DNA of 64,000 nt from Amoebophrya sp. A120 (taxonomy: Eukaryota; Protista; Dinoflagellata), in the NCBI GenBank assembly GCA_905178155.1, contig CAJINV010000002.1, positions 8,079,224 through 8,143,223 of the forward strand, given 5' to 3'. Position numbers and translations under genes: made by a program. The notes below the pieces were generated by a model. The model was not told the origin of the DNA. It was given only the letters and a program-made list of their open reading frames with translations, and made no database searches. This document shows positions 1-64,000 of this stretch, piece by piece (the first letter of the stretch is position 1; each line of letters begins with the position of its first letter).

Positions 1-2
1 CG

Positions 3-3000
3 GAAAACAGCAACGTGGAGCAAGCGAGCAGCAACATCGTGGCGCAGCTCGGGCCGGTCCTGAGTTTGGCGCACGCCGCGGTCATCGAGGTGAGCTGCGG
101 GATCAGCCACTCTCTGGCGCTCGACAGCAGCGGGATCGCCTATTTTTTCGGCGACATGATGGCGGCGCCGGCCGTGGCGGCGCAGCAGGGAAGTGGAGTG
201 GTAAAGATTTTTTCCCCGGTCGTCGGCACAAAATCAGCCCACTCGACGTCTTCACCACCCGGGGCGGGTGGGAGGAACTTCAAGAGTGGACCGCAAGAAC
301 ATAAGGCCAGCAGCCCGCTGATGCTGAAAGATGCAGCTTCTCCGAAGAAGATGAAAGGGGGTCGCGCAGCAGTTCGTGCGGGTGGAGCAGGCGGAATTAT
401 GAGGGGAAAAAGTACTAGCCCGCCGGCCGAGCATGATCGTCCGACAAGAAGATCACAGCAGGATCATATGACCAACCCGCTGTTGACCACGAAGGCGGAT
501 GAAACATGGAGGAGTTCGCCAACGTCGCGAGCAACAAATCTTGACAAAAATGGCACGAGCAGTAAAACAAGCAGATCAAAATCTGCAAGCAAGCAAAAAG
601 ACCCGGCTGTCCACCCGAGGAAGCCCTTGCAGTCGTGGTCCAAAGTGTCGCAGGCGCAGCCGATTCAGGGCCTTGGGCCCGAGGCGCTGGTCCGCCGGGT
701 TGCCTGCGGCGGGCAAAGCTGCGCCTTGATTGTGCAGCAGGCGAACACGAATGAGACCGCGCTCTTCACATGGGGAAAGGGGAGCTCCGGGATCTTGGGG
801 CACGGAAATTACGACGACGTGTTCGTGCCGAGGCGGGTGCAGCTGAATCATCTGGCGAGCAAGACAAGCGTGACATCATCCAACGGTGGTAGCTTTTCCG
901 GAATGAGTCATGGAACGACGGCGCACCAGAAGACGTGTTCTAAGCAGAAGTCTGGTTCAAAATCGAAATTGCACGCAGGAGGAGCTGCTGCACCTTCAAC
1001 GACGATTCCAGGCGAACAAAAACAACAAGCAGGGCGACAGGAAATTATTACACCGGCTGCTCAACACATCAACTTCTCGGTGTCTCAAGTGGCGTGCGGT
1101 CGCGCGCACATGCTGGTATCTGTGATGGGAAGCAGGACCACTAGCATCACGACAAACGGCAGTAGTGATGGCGGGGTTCATCTTCGTGTTGCGACGAGTG
1201 CTGAACAACTACAGCCTGGATCATTTGAGCAGGATAGCAGTTTTGTGCTTTCCTGCGGGCATCCGGACGACGGACGGTTGGGGCGGAGTAGCGGAAAATC
1301 CAACCTGCTGCTGCCTATGGATTGCAAATATGTCTGGGTCTGGAAGATTCCAACACTTGTCATGCAGTTTTTCCAAGCTCCGCCAAGGCTGGAATGCAGG
1401 ACATAGCATCACAGGTTCTGCAGCTCCTTGGTGATGCCTATTCTGCATGAGAAATGCCCTCTCAGCATGGCCAGAAATGGGGACCTTTTGCAAGTCGCAC
1501 AGCACAGATTTTTGTATGATCCGCAACACGCATGATAAGTTCGCATTCTTCCAGACCCAGACATTTTTGCAGTTGATACTGCCGATCGAAGAGCCAATCA
1601 AGAGTAGCAGCAGTTGTCAGGAAGGGAACAATGGTAAAGATCGTGATCATGATCTTCATAGGGCGGGTGGAACAAAGGTAACGAAAACTACTACTTCATC
1701 TGCAGACGACGATGGTGATCTGCTTATCGACGTGGAGCAAGCCGGGGGAAATCAAGATCATGTCCACTTTGGTGGCAGGCGGGCGAAAGAAATGAATAAA
1801 CAGCAAGTAGTGTTGAAACGGCAAGAGCCCCCGTCGTCTCAGACGATCTTCGCCCGCTACCTGGCCACCGGGGGCGCGCACAGTGGCTTCATCGAGAAGT
1901 CCCTTTCCGTGTACACGTGGGGGTGCAACCGGTTCGGCCAGCTGGGGCTCGGGTACGCGGGCGGTTTTTACCAGGAGAAGCCGCGGAAGGTGCGGTTCTT
2001 CGACGGCAAGGGCGTCTGCAGCCTGTCGCTCGGGGAGCGGCACTCCTGCGCGCTGACTTTGTACGGGCTGGTGTACGCGTTCGGCGCGAACGACAAGGAG
2101 CAGCTGTTTGGCGGGGTGATGTCCACCGCCGGTGCGCCGGGAAGTTGTGCTGGTGCGGCGACCACGCCGAAAGAGCAGTTTGTATGAATTGTAAAAGTAT
2201 CGTACTCGTATAAATGCATTACAAATTTCCTCACCATGAGAAATAAAATTTGTAATGCGGATTTGCCTTAAGAACAAGATTTGTAATGCATCATTGCAAT
2301 ACGAGTACGGTGCTTTTGCATTGCATAGTTTGGTGTGGTGTACAACCTGCCGCACCTGGTCCAGCCTCTGATCACCCGTATCAAATGTAAAAATGTCTGG
2401 GTCTGGAAGGGTGGAACTTGTGATGCTGTCTCTGGATTCTATAAAAAATTTGCATTGCATGACCAGCAACAGAACTCCAGTTTGTGCTACCCGGAGAGGG
2501 CATTTATCATGCGGTAGAGGCATCACAAAGGCCTCTAAAAATCTGTCATGCTAGAGCATGCACCACAGACATCATGAGTCTTTCAAAATATGCATGACAA
2601 ACCTGGCAAGCTTCCAGACCCAGACATTTTTACACTTGATCACCCGCCCGGTGTTGCAAGTGGCCTGCGGGGAGCAGCACACCTTCGTGCTGTCCGGGCC
2701 GCGGTACCAGGCCCAGTCGCTGGCGAAGCTGAAGTATCGTAAGGAAAAATCCCCCCTCCCCATATCGAAAACGTATCCGTCTGAAAATTTGTGATGCGCA
2801 TTTGCGACCTCAAATCCTGTCTGTCTTGCAAGAAGGCAAGTCCAGAAAGCGTTCCGCATTTTGCAGGCGGTTTGTGATGCTGTTTGGCTTAGAGCATACA
2901 CGTTTGCCATGCTAGGCGCCTACGTCAAAACCTCTCGACTGAGGCTTGCCATATGCCTGCATTCCTCTATTGCAAGACAAATCTGATTTGTGTATGGAAA

Positions 3001-3925
3001 TCCAGCATCAGAGCCTTCCTTCGTTTCGATATGGGGAGGGGGGATTTTTCCCTGCAATATGAAGGAGTGGGCGTCGTTCTTGCTGAAGAAAGACGAGGTG
3101 AAGCGGTCGCAGTGCGAGCGAATATTCGAAGCAGAGCTGCGGAAGGAGACCCTGGAAAACAAAACCGGCGGGGAGTTGAGTGCTGCGTTGGGGGAGAATA
3201 ATTCCAAAATGTTGAATCACTGCGGTGCAGGCGGCACTACCGCTGTAGGCGGAACGAGCGAGCAAACAAGCAGAAAACGCCCGATGACGGGAGAGCAGGT
3301 ACGGATGGATGGAAAAAAGTTTGCGTCTGCAGCAGCAAAGTCGGACGCTTCCTGGCGTGGAAGTGCCGGCGGGAAGAAGGGCAGCGATGCGCGCTTTCAT
3401 CTACCTGTCCAGCGTAAGAAGACCCGAGCGCGAGTTGGAAAATCTCAGAACGCCGAGAGGAATCCGGATTCGGAAATTTTTGGCGTGGATTTCGAAAGCA
3501 GAAATTCACTTGGTCGCGCATGTGCGGCAAAATCAACAGCATCGAAGAACACGGGCTGCAAAGGTCTCGACGGAGCGATTGAAAAGATCGCAGCCACGAA
3601 AAAACAAGGCGACGGTGAGAAAGACGAAAGCCCGTCGGAAAATATGAACTCTCTAGTAACTGCAAAAGTTGTAAACGAGATATGGCTGGAAAAGCGGCAA
3701 AATTATTTTTCTTTCTCGACAAGGGCAGGTCGTGGTAATATGACGAATGCTGGAAATCAGTCTGAAAGTGGCAGTAAATGCCGCGGTAGTACTAGCGCAG
3801 TCTATGTCCCGGCACTTGATGTAACTGTTTTTCCAAAATTTGGACTCAAGGAGGAACAGGAAGAGATGATGACAAAAAATCCAGAAGCATCCTCGTTTGT
3901 TACCTGGCGGCACTTGCTGCGTTGA
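3..3925 (+). CDS. RCC1-repeat protein, 5' partial. Exons <3-1315, 1584-2182, 2333-2378, 2647-2734, 3065-3925, split by four introners
   Basis: RCC1 repeats VIEVSCGISHSLAL, LFTWGKGSSGILGHG, VYTWGCNRFGQLGLG, SLGERHSCALT, VLQVACGEQHTFVL. Joined junctions read LLLPIEEP, EQFGVVYNL, LITRPVLQV, AKLKEWASF in one frame. Confidence 0.85.
1316..1578. mobile_element. Introner E1 (TIR family A), non-canonical intron, 263 bp
   Basis: DR CTGCC at 1311-1315 and 1579-1583. TIR TGCAAATATGTCTGGGTCTGGAAG / CTTCCAGACCCAGACATTTTTGCA. Excision restores the frame. Confidence 0.92.
2183..2327. mobile_element. Introner E2 (family B), 145 bp
   Basis: DR GTTTG at 2178-2182 and 2328-2332. TIR TATGAATTGTAAAAGTATCGTACTCGTAT / ATACGAGTACGGTGCTTTTGCATTGCATA. 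Excision restores the frame. Confidence 0.92.
2379..2641. mobile_element. Introner E3 (family A, inverted relative to E1/E9), 263 bp
   Basis: DR ACCCG at 2374-2378 and 2642-2646. Family A TIRs. Excision rebuilds an RCC1 repeat (TRPVLQVACGEQH). Confidence 0.92.
2735..3059. mobile_element. Introner E4 (family C), 325 bp
   Basis: DR TGAAG at 2730-2734 and 3060-3064. TIR core GGAAAAATCCCCCCTCCCCATATCGAAA / TTTCGATATGGGGAGGGGGGATTTTTCC. Excision restores the frame. Confidence 0.92.
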
Positions 3926-4721
3926 CTGAATTGTACGCGAGTACGACTCGGATGCGTTCGGCGGCTTAGTAGATTTTGTAGAAGAACAGAAGTCTATCCA
4001 AGTAAAATCTCTTCAACTTCGCATGGTCGTATCATTCCGTGAAATTTCCGAAGTTCATGTTGTCCTCGTCGGAATCGGCGCTATTGTTTATGCAGCGAAT
4101 TGCTCAGAGTCAGACTCAGATCGGTTTCGGACTCACGAAAGATTTTTGCATGTACAAGAGGATCCAGCAAATTGAAATTTCTAGATCACGTCGCTATTGA
4201 TAATCCGGTTGATATCGTTCCATTGTCAAATCGAAATTTTTCCTGTTCCATCGAGTCGGTGAAAATTCTCTGCAGCTCGGGATGAAAATCATGATCCCCG
4301 ATCGTCGTGAAAAATAAAAACAGAGGAAAAAAATGGAAGATCGCCTTGATTTTTCGGTTGTTAATTTCGGTATCCTTCGGGCTCGTTATTATTGCCAATC
4401 CACAAAATTATCGTGCCTGCGTGTGCGCTTTTTGTTAAAAGTCAATACTCAGCAATGGCCAGAATGGATGAAGTCTCTCTCCTTATCGATTTCGTCTTGC
4501 AGGACGTTTGGACAATGATGCAATTTTTTCGAGTTTATTGCTACCTCGCCTAGTTCGTCGTACCCCGTATCTGCGTTTTTTATGCCCCTCTTCGTTGCGT
4601 TAGCGTTTATTTCCTATCATTTTGAGCGTTGAAATACTTAACAACACCCCCAACCTGATACTGATTTCAACCTGCAGCGAAAGTCGCACAAAAATACCGG
4701 CAAACCGAAAACACTTACACT

Positions 4722-6803
4722 ATGTCTGTGTTACAAGAACCAGAAGCAGAACAAAACTGCACCGAACCAAATCAGCGAAGAAGTTCGCTTCGGAGGTTCT
4801 TTTTCCCTGCTGCTTTATGTCCTCCAGCAGCAGAAAATAAGAACAACGATGCTCATGCCGCCCTGCGAAGAATGCAGGCTCACAGCGCGACAGCAGGTTC
4901 TCCTGGAAGCAGTGACGGGTTGCTGGCTGTCGAAAAATTGTGTCTCTACACGAAGATCTTTTTCGGCTTCTCCGATGACGAAATCCTCGTTCCGGATGCG
5001 GACAGTGCCGCGTATTCGCTGAAGATCACTTCAAAAGAGCTGAAATTGAACATCGCGAAATACCTGAATGCGCGGAACGGGGCCGAAGACGTGATCCATT
5101 TCGAGCGCGTGAATTTGCTCCTCGGCGAGGATCTGCTGGATGAGGAGAAGCTGGTGGAAGAAAAAAAGCCTGAGGGAGGTGGTTTCTTGCCGCTTGAAGT
5201 CGTCGCAGGGTATGATCCGGAGACCAGAGAATTGCAGTTGGTGCGAAGGATCATAAACAAACCAGCGCCTACTTCTAGAGGCGGAGGTGGACCACGACCT
5301 CGCCAAGGGCGTCTTTTGTGTCGTGGCTCCTGGATGATGAACAACGAGGAGAAGCAAGCTGAGGTTACTTGTTGCGCCACGACGAAGACACGACCGGAGG
5401 TGGACCACTGCGCGGGCGGTTCTGGCGATGGTTGTGTGAAGCGGCGTCCGATGGAACGAAATGTAGGCCGCAAGAGCTCCCCTGCAGAGAAGATTCTGGC
5501 ACGGCCTTCCGGAGTAGACGAAGAAGGTCCTCTTTGCCACGACAGGGGAAGTTCTTTTTCTTTCAAGTTATCCAAGCCTGGGCTGGTTAGCGAGTCATCT
5601 AGTACAGCGGCAACGGTCTCCTGTCCAGAGGAAGAAGAGCAGGAAGATATGGAAGAACTAATTTCCTCCGCGAGTGAAGGCGAGAAGGGGGAAGATATGC
5701 TTGGTTTTCGCTTCACGATTCGAGCGCCCGAAACCGAAGAGCTGGTGACCAAAACGATCAGAGTTCCCTCGTATAAAAATTTCTCCGAAGAAGTAGAGAG
5801 GACAAGAGCCCACACGCGGATCGAGAAAAGAACTGCGACGAAGCACTGCTACACGGGCAACTTTTCGCTGGACTACCAGGACTTTTACAAGATTAGCGGG
5901 AAAATCAGCCTGCACGAGTTCCGGCTGCAGGAATTGGGAAAATATTTCCGGTCCTGCGAAAACAAAGAGAATCAAAGCGCGAAAAAGTCTTTCGTGGATG
6001 CATTGGATGATTTAACCGAAACCAGTGCACCAGAAGAAATTGAGCGCAGCGCTCTGAATACCGAAGCGGACGGAGAGGATTCTTCTAGTGGCTCTTGCGG
6101 AAATAATCTAAAAAAGCCGGTTGGAGGTGTTCATCGACACCTTGATGCTCATCTTTCCGCAGCAGGAGCGATTTGTTCCGTCTCTGCTGTCCGGGAGAAG
6201 ATCGCCTTCAACGAGAAGGACTGGCTAAGTGCGCAGGCGCTGCGGATTCACACAACAATAACCAACAAGGAGGACCAGCCCGCTTGCACACTTGCGGCAG
6301 AGCAGGGGAACAAGACAGAAGTCCAGTTCTTGCAACAAGACCACGACGTGCACCCTTATGAAATCGATCTGCGGTGCTACCGCGGCACGGTGATTGGGTG
6401 GCGGGCACAGGACCTGGCCGAGCTGCAGCAGTTTGGGAAGCAGGGAAGGGCGCACTTGAACTCCGTTGTGGTGGTGGAAAACACGCTGAGTCTCTTTCTG
6501 GTGCCCGGGTGGACCGACTTTGGTGTGGGTGTGGCTCGTGAGAAGTTGTCCGGAAGCATGAAAAGTGGAGCTTCAGCATCCACGTCGCGGCTGCTGCACC
6601 CGATCTGCTTCGTGCTCGAGTTCGCCACGCATGCCGACGCTGTGGACTTCAAGCAGCGGGGAGTGCCGAATTTGACGCGGCTAGCCGAGAACAACGGCTG
6701 CAAAGACGAGGTTTTCGCGACCTGGGCCGAGTTCTTGGAAATGGGGAACCGGATTGGCGTAAAGTTGGAGCAACGCGGACTTGCGGGCGTGGCGGGGGCG
6801 TAG
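4722..6803 (+). CDS. Hypothetical protein, 693 aa, apparently intronless
   Basis: Long ATG-initiated ORF with globular-looking segments separated by low-complexity linkers. No family recognised. Confidence 0.7.
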   Translation: MSVLQEPEAEQNCTEPNQRRSSLRRFFFPAALCPPAAENKNNDAHAALRRMQAHSATAGSPGSSDGLLAVEKLCLYTKIFFGFSDDEILVPDADSAAYSLKITSKELKLNIAKYLNARNGAEDVIHFERVNLLLGEDLLDEEKLVEEKKPEGGGFLPLEVVAGYDPETRELQLVRRIINKPAPTSRGGGGPRPRQGRLLCRGSWMMNNEEKQAEVTCCATTKTRPEVDHCAGGSGDGCVKRRPMERNVGRKSSPAEKILARPSGVDEEGPLCHDRGSSFSFKLSKPGLVSESSSTAATVSCPEEEEQEDMEELISSASEGEKGEDMLGFRFTIRAPETEELVTKTIRVPSYKNFSEEVERTRAHTRIEKRTATKHCYTGNFSLDYQDFYKISGKISLHEFRLQELGKYFRSCENKENQSAKKSFVDALDDLTETSAPEEIERSALNTEADGEDSSSGSCGNNLKKPVGGVHRHLDAHLSAAGAICSVSAVREKIAFNEKDWLSAQALRIHTTITNKEDQPACTLAAEQGNKTEVQFLQQDHDVHPYEIDLRCYRGTVIGWRAQDLAELQQFGKQGRAHLNSVVVVENTLSLFLVPGWTDFGVGVAREKLSGSMKSGASASTSRLLHPICFVLEFATHADAVDFKQRGVPNLTRLAENNGCKDEVFATWAEFLEMGNRIGVKLEQRGLAGVAGA

Positions 6804-7998
6804 CGGTAAGGTCCGTGATCATGACGGAATTGCGTAACTGCAGGCTGGAGGCCCCTCGGCGCATCGACATCGGAAGATCGAGGAGCTTCGGTGGTGGAGA
6901 GATTTGTCGAGAGGGACTAGTAGCACCGCAGAGAAACGAGGATGCTCAGCTCGTGCGCAGCGAGCAAGAGCTGTCTGAATTTAGTACGTACATAGGAAAA
7001 CTGCGGAAGCAGCCAGCCGCATTTGCATTGCAAGAATGAGTTATACCACGACAGAAACGAAATTTCTATCCAGTCGCGCACAAACGAAAAGGCGCTGGAT
7101 TTCCCCATTCCTGCAGTGACATGAAGATGTTGAAGAAGAAGATATCGGGATTTTCGTGCTGCGGCTACTTACGCATAGTATCGTTGCAGGACACCACGGT
7201 CATGGTGAGTCGTGTCCGAGAAGAAAGATGCTGTTCGTGTCTGGATCGATATCTCAGATGTAGGAGCACCAGCATCAAACACATCATCGATCATGCTGCT
7301 CGAAGAAAGAAAGACTGATCCGATCGGCAAAAAAAAAAGTAAGAGCAAGAGATGTCTATAGAAAAGTCAGGGCTCAAGCTACGGCGTTCCATGTTGTACA
7401 ATGCAGACCGTAATGAAAATCAGAATGAAGATCCCGAGCTGAAGATCAGAGAGCTTTTTGTCCTTTTCATTCTGTCGGTTGAGAAGGCACGTCATTTTGC
7501 GCATGCCGAGAGACAATCAAAGATATCATGGCGCAGTTGCCTTGCTATCGATTTGGTCAGTAAGCGGCCATAGTCGGAAGAAGTTCTCGAGCCCGCGAAA
7601 TCGAAGAAGATCACTGCTTTGAAAATGAAACGCGGATCCAGTATAGGCATTTCCATGGGATACACAAATAGCGCCTGGTCGGTCTTTGTCGGCAAAGTAG
7701 AAACCGCTGTTGTAATGTGGGTGCTTGTGAGGCTGCATCTGAATTACAATTACTACAGTCCCGAGGGTGCCACGCAGCGAAGTAGCGACATTTCTACTGA
7801 AGATGGCATCGGAAACGAATACAGAAAAAACAGGGACGAGACAGTTTTTACTTTTCGCTTTGAGTAAAGAACGAAAACCTATTTTGAATCAGTACCAACT
7901 CTGTAATGTGAAGAATTTTCATACGGAAGAACTTCCAAAAAGTTTGTTACGAAATCAAAATCATTTTTTATCGCCACGAAGGAGAAGAGGAACGCAAG

Positions 7999-8628
7999 AT
8001 GTGGATGTCCCGTTTTTGTGTCGTGCTTGTCCTGGTTTTTCGCCTTGTTTTTGCCTCCCGTAGCACCAACTCGTCGCCGAGCCCCGCCGACGAGCTGCTA
8101 GAGGAGTTACGGTCGTATCCACGTGCTATCGAGATCGAAGATAGAAGCGATGACACGCATCGGCCATTGGGCGATATTGATGCAGACGTGGAGTCTCAAG
8201 CTCAACGGACCGTCCACCTGCAGGGTGCACCCGCGGAAATGAATCGAGACCTCACCGCCCTCTATAGGTGCGGAACACGATTGTTCAACCGCTGCCTGCG
8301 GGGCGGCAGAGGTCAGCAGACTGGCTTCAGCTGGGAGAACGGCTACATGCGGACGCTGTGGACGCTCTTGGGCCGGACGGTATCGAATTCTCAGGGAACA
8401 AACGACCGCTCCAGACTCGTCGCGGAAATAAAACAACTCCGAGAGCATGTAAAGAGAGAAAATGCAGCAGTGAAGAAAGAGCTGGACGAGCAAAAGGATA
8501 TGAGGGGCTATGATAATCTTGTGACCCGTGGAAGGTTGGAAGTGAAGGTCAGGCGTCTGAATCAGTTATGGCACTTTCTATGGTGCGATATGGTGAAGCA
8601 GATCGAGAACGGATCGCGATTGCCGTGA
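7999..8628 (+). CDS. Hypothetical secreted protein, 209 aa
   Basis: ORF with hydrophobic N-terminus (FCVVLVLVFRLVFA) and a C-terminal coiled-coil-like segment. Confidence 0.6.
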   Translation: MWMSRFCVVLVLVFRLVFASRSTNSSPSPADELLEELRSYPRAIEIEDRSDDTHRPLGDIDADVESQAQRTVHLQGAPAEMNRDLTALYRCGTRLFNRCLRGGRGQQTGFSWENGYMRTLWTLLGRTVSNSQGTNDRSRLVAEIKQLREHVKRENAAVKKELDEQKDMRGYDNLVTRGRLEVKVRRLNQLWHFLWCDMVKQIENGSRLP

Positions 8629-9961
8629 AGTCGCAAGTCAAGCCTTTGGTGAAGTGGCAATTCTTATCAGCATCCTTTTTCGGGGCCGTCTATATCTAAC
8701 TGGGTGACACTGGCAGAACCGTTGAGTTAAGTACTTACAAGACGAGTACTCCATCCACCTGGGACATAATTTTGTGATGAAGTAGGGTGGCACCAGGAGA
8801 GCAGTCACTTAACTTTTTGTTTCTCTGACATGGCGGAGGTGCGTCGTGACAACACTTCAGAGGTGCGACAAAGAGAACGTGGAGTAATATCTAGGTCCAC
8901 GCGCACTTGGTAGTATCTTTCATGTATGATTTTTCATGTTTCCGCAGTATGTAACCCTCGTGCTGAGACGCGGGCAGCATTTTCTACCACAATTAAGACT
9001 TTCGACACGAGTAAGCACATCTAACAGCATGGTAAATGTCGGAATTACTTGTACGGACATCAAGCCCTGTCGTGTGGGTATGGAGCAAGTGCTAGCGCAA
9101 CAAAGCAAGTTTGTAGCTCCCTTTGCTTCATGTTAAGGGCACGTACTTATTTGCGTAGATGCCGAACTGCTCTGCAACAGAGTTCCTCAGCGAAACAAAT
9201 GACCATGAGTGGCATAAAAATGAAGTTCCGCGGATCATGGAGCCTCTGAGCCCTTGGCATAACGTTTTTAGTACCTTCTCAAGACGTTCTGTGTTCAACG
9301 CATCTGGACAAGCGACCACGTTGCCCCAAAGTGGAAATTTGCAACTAAGCGCGATTTATTTTTACGCTCTCTGAGGACAAAGACACTTGATTCAGCTCGT
9401 CGGCCACTGGTGCAAAATGAGATCGCTCAAGGATTTCTAGAAGCTTCGTGAAGTCGTAGGGTCGAAGGAGCTTTTATCTCGTTTGAAGTCGTGAAAAATA
9501 GAAGACTCGTTTATTGTGCTCGTTTCCAAGAAAGAAGAACACCCACACTGTCGTGCGTCGTGCAGAAAATTGCGCTTTCGCAGAAAGAAGTCGTCCACCT
9601 CGTTGTCGTGCACTCGTTATGAATTCTCGTACCGTTTACATACTGGAATCGCTAGGGAAATTATTGATATTGACATCGAGAAGGCATCGTTTTCACCTCG
9701 TCACACGGGCATTCCCGCCGCACGCCGACTTTATCGTTTATTGTAATATGTTTATTCTGCGCCTCTATCCAGATCCAACATTAAACCAGTGAGCAGCTAG
9801 AGCACTTTTTCTTCTGGTGTATTTGTTCCCGTGGTTCAACACCACACCAGCGGTAAGGAAAATCTACGGCTATTTTTGCCAGAAAAACCCTACGAGTACG
9901 ACCGTTTCGGTCTTGGACAGTAAACTTGTTTTTTTCTAGTGATAGAAGATAAACACAAGCC

Positions 9962-12428
9962 ATGTCTTCTTCTCCCGCGAAGAACCACCCGTTGTCCAAC
10001 GATGTCCATGCGGACTTCGAGCTGCACCCCCTGGCGGGAACGGGTCCCAGCTCGCACGTCGCGTACGCGGCGGGCGTCGCCAAGAAGAAGCTGGCGGGCT
10101 TCAAGAACGATGTGGCCGCGCTGCCGGCGGGCCTGGTGTTTGTCAGCGGGGTCGCCACCCTCGGCACGCTGATGTACGGGACCATGTGGTACCAATACCA
10201 CAAAGTGGCGCACTTGAAGAACAACCTTGATAATCTTCACACTGCGTCCTCCTCCAAAACGTTGAAAATGACGAAGAAGGCCGCCACGAAGAAGGCCTTG
10301 ACCTCGCCCGCGCGTTCGACCTCCTCGTCGTTCCTGCTGGAGCAGGCGGCTGTGGTCCAACCCCCTTCTCACACGACTCCCGGTCAGGAGATGATGAGTC
10401 CGGCGGATTCTGCCGGCATGTCCCCGATGAATTCGCTCACAACGGAAGCCGGGGTACAGCTGGCGATGCAGGTTCTCGACCAACAGTTGACGCAGCACGA
10501 GCACGAACTGCTGGAAACTGGCGAGGACCTGCCCCCGCGGCAGGAGTTTCTCCGTCACGCGTTCGCTCTCAGTTTTGGTCACACCGTGGCCCTGATGATG
10601 GAGCCGGCGAACTGCCCGGGTCTGGAGGAGCAGCTCAAACTCGGCGGGTGCAATGCGGATGCACCGGAACACCCCCTGAGCGAAGCGTACGGCTTTCAGC
10701 TCCGTTGCCTAAAGGAGGCGTGGGTCGTGTGCCTCTTGCCGGGGACGGTCCATCCCGAGTACGAAATGCAAAAATGTCTGGGTCTGGAAGAATGCATGTT
10801 TGTCATGCTTGTCTGGCATGACTATTAAATCTGTCATGCACGTTGCCCAAGAGCCGCATTTTTCTGTCATGCGGAGACGCAATTTGTCATGCAGAATAGG
10901 CAACACCTACAAGCTCAGAAATTTGTCATGCTGAGCCAGCACTTGTGGCCTCCTCATGCTACGCCACTCAGCATCACAAGTTTCCAGACCCAGACATTTT
11001 TACAGTTGATACCGAGGTCGTGGAGGCCATGTTGAACAGCCTGGATGGTGGTCACGCGGCGGAAGCGTACTTGGACAAGATCGATGCGAATCCGGATCAA
11101 GCGGTATTGAGAGGAAAAATCCCCCCTCCCCATATCGAAAAGGTATGCGCCCCAAAAATTTGTGTTGCGGATTTGAGGTCACAAATCACATTTGTCTTGC
11201 AAGAAGGCAAACCCAAAGAATCCGCCGCCTTATGGAGGCGATTTGTCATGCTGTTTCACCTACATGGCAGGCCTCTCTTATGCCAAGAGCCTACAACAAA
11301 ACAACCCCACGCAGGCTGAGGCTTTGCCTGTAGTGCCTCGCTGCAAGACAGGCTGACTTGTGTACACAAATCCAGCAACAGAAGTTTTCGTTTCAATATG
11401 GGGGGGGGATTTTTCATTTTGATAAGCGGTGGCCACCGCGCTGGGGACGGTGGATGCCGTGCTGGGCGGGAACGCGGCGCAGCAAGCGTTGGAGCAACCC
11501 GGGGGCGACTACGTGTGGAACACTTGCACCCCGCAGACGCCGGATGTTCTGGAAGCGAACGGCGCCGTCCTGCAGCAGAAGTTCTACTCCGACGTGCGGG
11601 CGCTGGCGGAACTTACCGGGTACGAGTCGCAGGCCCCTGTGCGTGACACGCTGGTTCACCTGATGCAGCTGGATGGGCAACAATACCAGGACCATGTGGA
11701 GATGCTCGCCACGAAATTCAACGCCGGGTTTTTGTTCTTCGGTATTACAGTGAAAAATGCCCCCATCCCAGAGCCAACTTGGCAGCATTTGCATTGCAAA
11801 CCTTTGTGCCAATGGAAACACTCATCCCCATTTTGCATATAGCAGCATCACAGATTTATTCCATGCTGAATAGCTCAAATTTGTGCTGCAACGGAGCCCA
11901 ACAGCAGGCGGATCTGTTACGCAAAAGATACTTTGCGCATCTAGATTCTGCATCAGAAAGGCTCGCAGTCCTTTCATGCAAGACAAAAAGCCTTCATTTG
12001 GACACTTTGCATGAGAAACTTTTGCAAAGTCCGGGTTGGCCGGGGCATTTTTCATTGTAATACTCGGTGCGCTGCTTGACCAGCAGGTGACGGCGTACTT
12101 CGAACAAAACCCTGCGGAACAGCAGGCGCTGATCCAAAACGTCCAGGCCGCTGGGGAGATGATGTCCGGGGTGCTCCTGGCCATGATTGCGGATCCCGAG
12201 GCTAAGATGAAGAACCCGGACGAGGCGCAGCAGATGGTCCAGTGTCGTGAATGCATGATGCAAAACCTGGGTGCCATGGCGGTCTCGCTGGGCGTGTTGC
12301 CGAAATTGGCTCTGTCCGAGATGTTTCTCTTGGCGGACGAGAAGATCAGCGAGGCACAGGAGGAGGCGTGGATGGAGGATCAGGAGACCGCCGCGGTGGC
12401 GCCGTCGGGCCCGGACGGAGGGCGTTGA
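9962..12428 (+). CDS. Hypothetical membrane-anchored protein. Exons 9962-10759, 11017-11104, 11430-11742, 12068-12428, split by three introners
   Basis: TM-like LVFVSGVATLGTLMYGTMWY. Joined junctions read VHPEVVEAML, PDQAVATALG, LFFGALLDQQ in one continuous frame. Confidence 0.8.
10760..11011. mobile_element. Introner E5 (family A, inverted relative to E1/E9), 252 bp
   Basis: DR CCGAG at 10755-10759 and 11012-11016. Family A TIRs. Frame restored. Confidence 0.92.
11105..11424. mobile_element. Introner E6 (family C), 320 bp
   Basis: DR AGCGG at 11100-11104 and 11425-11429. Same TIR and internal sequence as E4. Frame restored. Confidence 0.92.
11743..12062. mobile_element. Introner E7 (distinct TIR, resembles family D), 320 bp
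   Basis: Imperfect DR TTCGG (11738-11742) / CTCGG (12063-12067). TIR TATTACAGTGAAAAATGCCCC / GGGGCATTTTTCATTGTAATA. Frame restored. Confidence 0.9.
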
Positions 12429-15126
12429 GCGGACCGCCGGAGAAGTCACGCCGGGCGTTGAGCGGAGCCTCGGAGGAACGGGGAAACGGTACTACCTTTT
12501 GCCATTTGTTCTTCGTTTTCTTGCCGAAGAAATTTAGGAAGTCACGCATGATCGTATGAGAAGATAGAAAATACTCAGATCATTCCAAGCGTGGCCGTTT
12601 GTCAGTATTCGTTCTCAAAAACACCCTTATGTTTTTGCGTAGAACAAGTATGATAGCTTTTCAGTGGTGGAAATCGCAAGATGTAACGAAAACAGACAAC
12701 GTCAAAGGCTTGGAGCCTGGGAATGACGGACTTCAAGCAATCAACGAGGGGCGTGATCAAAAGGTGACGAAAGAAGGAGAACAAGCAAGAAGATAACAAA
12801 TTTCGCCGCATCAGCTTCAAGCATCGTTTTACTTCTTTGCAGTCAGGTTTTCTAAATCGTACAAGAAGAATTTTCACTAAAGTTTTACGCAGCAATCACA
12901 GCAGTATCCCTAGCCGCAAGAAGATGATCAAAAAATAAAAACGTATCTAAGCCAAGTGCTATTCATCGCTTTTCAGCTTCTAGAAAGCATTTTTCAATTT
13001 GCAAGGAGAGTTTCGATGAAAAAACCCGCGAGTGGATATTTACAGTTCTTTTAAATCACAACTCTTCACTTTCAGAATTATGCAACAGCTGCGTTTCAAG
13101 TTCGAACGTTTCATCAATTTCAAATATTCAACATCGTCCGGCATAAAATACAAATAAGTTTACAAGTTTAACATTCCGTTCTCTACTTCGACGTTGACAA
13201 CTTTTCATCTACCCCTAGAATTCTATTTACCTAAGCAACCCCACATTCCGAAACCGAATCAACTACCTCACATCGGAAAAGCTGTAGCCCAGTTACAAGC
13301 GGCGTAAATTTCATCTGTCGACGAACACGAGCGCATAGTCTGACCTGCTCGGCGACGATCTCTGGCACATGGCTCGTACAGTGCGTCAGGAGGCTCGTTA
13401 GTTTGCGTGTCTCTGTGTATGTTTGCATGATGTGCCGTGTCAAAAAATTCCATTTCCCAGCAGGATTCCCCACTTTTTGTAGAAGAGTTCTTGTCTATGC
13501 AGGTAGGAACAAGTAAACCTATAGCTATCTTCCAGCCAGAAGTCGCGGTCCCACGTCTAGGTTTCCTTTGTGGAATTGCACGCCAGATATATGCGACGAC
13601 TAATCTAGGAAGACTATTGCCCGATCGAAGCAGAGGTGGCAGAAATGACTGGTGACCTACTTATACAAATTGTAGCGCCGGCGGTTCGGACTCGGAGGTA
13701 GACCGTCTTCGATCACCCAGGATAAGATTTCATTTTTGCTCACTCTGCCGCGTGTGCTACTCCTACTACTGCTTGACATTGCATCGGCATTCGTTTTTTA
13801 CCTCCTCGTTTTCGATCTGACCTCAGTCTCACAATGAATTGTCGACTGGTGAAAACGTCATACATTGACTTTTTTGTCCATCTGACGGATGTACCCACTA
13901 GTTGTCGATAGTTCTACCATTAGATAGAAGCGACAAGGCTCAGGCTATCAGGAGGAGCGGCCGAAAAGTATGCCCATGCCTGGACGACATCCTCTTCTTC
14001 AGAAGATCGTTTTTGAACATCGTACATGTACGAAATTTTTGGGATAACACAGAGAAAAAAATCAAAACAACTTCTTCACCGAACCCTGCTACGCTTACGT
14101 ACAGGTTGCGCTGGATTTGTTTATTTTTGTTCCGTGTTGCTGCTTCGTCATACTAGTCTCCTTCGTCATTCCTACTGATACCATTTCAGCAAAATTCAGG
14201 GCGAGTTTAAATTTTGCAAAAAACTCCGCTGCCTTTCCTTCTGCCATCTCCTGAGAACGCAGTTCATCATTCAAAAGTCAATACGCAGAGTGACGACAGA
14301 TCGGTGTTGGCCACTGCTTTCGGTTAAGACAAGTGTCAGAGGTATGATTCAAATCACAAAATATTATGATCTCGTGTCGACTTTTACTGTGCCAGAAGTG
14401 GAAACACCGGAGATTTTGTTGTCGGTAATGCTTATTGTTGTATTTCCCTGAATCTCATCATGGTAGTGACTCCCTTGAACAAAAACCTTGCTGAAATTGT
14501 AGTTCGAGTTTCATAGATATTGGCGACATTTACTTTTTCGGTTTTTTGTCCCTTTTTCGTCCACGAAAGAAATTAATTTGAAAAAATTTTTCGTGCATCA
14601 ATTTCGCTCCTGCGCAAGCCTTCGTCCAGAGAAACTTCCAAATCGTACGCTAAATGACATTCGTTTTTCAGATTCGTTCGGTCGTACTTCTCCTTCTGTA
14701 GCTGCACAGCAGAACAATTTCATGGCAGAACGATCGGTAATATACCAGAAATCGCACAAATGTATCGGTACCAGAAGAAGAGAATTACAGGATCAAGTCC
14801 TGCTGGATCCAACGCGAAATCCAATTCAATGTATTACGTCGTGGTCCTTTATTCTCATCGGTGTTTTGTTTGCAGCACGAAAAATAAATCGTGGTCTTGC
14901 ACATCATTTCATACAGTGAAAATAAACCTCTACACCGCTTTATAATTAGCCGCATAGAACTCAGAGTCAGAGTACTGTCGCCCACGGCTCGTACAAATCA
15001 AAAACATATCCTTCCAACAAGTACAACACCCTGATCCTATTGAAATATCAAAAGTAGGAAAAAAACAATTTCTTCTCGTTATCCTACCCGCGCAAGTTAT
15101 AGTACGAAGATCTCGCAAACAGAAGT

Positions 15127-16290
15127 ATGGCGGACTCGAGCCACAAGCACCCCCTGGCCCACGGGCGCGCGGGCGGACAGCCGGGCTACTCGATGGCCAA
15201 GCTGAAGTTGTACCACTCGGACCAACTGGAAGGGGCCGCGGAGGCGGTGCGACTTACCATGGTCTTCGCCAATAAGGACTTCGAAGACATCCGGTTGGAC
15301 CGCTATGAGTGGTCGCAGAACCCCGCTACCAACAAGTACCGGTTTTCCGCCGTCCCGGTGCTGCAGGTTGACAGCTCCCAGGGCCGCATGGTGTTGACCC
15401 GGTCCCACGCCATGCTGCGCTACATTGCGCGGTCTTTCGACAACGCCTGCACCCTGTACCCGGAACACAAACCCGTGGAGTGCGCGGCGGTGGACGAGGT
15501 ACTATTTTTATATACGATGTTCTTTTTTTCCTTGTGTGCGCCAGTGTGGTTTTGTGCTTGCTGTTTTCATGCCTTGGTTCTGTTTTCTCGTCGTTCCATG
15601 TGCATGTTGAATATGATTATGACATGTTGATGGTCGTGAAGAAGAAGATCATGAATGTCTTGTATTTATTGGCACTGCTGGGCGTAGCCGTAGGCAGATG
15701 CAGATCCAGATGTTCCGCGGTGGAATCAATTTGACATTGTCAAGTATATCATACAAAAATATTTTTCCAGCTGATGGCGATCTTCGACATTTTTGACGAG
15801 CGAAGCTTCGGCTTTCCGGAAGTCACGGGTGTGCTTGCCTACGTGGAAGCTTCCCTGATGCAGCAGCCGCACGCCCGGTTTCTCACGGGAAACACCATCA
15901 CCATCGCGGACCTCGTCTTGCTCTGCAAGTACAAAGTTTTTTTTTTCAATTTCAATTTCAGCTTTCTATTTTTTCGCTTTTCCTTTGTTCTCCTCAGATG
16001 AAAAGTAACGACACGCGATGAGTAGAAGTGAACTTGAATTTATTGCAAGAAATGAGAAGATGAACATGAAAATAAACAGCCTCCGCGACCTGGATGCCAA
16101 CGACCACCTCCGGGAATTCCCTGCTTTGTGCAACTGGATCGGGCGAATGAAGGAGGACCGGCGGGTGTTGTCCTGGTACAATCCCAACGTCAGTGACCTG
16201 CTGGAAAAAATCCCGACGCACTCCGCCAAGAACGCGCACTCCGTCCGGATTTCGCTTTCCCAGAAGAACAATGCGTCCTTCATGGCATGA
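15127..16290 (+). CDS. Glutathione S-transferase family protein (sigma-like). Exons 15127-15498, 15771-15928, 16080-16290
   Basis: GST N-domain pattern KLYH...AEAVRL...FEDIRL...VPVLQVD...SHAMLRYIAR. C-domain FLTGNTITIADL and FPALCNW. Two in-phase GT-AG introns. Confidence 0.8.
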
Positions 16291-17626
16291 TTTTTTTGTC
16301 GCTAGAAGGTCGTTTCTTTCTTCCAAAGACCTGCAATCAATATCCGCATGAAGTTGATGTTTCCTTGAAACATAAAGCGGGGTTGCTTATACTGAAGTAG
16401 CGACGACGAGGAGTTGTTTGATAAGTTTTGGACTATCGAAGCATCGAATTAGTACTAAATTTCTGCCATAAAAAAAAGGAGAAGACGCATGAAGGATTAC
16501 CAAGCGAGGCGACAGACTCACTTGCGAGTAGAAGCAGCAAAATTCGGGAGTTCTTGTAGTACGACAAATTCATACATTTTCTTAAAGTGCTTTGCTCAAT
16601 GGCCACACATGTAGTTGCTTTCATATGATTCCGACCATACTTACCACGCAGGTTAGATATCTCGTCCAGGTCTTTTGACCGGCGTAGAGTACCTAATGTT
16701 CAATCTTATCCCCCAAAAATTCATCAAGTAGAGACGACAGAATGGCTGTACCCAAAAAAAAAAAGACGAAAGTGATTGAGGACTCAGACTTGTGTCTCTG
16801 GCAGCTTTTTTTCCAGGGCGGCTTCGCTGGACAGCGGGTAGCCGGTGGACAAGCCATGTCATAGCACTGCAGGGGTCTTCTATCTCCACTAGACAAAGAG
16901 TAGTTGTGTTACGACCGAGTTTTGTACGTCTAAAATTTCAGAATACGCAATTTTCTACGACTACAGGCTGCTTTTGGCAGGTTAGGGCACTGCGCGTTGA
17001 TGCGTGTCTGTAGCCCCTAAGATGTTCACTCGACGACGCTAAAAGTGAAAGCAATGCTTTATCAATCTCTATACGAATAGCATGGAAATTAGCGGAATAA
17101 ATTGCCGAAGATCTTGAAACTGTCACTCAATAAAGCGAATCCTGCTCAACATCAACATCTTGTAGAGTCTCCTCATCTCAGATCCTAAAATCCGGAGTTT
17201 CTGTAAAAATCAAGATCCGAAATAAAAAAATTCATAGGCGTTTCTTTCTTGAAATTCACATGACTGAGCTCTTCGCTCTATGATGTCATTCAAAAAATCA
17301 TTTTCGAAATCGAAATATCTCGAAACGCAACCACCTTACAGCCAGCAGCTTGGTACTTACTAGTATAGGCTATAATGGTATGCGGGAAAAACAAGGAGAC
17401 CAGTAGAAAATAGAGTAGACATTGTGGAGAATTATTCTTTTTGACACACAAGTGTGATTCATAGTCTTAGATAGCGACAGAAGTAACAAGTGTCCTCTCC
17501 GCTTTCATTTCCTACGTAGAGTGGTCAACTTTCATCGAAGTGTAGTCACTCGAATATAGAAGGAGACTTTTCATCGTCACTGTACACACGACTACACTCT
17601 GAGTTGCTGCAACCACTCTCGACAAC

Positions 17627-20572
17627 ATGGTGACGGTGGTAAACAGTAAGGCCGACGTCCTGAAGGCCACCCAGGCTCTGCAGGTGAACTGTAACGCTGC
17701 GAAATCCCTGCAGGACATTATGAAGTCAAATCTCGGGCCGCGGGGCACGCTGAAAATGCTGGTGGGCGGAGCAGGACAAATCAAAATCACCAAAGACGGC
17801 AAGGCGCTCCTGGACGAAATGCAGATCCAACACCCCACTGCCTGCATGATCGCGCGCGCAGCCACCGCACAGGACGACATGACAGGTAAAATGTGGATGC
17901 GTAGTCTTCCTGAGGGCTTTAGAGGAGGGCACAGGAATAAATTTTTCCTCGGCCATTCCATCCAGTGCGATGCACGCCTTTGCATGAGCACAGCCGCTTG
18001 ATCTCTCTTGCTTGCGTAGGTACGAAACATTTTTGTAGATCCAATCTATCGCCCCATACAATAAAACTGAAACAGGTGACGGCACCACAAGCAACGTGCT
18101 ATTCACGGGGGAATTGATGAAATTAAGCGAACAATATTTAAGCGAAGGGTTGCATCCCAGAATGATTGTCGAGGGGTTCGATCTTGCCAGAGACGAGGTT
18201 CTGAAGTTCCTGGAGACCTTCAAGGTACGTTTAGAGGACGTTTCATTGAACAACCGGCTTTGGATGTAGAAGTGTTTGAACTTCCACAGCATGACAGCTT
18301 AGTTTTTCAGCGTCGGGTAGGTTATTTCTCCCAGCAACATCCTATGACAAGTGATTTGCATTTTCCCCAGCACGAAACCAATATCGAACAGGTGCCGGTG
18401 AAGGGCATCGACAAAGAAATCCTTACACACGTCGCACGGTGCTCGCTCAAGACAAAAGTTCCCGAGGTAAGTCGTATCTTATCAGAAGATCAAGATTTAT
18501 TAATAGCTTGAAGAAATTTCAATTGTATTCGAATTTTGCAGATGTTGATGGCATCTACTTTTTACTTCTGTTGAGTCGCATGTTCAAGTTCGGAAAACAT
18601 ATCCAAATAGTAAACTACTAAATGAACATCAGGACATCGCGGATCGCTTGCTCGACATCTGCGTCGAGTCCGTTCTGTGTGTGGACCGAAGACACATCGC
18701 CGACGAGCCCATCGATCTTCACATGATCGAGAAAATCACCATGAAGCACAAGCTGGTGTCCGGAACCAGGCTTGTCCGGGGTATGGTGATGGACCACGGA
18801 AGCAGGCACCAGGACATGCCGGCGCGGTTGGAAAACTGCTACATTTTGACCTGCAACGTCTCATTCGAGTACGAGAAGACCGAGGTAACTGAAACTAGTC
18901 TTCGATTAGTACCCATCGTGTAGAAGATGTTGCTCATGTTCGTCTCTGCTGTCGTTTCTAGACATCATAGATCTAGTGCGTTCCATGTGCTCCTGCAATA
19001 GATGAAAGATCTGTAGCAGGAGGACGTCGATTTACTGTTCAATGATATTGTTGAAATAAATTTCTGCGTAGTGGAAAGAAAATGAAGAAAATGATGCATG
19101 ACCACATAACAGTTATTATAGAAAGGCATTTCTTTTTGTCATCTCCCCAACAGGTGAACAGCGGGTTTTTCTATTCGTCCGCGGACCAGCGCGACAAGCT
19201 GGTGGAGTCGGAGCGTGCTTTCACGGACGACAAAGTGCGAAAAGTGATCGAATTGAAGAGGAAAGTGTGCGACGAAAACCCCTCCGACCCCCCGAAAACG
19301 TTTGTCGTGATCAACCAGAAGGGCATTGACGGACCAAGTCTGGAATCCTTCGCCAGGGAGGGAATCATCGCGCTGCGACGGGCGAAGAGGAGAAATATGG
19401 AGCGGTATTATACTTAGGCTTTTGCATCTAATATTCTTGTTGTAGTTCGTCTTTTCGTTTATTCTATAGGTTTTTTCAACATGCGAGAAAGTGCGTGAAG
19501 GGCTAATAAACAAAGAGACGTGCCGTACCTTTTGGAATGAAGAACAAAAGTTTACATTCAATGTGACCGCAACAACTACAGGCTGGTGCTTGCCTGCGGG
19601 GGTAACGCGGTGAACAGCGTAGACGATTTAGACGAATCGGATCTGGGTTACGCGGGCGTGGTTTACGAGCACCAGATTGAGGACGACAAGTTCACGTTCA
19701 TCGAGCAACCCAAAAACCCGCACTCCTGCACGATTTTGGTCACAGGACCCAACGAACACACCTTACACATGATGAAGGACGCAATCAACGACGGGCTGAA
19801 ATCGGTATGACCTTTATTTATACGCTGTTTGTTATTTTCCAATGCGATCATTTCAGCATAGTATATTGTCAGACATGACATCTGCAGATTTATTCAGCGC
19901 TACTTTCACGGCATCTTGTATTGCGAACGAGCAGGAGTTCAAGGCAAAGGACGAAGAAAGAAAGCCATCATCATCACAAATGTTAAATAGCTCGTCAACG
20001 TTCTGGAGGACGGCGCCGTCGTGCCGGGCGCGGGCTCCTTCGAGGTCGCAGCCCATGCGCACTTGGAGGATTTCAAGAAGACCGTGAGTGGCAAGGCAAG
20101 GTTAGGCGTGGAGATTTTCGCGAAAGCGTTATTGGTCATCCCGAAGGTGCTGATCGAGAACTCAGGTACCTTCAACTAATCAATACTGTTTGATACCATT
20201 TCCATTGTTCATCATGCAGGTCCAACATCAGGGAGCATGAGTTCTGTCTCGTCACCAGTATGATCTCACAAAATGTACAGTTTTGAAACAAGGCGTTCGT
20301 GCATGAAGAATTTTTTCCAATACACAGGCCTCGACATCCAGGAGAAGCTTCTGAACCTGTTAGCCGAACACGACCAAACGAAGGTGCCAGTAGGGCTCGA
20401 TGTGGGCACGGGGGATGCTTTGTCCCCGGAGGCCGAGGGCATCTACGACAACTACCGTGTCAAGAAGCAACTTTTCAACTTGGCTCCGGTCTTGGCCCAG
20501 CAATTACTACTGGTAGACGAGATCATCCGGGCTGGGGTGCAAATGAAGAAGAGTCGGGACCAGATCGGTTAA
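17627..20572 (+). CDS. CCT6: T-complex protein 1 subunit zeta. Exons 17627-17885, 18076-18224, 18392-18466, 18633-18884, 19154-19404, 19582-19804, 19991-20165, 20328-20572
   Basis: [87 protein letters not shown]. Seven in-phase GT-AG introns. Confidence 0.96.
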
Positions 20573-21292
20573 GACGGAGCCGAAGCTGATTTATGAATGG
20601 TTTTTTTCTGGAACTGTCTTTTTATTTTCAGCCTTCTCTAGAGCCAAATTTGTACATTCTACGACAATCACATATCACGACACGTGTCCACAGTAGTATG
20701 TTCTAGCGACCGGCGAGGCTGGGCACATCTACATCTTCACTAACTACATCCACCGGACTTTTTAAAAATCCTAAATCCTTCGAGCTTTCGAGAATCAAAT
20801 TTGTTCACTCTTTTTGTTCTTTGCGAAGCTATACCTCGTCCCGCGTGATGGAATCGCTGCGTGGTTTTGTTTGTTGCGAAATATGTGTCTCAACGCCGCA
20901 CAGAAACGTTTGGTCGTGTCTGTAATCTGTTCTTCCTTCTTTTGAATCTGAAAGGGGTTTGGGTTTTTCTTTCATAAAACAGCACCGAGCGATTTAAGAG
21001 ACGGAAACGGAAGAGAGCTGCTCATGTGTGGTGCAGTTGTCAGCATTTACTTCCACTACTTCGGTCCTCTGCGTCGACCGAGAGCACTTCATACTTTCGG
21101 TCTCGTCCTGACTTGCCGCACGCCACGTGGCGGGCTTGTGTTATAATTTTCTCCACCCCGAGCAGCAGACCGAGTAGTTGACTCTCGGAGGAGTTTCACA
21201 GGTGGAAGTAACCTTGCTTCCTTCGGTGGCGTGAAGATTACAGTCGATAGTACCATGTACAGTTTAGTTTTGAAATTGAAAAGAAACAGAAA

Positions 21293-21970
21293 ATGATGTT
21301 CCGCAGCGGTCGCCTGAACCGGCAGATCTTGTTTTCCCGAACGAAATTCCCGCTGTCCAACCGCTTGACGACCAGCATTGCCCCGAACAGTTTACGATCA
21401 AGCGGGAAGATCTATGGATCCCGCAGCGCCTGGTCTAGACAGCATCTGGAAGCGTACTTGGCCGAGAAGAGCCAGAGAACTACGACAATAACTGGCGAAG
21501 CAGCTGCGGTTTCTTCTGCAACAGCAGGAACAATGCAGACCTCATCCTCCTCCGCAACAAGAACCGCCGCGGTTCTGCCGCATGCAGGAGCGTTTCATCT
21601 TCCCTCGGCACTTGCAGGGAGTTCGACGTCTTCATCTCGCGTGATGAAAATTATACCTCCAGCTGGAAAAATGACCACCGTCCTAACCAGCCTTTTCAAC
21701 TTCAAGCTGCTCGCGGAGCACGTCCGCGGCATCGGCCGTCCTCTGATGTGGCTGGTCATGACGGTGTCCTGGACCTGCGGCACCTTCTATTACATGCTGT
21801 TGTTCGAGGAGTGGGGCCGGGAGGAGCAGTATAAAGCGGTACCAAAGGACATCAAGAGCCAAAAGCAAAGGCTGTGTACGCAGCTCCAAAGTAGTTGCTT
21901 GGCCATGCAGGCCACGGGACAGGAGGTGGTCACGTGGTGTAAACAGTGCTTGGCCGCGTGGACGAGTTGA
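21293..21970 (+). CDS. Hypothetical small membrane protein, possibly mitochondrial, 225 aa
   Basis: Arg/Ser-rich N-terminus lacking acidic residues (presequence-like) and one hydrophobic segment LMWLVMTVSWTCGTFYYMLLF. Confidence 0.6.
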   Translation: MMFRSGRLNRQILFSRTKFPLSNRLTTSIAPNSLRSSGKIYGSRSAWSRQHLEAYLAEKSQRTTTITGEAAAVSSATAGTMQTSSSSATRTAAVLPHAGAFHLPSALAGSSTSSSRVMKIIPPAGKMTTVLTSLFNFKLLAEHVRGIGRPLMWLVMTVSWTCGTFYYMLLFEEWGREEQYKAVPKDIKSQKQRLCTQLQSSCLAMQATGQEVVTWCKQCLAAWTS

Positions 21971-22452
21971 TAGAAACGAACCTCTGGGAAGATCAAATGG
22001 CATTTTGCATCAGTGTCCCTGTCCGTGCTTTGTTGAACGCATGAATAGGAGTTTCTTCGCTCCGCCGTGGGGATGAAGATTTGTTGATGTCGTTTGCTGT
22101 TCGTGTTCGAATTGGTCGTAACGGAAGATCTTTCGTGGCGCGAGGAAACACCCAAAGATCTGAAGATCACCCTTGGATGAAATGAGTTGAGTCGCATTTT
22201 CTTCCTCCCGTGGCCGCCGACAGTTTGAATACTGCTACCGTACTCAATCAGTGTACTGATTTCAATTTTCATCTTCATTACATGCACCTCAATGGTCTTT
22301 TTTTCCTAATTTTGTAGGACGGCCGTTTCTCCCCGCAAGTCGCACTAGTTTCATTTGTTTCTGTTTCCTGTTTCTGTAGTTGCCTCTACTCTTATCGAAA
22401 GTTCTGACTTTTGTTTCTTACTTTTTACCGTGAAATAAAGAATTAAAACTTA

Positions 22453-25400
22453 ATGATCACGACGTACTCGCTCTCGCACTGGGACCGAGTGTTTTCGACG
22501 TTTTACCCGTGCCGAAAAGTTGTGTCCGCGATGTTGGTGTGCTTGTTTCTTTCCCAGACGAGGGTATGTCGCGGTCTGGCGCTGATGCTATCAACGTTTT
22601 CGGTATTACTGTTCAGCCAACCAGTGCTTGTGCTTCTCGCACAGGCAGTACCAGTCGAAGAAGAACCGGCGAGCAGCAATCGCCATGCGACCTTCGAGTT
22701 GGAGTGCCACAACCGTCTTTCGTCCGAGTACCAGCTGTACCAATCCATCGTTGAGCAGCTCGATGACAAGGAGCACCACAGCAGCAGCGCGGTCATGAAG
22801 CCGCCCCCACCCACGAAAAGCGCAATTGAAGGCAAAACTCTGAAAACCTGCAATGCCTGGGGATTCCGCCCCTGTTGCGGCGAGCACTACCAGTGCGGGT
22901 TCGGTGCGGACTTCTGCGAATGCGCGGACTGTGTCGATTATCGGGTCATTCCCGCACCGGCCAAGACCGAGTTACAATTTTCAGCATCCTCTGCCTCGAC
23001 CAAAAAGCCTCTGAGACCGGGCGACAGCCTGCCTTTCCCCTACGACTCGGCGTTACTGACAAACACGAATGGGGGCGAAAGTCCGCTGCTGTCGGTGGAC
23101 GACGTGGTTCTTGGAAAAAATGCGCGGGACAGCTTCGAGGAAGAATTCTATAGTGGCAGCACCAAGGAAAGACCGAGATCCATCTCCTCGGCGCCTGATT
23201 CCGCAGGGCAGGGAACGGCAGGCATAATTCATGCCGAGGAAGAAAGCGCGCCGCCGGCCGGTGCTTCGCCAGAAAAACAGCACACTCCCAGTCCTGCGTT
23301 TTTGTCCGCCACCTACCAGCACCACTACCGCCACCAATCTCCCGCCCGGGCGACGATCATCGTTCCGTTTCGGGATCGGCAAGAGCACATGGAGATGATG
23401 AAGCACTACTGGAAGTGGTTCTCCGTTTTCGCGCAAAACCCGCGGGCGGTCTTCGAGTTCAACATCTATTTTGTGGAACAGTTCGACGACTTACCCTTCA
23501 ACCGGGGCTTTTTGTTCAACGCGGGCCTCGCGATTTCGGGGAGGATGAACGACATTTGCCTGAACTGCGAGGAGGTTCTGATGTCATCAACATCTCCCAT
23601 GCGAACAAGAACGAGCGAGATGAATGCAGATAATTTTGACGAAGACGAGCTGCTAGCCACGCGCGACTGCGTCACGGTTCATGACGTCGATTATTTACCA
23701 GATCTCCGCACCGACTACGGCAGTTGCGACGTGCCGACCGGTCTGTCTAACGAAATTGACCGGTACAACTGGGAACGGCCCTACGTGCTCTTCGCGGGCG
23801 CGATCGTCACCGCGCACCGATCGCACTGGCGCAAAGTGAACGGTTTTTCCAATCGCTACTTCGGGTGGTGCTGCGAGGACGACGATTTGAATTTGCGCTT
23901 CAAATTCGAATCCCTGTTGTTCGGGGACTGCAGCCCGGTGTGCGAGAAAAACCCAGAACTGGACTTGAAGGAAGGGGTCTACGGAATCGGATTGAAGCGA
24001 GCAGCCTACTCGCACGGCAGATTCAACACGGAGTTCATGCACAGTGTGAACCACACCCACCGTGTGAAAAACGCGCTGATTTACCACCGGAACATCGTGT
24101 TGGTGAACGAATACAAGTTGAAGGACAACAAACGTCATTTGTCCGACGGCCTGTCCACTTTGAAATTCCACGTGGTGGACTACGAGGTCGATGACAGCGC
24201 ATTGCGGGATAGTTCCTTAACCTTTCACCACGTAAAGGTGAAAAAATCCGCGAAGGGGTTTGATCTGTTGCAGGTGCCGCTGGTGTTGGTCAACGAAAAT
24301 ATCGAGCTGGATTTGAGAATGCTGCTGCAGCTGATTCAGTGGCGGGTCACGAAGGACTATGGGGCGGGAAGTACTGCTGGGAATACACGTGGCGGTGCTG
24401 CTGCTTCCTCTGGGAGTAGTGCAACTGTATCGGAGCATGAAAGTCTGAGCAAGAAGTGGGACAAGATGCTGGAAAAGGCGAAAATTGACCTGAAGAAGGT
24501 TCCTTTCAAGGTGCAGAGGTTGTACGTGTTAGTCAAAGTGTTTCGCGAGATGTTACTAGCCGGAGGTCCAGGAGCGGATAATGCTGGAATGACTTCTAAA
24601 AACGTAGTTGTACCGGCACAAAAGCGGAAGCACAAAAAGCCTTCGACTGCAGAGCTGTTTGCCGAGTTTCAGCAGAAGGCACAAGAGTCGGTCCACGAAC
24701 TTATGGAAAAGGAGAAGAATTGCGGACAAGAGGGTAGCAGTGGAGAAGGTGGCACATCTGACGAAACACGAGGAAGCGCTTTACACGATGTGCAGATCTC
24801 CATCATTGGCGTAAATCTGTGGGGGAACATCGGCGCTTTCATTGAGAACGACACAGAACTAGCAAAATTCTACCGCAGCACCCGGAGGCACCCAAGTGAT
24901 GAACAAGCACTGTATGTGTACGTCGCACCAATGGGGAAGAGTAGTGCGGCAAAGCCGCCTCCTGCGCCAGGTTCGAGTCCTGGTGTTGATGCCGAGAGTA
25001 AAGATAGCACAAGTTCGTCTAAAAATCTCGACACGCGCACGACCAACACCTTCGTCGAGCGAACTGACAACCGCATCTACGCTGGAGTTTACCCTGGTGT
25101 CGGTTCGAGTTGCAAAACAGCAGAAGAAAACTCACCACTACCGCTGAAGCAGCAGATCATCACCCATTTCCACCACCCAACGCAGGATCGCGTGTGGGAC
25201 TCGCCGACCCTGTACGAGACGTGCAGTTCCGATATCGGGGTGGACCTCGCGGGGATCGACAAAAACACGATGACGCACTTTCTCCAGGTATCCTAAGTAA
25301 AAACGTCCCCACCCCATAGTCAAGTTGGGAACTGTGCAACACAAATCCACAACTTTTGCGAGTCACGCATGACAAACTTTCCCCTGTATTGTAGTGCGGG

Positions 25401-27783
25401 GATAGCAAGGAAAGACGCATCGCAAAGCCAGCTCCTTATCCTGTTTACAGCATTACAAATGCGAAAACACGATAGAAAATGCCTCTCATGGGGATGCGCA
25501 TGACAAATGTTTCTGCTATTGCAAATCTGCATGACAACTAAGAATAATATATATTTCTGCTATTGCAAATCTGCAGAGCAGATAGTAAGAATATCAAAAC
25601 AAGATGAAAACTGCACGCATACACGCGCACTGCTTAACTGTGTGAAAGGTGTCGGCCCTGTTTGACCTGCTGCGGCAGGCAGGTGAATTCGTAGAACTGC
25701 TTCACATGTTAAGTAACGCACACCGGCCTCCTTGTTTTAGTGATGAATCGAAAAAGGGTTCAGGGGTGGCCCCCCTGTATGCATGCGCGGATTTATGTTT
25801 CCGACGGGTTTAGGGTTTTGATTTGTATGGACCAATGCGGCATGCACATCGAGTTTCCTGGCAGTGTCGACCTGCTGTACACGGCGCAACCCCCGCCGAA
25901 TCACGAGCGGAATGCGCATCTGAATCCGAATCTGAATCAACAGAGCGGGGCCCAATCAAAAAAAAAAAATCTGCATGACAACTATGGGGTGGGGACGTTT
26001 TTAAATACGATACCAGGGCTGCAGCGTCGGTTGGAATATCACGGACTTGACCCTGTGGGTATCAAATGCAAAAATGTCTGGGTCTGGAAGATTCTGAGAC
26101 TTGTCATGCAGTTTTTCCAAGCTCCGCCGAGTCTGGAATGCAGGGCCTAGCATCACAGGATCCGCAGCCCCTTGGTGATGCCTGTTCTGCATGAGAGATG
26201 CCCTCTCAGCATGGCCAAAAGTACGCACCTTTTGCAAGTCACGCAACACAGATTTTTGTATGATCCGCAACATGCATCACAAGTACCAACCTTCCAGACC
26301 CAGACATATTTGCAATGCATAGTGGGGCTTCGTAGACGATCCGAAGGTCAAAAAAATGCATAGGCCAGTCGCGCCGCCGACTTTGAGTACAACAACATCC
26401 ACGAGACCATCTCTAGGAACAGAAGAGCAGGCCCAAACTCCGAACCAGCAACCTCCTTCGCAAAAAATCGCGTCAAGCTCAGGTACCACAAACTGGAAGC
26501 GCATTTCCTTCGCGTCGAATTCGCTCTACTATACTCAGCTCGTCGAAGAGGGGTATTGGTCAAATCAGACGAAATACGGCCTAGTTTGGGACCAGGAGCC
26601 GTTTTCGTTGTACGTGCCCGAGGGGGACGACTTCTGTGTCGGCTTCCGAGATAGACTGCCCGGGCGCATTGCGAAGCTGAACAATTTAAGCGAGGAACAA
26701 ACCGCGGTGCCACCAGGGCTACCGAGTGTAGTACAAAACGCAGCGGCGCCTTCGGTTGAAAACAAGATGAACCTTGTGCAAGAGAAGAATAACATCATAA
26801 CCGAAAAGCCCGCCCTAGCAAAGGACTCCCGCTCGTTCGTCGGCTCGCGGCTGATGCGAGGGGCAAATTGCACTAATGAAAGCGATGGGTTCGAGCATAA
26901 ATTTTCCTTCGGGTTGCTGCGAATGACAGAGAATCCGGTGGTGACTTTGTGTTTGGGCAACAACGAACAGGCGAACGGAAAGCGCACGCACTGGATCATA
27001 ACGTTTGCCATGGTCGGTTCGTGCGTCGGAAAGCCGAGGGTGGTGTCGTGGCAGTGGAAGTTTCACGTGTTGGTATAGCGTTGTAGAAACAGGAGCTAGT
27101 TTATTTCCAGAGACCATCTTGTGGTCTTCCTGTGGCGTCCATGTAGTTGAAATCTAAATGAGTCTCGGTTGTGAGGGACGGCACAAATTTATGAGTATGT
27201 CAACATCAGAAACGGAAACATACAGGTCTTCAAGCACATCCCCTCTGGCTGGGACTCGACCGCGTTGGAGTTGCGATGCATAAAAGCCTACCCAGGCGGG
27301 GATGACATGGACAACCCGAGTCACTACGTCTCCACCGACTGCGACGGGGACATTCCAGAGCAAAATCCGAAGAATCACAAGATCCTGCAGAAGTTCTACA
27401 CACCGGCTGCCACGGTATTGAGTGCAGCAATCTCACCTTTGACGGAGAGCAAGAACAATCAGAATAGTGTAGTTGTGTCGCCGGCGAAGGAGCGCATAGA
27501 TGAACCGAGGCAGGACACGCACTGTTTCGAAGGCAGCCGCAATCTGGTTGTGCACGAAGCGAAATTCAGCTTTCGCCAAGTGAGGCCGAGCAGCGGAGTG
27601 GCGAGTTTGGTTCAGGGTGAGGGTATGGTCGGTAGTCCGTGTTACGGAAGTGAAGTGGCGATTCGGGCGGTGTCGAGGAATTTGTTGGACAGGAGATTTG
27701 TGTTGCTACTAGAATCAGAGGAAACTTGTCCAGATAGCTTCATGTGCCCATATCGAGTAGGGGCAAGCGTGAGGTATCCATGA
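22453..27783 (+). CDS. Glycosyltransferase family 7 (beta-1,4-galactosyltransferase-like) protein with a Cys-rich module and long C-terminal extension. Exons 22453-25288, 26018-26059, 26327-27072, 27226-27783
   Basis: IIVPFRDR, EQFDDLPFNRGFLFNAG, HDVD, VNGFSNRYFGWCCEDDD. After removing E8 and E9 the frame reads HFLQGCSVGWNITDLTLWGFVDDPKV. GT-AG intron at 27073-27225. Start codon uncertain. Confidence 0.85.
25289..26012. mobile_element. Introner E8 (family D) carrying a nested insertion; 724 bp, or 280 bp without insert and one TSD
   Basis: DR CCAGG at 25284-25288 and 26013-26017. TIR TAAAAACGTCCCCACCCCATAGT / ACTATGGGGTGGGGACGTTTTTA. Frame restored. Confidence 0.92.
25541..25966 (+). mobile_element. 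Poly(A)-tailed retroposon-like insert R1 (SINE or 5'-truncated LINE) nested in E8
   Basis: TSD AAATCTGCATGACAACTA at 25523-25540 and 25967-25984. 3' end GGGGCCCAATC followed by an A12 run. Shares conserved blocks with R2. Confidence 0.8.
26060..26321. mobile_element. Introner E9 (family A), 262 bp
   Basis: DR GTGGG at 26055-26059 and 26322-26326. Colinear with and closely similar to E1. Frame restored. Confidence 0.93.
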
Positions 27784-28069
27784 ACATGACGAGGAACAAG
27801 GATGGCAGAGATGAAAAGCCCACACCTGCGAAGAATTGCGCATGCTTCACGTGCACACAGAGACGCGCTGTGTTCTTTTTGCTAACGTCCAATCAGTGTG
27901 GTGATGTTCGAATCGCCGGCAAATTCGAGCAGCTGTGGAGGAGTGGAGGAGGTGTGGATAGTTTCTCCCGTGCTCTCTCTGTGAGCCACCATATTTGCTG
28001 AGTTCGGCAACACGGGGTAAAGTTTCCTCGCAATGTACCCCATGACGAAGAAGAAAATCCCCCGGCTAT

Positions 28070-30120
28070 GTATTGGAGAAGCCGGCGGCGAGGAAAATCC
28101 TGGGTGGCTGGGCCGCGCGATTCAAGGGGAAGAGGTTGAAGGGGAGCCTCGCGGTGGGAAGTCCCCAAAGGCGTGGCCGACAAGAGCCCGCGACAGGCGG
28201 CCGCCGGCCCGCAGCAGGCACCCAGCCGCCGGCCTGGGTGGCCTGCAGCTGGCCGGGGGCGCATGCGGGCGACGTTGTGCGTCGGGCCCGCAACGAGCCG
28301 GGGCCCGCCGCAAAGAATGACGGCGCTGCCGCTCTGCGCCCGGCCGCGAAGGTGGGAGCTTGTGCGTTTTTTGTGGGGCCCCGCCGGCTCCTTTGGGCGC
28401 GGGCGCGGGCGCCGGCGCGCGGCGCCCCGCTGCCTTTCGCGCGCCCGATGTGGGGGGCGCTCTCGTTCGGCCGGGCTGGCGCCGCTTGCACCCAGTCCCA
28501 TTGGCCGGATTTTTTCCAATGTGCCCCAAACTGCTCCGGTGCAGGGGCCGCCTCCGCTCTTGCGCCCATCCATGGTTGCCCGAGTCGGTAACTTGGCTGC
28601 GCAGGACAAGACGCCGGCCGGCCAGTTCACTCCGGCAGCGCACATGGCGGAAAAGAGCGGGCGCCCGCTCAAAGTGTTCGGGGCAGAAGAAAGCGCAGCC
28701 AGGAAGCACAGGGCGGGAAGCGCAGTGCGCGACCGGTGACGCAGAGAAATATCCGAGGCGATTCATTCCCAACACAGAGGGAGAAACCGACGCCGGCAAG
28801 AAGACGCTGCTGAGCTGCGGGACCGATTCAGAGCGACGGCGGGCGTGGCGCGCGGGTTGGTTTCCGGGGGCGGCGGCCGCGGAGCCACAGCAGCGGGCTG
28901 GCTCACGAACGCGCCCGCGTGTGCCGCGTTCGAGTGGCGAAAAAGGGCCGCGAGGGCCCGCGGAACGGTAGGCCGGCAGTGCAGCGGAAGGGCTTGACGC
29001 TGTTGCGGGAGTTGTACAAGGACGAAGCGCCCCGCGCCAGCATGCCGATGGCTTTGGCGAGCACCAGACGCGGGGCCGTCAGGGCGTGAGCAGCTACGTC
29101 GTAACTGTTGCAAGTCCCAAGAGGGGAGAGCATGTCTGTACTTTCCCAGAGCGCCGCTGGAACCGGGGAGAGCCGCGGGGCCGTCTTGCCAGGATGCTCG
29201 CCCGGGAGTGTGGGGCCCGGGTGCCGGCGGGCCGCGCTGGTTTGCTGGCCATGTACGGCCGCCCCGGTCACCGAGCGGGCTTGGGCTTATTTTCATTGCG
29301 CCTGCCGCCGGGTTGGGCGCCTGTACTCGTGCGCAGCTCTTGTCTTGGCCGAGCCAGCCCACCGCCAGCGGAAGCGGAGGGGGGGCGCGCTGCCACAAGC
29401 GAGGGAGAGCAATGCTTTGGACGTGTGTGATGCGGGCGGGGCGCGCAAGGTGCAGCGCGCACATCTTTCGGCGCTGTTAAGTAAACTCGCGCGCGGATAT
29501 CCATGATGGCCTGGCGCGCAAACTGGTTCCGGGTACGTTTGGCCCCGGCCACCGCAGGACGACCGAGCGAAGACGCAAACTGGAACACTTGCCAGATGGC
29601 TCGGCAGACCTACGCGGGTGCGGGGCGGGCGAAGCTCGTCGAGATCTCCGACGAGCTGGCGCAGCTGCAGGGATTCCGGGGCGGGATCGTCACGAAAAAC
29701 ACCGACGGCCATCGCTTGCCTCCGCGCGCTCGCGTCGCATGCACTGGCATGGCGCGACGCGGTTGATCGTCATGCCGCCAGCCCAGCCCCCGCCCTGGCG
29801 GGCGCCTTAGGGTAATCGCGCAGCGCCTGGCGCTGCGGCCGCCGCCGTAAAGAGGGGCACGCGGCTCGCGCAGGCGGTCGCGCTCGCTTGGCGCCGGCGC
29901 GGCAGCGCCCCCCCACTTTTGCCCTTGCGTTTTGTTGTAGCCAAGGCGGCCACCGGCCGCGCGATTTTTGCGTCGGATGCATGGGCTACAGCCTTGTTGC
30001 CCTGGCTCTGGTGCGCGCAGGGGCCCGGGCCCGTCGCCGGCAATGTCAGGCTTCCGCCGCGAGGGAGGCGTTGTGTGTTAATTCAGTAGACGAAACCGCG
30101 CAACACCCTGGCCGGCGGGG
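28070..30120 (+). pseudogene. Extremely GC-rich decayed coding or repeat-derived region, origin unknown (approximate limits)
   Basis: 52/60 G+C at 28381-28440. Short protein-like + strand fragments (TGDAEKYPRRFIPNTEGE, QRKGLTLLRELYKDE, KLVEISDELAQLQG) in changing frames. Confidence 0.45.
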
Positions 30121-30941
30121 TTTCGTAACTTTCCGGCAGTTTGTATCGGATGGCAGTCTCTGTTTGTAGTCGTGTTCAGTGTCATTTTCTGTAAATGTAA
30201 ACTTCAGTAACGCGACGAACTAAATCGTCGACACGTTAACTGGGAGCGCCCGTCTCGGGCCTTTACACTGCAGCATTAGTGCCGTCCTCGGTCTGAGTCG
30301 TCGTTTTTGCGGCTTGGTTTCGTGATGTGAAAGTGGACTGCGTATTTTTTGCACCAGTAGTATCTAAACATAACAGATCTAGTTTCGCTTCGGTTATCTC
30401 CTGTGAACAAACCAAAAAGTATTCGGTGTCGAGTTGAAAAGATATGATAGAAGAAAGTCGGCCGCTACAAGTGTACACGCCCTCGAGTGTGGCTATCGGT
30501 CTTCAACACTTCGTGTGCAGATAAAGAAGCACTCTTCACGATGCTCTTGCTCGGTATCGCGTTTTCCTGTACTTATCACCATCGTCGTGTCAGAGTACAA
30601 CAGGACCCAAGCACGATTTTTTGTCCAGATAGAGCTCGTTTAGCTTAGAAAGTCAAGCACAACCCCATGAAGTTCATCCATGATAGTCTTGCAGTTACAA
30701 CACATGCGATTGCCATGGCGACGCGTCCACCTTCTAGTTACACTAGCTCTGAACGAATCGCGTCGCATTCTTTGGTACGTACAATAGGATATCTGTTGGA
30801 TCAAAATTCGCCCTACTAGGAGGCAGTTTCTGTATCAAATTCCACATGAAACGGTGTTTACGGCTAAACCTACACCTAGTATTTATCTGGCCCCAATATC
30901 AATATATTTTTCCCCTTTGAAATTTCTGAAGCATTCGAACC

Positions 30942-33218
30942 ATGCCCCCTTCCTCCTCTGGTAAAACACCAAGCCAACCGCCCAATCCCGAAACGATAGG
31001 CGCGAAGAGGTCGCTCGTGACCCGGGACTTTCTCCTCCTCGATGGAGATCACGAAACGCAGGCGAACAGCAACGCGTCGTCCTCCGTGGCTACCGCCCCT
31101 CCGTTTGCCGCTCCCGGCATGGCAGCGCTACCTTTGATCCGAGAGACAACCGCTGGGAGTGCGGCGAGCCAGGAGTCGCAAGTCACGGAGCGGTCGAGGC
31201 AGGTAAGTAGTGACGTTGCGGCGAGTTTGTACAGTTATGCGAGCGGGAGCTCTGCGCGAAGCGGAACCATAGAAACTTTGCGAACTGGGAGCAAGGACAC
31301 ACTGCAGAGCGGGAATGCGTTGATCGGCGCACGGGATCGGGAACAAGCAAGGACGTCGGACACCAGGGAAGATGCTGCTGGCTCGGCGACCACGACAACC
31401 AGGAAAGGACACGATGGCAAATCTAAAAAGCCAATCGAAGTGGTAGACTTGGCCCCCTCAGGGCCCCACCTATTTTTTCCCCCCGTGCAACTCTTGTCGG
31501 GTGCGACCGAGCAGGATCTGAGACTTGTGGAGAGGATTTTGAAGCACCGTAAGTTCGTTTTCACGGGCAACGCTGAAGAGGAAGAGGAGGAGCAACAGGG
31601 GGCGAATCAACAAAGGCGAGAACAACAGGAACGACTCCTAGATCCGAATTCCACTGCGCGAGGTCGTGAAAATGATCCAAATGCTGGCCACTTGGCAGCC
31701 GAGAGGACGACCGTGGACCAACAAGAGGGACCAGAAACGTCAATGCAGAACGTCACTGCACATCACAATGATAGCGTTCTTGAGAACAACGAGCCCGAGC
31801 AGTGGGATGACATTGACACGCGAGTGCACGCCGACGGGGACCTGCAGACCATGCTGACAGGCGGAATCAATAGTCCACAACACCTCCAACGAGCAACTGC
31901 GGAGAGAATTATCGCAATATGGCGAGTCTCCTGTACCAACAGCGCGAAAATTTCCTCGTGTCTCGGCACCTGCCCGGAGCTGGTCTGGCCCTGCTGCTGG
32001 CCGTTTGGGCTTTGTTTCTCCTGGTGTTTGTTGACCGCGATTTACCGGAACCGGCAACTGTGTTTACGCACGGTCTACGTACTGACAGAACGGCATTTCT
32101 ACCGGATCATCATCGACGACGAAGATGTCTGGCGTTACAGCAAGGAGGGCGACGAGCAAGTTGCTGAGACGACGGGGCAGGAAGGTAGTAGTAGTGCTCG
32201 CCCAGGCGGTGATGCGATGAACGGTGCGGAAGATAGTGATAGTAGGACGCGGGAAGAGCGAGAAAGTAGTCCTAGCGGGGGCAACGAGGAATCATCGGGC
32301 ACAAAAGCAAAACAGAACTTAGGCAAGAAAGCGACCACCGAGGAGATCATAGGCAAGAGCGATGTTAAAGACCCCCAACACAAGAGCGCTTCAATCGAGG
32401 CAATCAAGTTGCAAATGAAGGGAAACTACGAGCAGAATATCAAGCGTGGGACATCAAGCAAGGCAAACCAAAAGGACACTTCGGCGGCATCAAGCGGTCA
32501 GATGTTGAACAGGCCCTCTAAACATGCGTTTTTCAACCAGAACACGACATCTTCGAACAGTGCCACGACTTCTACACAACTGCAGGAACGAGGAGTGAAA
32601 ATAAGCACGGACGACAAATCGAAGAAAATCCTGCGGCTCGGCACAACCTCTGGCAGGGTGAAGTTGACCGAGTTGAAGCCCATCACGATCATCGAGAACG
32701 AGGAGACTCTCCCGACGATCGTGAAAAACAATACAAAACTTATCAAGGAAGACAACTGCGTCTACGAGGCGATGGTGCAGCGACTGTACTTGGAGGGTGT
32801 GATTCTCGAGATTCCCCGGGACAGCATCTTATCCGATGAGAAAAATGTCTTGATCGGCAATTTCACCATGTACGTGACCGACACGGAGAAGACGCTAGAA
32901 CTGTTGAAAGAGCACTGCGCACGGGTTACGACCGAAGAACAGCATTCGTTTTTATCTTCCAGGGCCGTCGCGGAAGAAATGTTTGTCGGAGCAGCAGGAA
33001 CAAATAGTACTAACGTCAGTCCGACGAGCGCGAGTGGTCAACAACTGCAATTGGCGCCGAAGCAGCAGGTCATGTCGAGCTCTTCCAGCAGTGGGCACGT
33101 GGCAACGTTTACGGAAGAGAGTCGGATTTTGGCAGAGCAGTACGCGATAGGGAGGATGTCCTACAAACAATTCCAAAAGAAAAAGAGACAGCTGGAAAAA
33201 ATGTTTGCGCCGACATAG
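30942..33218 (+). CDS. Hypothetical membrane protein, 758 aa, with a Cys-rich hydrophobic segment and SHOCT-like C-terminus
   Basis: LVWPCCWPFGLCFSWCLLTAIY followed by TVYVLTERHFYRII. C-terminal LAEQYAIGRMSYKQFQKKKRQLE resembles the SHOCT pattern. Confidence 0.7.
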   Translation: MPPSSSGKTPSQPPNPETIGAKRSLVTRDFLLLDGDHETQANSNASSSVATAPPFAAPGMAALPLIRETTAGSAASQESQVTERSRQVSSDVAASLYSYASGSSARSGTIETLRTGSKDTLQSGNALIGARDREQARTSDTREDAAGSATTTTRKGHDGKSKKPIEVVDLAPSGPHLFFPPVQLLSGATEQDLRLVERILKHRKFVFTGNAEEEEEEQQGANQQRREQQERLLDPNSTARGRENDPNAGHLAAERTTVDQQEGPETSMQNVTAHHNDSVLENNEPEQWDDIDTRVHADGDLQTMLTGGINSPQHLQRATAERIIAIWRVSCTNSAKISSCLGTCPELVWPCCWPFGLCFSWCLLTAIYRNRQLCLRTVYVLTERHFYRIIIDDEDVWRYSKEGDEQVAETTGQEGSSSARPGGDAMNGAEDSDSRTREERESSPSGGNEESSGTKAKQNLGKKATTEEIIGKSDVKDPQHKSASIEAIKLQMKGNYEQNIKRGTSSKANQKDTSAASSGQMLNRPSKHAFFNQNTTSSNSATTSTQLQERGVKISTDDKSKKILRLGTTSGRVKLTELKPITIIENEETLPTIVKNNTKLIKEDNCVYEAMVQRLYLEGVILEIPRDSILSDEKNVLIGNFTMYVTDTEKTLELLKEHCARVTTEEQHSFLSSRAVAEEMFVGAAGTNSTNVSPTSASGQQLQLAPKQQVMSSSSSSGHVATFTEESRILAEQYAIGRMSYKQFQKKKRQLEKMFAPT

Positions 33219-34132
33219 GTCGTGGTGGGTTTTGCAACCTGATGACCACGCTTTTTCATTCCCAGTTCTTCAAAATATCGGTTCATATCACGAAAGACGA
33301 GTTCCGTCGTTGCTAATGAGATCTTAATAAAATCGATAACATAAGGCTAAGTGTTCATGCAGCTGCGGGGCCACTGCCACAAATACAAAACAATAAAAGG
33401 AGACCTGGTGCTGATCTAACTGGCAGTTCCGTTCAGAAACCAGATCGTTTGCGCGATTTCTTTAAGGACGACCTTTAGCTCGAAAGACTTGATCCCTGGT
33501 ATGTTAGACGCGAGCAGAAGTTCTGATACTGTGTGAAATTGCAATTGCACTGACAATAAAAAGATCTGGCGCTACTACATTGGATCCGAGACCGTAATAG
33601 GAAACCGAAACAGGTTTGAAGATGTGATCTACTCTTGCCACTGAAGAAGCTTTGCTTTGTATGGTGCTAGCTTTGCAGTTTCAGTTTTTCTTTGTTTACC
33701 GTGCAAATTGCTGTGTTTCAAAAATCAAAAATCATTTTCATACGAATGCGAAATGTTACTATCAGGCTGCCATAGTTTCAAAAGGCACGGGAGAAATACA
33801 GCGTAGGCGAATCGTAGGAGTCATAGTTTTTGCTCAGCAGTACGCTATCAGTTTCACCTTGAAGTAATACTGTATCGAATTGTGACTGTGAGTAAGTTTG
33901 CTTGATACCGAAGGCTAGCGACGTCCACACGCAATTACCAGTACCGTATACGAGCACTTCCCCTAGTACTCGGTGGAAAAAGTAGGTACATGTTTGCGAC
34001 AGAAATTTTTCACGACCCGCAGAGAGAAAAGCACCGGATTAACAACGAAAACGGGAAGGACATCATCCACAGCAGCACTAGTCCACCGAAACTTCGACCC
34101 TTACTTCCGGTTCCAGCCTAGTACCCGCGATA

Positions 34133-35421
34133 ATGCCACGAATAACGCTCGAACTTGTGCAGTTCTCCGCGCAGGGAATCAATGCGGCCAAGCAGCGACA
34201 GTTGTCCATGCGAGGGTATAACACAGATTGTCATGCTCCTGCAACATGATTCTGATTCACTAACTTGTGAAAATTGCGAGTGCACCTGCCCCGGATAGCA
34301 TGCTTGTTGATTTTCATATCACGACGTCGTCGACCGGCACGATAAGGAACAAGATTTGCTTTGCAATACAAATGCCCATCTTATTTTCATTCTAAAACTA
34401 AACAGGAAGCACATCGAAGTGCTGGAGAACTTGGGGTGTACACGAGACCACTACGAGTGCCTCGACATGTCCGATAACCAGATAATGAAAATCAACAAAT
34501 TCCCACCACTTACGAAGATCAAGACTCTGCTCTTCTCCGGAAATCACATCCAGAGAATCGTTCCCGATGCATTTGACGGTAAATAAAATGCGATATATTT
34601 TTTTTCGTCAAGATGAAAGAGGCATTCTTTTTCCTGTGCCATCCTGAACTCAGCCAAAGCTTGAAATCGTCTTTGACCTAGTGCATTTTTGGGTAGTTCC
34701 GAATGTAGTTCCCTCTGTTTTTTTATCCGCATCTGCTCCTGTCGTAATTTTTGAGATCTAAAATAAACCCGGATGAATAAACTACAGAACTTCCTAATCT
34801 GGAGTCGATCGTGCTGACGAGGAACAGGATCAAGAACCTCGTTGACCTCCTTCCGCTGGCGAAGTGCAAGAAGCTAGAGAGAATCACGCTAAAGGAAAAC
34901 GACATCTGCGTGCACGAACATTACAAAATGTTCGTGGTATACCTGCTGAGGAACACCAACCTCAGAATATTTGACTTCCAAAAGATCGGGGACAAGGTAC
35001 TACTTGATCGGAGGTTTTTTCTGCCTGGTGTGATGCCGTGTGTGATTTTGACAGATTCAACAGACCGCGTTGATTTATTTTCCACTTGATTACTATATGG
35101 AATATGAAGATGCATCGTTTTTGAGATGATCAAGCAACCTCATTTGCACCATACCCGCCACAGGAACGCGAGAAAGCCATCGAACTGTTCGAAAAAGAGC
35201 AACCCGGGCTGTTCGAACAGCTCGCCCCAGTGCGGCTCAGCAGGGAAGAGGAAGCGGCGGAGAGGAGAAGTAAACTCACTGAAGCGCAGCAGCAGCGCTA
35301 CTTTAAGTTGATCCAATCCGCCCCGGACGCGCAGCACATTCAGGTCCTGCAAGAGAAATTTGACAGAGGCGAGGCGCCACCGGAGTCCTTCGAAGACATG
35401 AAGCTCGAAGTGGTTTCATGA
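34133..35421 (+). CDS. SNRPA1: U2 snRNP protein A'. Exons 34133-34215, 34406-34578, 34788-34996, 35164-35421
   Basis: MPRITLELV...RQLSMRGKHIEVLENLG, LRR units LDMSDNQI, LLFSGNHI, IVLTRNRI, and LRR cap YKMFVVYLL...LRIFDFQKI. Three in-phase GT-AG introns. Confidence 0.9.
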
Positions 35422-36076
35422 TGGTAGAGGATGGCCGCATTTTCACAGACGCAAATGCGGACTTTTTGGTCTGAGCGATGATCTACGCACATGTAGAAGT
35501 AGAAGGCTTCTACTAGTATAAATCCAAGATTCAACAATAATATATATATAACGTGATAGGTATATTATCACTGCTGACGTCTAGGTCTAGCAGGATCCAA
35601 TGCTTGCGTTTGCCGCTCCTCCCGTTGTCCTCGTGTTCCATCTTTGGAGACACTCCGACGCGTCGTGGAGAAACGACCATGTAGAGATAAGCTGCGTGCC
35701 GTCGTGTGAAGAAATTATGTGTCTGTGCATTTCTACATCTGCGCACGAAAAACGTGTGCCCACATCATATGTGCGCTGAGTTCGAGTTGGAGTTGCAAAT
35801 GCTGGAAGTAAAATGGCTGGAGATTGAAAAATCGCATTGTGGCTTCTTTTTCGTCGATTAGGAATGTCGATATTTTTCATGATCCGGGTGTGGTCTCTTG
35901 ACAAAAAGAAAGACTGTTTTGTCGAATAAAGAAAACCCGATCAGTTCTCATCTAGTCAAAGAAGTTTTCCTTTTTTTTGCTTTCTCCGGAGAAAGATATC
36001 TGTACCGAAAAGCTTTTACTTTTGTTTCTCGTGTTGTTCCAAGAAAGCTAAAAACATCTGGTTGACAACAATCATC

Positions 36077-38281
<2,205 letters not shown>

Positions 38282-38699
38282 GTGGGAGCGGTTTTTCGCG
38301 ACTTGGTGGGTGGTCGCGTTTTGTGTGTGTGCGTGAAGGAGGTCTGCTTCATTTTGGTGTATATGTGTAAACAAGAAAAAGTTGTTGCTTTTTTTGCTAA
38401 TAGTCCAATAACACTGAGTGAGAATTCTACTTTTGCTGTTGTTAGTGGGATGGACGGTAGAAAGTTGCTTCCAAAAGTGCTTTCAGATGCAGTGCTGCTG
38501 AACTTATATTTTCGAAGCCGTTTTTACCGCTGGCACGGGCCATGCGGAAATATGGCTGCGAGGAGGAAACAGAAGTGAACTATTAATTACTGTTTCGGCT
38601 TTATCGCTCTTAAATGTGTTCCGTTTACGACACCTGCCGCGAACGCAGCCAGCGGCTGTGTTAGCCTAGCTCCTCGCACCGTAGTGCTAGGTCAGCTGG

Positions 38700-40289
38700 G
38701 TTTCGTCTTCATACCACCTTGCACCAATACGCACAGAGGCAAAGAGGAGGCCTGGCGAAGGGGGGCGAAAGCTGCAGAGGGCTGCGCCGGAGGTCCTTGG
38801 GCAGGCGAAAAAAGCCGGGCGCTGCCCTTCGTTTTGCTGCCCTCGCCTATCTTGGCGATGCGCGTCGACGCTTCCCGTGGCCCGCCTCTGCCACGGTGGG
38901 CGGGCCGGGGTTTCCTTGACCGGCGACGATTGCGGCCGCAGGTATGCGCCCGGGCGAGATTGGGACGAAACCCTAGCAGAGAAGATTGGGACAGGCGCCG
39001 CGGCGAGATGAGGCGGCTGCCGCGCGGAGGGGTCGCGGGAGGTTGCGCCGATGAAAATGGTGGCCACATCGCCGACGTCTGCGGGACCGGATCGACCCCA
39101 CGAACCACAGGTATATCCGATGACATTGCTGGCCGCCGCAGGCGCTCTCCCCGCGGGTTTGCCTTGCTTGGCGCACTAACTTCCGCGGCCGAGGCATTTG
39201 CGAGCCCCGGCGGGCCGCCAAGCGCGCCGGCCGGCGCGGCCGGGCCGGGCCGCTAAGGGCCCGCCAAGGGCACTGCGGCGCTGCGCGCTTCTTTTGCGCT
39301 GGGGCTAGTACGTCCGCGCTTCGGCGCGCAGCGTCCTGAACAGGTGCCCGATTCTGGGACAGCTGCTGCCCCAGGCCCGCACGGCCTTCCGCGTGTTCGG
39401 GTCTGTGCGTCCAGCGGCAGAGTGCGGAGGCACGTAGCGAACGGAAAGGCGGCGCCCGGAGGCTTCGCGCGGGCGGCGCGGCCGCTCCTTGGCCGCGCCG
39501 GCCCCCGTTTAGGTGTCGCCGCCCTTCGAACACGTCGGCCACCTTCTGGGTCCCCGGGATGCGCCCCGGCGAGCCGGCGACCTGGTGGAACAAGAACCCC
39601 GGCGACCTGGTGGAGCAAGAGGATTGGGCCCCTACGGCCCTTGCATTTCCGGCGGGGCCCCCATCGGCCTGCTCGCCCCGCGCGCCCGCTCCGGCTGGGC
39701 CGCTAGTGCCGTCGGGCCGGCGCCCTCGCGGCCTTCCTGCTGGGCGGGCGGGCGCCGCCCGCCGCATTTCGTATATTCACCGCCGCGCCAGGAGTTGGCT
39801 TCTATCATTATAGACAAGCATTGGCTGTTGCGCTCCCTCCGGTTGCGCGTCCGGCGCGAATTGGGAGGCAAGCACACCCGGGCCGCGCCTTGAGCACAGG
39901 GGCGCGTTTGGTGCGCTGCCGTTGCCCCCCGGTGCGGGCACGTACTCTCGCGTCGTCGGCCTTGGATACTGATAAATTTTTTGGCATCATACGTGAGAAG
40001 GACAGAGCGGACACGCTTGGCCGCGCCATCCTTGGATGCTGCCACTTTCGTTGTGTTCATATCATTTGTGAGCCTGCGTGGGCCCCACGGCCAGACACGT
40101 ATTGAGTTGATGTTTTTGGAGGGCGAGAGCCTATTGGTACCCTGCGAGGACGGCTGTAGGTGGCAAGATGACCGGCGCGGACGGCAGTACATCGCGGCGC
40201 TTCCGAATGAATCGCGCATGAAATTCATGTTGTCTTGCTTGGTATACTTGCTTCAGAATTTTAGGTGTACCGAACCCGAGAAACAATGA
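38700..40289 (+). pseudogene. Second GC-rich decayed coding region (approximate limits)
   Basis: Very high G+C over about 38700-39960. Frameshifted protein-like fragments (GDLVEQE twice, ELASIIIDKHWLLRSL, LDTDKFFGIIRE, RIELMFLEGESLLVP...EPEKQ*). Confidence 0.45.
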
Positions 40290-40365
40290 CAATGCCACAA
40301 CGACGCATCTGCACGAAAAGATGGCAACGTAGTCTGTGAGTCTTGTTGACCACCTAGCGGGTGAC

Positions 40366-42864
40366 ATGTTGCCCCGGGTGAAGGATCTCCGAGTGCTTCT
40401 CTGCGGGTCTTGGGGCACCGCCTCCAGTGCGCTGCGCTTGCCGCTAGACTTCCTTCTTCCAACTAGTATTTATTTCCTTGCGTTTTGATGATCTTTTCCT
40501 TTTCGAATTTTGCCAAATTTATAGAAATTTCCGTGTCGGATTCTTCTCTATGCGCGCAAGATTCGAGTTTTTTCATCTTCGCATGCAATCAGTCAAATCC
40601 ACAGCAGCCTCCCCAACAGCCTCTACTTCGAGTAGTGTTTCCTCGTCCAGCAACCCCGCTTCCCTTTCCCCGGACGCCACACCGCCAGACAGCGCTGCGG
40701 CTACGACGGCCTCGAGTCTTACCTTTCCCTCCCTGGACCCACCGGCACTGTTCCAGGATGGAGAGAGCACCACTTTGGAGAAGGACAGCAGCAAAGCGAG
40801 TACGACGGAGGAACAGGCTACAACATTAGACCAACTGGAGAAAGAGTTCCTCGATGGAGGCACATCATCTTCCTCCGCAGCAAGCGCTGCAACTACCTCA
40901 GCGTCCGCTGCCTCCACCGACGGGCAGGAACTCGCCGCCGGAGCTTCCGTGGAACATCAATCGGGCGCAGGCGATTTGAAATCCGAGGAGGAGGAGGACA
41001 GCGGTAACGTTGTCACCAAAGCCATCGAGGCGGCAGAGGAGGAACAGAAGGCCGCGGACGTGGTGGAGGCGGCCAACCAGAGCCTGCGGAAGTTGCAGAA
41101 AAAGCAGCAACTTGCGCTGAAGCAGTCGGCGGAAAACGTGAAGCGGCTGGAAGCGGAAAACGCGAGACTGCACGACGAACTCGCGGACTTAACCGACAAG
41201 CTCGCGTCCGCAAAGGAATCCGAGGAAGCCGCACAGCAGGCCGCGAAACAGACCCGAGAGACCGCGGAAGCGGAGACGCGAGTGGTCGCAGAGGCGGAAA
41301 AAGCGGCGGAGAAGGACACGGTGGAAGCGCGGAAAAAGGAGGAGGAGGCATTGCAGCAGGTGGAGGAGAGGAAGCAGGTAGACTTAGATGGCATTAACAG
41401 CCAAGAATTTCTGCTACTTTTTGGCTGAGTTGTTCACATTGCGGGTTTTCACAGCATGACAGAACAATTCTGGTCTTGTTCTGTCTGAAGTTCAGCAGCT
41501 GCAGCACAGTATCTGTATAAGAATCATCAAAATTGCCCAACAGGAAACCGCCGAGCTGACCAAAACTGCGGATACGGTTTCGCAGAAACTGGTCACCAAC
41601 CTCGCCGTGGTGAAGCAGAATGTCGCATCGCTCGAGTCTGCGACGGATAAGATGCGAGCGGATAACAAGGAAAACACGGAAAAAGCGGACAAGTACGCGA
41701 AAAAGATCGTCGAATTAGAGAACGAAGTGGTGAAACTGCAGCAAGAGAGGCTGCCACTGGAGAAAATCAGCACCATTGTCACGAATGCTTTGAAAAAAGA
41801 ACTGGGGCCGGAGTTGGAGAAGTTGTCCTCGGAGTCGACGGAAGTGGAAACGGAGGCTGAGAACGCAGCGGGGTTGTTAGAAAAAATGCGGGAAGCGGAC
41901 GTGAGCAACGCGGATGCAGTGAGCGTAGCGTTCCAAAAATTTCGGAATTCCAGAGCGGACATTTTGGAGAACGTTCTGGAATTGACACAGAAAGTTAATC
42001 CAGGTACTATGTGGTTTTTCGTTTGCAACTTGGAGTAAACTGCTTGCGCAGAAGATGGTGTTGTACTAATCCAACGAGATCCTCTACTAGTAGAAAGTGA
42101 AGCTGCAGCAGCGCATCGCGAAGACACCAAGAAATCTATCAAAATCAGACGCAGCCAAGTCCGTCGCAGAGGAGGCTGCAATTACGACAGTGGAAAACGC
42201 CAAGGCTGCGGAAGAGCGAACTACTACGAGCGAAGCGAAAGAAGCTCCTTCTTTTTTTTTCCCGCTCCTGGGTGGGCACCCGGAAAGTAGTACCACCCCG
42301 ACTGATGCCGAAGACAAGGACCACGCCGCGACAAAATCTGCCGCAGCCCCACCTACCGCTGGCGTTGCCACGTCTGCCGAGCGCAAGAACGAATCGGGGG
42401 ACAGTCAGATGGAAGAAACGGGTCCGGCACCACAGGTGGTTGTGGAACATCACAAGCAGCAAATAAAAGCAGAAGACACGCCGGCAGCGAAGAAAATCGA
42501 GAAGGAGCAGCCGCTCTCTCCTACCTCCATGGAGGAAAAGAAACAGCACGAAATTGAAAAGCCCACATCTTCCCCGGTCGCGCTTCTCGCACCGGGCGCG
42601 CCGCTGCCGCTCGGGTCCCCATTGCCACTGAATTCAAACGGGAGCGGCCGGGCGGGAGAATTCGTGGAGATTGTGCCGCCGGTTTCGGAGCAGGGTGCAG
42701 CTTCTGCGGCTACGACAGGTGGAGGAGGAGGGAATGAGAAGCAGGAGAAGAATTCTATCACTTCAACGGGCGGAAAGGATGAAACGAATATCGCATCACG
42801 GGAGCAGATGGAGCCCTTGCCGACACCACGGACGATCAGAGATTTGAATAAATCTTCGTCGTGA
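40366..42864 (+). CDS. Hypothetical coiled-coil protein, possibly secreted. Exons approx. 40366-40465, 40593-41377, 41544-41993, 42094-42864
   Basis: Three + ORFs plus a short first exon, joinable by in-phase GT-AG introns. Ala/Glu/Lys heptad region. The donor of the third intron is uncertain. Confidence 0.65.
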
Positions 42865-43801
42865 ATAAGAGCAGCGATGAAGGTGCAGTCGTTTTGTATG
42901 ATTTTCGAAAGTAAGGAAGGAGTAGTTCTCAAGGAACTACTACCTGGTAGTGTCACGAACAAGTTTTGGTATGATTTTAAGTCCTCTTTGCTGGTAGCAA
43001 TTAGGTTGAGATTCTGGATGTTGTTGTAAAATGGATGACTCCGAACAAACGGAAAAGGGTAGGAATGATGAACAATGCAACTACACTGACTACATCAAGA
43101 AACTGACGTGTGTACCGATGCCATGGCTCCATTGTGTCACCAGTACTGCAGCCGGCGGAGTAGACCGCGGCGTTTTTGTTTCTGGAGGAGTCGTTTCAGG
43201 GTTGTGAAGAATCTTCTGGTTGATCATTCCCTTATCGTGGCGCTTTGGTCCTGTCTATTGTGCAATTTCTATTGTCTTAGCGAGAGTCGAAAGTAGCTTG
43301 AGGGAATCTGGAAAGCCTGCGCGCCTTTAAGTATTCAGAAAAGGGGCTGCAATTTCCAGTCGCCGAATAAGCACAAGCAGCGGCAGCACAGTAATTATTC
43401 ATTGATAGTTAAGTGACCAGCCTTTTTTCACGAGGTAATTCGCGGCTTCTGGTTTTGTGAGTGTGTTTGATGTTTCTTTGACTGCGTTCCGTCGCGTGTT
43501 CATGGTGCTTTGAGTTCGGAGAAAAACATTTTTATCAAAAACGATTAGGAATTTTTGCTGGTAGCGTAACGGACTAAGAAGCGGCCACTGAACTTGCTAT
43601 GAGTGGTTATACGTGTACATTCTCTTCACAAGGTGCGACTCTTGTACAACGCTTATATTCACCTGCTTTATCCTCCTGATGGTGTTGACCTCAAAAATGC
43701 TATTATTTTCGTCGGGAACAATAAATTTTTGACGCTGTACGATAAAACATTTCCCGCAGGCGCTACAAAGTCCCAATTTTGGCACTGTGTTTGAAAAAAG
43801 T

Positions 43802-46800
43802 ATGCCCCGGCCTTCGCAGAAAAAGAGGAAGCAACTCACGAAGAAACGTACCAAGCTAGCCGAACAGGAATTGAAGGAAAAAGCCGAGCGCGAGCAGGCC
43901 AAGCGAAGTATAATTGCCAATACGGAACATCAACAACAAGCCCCTGCTCCTCCTGATAGTGTAGTGACCACCGAGGAGATAGTAATTCCTTCGCTCCGAA
44001 TCCCTAATACAGGAGCCCTAGATCATCAACAACATCCGGCTCAAAAATCCTCTGCAGGACAACTACAACAACCTGAAGTTGTTCGGTCATCCACAGCCGA
44101 GCGCAGCACTGTGTGCACCGAGGGCGATTTATTCAACAACTTCAGGCGAAGCACTTTCTTCAACAGCTTTACTTCCGAAAATGGCGCCGAGCAGCAAAAC
44201 GACGCAGAGCAGGAACTTTTGCAGCGCCTCAGCTCCTGCAGCACAGCGTCCCCGGTTGTAGCTGAGGAACCTGCGACGTCGGGGGCCGTCAGGACGAACT
44301 ACAGTGCTGCAGGTCCTCGTACAGATTCAGATTGTTCCACTAGACCTCCACGCCGGAGCTGCAGCGACACTGCTGGAGCAAGTGTTGTGCCAGCCACTAG
44401 CCCTGCCGCCAGCAAAAACCGTTCGCAAAGACGTTCTTCCAGCACCGCAGCGACAACTTTCCTGCACGAGCAGCAGCAGCAGGCTTTTAATGTCGAGGCG
44501 CGCATTCTCCGGGCTTTGAATTGGCAATTGGTCGAGGAGCTGCGGAGCACCCGGAGAGAAAACGCGTTTTTGCGGAAAGAAAATGAAAAGTTGAAGAGCC
44601 AAGTGGAAGTCACCGCAGTAGTCGAGGAAGATAGCAGCATCATCGTCTCCGGACCGCCCGTGCCATTTTTGAAGGAGGTGGATGTGCTGAACAACAGTGG
44701 AAGAAAGGAACGAAAGACAGGGACTACCTCGAATAAGGAACTTCGGCCAGGAGCGCAAAGAACGTCGATTAGCTGCGAAGACGAGTATGCTAGCAACAAC
44801 AGACAGCACTTGGAAATCGATGTGGAAGTTGAGTCGGTAAAAGCAGTGTCATCACAGAAGAAAAGACCACTCCAAGGGGTAGAAAACAACACCGAACATG
44901 ATTTTTCGTCTCCGGAAACCGCCGTCGGAAAGCAGCAAGCGCAGGACGACGATGGGTGTGATCATGTTCCGGTGAGGGAGGTAGAAGTCGATTTAGTTCA
45001 AAATGATAATGACCGGGAGGAGGATCGGAAGTTGGAGCTCGAATTAGAAAATTTAGTCGAAACCAGCTTCAACAACGGAGTAAGTGGTGGCGGTCTACCT
45101 AAGAATTCAACATCTTGCTTAGAAGTCATCTCTCCGTTGCGGCAGGTGCTTGTGCAAGAAGCCAAAGAGCACGACCATCATCTCTGCAGCAGTCCAAGCG
45201 ACGCGGAAGGCGCTGAGCTTGCGCAAGTCGTTGATGATGATATTTTGGTAGTCAACAACCACAGTGTCGCTGAATCGAAGGCGGACAAGGAGACAGAGAA
45301 TGAGCAGCAAACAGCCGCCGAGGAACGCGAAAGAACTGCTGGTGGCGAAGGAATTCTCTCATTCGAGTCTAAGCAAGAAAGAACTGCGTCGCCAGGTGCG
45401 TATGTGAAAGCAGCAGCAGACGTGGAGGGCAAAACCTCAACGACCGATGAAGGAGATGAAGCAAATGTTGAATACAGCGACGGCCACAAACCTTTCACCG
45501 TCGAGAAAGAGAATGACTCTGTAGTTCCAGCAGAAGATGAATTTCGCACGAACGAGCCTGAGGGAGAACTAGAAACAAACGAGGTAGAAAAATCGAAGCT
45601 AGAACCACACGAAATCGGAGAAGTAAACGAGTTGTCCTCTTCCTCTCCTGGTACTCTCGATAGCTGCGTTGTCTATCCCGCCAAGGTTTTGCAAAAGTAC
45701 GGGGATTTCACTTTCTCGTTATTGCAAAGAAGCCGTGCCAGACAGCGGGACTTCGCGAAGCGAGTTTCCTTATTTGAATCCAATCAGCACCTGAACAGCA
45801 ATGCGGGTTCAAATCGCAACTCCGTAAACAGCACGAAAACGACCGCCAGTGCAGCGTTCTTTCACGGCGGGGGCTCTTGCAACACCACCGTGAGCAGGAG
45901 CAGAGACTCTTACAGCAAGAAAAGCAGTAATTTTGTCGACATCAGCCGCATTTCGACGAGCAATCTAGTGACGAAACGACTGCAGGAGCTAGAACAGCAA
46001 CAGCAGTTGTCGTCTTCTCCGGGTCTGCTGGCAGAAGCGAAGAGGAAAATTACAATATCTTCGCTGAACAACAACAACAGCAATAACGACCGAAATCGTG
46101 GTGCTGGGACTTCTGTCGGTGCGATCAAAGCTGCGCCGACGAGAATTTCGATTTCCAACAATGGAACCAGTTGGTGCAGTAAAAATGAAAAAGATCAAAA
46201 TTATGAAAACGCACTTTCAGTGACCGAGAACAAATCTGCCGATCAGAATGCGTTCAAGAAACGAACAACGTTGATCGACACCGCTTCATCTCTTGCAGCG
46301 CCTTCCTCTGTCGTGTCGGTCCCGGAAATAAATGTACAGAATTCATCGGGTAGTTCTTCATCATCTTCATCCTTCGCAATAAATGCGAATCTTTTAAATG
46401 CAACTGAAACTGCTGGCGGATGCTCGGGTCTTGGTGGTCCGTTGTTTTCCAAATCCAGCGCTCCCCAAAAAATAAATTCCGCCTCTTCGTCCAGTGTGCC
46501 AACTTCAGAACAAGACGTAGCGCAATTATCGTTTCCTCATCCAACAACTACAACTGCAGGGTTCTCTGGTTGTGTTTCCGACCTTACTTCAATAAGAACC
46601 GGGTCAAAGAGCGACTACGACCCGACAGACTGTGCCATTGGTCTTAAGGCAGTAGAACTAATACCGGAAGAAGTAGCTCCTGTACCAGAAACTACACGAG
46701 GGCCAGGAGTAGCACCAGTCGTGTCTTCTTCAAATGACGAAAGTGGTAGACAACTAGAGGAGCTATTTCCCATCGCTGTGAACGACCAGTCTCTCTCCTC

Positions 46801-49480
46801 CATCCCCTTCACGGACTATTCCGTCGTTTCCAATTCTGCTCTTCACCTGAGCAGCGGAATCCAAACTACCAGTACACCAGCCGGTGGTACGAGTACCTCT
46901 GTTTGTTTCTCCGGGAATGAGTTCTACTCGACTTCTGTACAGCAGCCGCAATCGTTACAAGAACCACGTACAGCATCCGTAGTAGAACAACATCTTTCGC
47001 GGTCTTCTTCATGTACCGTTGAGAACAAAACTACGATGAACCCGGTGAATTTCAAGAGTCTGATAGAATCCTCCCCTCCGACCACGACAAAACGCAGCGA
47101 CGAGCCGCACAAGAACGACCAAGTCGATATTAAAGGGAAGCCTGCTCATTTGTTGAATGCAGATGAACCAGTAGAACTTTCTACTCCACTAGACTACAAA
47201 ACAAGAACGAAAACAATATCTCCCGAGGAAGAGAGTCGGAGACAGCTGTGCGACTGTATCAGCTCCGCCGTCGTGCGATTGCTGCAGATTCCGGATCCGC
47301 CGGTGGACGCCCGAAAGCACACGAAAGTGAGTTTCGAATTTGTGCACGACCCGGATCAACATGTAGAAGAGGGTTTTGTACAAGATGAAAGTCGTGGGGA
47401 ACGAGAGGAAGACTCCAGGAAGGTGGGCAACATCGATAATTTTGCCGCTTTGAAGAAGGACGAAGATGCAGCAAACGGCGTTGGTCGTACTAAAAGTTCC
47501 GCACAGGAGGAGCGTCTTCCTCACAGCACGGTTGAAGATGTTGGGAGTGGCGGGGCGGTTGGTAGCTTGACCAGGAATACTGATTCGAATTATGGCGGAA
47601 ATAAAGAAGGCGCGCCAAAGAATTCCGGACCGGAAAATAAACAAAAAACATCTTCCTCTTCCTCGTCGTCTGCTTATCTTCCCTGCTACTCCATCACGGC
47701 GGTGAACTACTGTCCGAACCTGACCAACAAGATCCGCACGTTTTTCAACCTCACCAGGGAAGAATTCCAACACGAATTGTCCTATCTCACGGGCGGGCAG
47801 AAGGGCGAGGGCAAGTCCGACAGCACGTTTTTCTACAGCGCCACGGGGAAGTTCTGTTTGAAATCGGTGAAGGAGGAGGAGCACCGGCTCCTCGTCTCGG
47901 GGAATCTGCTGGAGGAGTACGGGAAGTATGTGTTCGAGGAAAACAAGCACACCTTGCTGCCTCACTTCTACCTGTTGATCAAGGTCGTCGTAAATTCTGC
48001 TGGTGTCAATAGTACCTCCGCGAAAGTAGAAAAAGATGGTCCTGTAGTGGAACAAACGACGGCGAGAAGCAAGTTCTTTCTGGGCGGTGGGTCGTCAACA
48101 TCCAATGCAACGCCATCTGTTAGAAGTAGCAGAAGAGGCACCACCGGCTCTGCGCCGGCGTACTATACCGCGCATGCATCTTCTGGCAAAGAGTCCTGTT
48201 TTCGGCTCCTGGTGATGCAGAACGTGTTTCACACGCGGTTGAAGTTGCACGAGCGGTACGATTTGAAGGGGTCGTTTTTTAACCGCTGGACAAAACCGAC
48301 GAAGGGAGCGGGAGAGCTGATCTTGGAGAGTAAAAGAACAACCGACCACGCCGCGCAAAAACATCAAAACGGTAGGAGTAAAGAAGCTGTTCTACTGAGT
48401 GCTCCACCTGGTGAGAAGGTTATAGATTCTTCCATCCATCCCGCGGCGACTGCTAGCAATCAAGTTAGTGAAGCAAGGGATGAACAAACAAGACAACAAA
48501 TAGAGCCCGTTCCTGTCCCGAATTCCGCACTGCTGGCAGACGACGAAAAACGAATAAAGCCAGTCGACCCACCAGCAACAGTGTCTCCCCAGGACGTCGA
48601 CGTGCTGCAAAGCGTAAGCAACTCATCTTCGAAAAATAAGACCACCCTGAAGAAGCGGCGGGAGACGAAGACGCTGAAAGATTTGAACTTTTTCCTGTCG
48701 AGTAGCGGTGCGGGGTCTTTTCGGGAGAAGGGTTCGCGGAACTTAGCGTTTACGGCGGAAAAGGACAACAAGCTGTTCCGGCAAGCACTGCGGAAGGACG
48801 CGGACTGGCTAGCCAAGCACGACTTGATGGACTACTCGCTCCTGATCGGCATCCATTTTTCCAAGCGGAAAAGAGCAACTAATCCGGCAGGTGGTCCTCT
48901 AAAGAAAAACACCGGTTTTGAAGGGCACGATCGTTCTCTAGACCATGACTTTCTTGCTGCTGGGCTGGAAATAAATAAATCCTCGCAGCTACAGTTTTGC
49001 CACCACGGCGTGCCGGCGGTCTACAACTACAATGCCAACGGTAGAAGTACTACCCCAGCGGCCGCGCAATTTCAGGGAGCATCTACTTCAAGCAGTTCCG
49101 TTTCTCGTCCGGTGTTGCTTTTTCTCGGCATCGTGGACGTTTTGCAGGTGTATTCGCTGAAGAAGAACATGGAGAACTTGCTCAAGTCGACTTTTCTCTT
49201 TCAAAAGAACATCTCTGCCGTGGAGCCCAATGAGTACGCAGCGCGGTTCCTGGATTTTCTCCTCTTCACCTGCTTCAGCCCGAAAACTTCTTTGGCGAAA
49301 AATTCAGATTCTGCACAGTTTTCATCCTCGTCAAGTACTAGAGCCAAGGCGCCTGCAAGGAATATTCTTCCTGTAGTAGAGCAAGAAGCGAACGCGGATG
49401 CATCGATGCAAGCGGAAATAATACACACCGCAACGAAGGACGAGAAACTAGGGGAAGTACCTAAAGGAGAAGCCACGTAG
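43802..49480 (+). CDS. Phosphatidylinositol-phosphate kinase (PIP5K family) with a very long low-complexity N-terminus, about 1890 aa
   Basis: GEGKSDSTFFYSATGKFCLKSV, TLLPHFY, LVMQNVF, RYDLKGS, LKDLNF, LMDYSLLIGIH, GIVDVLQ, ISAVEPNEYAARF. Confidence 0.9.
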   Translation: MPRPSQKKRKQLTKKRTKLAEQELKEKAEREQAKRSIIANTEHQQQAPAPPDSVVTTEEIVIPSLRIPNTGALDHQQHPAQKSSAGQLQQPEVVRSSTAERSTVCTEGDLFNNFRRSTFFNSFTSENGAEQQNDAEQELLQRLSSCSTASPVVAEEPATSGAVRTNYSAAGPRTDSDCSTRPPRRSCSDTAGASVVPATSPAASKNRSQRRSSSTAATTFLHEQQQQAFNVEARILRALNWQLVEELRSTRRENAFLRKENEKLKSQVEVTAVVEEDSSIIVSGPPVPFLKEVDVLNNSGRKERKTGTTSNKELRPGAQRTSISCEDEYASNNRQHLEIDVEVESVKAVSSQKKRPLQGVENNTEHDFSSPETAVGKQQAQDDDGCDHVPVREVEVDLVQNDNDREEDRKLELELENLVETSFNNGVSGGGLPKNSTSCLEVISPLRQVLVQEAKEHDHHLCSSPSDAEGAELAQVVDDDILVVNNHSVAESKADKETENEQQTAAEERERTAGGEGILSFESKQERTASPGAYVKAAADVEGKTSTTDEGDEANVEYSDGHKPFTVEKENDSVVPAEDEFRTNEPEGELETNEVEKSKLEPHEIGEVNELSSSSPGTLDSCVVYPAKVLQKYGDFTFSLLQRSRARQRDFAKRVSLFESNQHLNSNAGSNRNSVNSTKTTASAAFFHGGGSCNTTVSRSRDSYSKKSSNFVDISRISTSNLVTKRLQELEQQQQLSSSPGLLAEAKRKITISSLNNNNSNNDRNRGAGTSVGAIKAAPTRISISNNGTSWCSKNEKDQNYENALSVTENKSADQNAFKKRTTLIDTASSLAAPSSVVSVPEINVQNSSGSSSSSSSFAINANLLNATETAGGCSGLGGPLFSKSSAPQKINSASSSSVPTSEQDVAQLSFPHPTTTTAGFSGCVSDLTSIRTGSKSDYDPTDCAIGLKAVELIPEEVAPVPETTRGPGVAPVVSSSNDESGRQLEELFPIAVNDQSLSSIPFTDYSVVSNSALHLSSGIQTTSTPAGGTSTSVCFSGNEFYSTSVQQPQSLQEPRTASVVEQHLSRSSSCTVENKTTMNPVNFKSLIESSPPTTTKRSDEPHKNDQVDIKGKPAHLLNADEPVELSTPLDYKTRTKTISPEEESRRQLCDCISSAVVRLLQIPDPPVDARKHTKVSFEFVHDPDQHVEEGFVQDESRGEREEDSRKVGNIDNFAALKKDEDAANGVGRTKSSAQEERLPHSTVEDVGSGGAVGSLTRNTDSNYGGNKEGAPKNSGPENKQKTSSSSSSSAYLPCYSITAVNYCPNLTNKIRTFFNLTREEFQHELSYLTGGQKGEGKSDSTFFYSATGKFCLKSVKEEEHRLLVSGNLLEEYGKYVFEENKHTLLPHFYLLIKVVVNSAGVNSTSAKVEKDGPVVEQTTARSKFFLGGGSSTSNATPSVRSSRRGTTGSAPAYYTAHASSGKESCFRLLVMQNVFHTRLKLHERYDLKGSFFNRWTKPTKGAGELILESKRTTDHAAQKHQNGRSKEAVLLSAPPGEKVIDSSIHPAATASNQVSEARDEQTRQQIEPVPVPNSALLADDEKRIKPVDPPATVSPQDVDVLQSVSNSSSKNKTTLKKRRETKTLKDLNFFLSSSGAGSFREKGSRNLAFTAEKDNKLFRQALRKDADWLAKHDLMDYSLLIGIHFSKRKRATNPAGGPLKKNTGFEGHDRSLDHDFLAAGLEINKSSQLQFCHHGVPAVYNYNANGRSTTPAAAQFQGASTSSSSVSRPVLLFLGIVDVLQVYSLKKNMENLLKSTFLFQKNISAVEPNEYAARFLDFLLFTCFSPKTSLAKNSDSAQFSSSSSTRAKAPARNILPVVEQEANADASMQAEIIHTATKDEKLGEVPKGEAT

Positions 49481-50516
49481 AAGAGGAAATGATGACAGAG
49501 TGTCTTCACAAATTTTGGACTAACCAATTCATCAAGTTGATGTACCCTGACTCAATACATGTGGCACATAGAAGATGAAAGATTTTCGCAGTAGCAACTT
49601 CAGCGCATGCACTGGCGAAGATGGGATCACTTGTTTTTACGTCTGAAAATGAATCCGCTGCTGTCATTCACGTTGTACATGACTGGCGACCCTTTTATGA
49701 TAATGATGATAACACGACAAGTATACGATTAGTTTACACTACACCCTCCCGTTGTACGACAAGAAACGACATAAGAACTAGCAGAAGCAATTTTCCTACG
49801 TGTCAGGCACGATGTCGATGCCAAAGCTTTGTTCGTTGAAAAGTCGGATAACAAACAAAGGAGTACAGCTGCTACACTCGTTCCTAACCTTGGCGTTATG
49901 GTCGGTTTTGCGAGCTGCCGTTCGTGCTGATGTCCCTCATTTGCTACAGAATTTCTTGCGTCGGTTAAGTGAGTAAGTACTTATATTCGTCCGGCTCCTC
50001 AGCTTATTTGCTCGGTCCTCGTGCACCCGTCATCGTTGTAAAGATTTAGGCGTAAGTCGGTTTGCTTGTTGCACTAGTACAAATCCGATATTTGTAGTGG
50101 CGGTAGTGTCTTGCGCAGCTTCCTCGTTGCTTCGGAAATTTCGGTCGTACATTTTTTTAGTGAGTCCGTCGGTGTCGACGTTGTGCAGTCGTTCTTTTCG
50201 TCCTTTTGTTCTAGCGTAGTACTGGCCCTGGCCCAGCCTGTTTCATTGGCAGCCAGAACGTAACATTTCGTAGAGGCGTGTAGGTTTTCCGAACCCACTA
50301 GTAACACAAATTTTTTGTCATTGTCAAAAATCATCTCAGATTGCTCACCAGTCGCTCTTCTCAATTGAGTTCGACGCTCTGACCCTGGAACAATACAACC
50401 GCACCCTACTACGAGAATACACATTAACCAGCTCCTTCCCGTACTAGGATACAAAACGTCGTGCCGCACCCAGAGTCAGAACATAAAGCTCTCACCCCCC
50501 GCATTACACGTCCAGC

Positions 50517-53500
50517 ATGATCAGTTTGTTCAACGATAGATCACCGATCACCTCCCGGTGGCTGGTCTCTTCCATCGCTCTGCACCCGGCGGTCTTTGCG
50601 ATTCTGGTGAGATCCGGCGATTTTCTTGCGCGGCGCGAACAGCAAGCAAACGAGGAGGCGACAGTGGGAATTGTGACAGACACGGAGAGGAAAAAAGACC
50701 ACTCTCCAGACTTCGGGCAAGAAGAAGTCTTCACGACGGTTGCACGACAGGGCGCGGCCCTCGCAATTGATGCGAGCGGCAATAACGCCGAAAATGCCAT
50801 CGAAGGAGCAACTCTTGTGGGCGACGTACTGGAACAAGCAGCACGTCCAAGCTTCTTCGAACTTGCCGGGGAGATTGTACAGCCACCAGGTACTTTCGAT
50901 CCTTCACCGACTGTTGAGACTGAAGGAGAAGGAGCAGACCCGCTAGGGGGACCACCGGGCCTCGCGCTGGAGGTGAACTCCGAGGGCGATGCTGGCTCGT
51001 TTTTGGAGTTAGATCTCGACAAGCGGAAGATTGATGCCCGCCCAGAACAAAAGAGGACCACACTGCAGGTTGAAATGGAGAAAAAATTAACGGTCTTGGA
51101 AAAAGAAGGAGTTTTCAAGCATTGGGTTTCGCCATTCGGCAAGGATGAGAAGTCCCTCAAGGAACACGTCGACTTACTTCGTGACGGTGTTTTGATTAAC
51201 TCGATCCAGACAGAAGAGCTAAAGTGCCCACAAGGTCAGCACACCGCCGACGAAACCATTTCTGGGACGACGGGCGAAGTGACCTTTTGCAAAACTACCG
51301 CAATCAAGAAGATCTTACTCCCAGAAGATGCAGCCCCGGCGGTGGAAGGAGTACTTCCACCAATCGGAGACGACAAAAATGGTGTTTCGCATTACAATGC
51401 GCAGCTCGGCCAAATTGCGACCGAATTGACCCTGCAACGGGCATTGCAGAGCTACGAAAGTTACCTTCGGTCGTCCGAGGCGGATAAACCAAAGCTGACG
51501 GCCGAAATGGTCAAATCCACCGAACACCGATGCTTCGTCCCCATCACGCGCATTGCGGCAACACCTAATGCCGTGTACTTCGAGATGCCCCGCGGCGTGG
51601 ATTTGTACGATGTGCAAGCTTTGGCGGCGGATGACCCTGCCGTGGAAACCGCCTTACACAAGCACGCCTTTTCGGCCGTGGACTCGTTCCTCAGCTGCAC
51701 GAACCTGCTGGGTACAACGCTGCGTGTGCTCCACAACGACATCAAAATGGAGAACGTCATGCTGGAGCGGAACTTTCCTCAAAATCTAGCCGCAACATCT
51801 TCAACAGGGCTAGCCGCGCCGGAAACAACGCCTCCCCTGACGCCGAAAGACATCCGCTTTTCGCGCATCAAACTGTTCGACTTCGACGGCGCCGCGGTGC
51901 TGAAACAGGACGAGACGCACACGCTGCGCCCGATCGCGGCGCTGGGCAAGAACAAAGGGTGGGGCATGATCGGCACGCCTGGGAGCGCGCATCCCCTGCG
52001 GTGGGCCATGCAATACGGGTCGCACCGGCACCGGCCCGGCGCAGGGGTAGAAGCACGACCGCAGGACGGCACTGGGCAAAGTTTATTTCCTCCTTTTTCC
52101 GAGGACCTTCTTATTCTTTCTAACCGGGAGGACGTGCTGCTGGATCCGGGTACGGATTTGTTTGCGGTGTCCATGACCGTCTTCATGGGCTACGGCGGCC
52201 CGTGTTTCGGCGCCGAGCAGTCCTCGTGCGCCAGTGAGTACCCGCTCTGGTTCTCGAAGGTAGATATTTGGACTTGCTTGCGCCACTTTTTTGGCGACCC
52301 CGTGGAGCGGCTCGGAGAGTTAGCTGACGGCGTGGCCGCGCTGTGTGGCTCGTTCCTGTCCCTGTTGCGAAAAGACTTTGGCAGCACGCAGAAGTATCAC
52401 ATTCCGACGCGTACGACTGTAGACTACAGCTCGGAGGGGGACGCGCAGAGCGGTCACCTAGTACCGGATCCAGGAAGAGACGTGCCGTGCATCTTCAAGC
52501 AGCGGCTCCACGATCTTCAGCCTTCATCTTCAAGCAGCGGATCCACGATCCCGTGTGGCAGCTTTCCGGGGTTTGCACCGAAAACGATAATGCGAACTCC
52601 GGGCTGGGACTCGAATCAGGAGAGGGAAGAGGAAGGAGGAGACAAGGAGCGAGCTGCTATTGTGCAAGAAGGAGGAGACAAGGAGCGACTTGGTCTGGGG
52701 GGCAAAAATTTGATCGAGCTGCTCTTATGCAGCCGCGTGCTCCAAGTGCCACGGGGCGCAGGGGTCGGTGAGGGGGAAAAAAAATCAACAAGTTACGCAG
52801 GAGATGTGGCGAAGCTGGCCTACCGTCTGCTCGCGCCCTTGCTGTTGCCGACGCCACGGTTCGAAGTCGAGATTCTGGAAGGCGCGGACCTGACAAGCGC
52901 AAGTCAAAACGCCGGGGAAGGTATTGAGGGGCGCTTGGAGAACCTCAAGGTGCGTTTGGACGAGCTCAAGAATTCTCCGGTCGAAAAACCGAACACGAAC
53001 GAAAAAATTGCGACCGTTGAGAAAATCCGAGAGTATGTGGAGGGGGACCAGAAGCGGCAGAAGGAGCTGCGCCAGCTTGTGCAGAAGCACGCGTTTGCAT
53101 TCGAACGGGAAAGCGTCGCCGAGACGTTGGCGTCGTGTAAAACACTTTACTTTCCTGATCTTGAGCTTGATTCCGGAGCAGCGGAAGAGATGAAGAAGAC
53201 AAGTAGTGGAGACGCAAATGGCGGCGCTCCTGCGACGAGGAGCAGTGGAAGCCGCACACCTGAGTTAAGAAGGAAAGCGTCCAGCGCCCTCGGGAGGGTA
53301 ACAAGCAGACCTCGAGGACGAGGTACCCGAAGCACTTCGCTAGCACGACGTCACGGCTCGCTAAAGAGGAGGAGGTCCTCGTGGTCGCCGGATACACAAT
53401 ATTCCAGAACGCGCCGCTCAAGGAGCCCCCAGGCTGCGGCAACGACGGCAAATGATCCCCTCCCAAAACGAAGAAGGTTGCCCACGAGCAGCGGGTCGAG

Positions 53501-53807
53501 CTCGAAGGGATCTGGATCGCAGACAAGAACCGCCGTTGCCGGTGGCAAAGGTCCGGGACCTAGTGGAAAAGGTCCTGGTGGCAAAGGCCTCGATGGCAAG
53601 GGGGAAGACGCTGCTGGCAAAGAAGCCGGTAGCAAAGCAGGAGCTGATGGCAAAGGACGTGGAATGTCGCAAGCAAATCGTGACTCGCCGCTCACACCCC
53701 GCACACGCTCACGCACACCCTCACCACGCACACGCGCATCGTCGTCACGCGCACCGCCCAGCGGGAGCAGCTTCATCTACGAGGAAGTTGCCCGAGAAGT
53801 TCCCTGA
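50517..53807 (+). CDS. Divergent Ser/Thr protein kinase-like protein, 1096 aa, possibly secreted
   Basis: SGTTGEV (Gly loop), TAIKK, VYFEMPRG, VLHNDIKMENVML, IKLFDFDGA, GMIGTPG, DLFAVS. Hydrophobic N-terminus. Confidence 0.8.
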   Translation: MISLFNDRSPITSRWLVSSIALHPAVFAILVRSGDFLARREQQANEEATVGIVTDTERKKDHSPDFGQEEVFTTVARQGAALAIDASGNNAENAIEGATLVGDVLEQAARPSFFELAGEIVQPPGTFDPSPTVETEGEGADPLGGPPGLALEVNSEGDAGSFLELDLDKRKIDARPEQKRTTLQVEMEKKLTVLEKEGVFKHWVSPFGKDEKSLKEHVDLLRDGVLINSIQTEELKCPQGQHTADETISGTTGEVTFCKTTAIKKILLPEDAAPAVEGVLPPIGDDKNGVSHYNAQLGQIATELTLQRALQSYESYLRSSEADKPKLTAEMVKSTEHRCFVPITRIAATPNAVYFEMPRGVDLYDVQALAADDPAVETALHKHAFSAVDSFLSCTNLLGTTLRVLHNDIKMENVMLERNFPQNLAATSSTGLAAPETTPPLTPKDIRFSRIKLFDFDGAAVLKQDETHTLRPIAALGKNKGWGMIGTPGSAHPLRWAMQYGSHRHRPGAGVEARPQDGTGQSLFPPFSEDLLILSNREDVLLDPGTDLFAVSMTVFMGYGGPCFGAEQSSCASEYPLWFSKVDIWTCLRHFFGDPVERLGELADGVAALCGSFLSLLRKDFGSTQKYHIPTRTTVDYSSEGDAQSGHLVPDPGRDVPCIFKQRLHDLQPSSSSSGSTIPCGSFPGFAPKTIMRTPGWDSNQEREEEGGDKERAAIVQEGGDKERLGLGGKNLIELLLCSRVLQVPRGAGVGEGEKKSTSYAGDVAKLAYRLLAPLLLPTPRFEVEILEGADLTSASQNAGEGIEGRLENLKVRLDELKNSPVEKPNTNEKIATVEKIREYVEGDQKRQKELRQLVQKHAFAFERESVAETLASCKTLYFPDLELDSGAAEEMKKTSSGDANGGAPATRSSGSRTPELRRKASSALGRVTSRPRGRGTRSTSLARRHGSLKRRRSSWSPDTQYSRTRRSRSPQAAATTANDPLPKRRRLPTSSGSSSKGSGSQTRTAVAGGKGPGPSGKGPGGKGLDGKGEDAAGKEAGSKAGADGKGRGMSQANRDSPLTPRTRSRTPSPRTRASSSRAPPSGSSFIYEEVAREVP

Positions 53808-54683
53808 TTTTTACTGCGCAAAGATCTGTAAGTCATCGCACTATCGTCCTCAGTATATGTTTGAATAAGTGATCCTGATACCGGGTAAGATGGTTTTTGT
53901 AGCGATGTTTCCATGCTGAATCTGCACCATCTACGCCCACGCTAAGTTTTGGAAACTTGAAAATATCTTCGAACTTCTTGTTCTTCTTCTCTTGTATCCC
54001 CGTTTCGATTTTCGTCATAGTATTCTGCGCGATGAAGTTCAAACAGCAATCGCGGTCCTCTATAAGTTTTTTCTCGTCCCATTGCTCGCGTTTTAACAAG
54101 AACCACCCTGGATGATAGATATTTTTGTGTTATCAAAACGAGAATTGCATTAAGTAAGTAGAATACGGATGTAACCCATCAAAAACACATTGCAATGGTC
54201 GAAAAGGAGACGACGGAAGTGCTGTGATTTTGTCCTTCTGTAGTATCTAGACATCGAAGTCGCTCTGTTCTGCAACGTCCACGCAGCTGCACTCCATATT
54301 GTTCCCGTCATCGAAGCGGTCCGGTTGCCCTGCGCTAGAAAGACAAAGACTACCATACACGCTCTCCAGGAAGATTTCCAGTGGATCGTTCTCCAGAAAA
54401 GCGGTTGCGTTTGGAAGATGATAGATAGGGATGCTAGAAAGAAGGAAAAAGATCCCAGCTCCTGAAGGTCTTTCGTTGCGCGATTGATGGTCGTACCAAG
54501 ATCATGATCTGTTGTGTCAATGCGGTCTCTTCCGCGTGATAGGCAAAAAGTTTACAGCAAATTCTCCACTTATAGTCACCGAAATCTTGTTGTGCATTTT
54601 GCTGCCAGCAACTGACGATCCATTCAGATCTACTGCAACTACTGCGTTTTGCGTGAAGCAAGATGATCCTGTATGGAGGACGA

Positions 54684-54706
54684 GATGATGATGATGATGA
54701 TGATGA
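54684..54706. repeat. (GAT)7 microsatellite
   Basis: Read directly from the sequence. Confidence 0.8.
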
Positions 54707-55248
54707 GGTTGATATCTACTTCGACTGCCCCGCCTAGTGGGTAATTGTACAACAAGAGATCCATTGTGGGGAGAACAACGAGAATTGTCGCTCCACGAGC
54801 CGCCCCATGAGTACGATATCCGAATGCGGAACTTTTTTTCTCATTGCATGACAACATCCTACTCCTGGTACTGCTTCCTCGGTCACCCTGCCAGTTCCTT
54901 GCTGATGTAATTCAGGTTCAAGATGATAAACTAAGGCCATGAGAATGAGTTAAAAAGTTTGATTCTTAATCTGTATCTGAGACGTACTCTACATCTACTC
55001 GCAAACATTTTGTTTTCAAGATACGAGGAGAGTCCTCGCTTATTCTACGTGTAAACTCTTTTCTATCGATTTTTTTCGGAGAGCGCTTGAGGAACCTTAA
55101 CTGGCACACAGCCGTAGCCTACTTCAGGGCCCACAGGTAATAGATATCCTCATCCCCAGTGTGGCTCCGGCAAGCTCGACGACGCTGCAGCAGAAGACGG
55201 AAGCCGCGAATTGAGCTCTTGCACGATCACCCGCGGCCAAGTCTAAAA

Positions 55249-58200
55249 ATGAGAAAATTTCTGAAAAAAGTCATGCAGCCTCGCCCGGGACTCAAAAGTC
55301 CGGGGCTTCTGGCAGCTCTGGCTCTGGCGGTTGTGCTCGGAGGAGCCGCGACCCGTGCAGTTCGTGCAGCCAGTTCCTCTTCCACTGCGCTTCTCGCTGG
55401 TGCTACAGATCCTGCTGGAAATGGTCCTGGTCCTCTCCCAGCAGGATCTTCGGTCCCGGTGCTTGCCGACCCGACTGCACCACACCAGCAAGATGATCAG
55501 CATGAACCTGCGGCGGACCACCTCCACAGCAACGTTGCCGACACGTCTGACGCCGAGCTGCCTGCGGTGCGGTTTATCACGCAGTGCGTGACGGACGGGT
55601 CAGAGGGTCTTTCCACGCGTGCGAGGGAGAAAATGTACTTTTTGTTCGAGAAACGGCGCTGGAAAAATCCAGAGGCGCTGGACATTCTCACCTACCTAGC
55701 GAACCTGCAAGCGGGGCATGAAGCAGTTCTTTCCACGACCTCCTCTAGAAGTACTTCGCAAGACCGCTCGATGTTCGCGGCCCTGCGGGAGAAGTATCAC
55801 CGGGCGGCCAACTGGTTCGAGGCCGTTCGCGTTCTGCGCGACGAGTTTTTTTGGACTGAGGAACAGGTGTTCGACGCAACCATTCTACCGTCGACCGGTC
55901 AACAGTCGTCTTTCGCTGGGTCCTCGTCGGCCTCGACGACAACATGGCCCTTCAACGAGACGGAAACGCGGGAGCATCGGAAGCTCTTCGTGATTGATCA
56001 ATCGGCGCCTGGTGTCGAGGACGAGATCGACCCCGCGCAACGAGGACCGGGTGAACAAGGTCGTGAAGGGTCATTTTCATCATCGCAGCTGCATCATAAC
56101 GTCGAAAAGGAAAATCGGCAAAAGAACATCAATACCCAGACGAACCGTTTGCTGCAGTCGCTGCAGGAAATTCCTTTCTTCACGGAGAGAAATTCTTTCA
56201 GTTCGCTGAAGAGACACCCTGCGACGACGTACTATGCGGTGGAATTCCTGACGACGCGAAAAGGGGGCGAGATGGGCTTTGGGCCCATCGTGCCACCTCC
56301 AACCGCCCCGAACCCCCTGGTCTACGTGGAAGATATGGGGGCCAGGCTGGCGGTGGAATTGCGGTTTTACAAACTGTATGTGACGCACAACCGCGGATCG
56401 TTCCTTTTCATACCTGCGGGCGAAGACACCGCTGTGGACATGCGTCACGGTCTGTTCAGGACACTAGGTTTGAACCCGCTGATCCGCGCGCGTCGTTCTG
56501 CGGACGCTGATTGGGCAGTGCCGCGGCACGAGAACAGGGAGCTGTGCGAGCGTTGGTACGTGTCCAAAGAAGTGGAGCTGCCCGGTCCCGACTTTGCAGA
56601 CGCGGCCGTGCAGACGATGCAACTGCACGACCATACGCTGCTGCCGTGGAGTGTGAAACACACCGCCAAGTCCGCTCTGAACACCCTGCTCCCGCGCATT
56701 TTTAGCGCACAAGAGGACCACAGGCAACGACCGCCAACGAGAACGAGGCTACGCTTTCCGCCGGTGGGGAAGCAAATAGAGCAGAACCTGGTTTTGCCGT
56801 TCCAAGGAGCAGCAGGCCGTCTGGTGGGGTCTGTGATGAACGGGCTGAGAGCGACGGTGTGGCGGTCGCCTTCCAATATAAGAGGAGGAAAAGCGCGTAT
56901 TGCAATCGTAATGATTTCGTAATATTAAGTCATCTTATTCGACGAGGATCAAATAAATTGGTTGTGCGACTTTCTGTTGCCTCTACAAACAGTTCTTCTC
57001 AGTGAGTATGCTTGCTGTCTATGAAGCCGAATATAAGTTCAATTTTGCATCGACATTGTCGACTCACACTTAAGCCTCGGCTCTCATTTTCGAAACTTTG
57101 GAGAAATTTCTAGGCTTGCCTGTTACAACTGGCTCGAGTCTGGTGTACCAAAGCGCGACTGGGAAGATTGTGATGTCAGCTCTTTTCTTTCGATGCGCAG
57201 GAGTTGTACCGCCGGCGCCGACGGCGTGGGAGCAGGTGCAGGCTTGCCCGGGCATCGGTTGCAACATTCTGCGGTTCTATGGCAGCGGGGTGATTGCGGA
57301 GGAGGATCAGTTTTGGAGAAACATGATCGCAAAGGCTTTGCGACAGGAATTTCACATTAATCTCGGAGAGGGCGCTCGCGATGTTGAAGGTGATCCACCC
57401 CCCGGTCCTGAGTACCGTGTCGAGGCGACCACCCGGGCAGAACTGTTGCAACACGCGAGCAACAGCGTAGAACACCGCTTCCGTCGACTGGCGCGCGATT
57501 GGGACCTGCTGCGAAGGCTGTTCCCCTTGGAACAGCACACCCGCGGTTTCTTCCGCTTGCCCGGTCATGGGCCCGGCGCTGGCCGACGTCTGGTGGTCCC
57601 CGTGCCGGAAGCTGCTTACGACGGCATTTGCAGTCTCGCGTCCACTTGTAAGAAGAGGTTTTGTCCGAAAAGGCGAGCACCCGCCGTCTGCCGACGAATT
57701 GCAAAGCGCGTGCGCGACGACTACGTGCACAAAAACTGCGCTTCGGGCGTGGACTTGGGAAAGGACAAGTTTCTAGTGACCGAGTGGCGGAAGATTGAGA
57801 ATATCGCAAACATTTTGGACGATGTGTGGCGGAAAGCGCCGGGGGCTTTGAAAACGGAGCTGCGAAAAGCTCTAGGCATGGAGGCTCCTGCTCACGAAGC
57901 AGGGGAGCAGGAAGCAGCTCCAGGCGACCCGTTGGGCAAGTTTGGCTCGCAATTTTTTCCGAATCACGAGCAGATCACGCTGGCCCGTGCGCGGTCCATG
58001 GTCGGGAAAAATGGGCACCTTCCCTTTCTGCCGTTTATGGAGCACCCGGAGCGGAACCAGTGGGAGACGCAGGCACTGGAGATCGAGTTGACCAGCTTGG
58101 TCCTAAAAAAGACGATTACCATCCTAGTGACACCTATCGCAAGAGAAAACTGCTTCACTGGAAATTTGTGCGATGCAGGAAGATAGTAGGTATCACGCAA

Positions 58201-59477
58201 CTGCGACATCACAGAAACTTCCTATGGTTTTGCGAGAAATTGAAATGCAATTCCATTTCTAGCCGTGCCTTCCAGTAGAAAGCGCGCATACGAAATCTCT
58301 TATGTCATGCGAAAGTAACCTGTTGCATGCGAAAGAAACCTGTCATGCGAATTATCCTCCAATATCTCTACAGTGAAATGCTTTTTTCGCACGATGCAGC
58401 CTTTCGGGAGAAGGGTATCCTGAGTAAAAACATCCCCACACCAGAGTCAAGATGGGGATTTTGCAACACAAACCTAGAACTTTTGGGGGTCACGCATCAC
58501 AGGTTGCAGTCCGTAGTGTAGTGCAGGTTCGCAAGGCCAGCTGCATCAGAAATCCATCTGCTTATCCTGTTTACAGCATTACAAATTCCAAAACATGACT
58601 AAAAATGCCTCTCCTTGCGATGCGCATTACAAATGTTCCTGTCATTGCAAATCTGCATGACAACTCTGGCAGCGGGGCGCACTGACAAAAAGAGGCGGAA
58701 CGCAGCGAGGAGAGTGGCCTCGCTGTCGTTGCCGACCCAAGCAAATTTGATCCGTATCGTAGACGTAAGCACACTGCGCAAAAGATCCGGCAGCTTGTTT
58801 TTTGGCTGTCCCCCACTTATTAGATTGTCGTCAAAAATTAGTGATAGCGTTACTCCATTGCCGCCTTTGCGATATTTTTTTAGCGGACCCCGCACCAGAT
58901 CCCTCATGCCATTCCCGCGCAGTATTGAACACGTTTGACTCAATCACATAGACTCCCCTCGCTTCGGCACACCTCATCTGCCTAGTCGCCCCTAGGTAGG
59001 TGCAGGAATTTTCTGTGTGGGCTTTTTCTGATTAATTATTCCGACAGGGGCTGCGTCTTTTTTTTCTGCCTTGCCAGCAGAGTATGTGTGAAAGGGGGGG
59101 AATTGACGGAAGTGGAGCGAGACCTTGGTGCTGGAGAAGAGGACAAGAGTGGAAATGGTACAAACAAAAAACAAGCACCAATATACCCGCGCCATCTGCT
59201 TAACTGTGTGAATTATTGTGTCGGCCCGGTCCTGTTTAGTCGCAGGTCGGTGTCCGTGAGATCAGAATTCACATGTTAAGTAACGCACACCGGCTCCTAG
59301 CTTAAAAAAAATGATGAATTTATATGCGAATGGGGCCCAATCAAAAAAAAAAAAATCTGCATGACAACTCTGGTGTGGGGACGTTTTTACTCAGGATAAA
59401 GGGGTACGCGTAATCAGGCTGGCGAAAGTTTCCGCGGCCTTCCGTCTGGGCTCGGGGCGATGATGCAGTTCTTGTAA
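55249..59477 (+). CDS. Hypothetical secreted or membrane protein. Exons approx. 55249-56896, 57114-58134, 58402-58415, 59404-59477
   Basis: Hydrophobic LLAALALAVVLGGAA. The 587-aa and 362-aa ORFs join in phase via GT-AG intron 56897-57113. Removing E10 and E11 extends the frame to a stop at 59475-59477. The last two exons are less certain. Confidence 0.6.
58135..58396. mobile_element. Introner E10 (degenerate singleton), 262 bp
   Basis: Imperfect TIR TATCGCAAGAGAAAACTGCTTCACTG / CAGTGAAATGCTTTTTTCGCACGATG. Degenerate DR ACACC/CAGCC. Internal TGTCATGC motifs. Confidence 0.65.
58416..59398. mobile_element. Introner E11 (family D) carrying a nested insertion; 983 bp, or 279 bp without insert and one TSD
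   Basis: DR AAGGG at 58411-58415 and 59399-59403. Near-perfect TIR TATCCTGAGTAAAAACATCCCCACACCAGAGT / ACTCTGGTGTGGGGACGTTTTTACTCAGGATA. Confidence 0.92.
58670..59352 (+). mobile_element. Poly(A)-tailed retroposon-like insert R2 nested in E11
   Basis: TSD AAATCTGCATGACAACTCTGG at 58649-58669 and 59353-59373. 3' end GGGGCCCAATC followed by an A13 run. Shares conserved blocks with R1. Confidence 0.82.
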
Positions 59478-61114
59478 AAATCGGTGCGCGGAGGCGGAGC
59501 AACCGACGGGTTCACTGACTTGTATTGGAAATAAAGGATGACGAAGATATCGCAAATGCACTTTTTTACTTGTACAGGGGCGGCAGTCCCTCTTGACGAG
59601 ATTACTTTACATATATCGAGCATCAAAATTATACTTTGTCAGCGAAGAATTTTTGACTTTCTACATCTAGTAGTAAATTTTCAAGACATTAATTCTGCAT
59701 GAAGAGCCGGTTTTCATCAGCGGTTGCTGAGTTTTGTTTTTTTTTTGACTACACAACTAAGATTCATTTTTGTTTCGCAGTGGCAATATACGATTATTTC
59801 CAAATGATCGTATAAATTCGAAAGAAGCCCACTGATGCGCTGCAGCGGGAAGGCGCACAGTGCTATTTTACGCGAAAACGAAATTTTTGGGCGAACGCGA
59901 TCGTGGGATAGGTTCTAACAAGGTAGTTTCGCCAAAACTGCCTCACGTTCGAAAGAACTTGATGCACTTCTAAGTCCACGTAGGCAAGGAAAATCTCACA
60001 CACGCGTTCCCGACCGAATATCAAGCGTGAAAATTCGAAATGCAACACAGCTGTTCTGACAGGAAGCGTGGACAGATCAGATTGTCGGTAGAAAGATCAT
60101 TATCCACGTCGGTGACGCCTGTATTGATTGTAGCGTGATCGGTCTACTATGTCGGTAAAACTAAGTTGAAAACTCAAACGAAAAAGTTAGGGGTGTTGAC
60201 AACCGTGCCAGCTTGGTCGTGCCAAAATTGCGGAGATCAAAAATACTTGAAGGGTCTTGTGCAAAAAAACGAGGCTTAAAAAAGAGAGATCGGCAGAGAT
60301 TGTATCCAAATAAAGGTAAGAGAGGGAACGTGGTCCTCACATGGTGTGTGTCTCTGAGTATGTACAACAGATCAAGAAGGCCAACGCTCCTGCAACAAAA
60401 CAAATTGTACGTTGCCAAGAACTTCTGATCCGATTCGAAATCTTCAATATATTTGCTAAAGCTGCACAATTTCTTGTACAGAAATCGAGGAGCGAACAAG
60501 TGGATCTTCATCGCCTTTTAAAAATGAAATGTTGATGTCGCCAATCGATACTTGAAAGCTACCTGACCAAAATCACATAAAAATCTTCTGCCAGGACCAC
60601 CGTCGTGGAAAAGAGGTCCCCACCACAGCTACTGCTTAGTAGTGTCCAAATTGGTTCTTCAGAACAAGGGTTCTGCTCGCAGTGTCGCGTCATCGTACGA
60701 GAGCAGTGGATCGAAGTCCGATTTATGATGAAAATTTGATATTGAGTTAGAAAGAAAAAGTGCGAGGACAATTTCTCAAAACCTCTCTCGTCCTCTTCCG
60801 CTGCATTCCATTTCTGTTTTTTCGCCGAAACAAGGAAGGAACAAGAAGCGACCTAGCTATCTTCATCCATTGATATCACAGTCTCACTGTAGTGGTCTTT
60901 CAGCGAACACCAAAACTGAACCTGTTTTCGACTACGACTCCTTGATGACCCAATCAATTACCCAAGAACGTGCTTAGACCAACTTTGGCTACGGGAAAAA
61001 AGAACTTCGGAATACATTCGACGATTACAATATATTTGAAACACATCGGCGAAATAACACGACTGTTTGCTACAAAGTCGATAAGTATCCTCCTAGAAAT
61101 AGGCTGAGAACAAA

Positions 61115-64000
61115 ATGGGTGTGCCAACCTTCTTTCGCTGGCTGTGTACCCGGTACCCCAAGACCATCCGGGACGCAGTGGAGAAGGAGCTGATCGAGAA
61201 GGATGGTCGTTTCGTGCCAATCGACATCAACGAGGAAAACCCGATATCCTGTGCAAAAGTATCGCACTCGTATTGCAATCATGCATTACAAATCTTTTTC
61301 TTAAACGTTAATCAGCATTACAAATTTTATTTCTCATGCTGAGGAAATTCGTAATGCATTTATACGAGTGCGATTGCGATACTTTTGCAATTCATACCCG
61401 AACGGCGGGTTCGACTGTCTCTACCTGGATATGAACGCAATCATTCACCCTTGTTCCCACCCCGAGGAGGGAAAACCGCCAAAAAACGAGGGGGAGATGT
61501 TTGAGTTGATCTTCCTGTACATCGACAGGTACAGATGAATTTACGATAATATTATGGTGAACATTTCATTAGTTGTGCTTGTGCGGTAGAACAAGCATGG
61601 CGTAATTATTTGGTGGGACGAGGAGGAACACGAACAGTTACATTACTAGAATTTTTGCAAAATTGCAAAACCTTGGACGTAAAAATAAACGCCTCGCTTG
61701 TAATATTTTGCTACGGTCGTCGTGTATGTCTTTGCACTAAATGACGTGGCAAAAGAGAAAAATCGCCAAACATTGATTCCGCAGGCCCGTGTGCGAAGGT
61801 ATTTTTTTCAAAAAAAAAAACAGGATCATCCGTATCGTCCGACCCAACAAGCTGCTCTACATGGCAGTCGACGGCTGCGCGCCGCGTGCCAAGATGAACC
61901 AGCAACGGGCGCGTCGATTTCGTGCGGCCCAGGAACGCGACGAACAGGCAGCGGAAAAGGAGAAGCTCAAAGCCGAGTGGGAGGCCGAAGGCAGGAAATT
62001 GCCACCGAAACAGGCACTGGCAGCCGCGTTCGACTCGAATGTTATCACACCAGGTACAACTACTAGCGCGAAAGATTAACATATGCGAATGATTTGTTCA
62101 TCTCTATACCTTTTTTCCGTCGTGGAATAGGAAGACGAGTTTTTTTTTTCCATCACGCAACCAAGAACATAGAAACAATTATGCCTTATCATCATCACGA
62201 CATCTTCACAGGAACGAAGTTTATGTGGGACCTGAACGAGGCTATTAAGTACTACATCCACGAGCGAACGAACTTCGATCCTTTGTGGCAAAAACTCCGG
62301 TTCCGCGTGATTCTGTCCGACTGCCAGATTCCCGGGGAGGGAGAGCACAAGTTGATGGACTTCATCCGAATTCAGCGGGCCCAGCCCGAGTACGACCCGA
62401 ACACGCGGCACTGCATCTACGGCGCGGACGCGGATCTGATCCACCTGGCGCTGGCCAGCCACGAAACGCACTTCCACATCATTCGTGAGGTGGTCTTGCC
62501 AAAAGAGGAGAAGAAGCAGGACCCCTGGGAGCAGTTCGAGGCCGATGAGGAGGAGGCGGAGGAGGTCGCGAAGGCCAAGCCCTTCCAGTTCATCAACATC
62601 GGCGTGCTGCGCCAGTATTTGTACTTCGAGTTCGAACCCCTCCGGGACAAGCTGCCCTTCCCGTACAACTTCGAGCGGTGCGTGGACGACTTCGTCTTCT
62701 TCTGTTTCTTCGTCGGGAACGATTTTTTACCGCACTTGCCCTCCTTGAACATCAGGGACGGCAGCATCGACATGATGATTCTGCTCTACCTGGAAACGCT
62801 CCCCAAACTCGGCGACTACCTGACCGACGCGGGGACCTTGAACCTGGAAACGACGGAGAAGTTTCTGGAGGACCTCGGGTCCGTCGAGGATCAGGTGTTC
62901 AAAAACCGGCTCGCGCGGGAGGCCAAGCAGAAGCAGGAGTTCGACGAGGCGCGGGACGGGGGCAAGGGGCTGGAGGAACTGGAGAAAAACGTGGAGGACG
63001 ACGAGGAGGAGGCGAAGATCGAGCGGATCAAGCGGGAAAAGCGCGACAAGGAACTGCAGGAGAAGAAGACCAAGGGCGAGTCCGCGAAGGGCATGGCGGA
63101 GGGGAAGAAGAAGAAAAAAATCGTCCGGAAAAAGAAGGGCATCGAGGTGAAAAAGGATGCGGACAAGAAGGAGGCCAGCGAAAAGAAGGACGAAAAAGCA
63201 TCGCCAAAGAATTCGCCGAAGCAGGCCGCGAAGAAGGTCGACGTGACGGCGGCAGCGGATCAGCTCGCCGCGCTCTTCGACAACGAGGCGGAATCCAGTA
63301 TCCTATGTAAAAACGTATCCACCCCATAGTCAAGATGGGGAATCGGCTAGACAAATCCACAAGCTTTGGCTGTTTCGCATGACAAATTTGGACGCGTAGT
63401 GTAGTTGTGTTTGAGCTAGTTCAGCAGCATTACAGATCTAGTTTCTCATGCTGATTGGAGCATGACAAATTTCAAAACACCATTAGAAAATGCTTCTCAT
63501 GGGGCTCCGCATGAGAAACATTTTAAGCATGCAGACTTGCGTGACAACTATGGTGTGGGGACGTTTTTACACAGGATATGCAGTTCCGAAGAAGAAGTCG
63601 AAGTCACGGATGACGAGGCCAGCGACGCCGAGAAGCCGAAAGAGAAACCCTCACCCATGGCGAAGGTACTAGAGAAGATTTTACCGTCTGCGTTTGCGTA
63701 TGAGGATACAGAGACAGACCCCAAATAACCCCATGCATATAGTTATAATCTTATCGATTGGCAGCTCTTTAGTGCTTGGTTCAAGGTGGAGATGTGTATT
63801 TACTTTTATCGGAACAGTGGTAGCAAGAGTCTTGAGTTTTGCATAAGGCAGAAACAGAAAGCGGTTAACGACCGAGGACATCGACTCTGGCGTCCTGTGA
63901 ACAAGCGCATGAAACAACTTTTTTCAAAAATCACTCACAGCCCGTCGTGAACTCGAAGAGACGCGAGGAGAAGATGGAAGAAGCGTTTTTGAAGCAGGTG
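61115..64000 (+). CDS. XRN2: 5'-3' exoribonuclease 2 (Rat1/XRN2), 3' partial. Exons 61115-61244, 61402-61528, 61824-62053, 62212-63298, 63584-63665, 63941->64000
   Basis: [34 protein letters not shown] (only after E12 removal), [68 protein letters not shown]2 versus XRN1 judged by eye. Confidence 0.9.
61245..61396. mobile_element. Introner E12 (family B, inverted relative to E2), 152 bp
   Basis: DR CCCGA at 61240-61244 and 61397-61401. Its reverse complement aligns with E2. Excision rebuilds the conserved XRN N-terminus. Confidence 0.95.
63299..63578. mobile_element. Introner E13 (family D, empty copy), 280 bp
   Basis: DR TCCAG (63294-63298) / TGCAG (63579-63583). Family D TIRs. Frame restored (EAESSSEEEV). 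No nested insert. Confidence 0.92.

Follow-up and report, generated by a model that had tools for sequence, protein, structure and literature searches.

A 64,000-nt window of the Amoebophrya sp. A120 genome (assembly GCA_905178155.1, contig CAJINV010000002.1, positions 8,079,224 to 8,143,223) was analysed. Introners of A120 start with TAT, seven variable bases and at least three A (PMC7789003), and are described as having TAT-N7-AAA termini, short direct repeats and exact excision (PMC7789003; PMC12130899). They make up 17% of the A120 assembly, in which neither a U1 snRNA nor a transposase was found (PMC7789003). An introner finder returned 12 elements in the window and none in three locally shuffled copies; it overlooks degenerate copies, among them the host of the locus L001 described below, whose bounds were set by hand. 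Family D is of the A120 introner type by its TAT-N7-AAA inverted repeats, with 32-bp terminal inverted repeats (TIRs) and a 5-nt host target site duplication (TSD). Two family-D elements, E8 and E11, each with 32-bp TIRs and 5-nt direct repeats, are filled with an insert, and a third, E13, is empty (Table 1). E8 lies inside a glycosyltransferase-7 ORF (22447-27078, + strand), and the XRN2 exon at 62160-63287, upstream of E13, matches an Amoebophrya sp. A120 protein at 99% identity. For the E11 gene, a near-length protein search gave no match and a search of a representative protein library returned the A120 protein itself as the sole match. Additionally, two GC-rich (~70%) intergenic blocks at 27900-30100 and 38600-40300 are possibly mobile elements; the one ORF tested per block had no Pfam match.

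Table 1 Features of the filled and empty introners. Positions are those of the window; the lower rows describe copies from metagenome contigs.
Feature	Position	Strand	Remarks
E8, family-D introner filled with second subfamily	25289..26012	+	280 bp when empty; host TSD CCAGG
E8 retroposon TSD, 18 nt	left 25523..25540, right 25967-25984	+	
E8 5' junction rearrangement	25541..25575	+	13 nt of unplaced origin, then 22-nt copy of host 25510-25531
E8 retroposon body	25576..25966	+	174 nt shared with L001/L003, private 188 nt, common tail, A12
E11 host gene	55249..59477	+	A120 protein CAD7935035.1, 883 aa, no known family; E11 is the last intron
Degenerate introner beside E11	58135..58396	+	short exon between; 267 nt removed in annotated protein
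E11, family-D TIR introner filled with retroposon	58416..59398	+	279 bp when empty
E11 host TSD, 5 nt	58411-58415 and 59399-59403		
E11 TIRs, 32 bp	58416-58447 and 59367-59398	+	
E11 retroposon TSD, left copy, 21 nt	58649..58669	+	starts with AAA-N3-GCA-N3-CAA
E11 insert, 683 nt, non-coding	58670..59352	+	5' ~460 nt unrelated to other subfamily
Conserved 3' module	59197..59342	+	predicted RNA fold; tail end follows
Module long hairpin	59197-59212 with 59268-59282	+	14-pair stem, inner branched hairpin; predicted
Module terminal helix	59292-59297 with 59332-59337	+	6 pairs, closes just before tail; predicted
E11 A13 tail	59343..59355	+	last 3 A ambiguous with target
E11 retroposon TSD, right copy, 21 nt	59353..59373	+	overlaps inner 7 nt of right TIR
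E13, empty family-D introner in XRN2	63299..63578	+	280 bp; without target motif
L001			host 265-bp introner, second family; TSD 19 nt; insert 787 nt
L002			host family D, same nucleotide, another locus; TSD 9 nt; insert 209 nt
L003			host 290-bp introner, third family; TSD 18 nt; insert 838 nt

The first-pass annotation of this DNA had proposed that E8 and E11 each contain a poly(A) retroposon inserted at the same nucleotide of family D. The coordinates, the insert lengths of 426 and 683 nt and the shared 3' junction were confirmed base for base, as were the perfect TSDs (25523-25540/25967-25984 and 58649-58669/59353-59373) and the tails GGGGCCCAATC(A)12 and GGGGCCCAATC(A)13 of E8 and E11, respectively. 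The 3' junction lies 11-14 nt inside the right TIR, so that this 32-bp repeat is left intact. The two inserts do differ internally, sharing only a core of ~115 nt (75.6% identity) and a 20-nt tail. Emptied E8 and E11 (280 and 279 bp) align end to end with each other at ~80% identity and with E13 at 72-73%. Their reported match to E13 holds for its length of 280 bp, but E13 reads AGACTTGCGTGACAA at the target position and lacks the target motif defined below.

Excision of the filled introners was examined through the encoded proteins. Gene models of A120 were built from transcript and protein alignments, its splice sites being non-canonical. Among seven lengths tried, only excision of 988 nt, corresponding to the E11 element with its passenger and one host TSD, reproduced the C-terminus of CAD7935035.1; for E13, only a 285-nt excision matched the XRN2 protein. 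E11 with its passenger is thus excised in the annotated gene model, and transcripts are the likely source of that model, since the models are alignment-built and the gene's sole library homologue is itself. E8 contains stops in all three frames, and only one of five lengths tried, 729 nt (the E8 element plus one 5-nt host TSD), keeps the frame open, giving 1211 aa versus 957-973 aa. On this reading frame E8 would also be spliced out; the database protein lends no support because it ends, at 818 aa, before E8. Splicing of the filled introns, as originally suggested, was therefore supported for E11 by the A120 gene model, but the suggested intron lengths of 724 and 983 nt have to be replaced by exact excisions of 729 and 988 nt. 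The 1211-aa glycosyltransferase-7 frame runs across two introners, and the public model of this gene may be truncated. Because every copy found sits in an intron-forming transposon, the element is likely to be carried within genes and removed by splicing along with its host.

Within the window, a scan with the tail pattern (≤2 mismatches) gave two matches against 0.15 expected, a number reached by 1 of 100 shuffles, and no copies beyond E8 and E11. Metagenome contigs were scanned blind with a 20-nt core piece, the target sequence not being used. Three loci were obtained, all from one public record set (L001, L002 and L003); their introners reach 96% identity with window introners. All three inserts lie inside introners and have the common tail and a TSD. 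Pattern scans of viral contigs and prokaryotic genome contigs gave no matches. BLAST (E<1e-3) aligned the L001 and L003 hosts neither with family D nor with one another, and the inserts in these two hosts are 98.3% and 98.9% identical, respectively, to that of E8 over 174 nt. Inserts 98-99% alike in unrelated hosts are therefore separate recent insertions, and a single ancestral event is excluded. E11 and L002 belong to the other subfamily; over the last 245 nt they are 72% identical to E8, L001 and L003, and farther 5' they are unrelated to them. The hosts of E11 and L002 are 96% identical and their inserts 98%; these two copies may go back to a single event, the filled introner having transposed afterwards, and the five copies are therefore counted as at least, and perhaps exactly, four insertion events.

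All five copies share one 3' end followed by poly(A) tails of 12, 13, 13, 15 and 18 nt, while their 5' ends vary; across E8, E11 and L001-L003 the TSDs measure 18, 21, 19, 9 and 18 nt and the inserts 426, 683, 787, 209 and 838 nt. The claim of independent insertions with poly(A) tail and TSD into introners, made for two copies, was true of all five seen: none lay at a random site, they did not form one clade, and each had a TSD. The short copies E8 (25575-25576) and L002, although of different subfamilies, begin at a homologous point within 1 nt, directly 3' of a conserved GTGCTGGAG..GAGGACA word, a possible sign of a defined 5' end of the RNA, or of a short form of the element, rather than of random truncation. 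The 5' end of L003, the longest insert, consists of three tandem 18-nt T-rich units, possibly UTR monomers or a product of slippage. The private 188-nt piece of E8 (25749-25936) sits in the loop of the terminal helix, is flanked by TGAATC repeats and contains a telomere-like GGGTTTAGGGTTT; it had no match in the window, in the three metagenome loci or in Rfam.

The 5' junctions were compared in all five copies. The element is joined directly to the TSD in E11 and L003, and through a CA common to target and element in L002; the elements carry 44-68 CA dinucleotides, each a possible microhomology site. In E8, 13 extra bases and then a 22-nt stretch duplicated from the target in its own host (25554-25575 = 25510-25531) stand between TSD and element, so that the first 35 nt of the insert are not element sequence. 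In L001 the TSD is followed by a 16-nt copy of its own target and then the element with a 4-nt overlap. The inner junction of E8 and the junction of L002 coincide in both target and element position. Microhomologies and non-templated bases also occur at junctions of R1 and R2 in 28S rDNA, and 'insertion site rearrangements' of Drosophila R1 comprise the TSD, extra bases and a 16-27-nt copy of the upstream target (PMC2718515). The Amoebophrya copies resemble R1 and R2 in their fixed 3' junction and R1 in the target-copy junctions of E8 and L001. Such junctions, with microhomology, extra bases or target copies in E8, L001 and L002, are the best evidence in the sequence for what would be target-primed reverse transcription. 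The R1 target copy has been ascribed to co-transcribed flank (PMC2718515), whereas the copied pieces in Amoebophrya match the recipient's own variant; we infer from this match that the cDNA copied local target DNA; alternatively, flank from a matching host may have been part of a donor RNA.

No reverse transcriptase (RT) or endonuclease was found in the five inserts, whose longest stop-free frame is 121 aa; none thus carries the ORF with RT and an APE or RLE endonuclease that marks an autonomous LINE, and the L001 and L003 inserts differ by frameshifting indels. The copies may belong to a non-autonomous family, or they may be LINEs that are truncated and have a long 3' UTR. The shared 3' module is predicted to fold into a long hairpin and a terminal helix; between the two sequence types available, 1 of 30 pairs was compensatory and 4 of 30 were changed on one side. 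Single-sequence folding z-scores were -2.5 for the E11 core and weak in 3 of 4 plus-strand folds. On this predicted fold, the module may be an RT-binding signal. No Rfam family was found for it, all matches being at chance level and far below gathering scores, so readings of the insert as a ribozyme, snoRNA, snRNA or U3 are unsupported. By eye, the fold presumably does not fit hammerhead, HDV, pistol or group II domain V motifs either. A Pol III SINE with a tRNA, 7SL or 5S head was rejected because the inserts have no tRNA head and no B box, and T5-8 runs are present in the three long copies; this applies to the ends present, as true 5' ends may be missing. Nor was there an Rfam snRNA match indicating a SINEU-type U1/U2 head, at E≤10 for the window inserts and E≤1 for the loci, thresholds that a divergent snRNA might escape.

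A possible lead to an autonomous partner comes from published A120 families. Three of 58 have LINE peptide matches, with spans of 7-8 kb; fam16 and fam6 are classed as TIR and fam2 is of unknown class (PMC12130899). Such spans are what nested full-length LINEs would give, a weak lead, as nesting is not LINE-specific: other A120 families show LTR or Maverick matches (PMC12130899). The same table lists fam99 as an A120 'non-LTR' introner family of ~0.8 kb with an 11-nt TSD, and some calls of this kind may conceivably be filled TIR introners.

The target was originally described as one site of family D. It is rather a degenerate motif that no fewer than three unrelated introner families have in common. 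This motif, AAA-N3-GCA-N3-CAA, was derived post hoc from the three distinct target sequences, which agree in 6 of 12 positions after the A-run (rough P 4e-5). In all copies the A-tail faces the near end of the host, and the distance from tail end to host end is 43, 56 or 72 nt. Of 18 motif matches, 13 fell in introners, which constitute 7.5% of the DNA scanned (78 kb, inserts removed); without the five insertion sites, the count was 8 of 13 (P 9e-7). The motif lies 46-82 nt from one end in 8 of the 12 window introners, two of which are filled, and its GCA-N3-CAA part occurs repeatedly within introners. Neither of the two empty family-D copies observed, E13 and one in L001, has the motif. The probability that all three blind copies fall in introners by chance is 4e-4 to 5e-3 on whole-DNA shares of 7.5% and 17%, and rises to 0.03-0.06 if introners are assumed to form 30-40% of tolerated non-coding DNA. 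Overall, the sequences point to a motif near the ends of several introner families, not family D, as the target.

Several other origins of this pattern were considered. A weakly specific LINE or SINE might nick any T-run, with selection keeping the spliced-out copies, so that homing is only apparent. The small number of copies, the expected purging of exon insertions and the AAA that begins every target, as it does with relaxed APE endonucleases, all agree with this. Selection would nevertheless leave unexplained why none of the five copies is in intergenic DNA or an ordinary intron, why the same register on GCA and CAA recurs in three unrelated hosts, and why the position is constant, 43-72 nt from the host end with the tail toward the near TIR; we therefore regard apparent homing as unlikely. 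Tethering to a protein on the subterminal introner motif, such as a transposase or splicing factor, could replace the endonuclease's own preference. The presence of the motif near an end of 8 of 12 window introners and the recurrence of GCA-N3-CAA, as of a protein-binding site, would suit such a protein; it is hypothetical, however, and since all five copies have the nick in the same register on the motif, direct recognition is simplest, which makes tethering rather improbable.

Capture of a polyadenylated host non-coding RNA during repair of breaks at introner ends is given little credence. The insert has no ORF, a folded core and a RUGAUGA box-C-like word, and polyadenylated snRNAs were raised as a possibility for this genome, in which U1 is missing (PMC7789003). 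Against this, no Rfam match came near its gathering score and no tRNA was found, the 5' bodies of the two subfamilies are unrelated, and long TSDs together with a fixed 3' junction are what a staggered cut by an endonuclease would leave. Spread of one ancestral insertion by copying of the filled introner is scarcely credible, and as a general account it is refuted by near-identical inserts that occupy hosts of three unrelated families, every one with a TSD of its own. It draws on the near-identity of E11 and L002 at different loci, where L002 may be an E11-type copy that moved and lost internal sequence, and on the similar divergence of hosts (~20%) and cores (~25%) between E8 and E11; the coincidence of the L002 and E8 junction positions speaks against it even there.

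Taken together, the inserts are probably non-coding poly(A) retroposon copies that were integrated by target-primed reverse transcription, directed by a motif in three introner families and, in E11, removed with the intron. Integration was likely carried out by a putative LINE protein. Opposite AAA, its endonuclease would nick the bottom strand at the step from T-run to purine, where the poly(A) tail could pair with the freed T's and prime synthesis, while the protein would be bound to the folded 3' module, the sole part common to both subfamilies. A top-strand cut 18-21 nt downstream would generate the TSD. In E11 and L003 the cDNA end would be joined without any intermediate; in L002 the joining would involve trimming and 1-4 nt of microhomology, and in E8 and L001 16-22 nt of target DNA would be copied first. 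Since the nick would lie inside the TIR, the intron-defining ends would survive, and the passenger is presumably harmless to the host gene. The TSD length and the proposed T/purine nick are of the APE type, as in L1/Tx1-like LINEs, and, as with Tx1L and Tx1-Mar, the site occupied belongs to a non-autonomous DNA transposon in 5 of 5 copies, a small sample, all in TIR introners. By analogy, we lean toward an APE-type LINE as the partner.

Retroposons that target non-autonomous DNA transposons are already known (PMC4494074). Xenopus Tx1L inserts into Tx1D, a non-autonomous piggyBac (as cited in PMC4494074). The first-pass annotation named this pair as a precedent, and it is one of the kind, but SINEU-3 and the Tx1-Mar LINEs, which target Mariner-N4_AMi in crocodilians, are closer: 313 of 347 SINEU-3 copies are flanked by Mariner-N4 (Kojima 2015, PMC4494074). 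In the same account, Tx1-9_AMi uses three Harbingers with ends ~90% identical, and Tx1 is an animal clade (PMC4494074). Like SINEU-3, the Amoebophrya element is non-coding, has inserted independently at a fixed site of non-autonomous TIR transposons and is flanked by long TSDs; transcription from the flank was proposed for SINEU-3/Mariner-N4 as well (PMC4494074). By analogy, the element may work like SINEU-3. Differences are that the hosts of SINEU-3 and Tx1-Mar are one family or close relatives, whereas those in Amoebophrya are three unalignable families with one short motif; that Mariner-N4 is not described as an intron in the relevant passages of PMC4494074, whereas the Amoebophrya hosts are introns of coding genes; and that the element has no detected snRNA head, unlike SINEU, and resides in an alveolate. 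With Tx1L it shares a DNA transposon as target of a site-specific retroelement, but Tx1L is autonomous with a single host family, while no autonomous copy is among the five seen here. R1 and R2 target rRNA genes, which their insertion inactivates; the Amoebophrya target is an introner motif.

PMC7789003 and PMC12130899 describe the introner hosts and, in the passages concerned, mention no retroposon that lies within introners or targets them. Nor did the open-access literature searched, including the relevant passages of PMC11282704 and bioRxiv 2024.09.05.611473, yield an account of an introner-targeting retroelement. The spliced-out introner host, the use of several unalignable host families through one short motif and the alveolate setting are new. 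They add a class of safe targets for site-specific retroelements, namely spliced-out DNA transposons inside exons, and extend transposon-targeting retroposons from animals to an alveolate. The motif common to unrelated A120 introner families also offers a handle on introner movement and splicing.

A broader reading is put forward tentatively: a promoterless retroelement may parasitise the whole introner system, reading a shared subterminal motif, being transcribed only in host pre-mRNA, using the excised intron as template and being carried onward in filled introners. If this were true, the element would be a hyperparasite whose landing sites in coding genes number in the tens of thousands, renew themselves and are spliced out, and it would mark a motif bound by a putative introner mobilising or splicing factor. 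The inserts are in host-gene sense in E8 and E11 and likely also in L001-L003, and in unfilled motif-bearing window introners the motif is on the minus strand in 5 of 6; a link to transcription is possible, though the numbers are small. The element's RT was also considered as the mobiliser of the introners themselves and was rejected because the TIRs of introners and their constant 5-nt TSDs are as expected for a transposase or integrase. The TIR pairs co-vary within one introner copy (32 of 32 positions matched in L002, 31 of 32 in E11) while the variants differ between copies, which suggests selection for pairing or homogenisation during copying.
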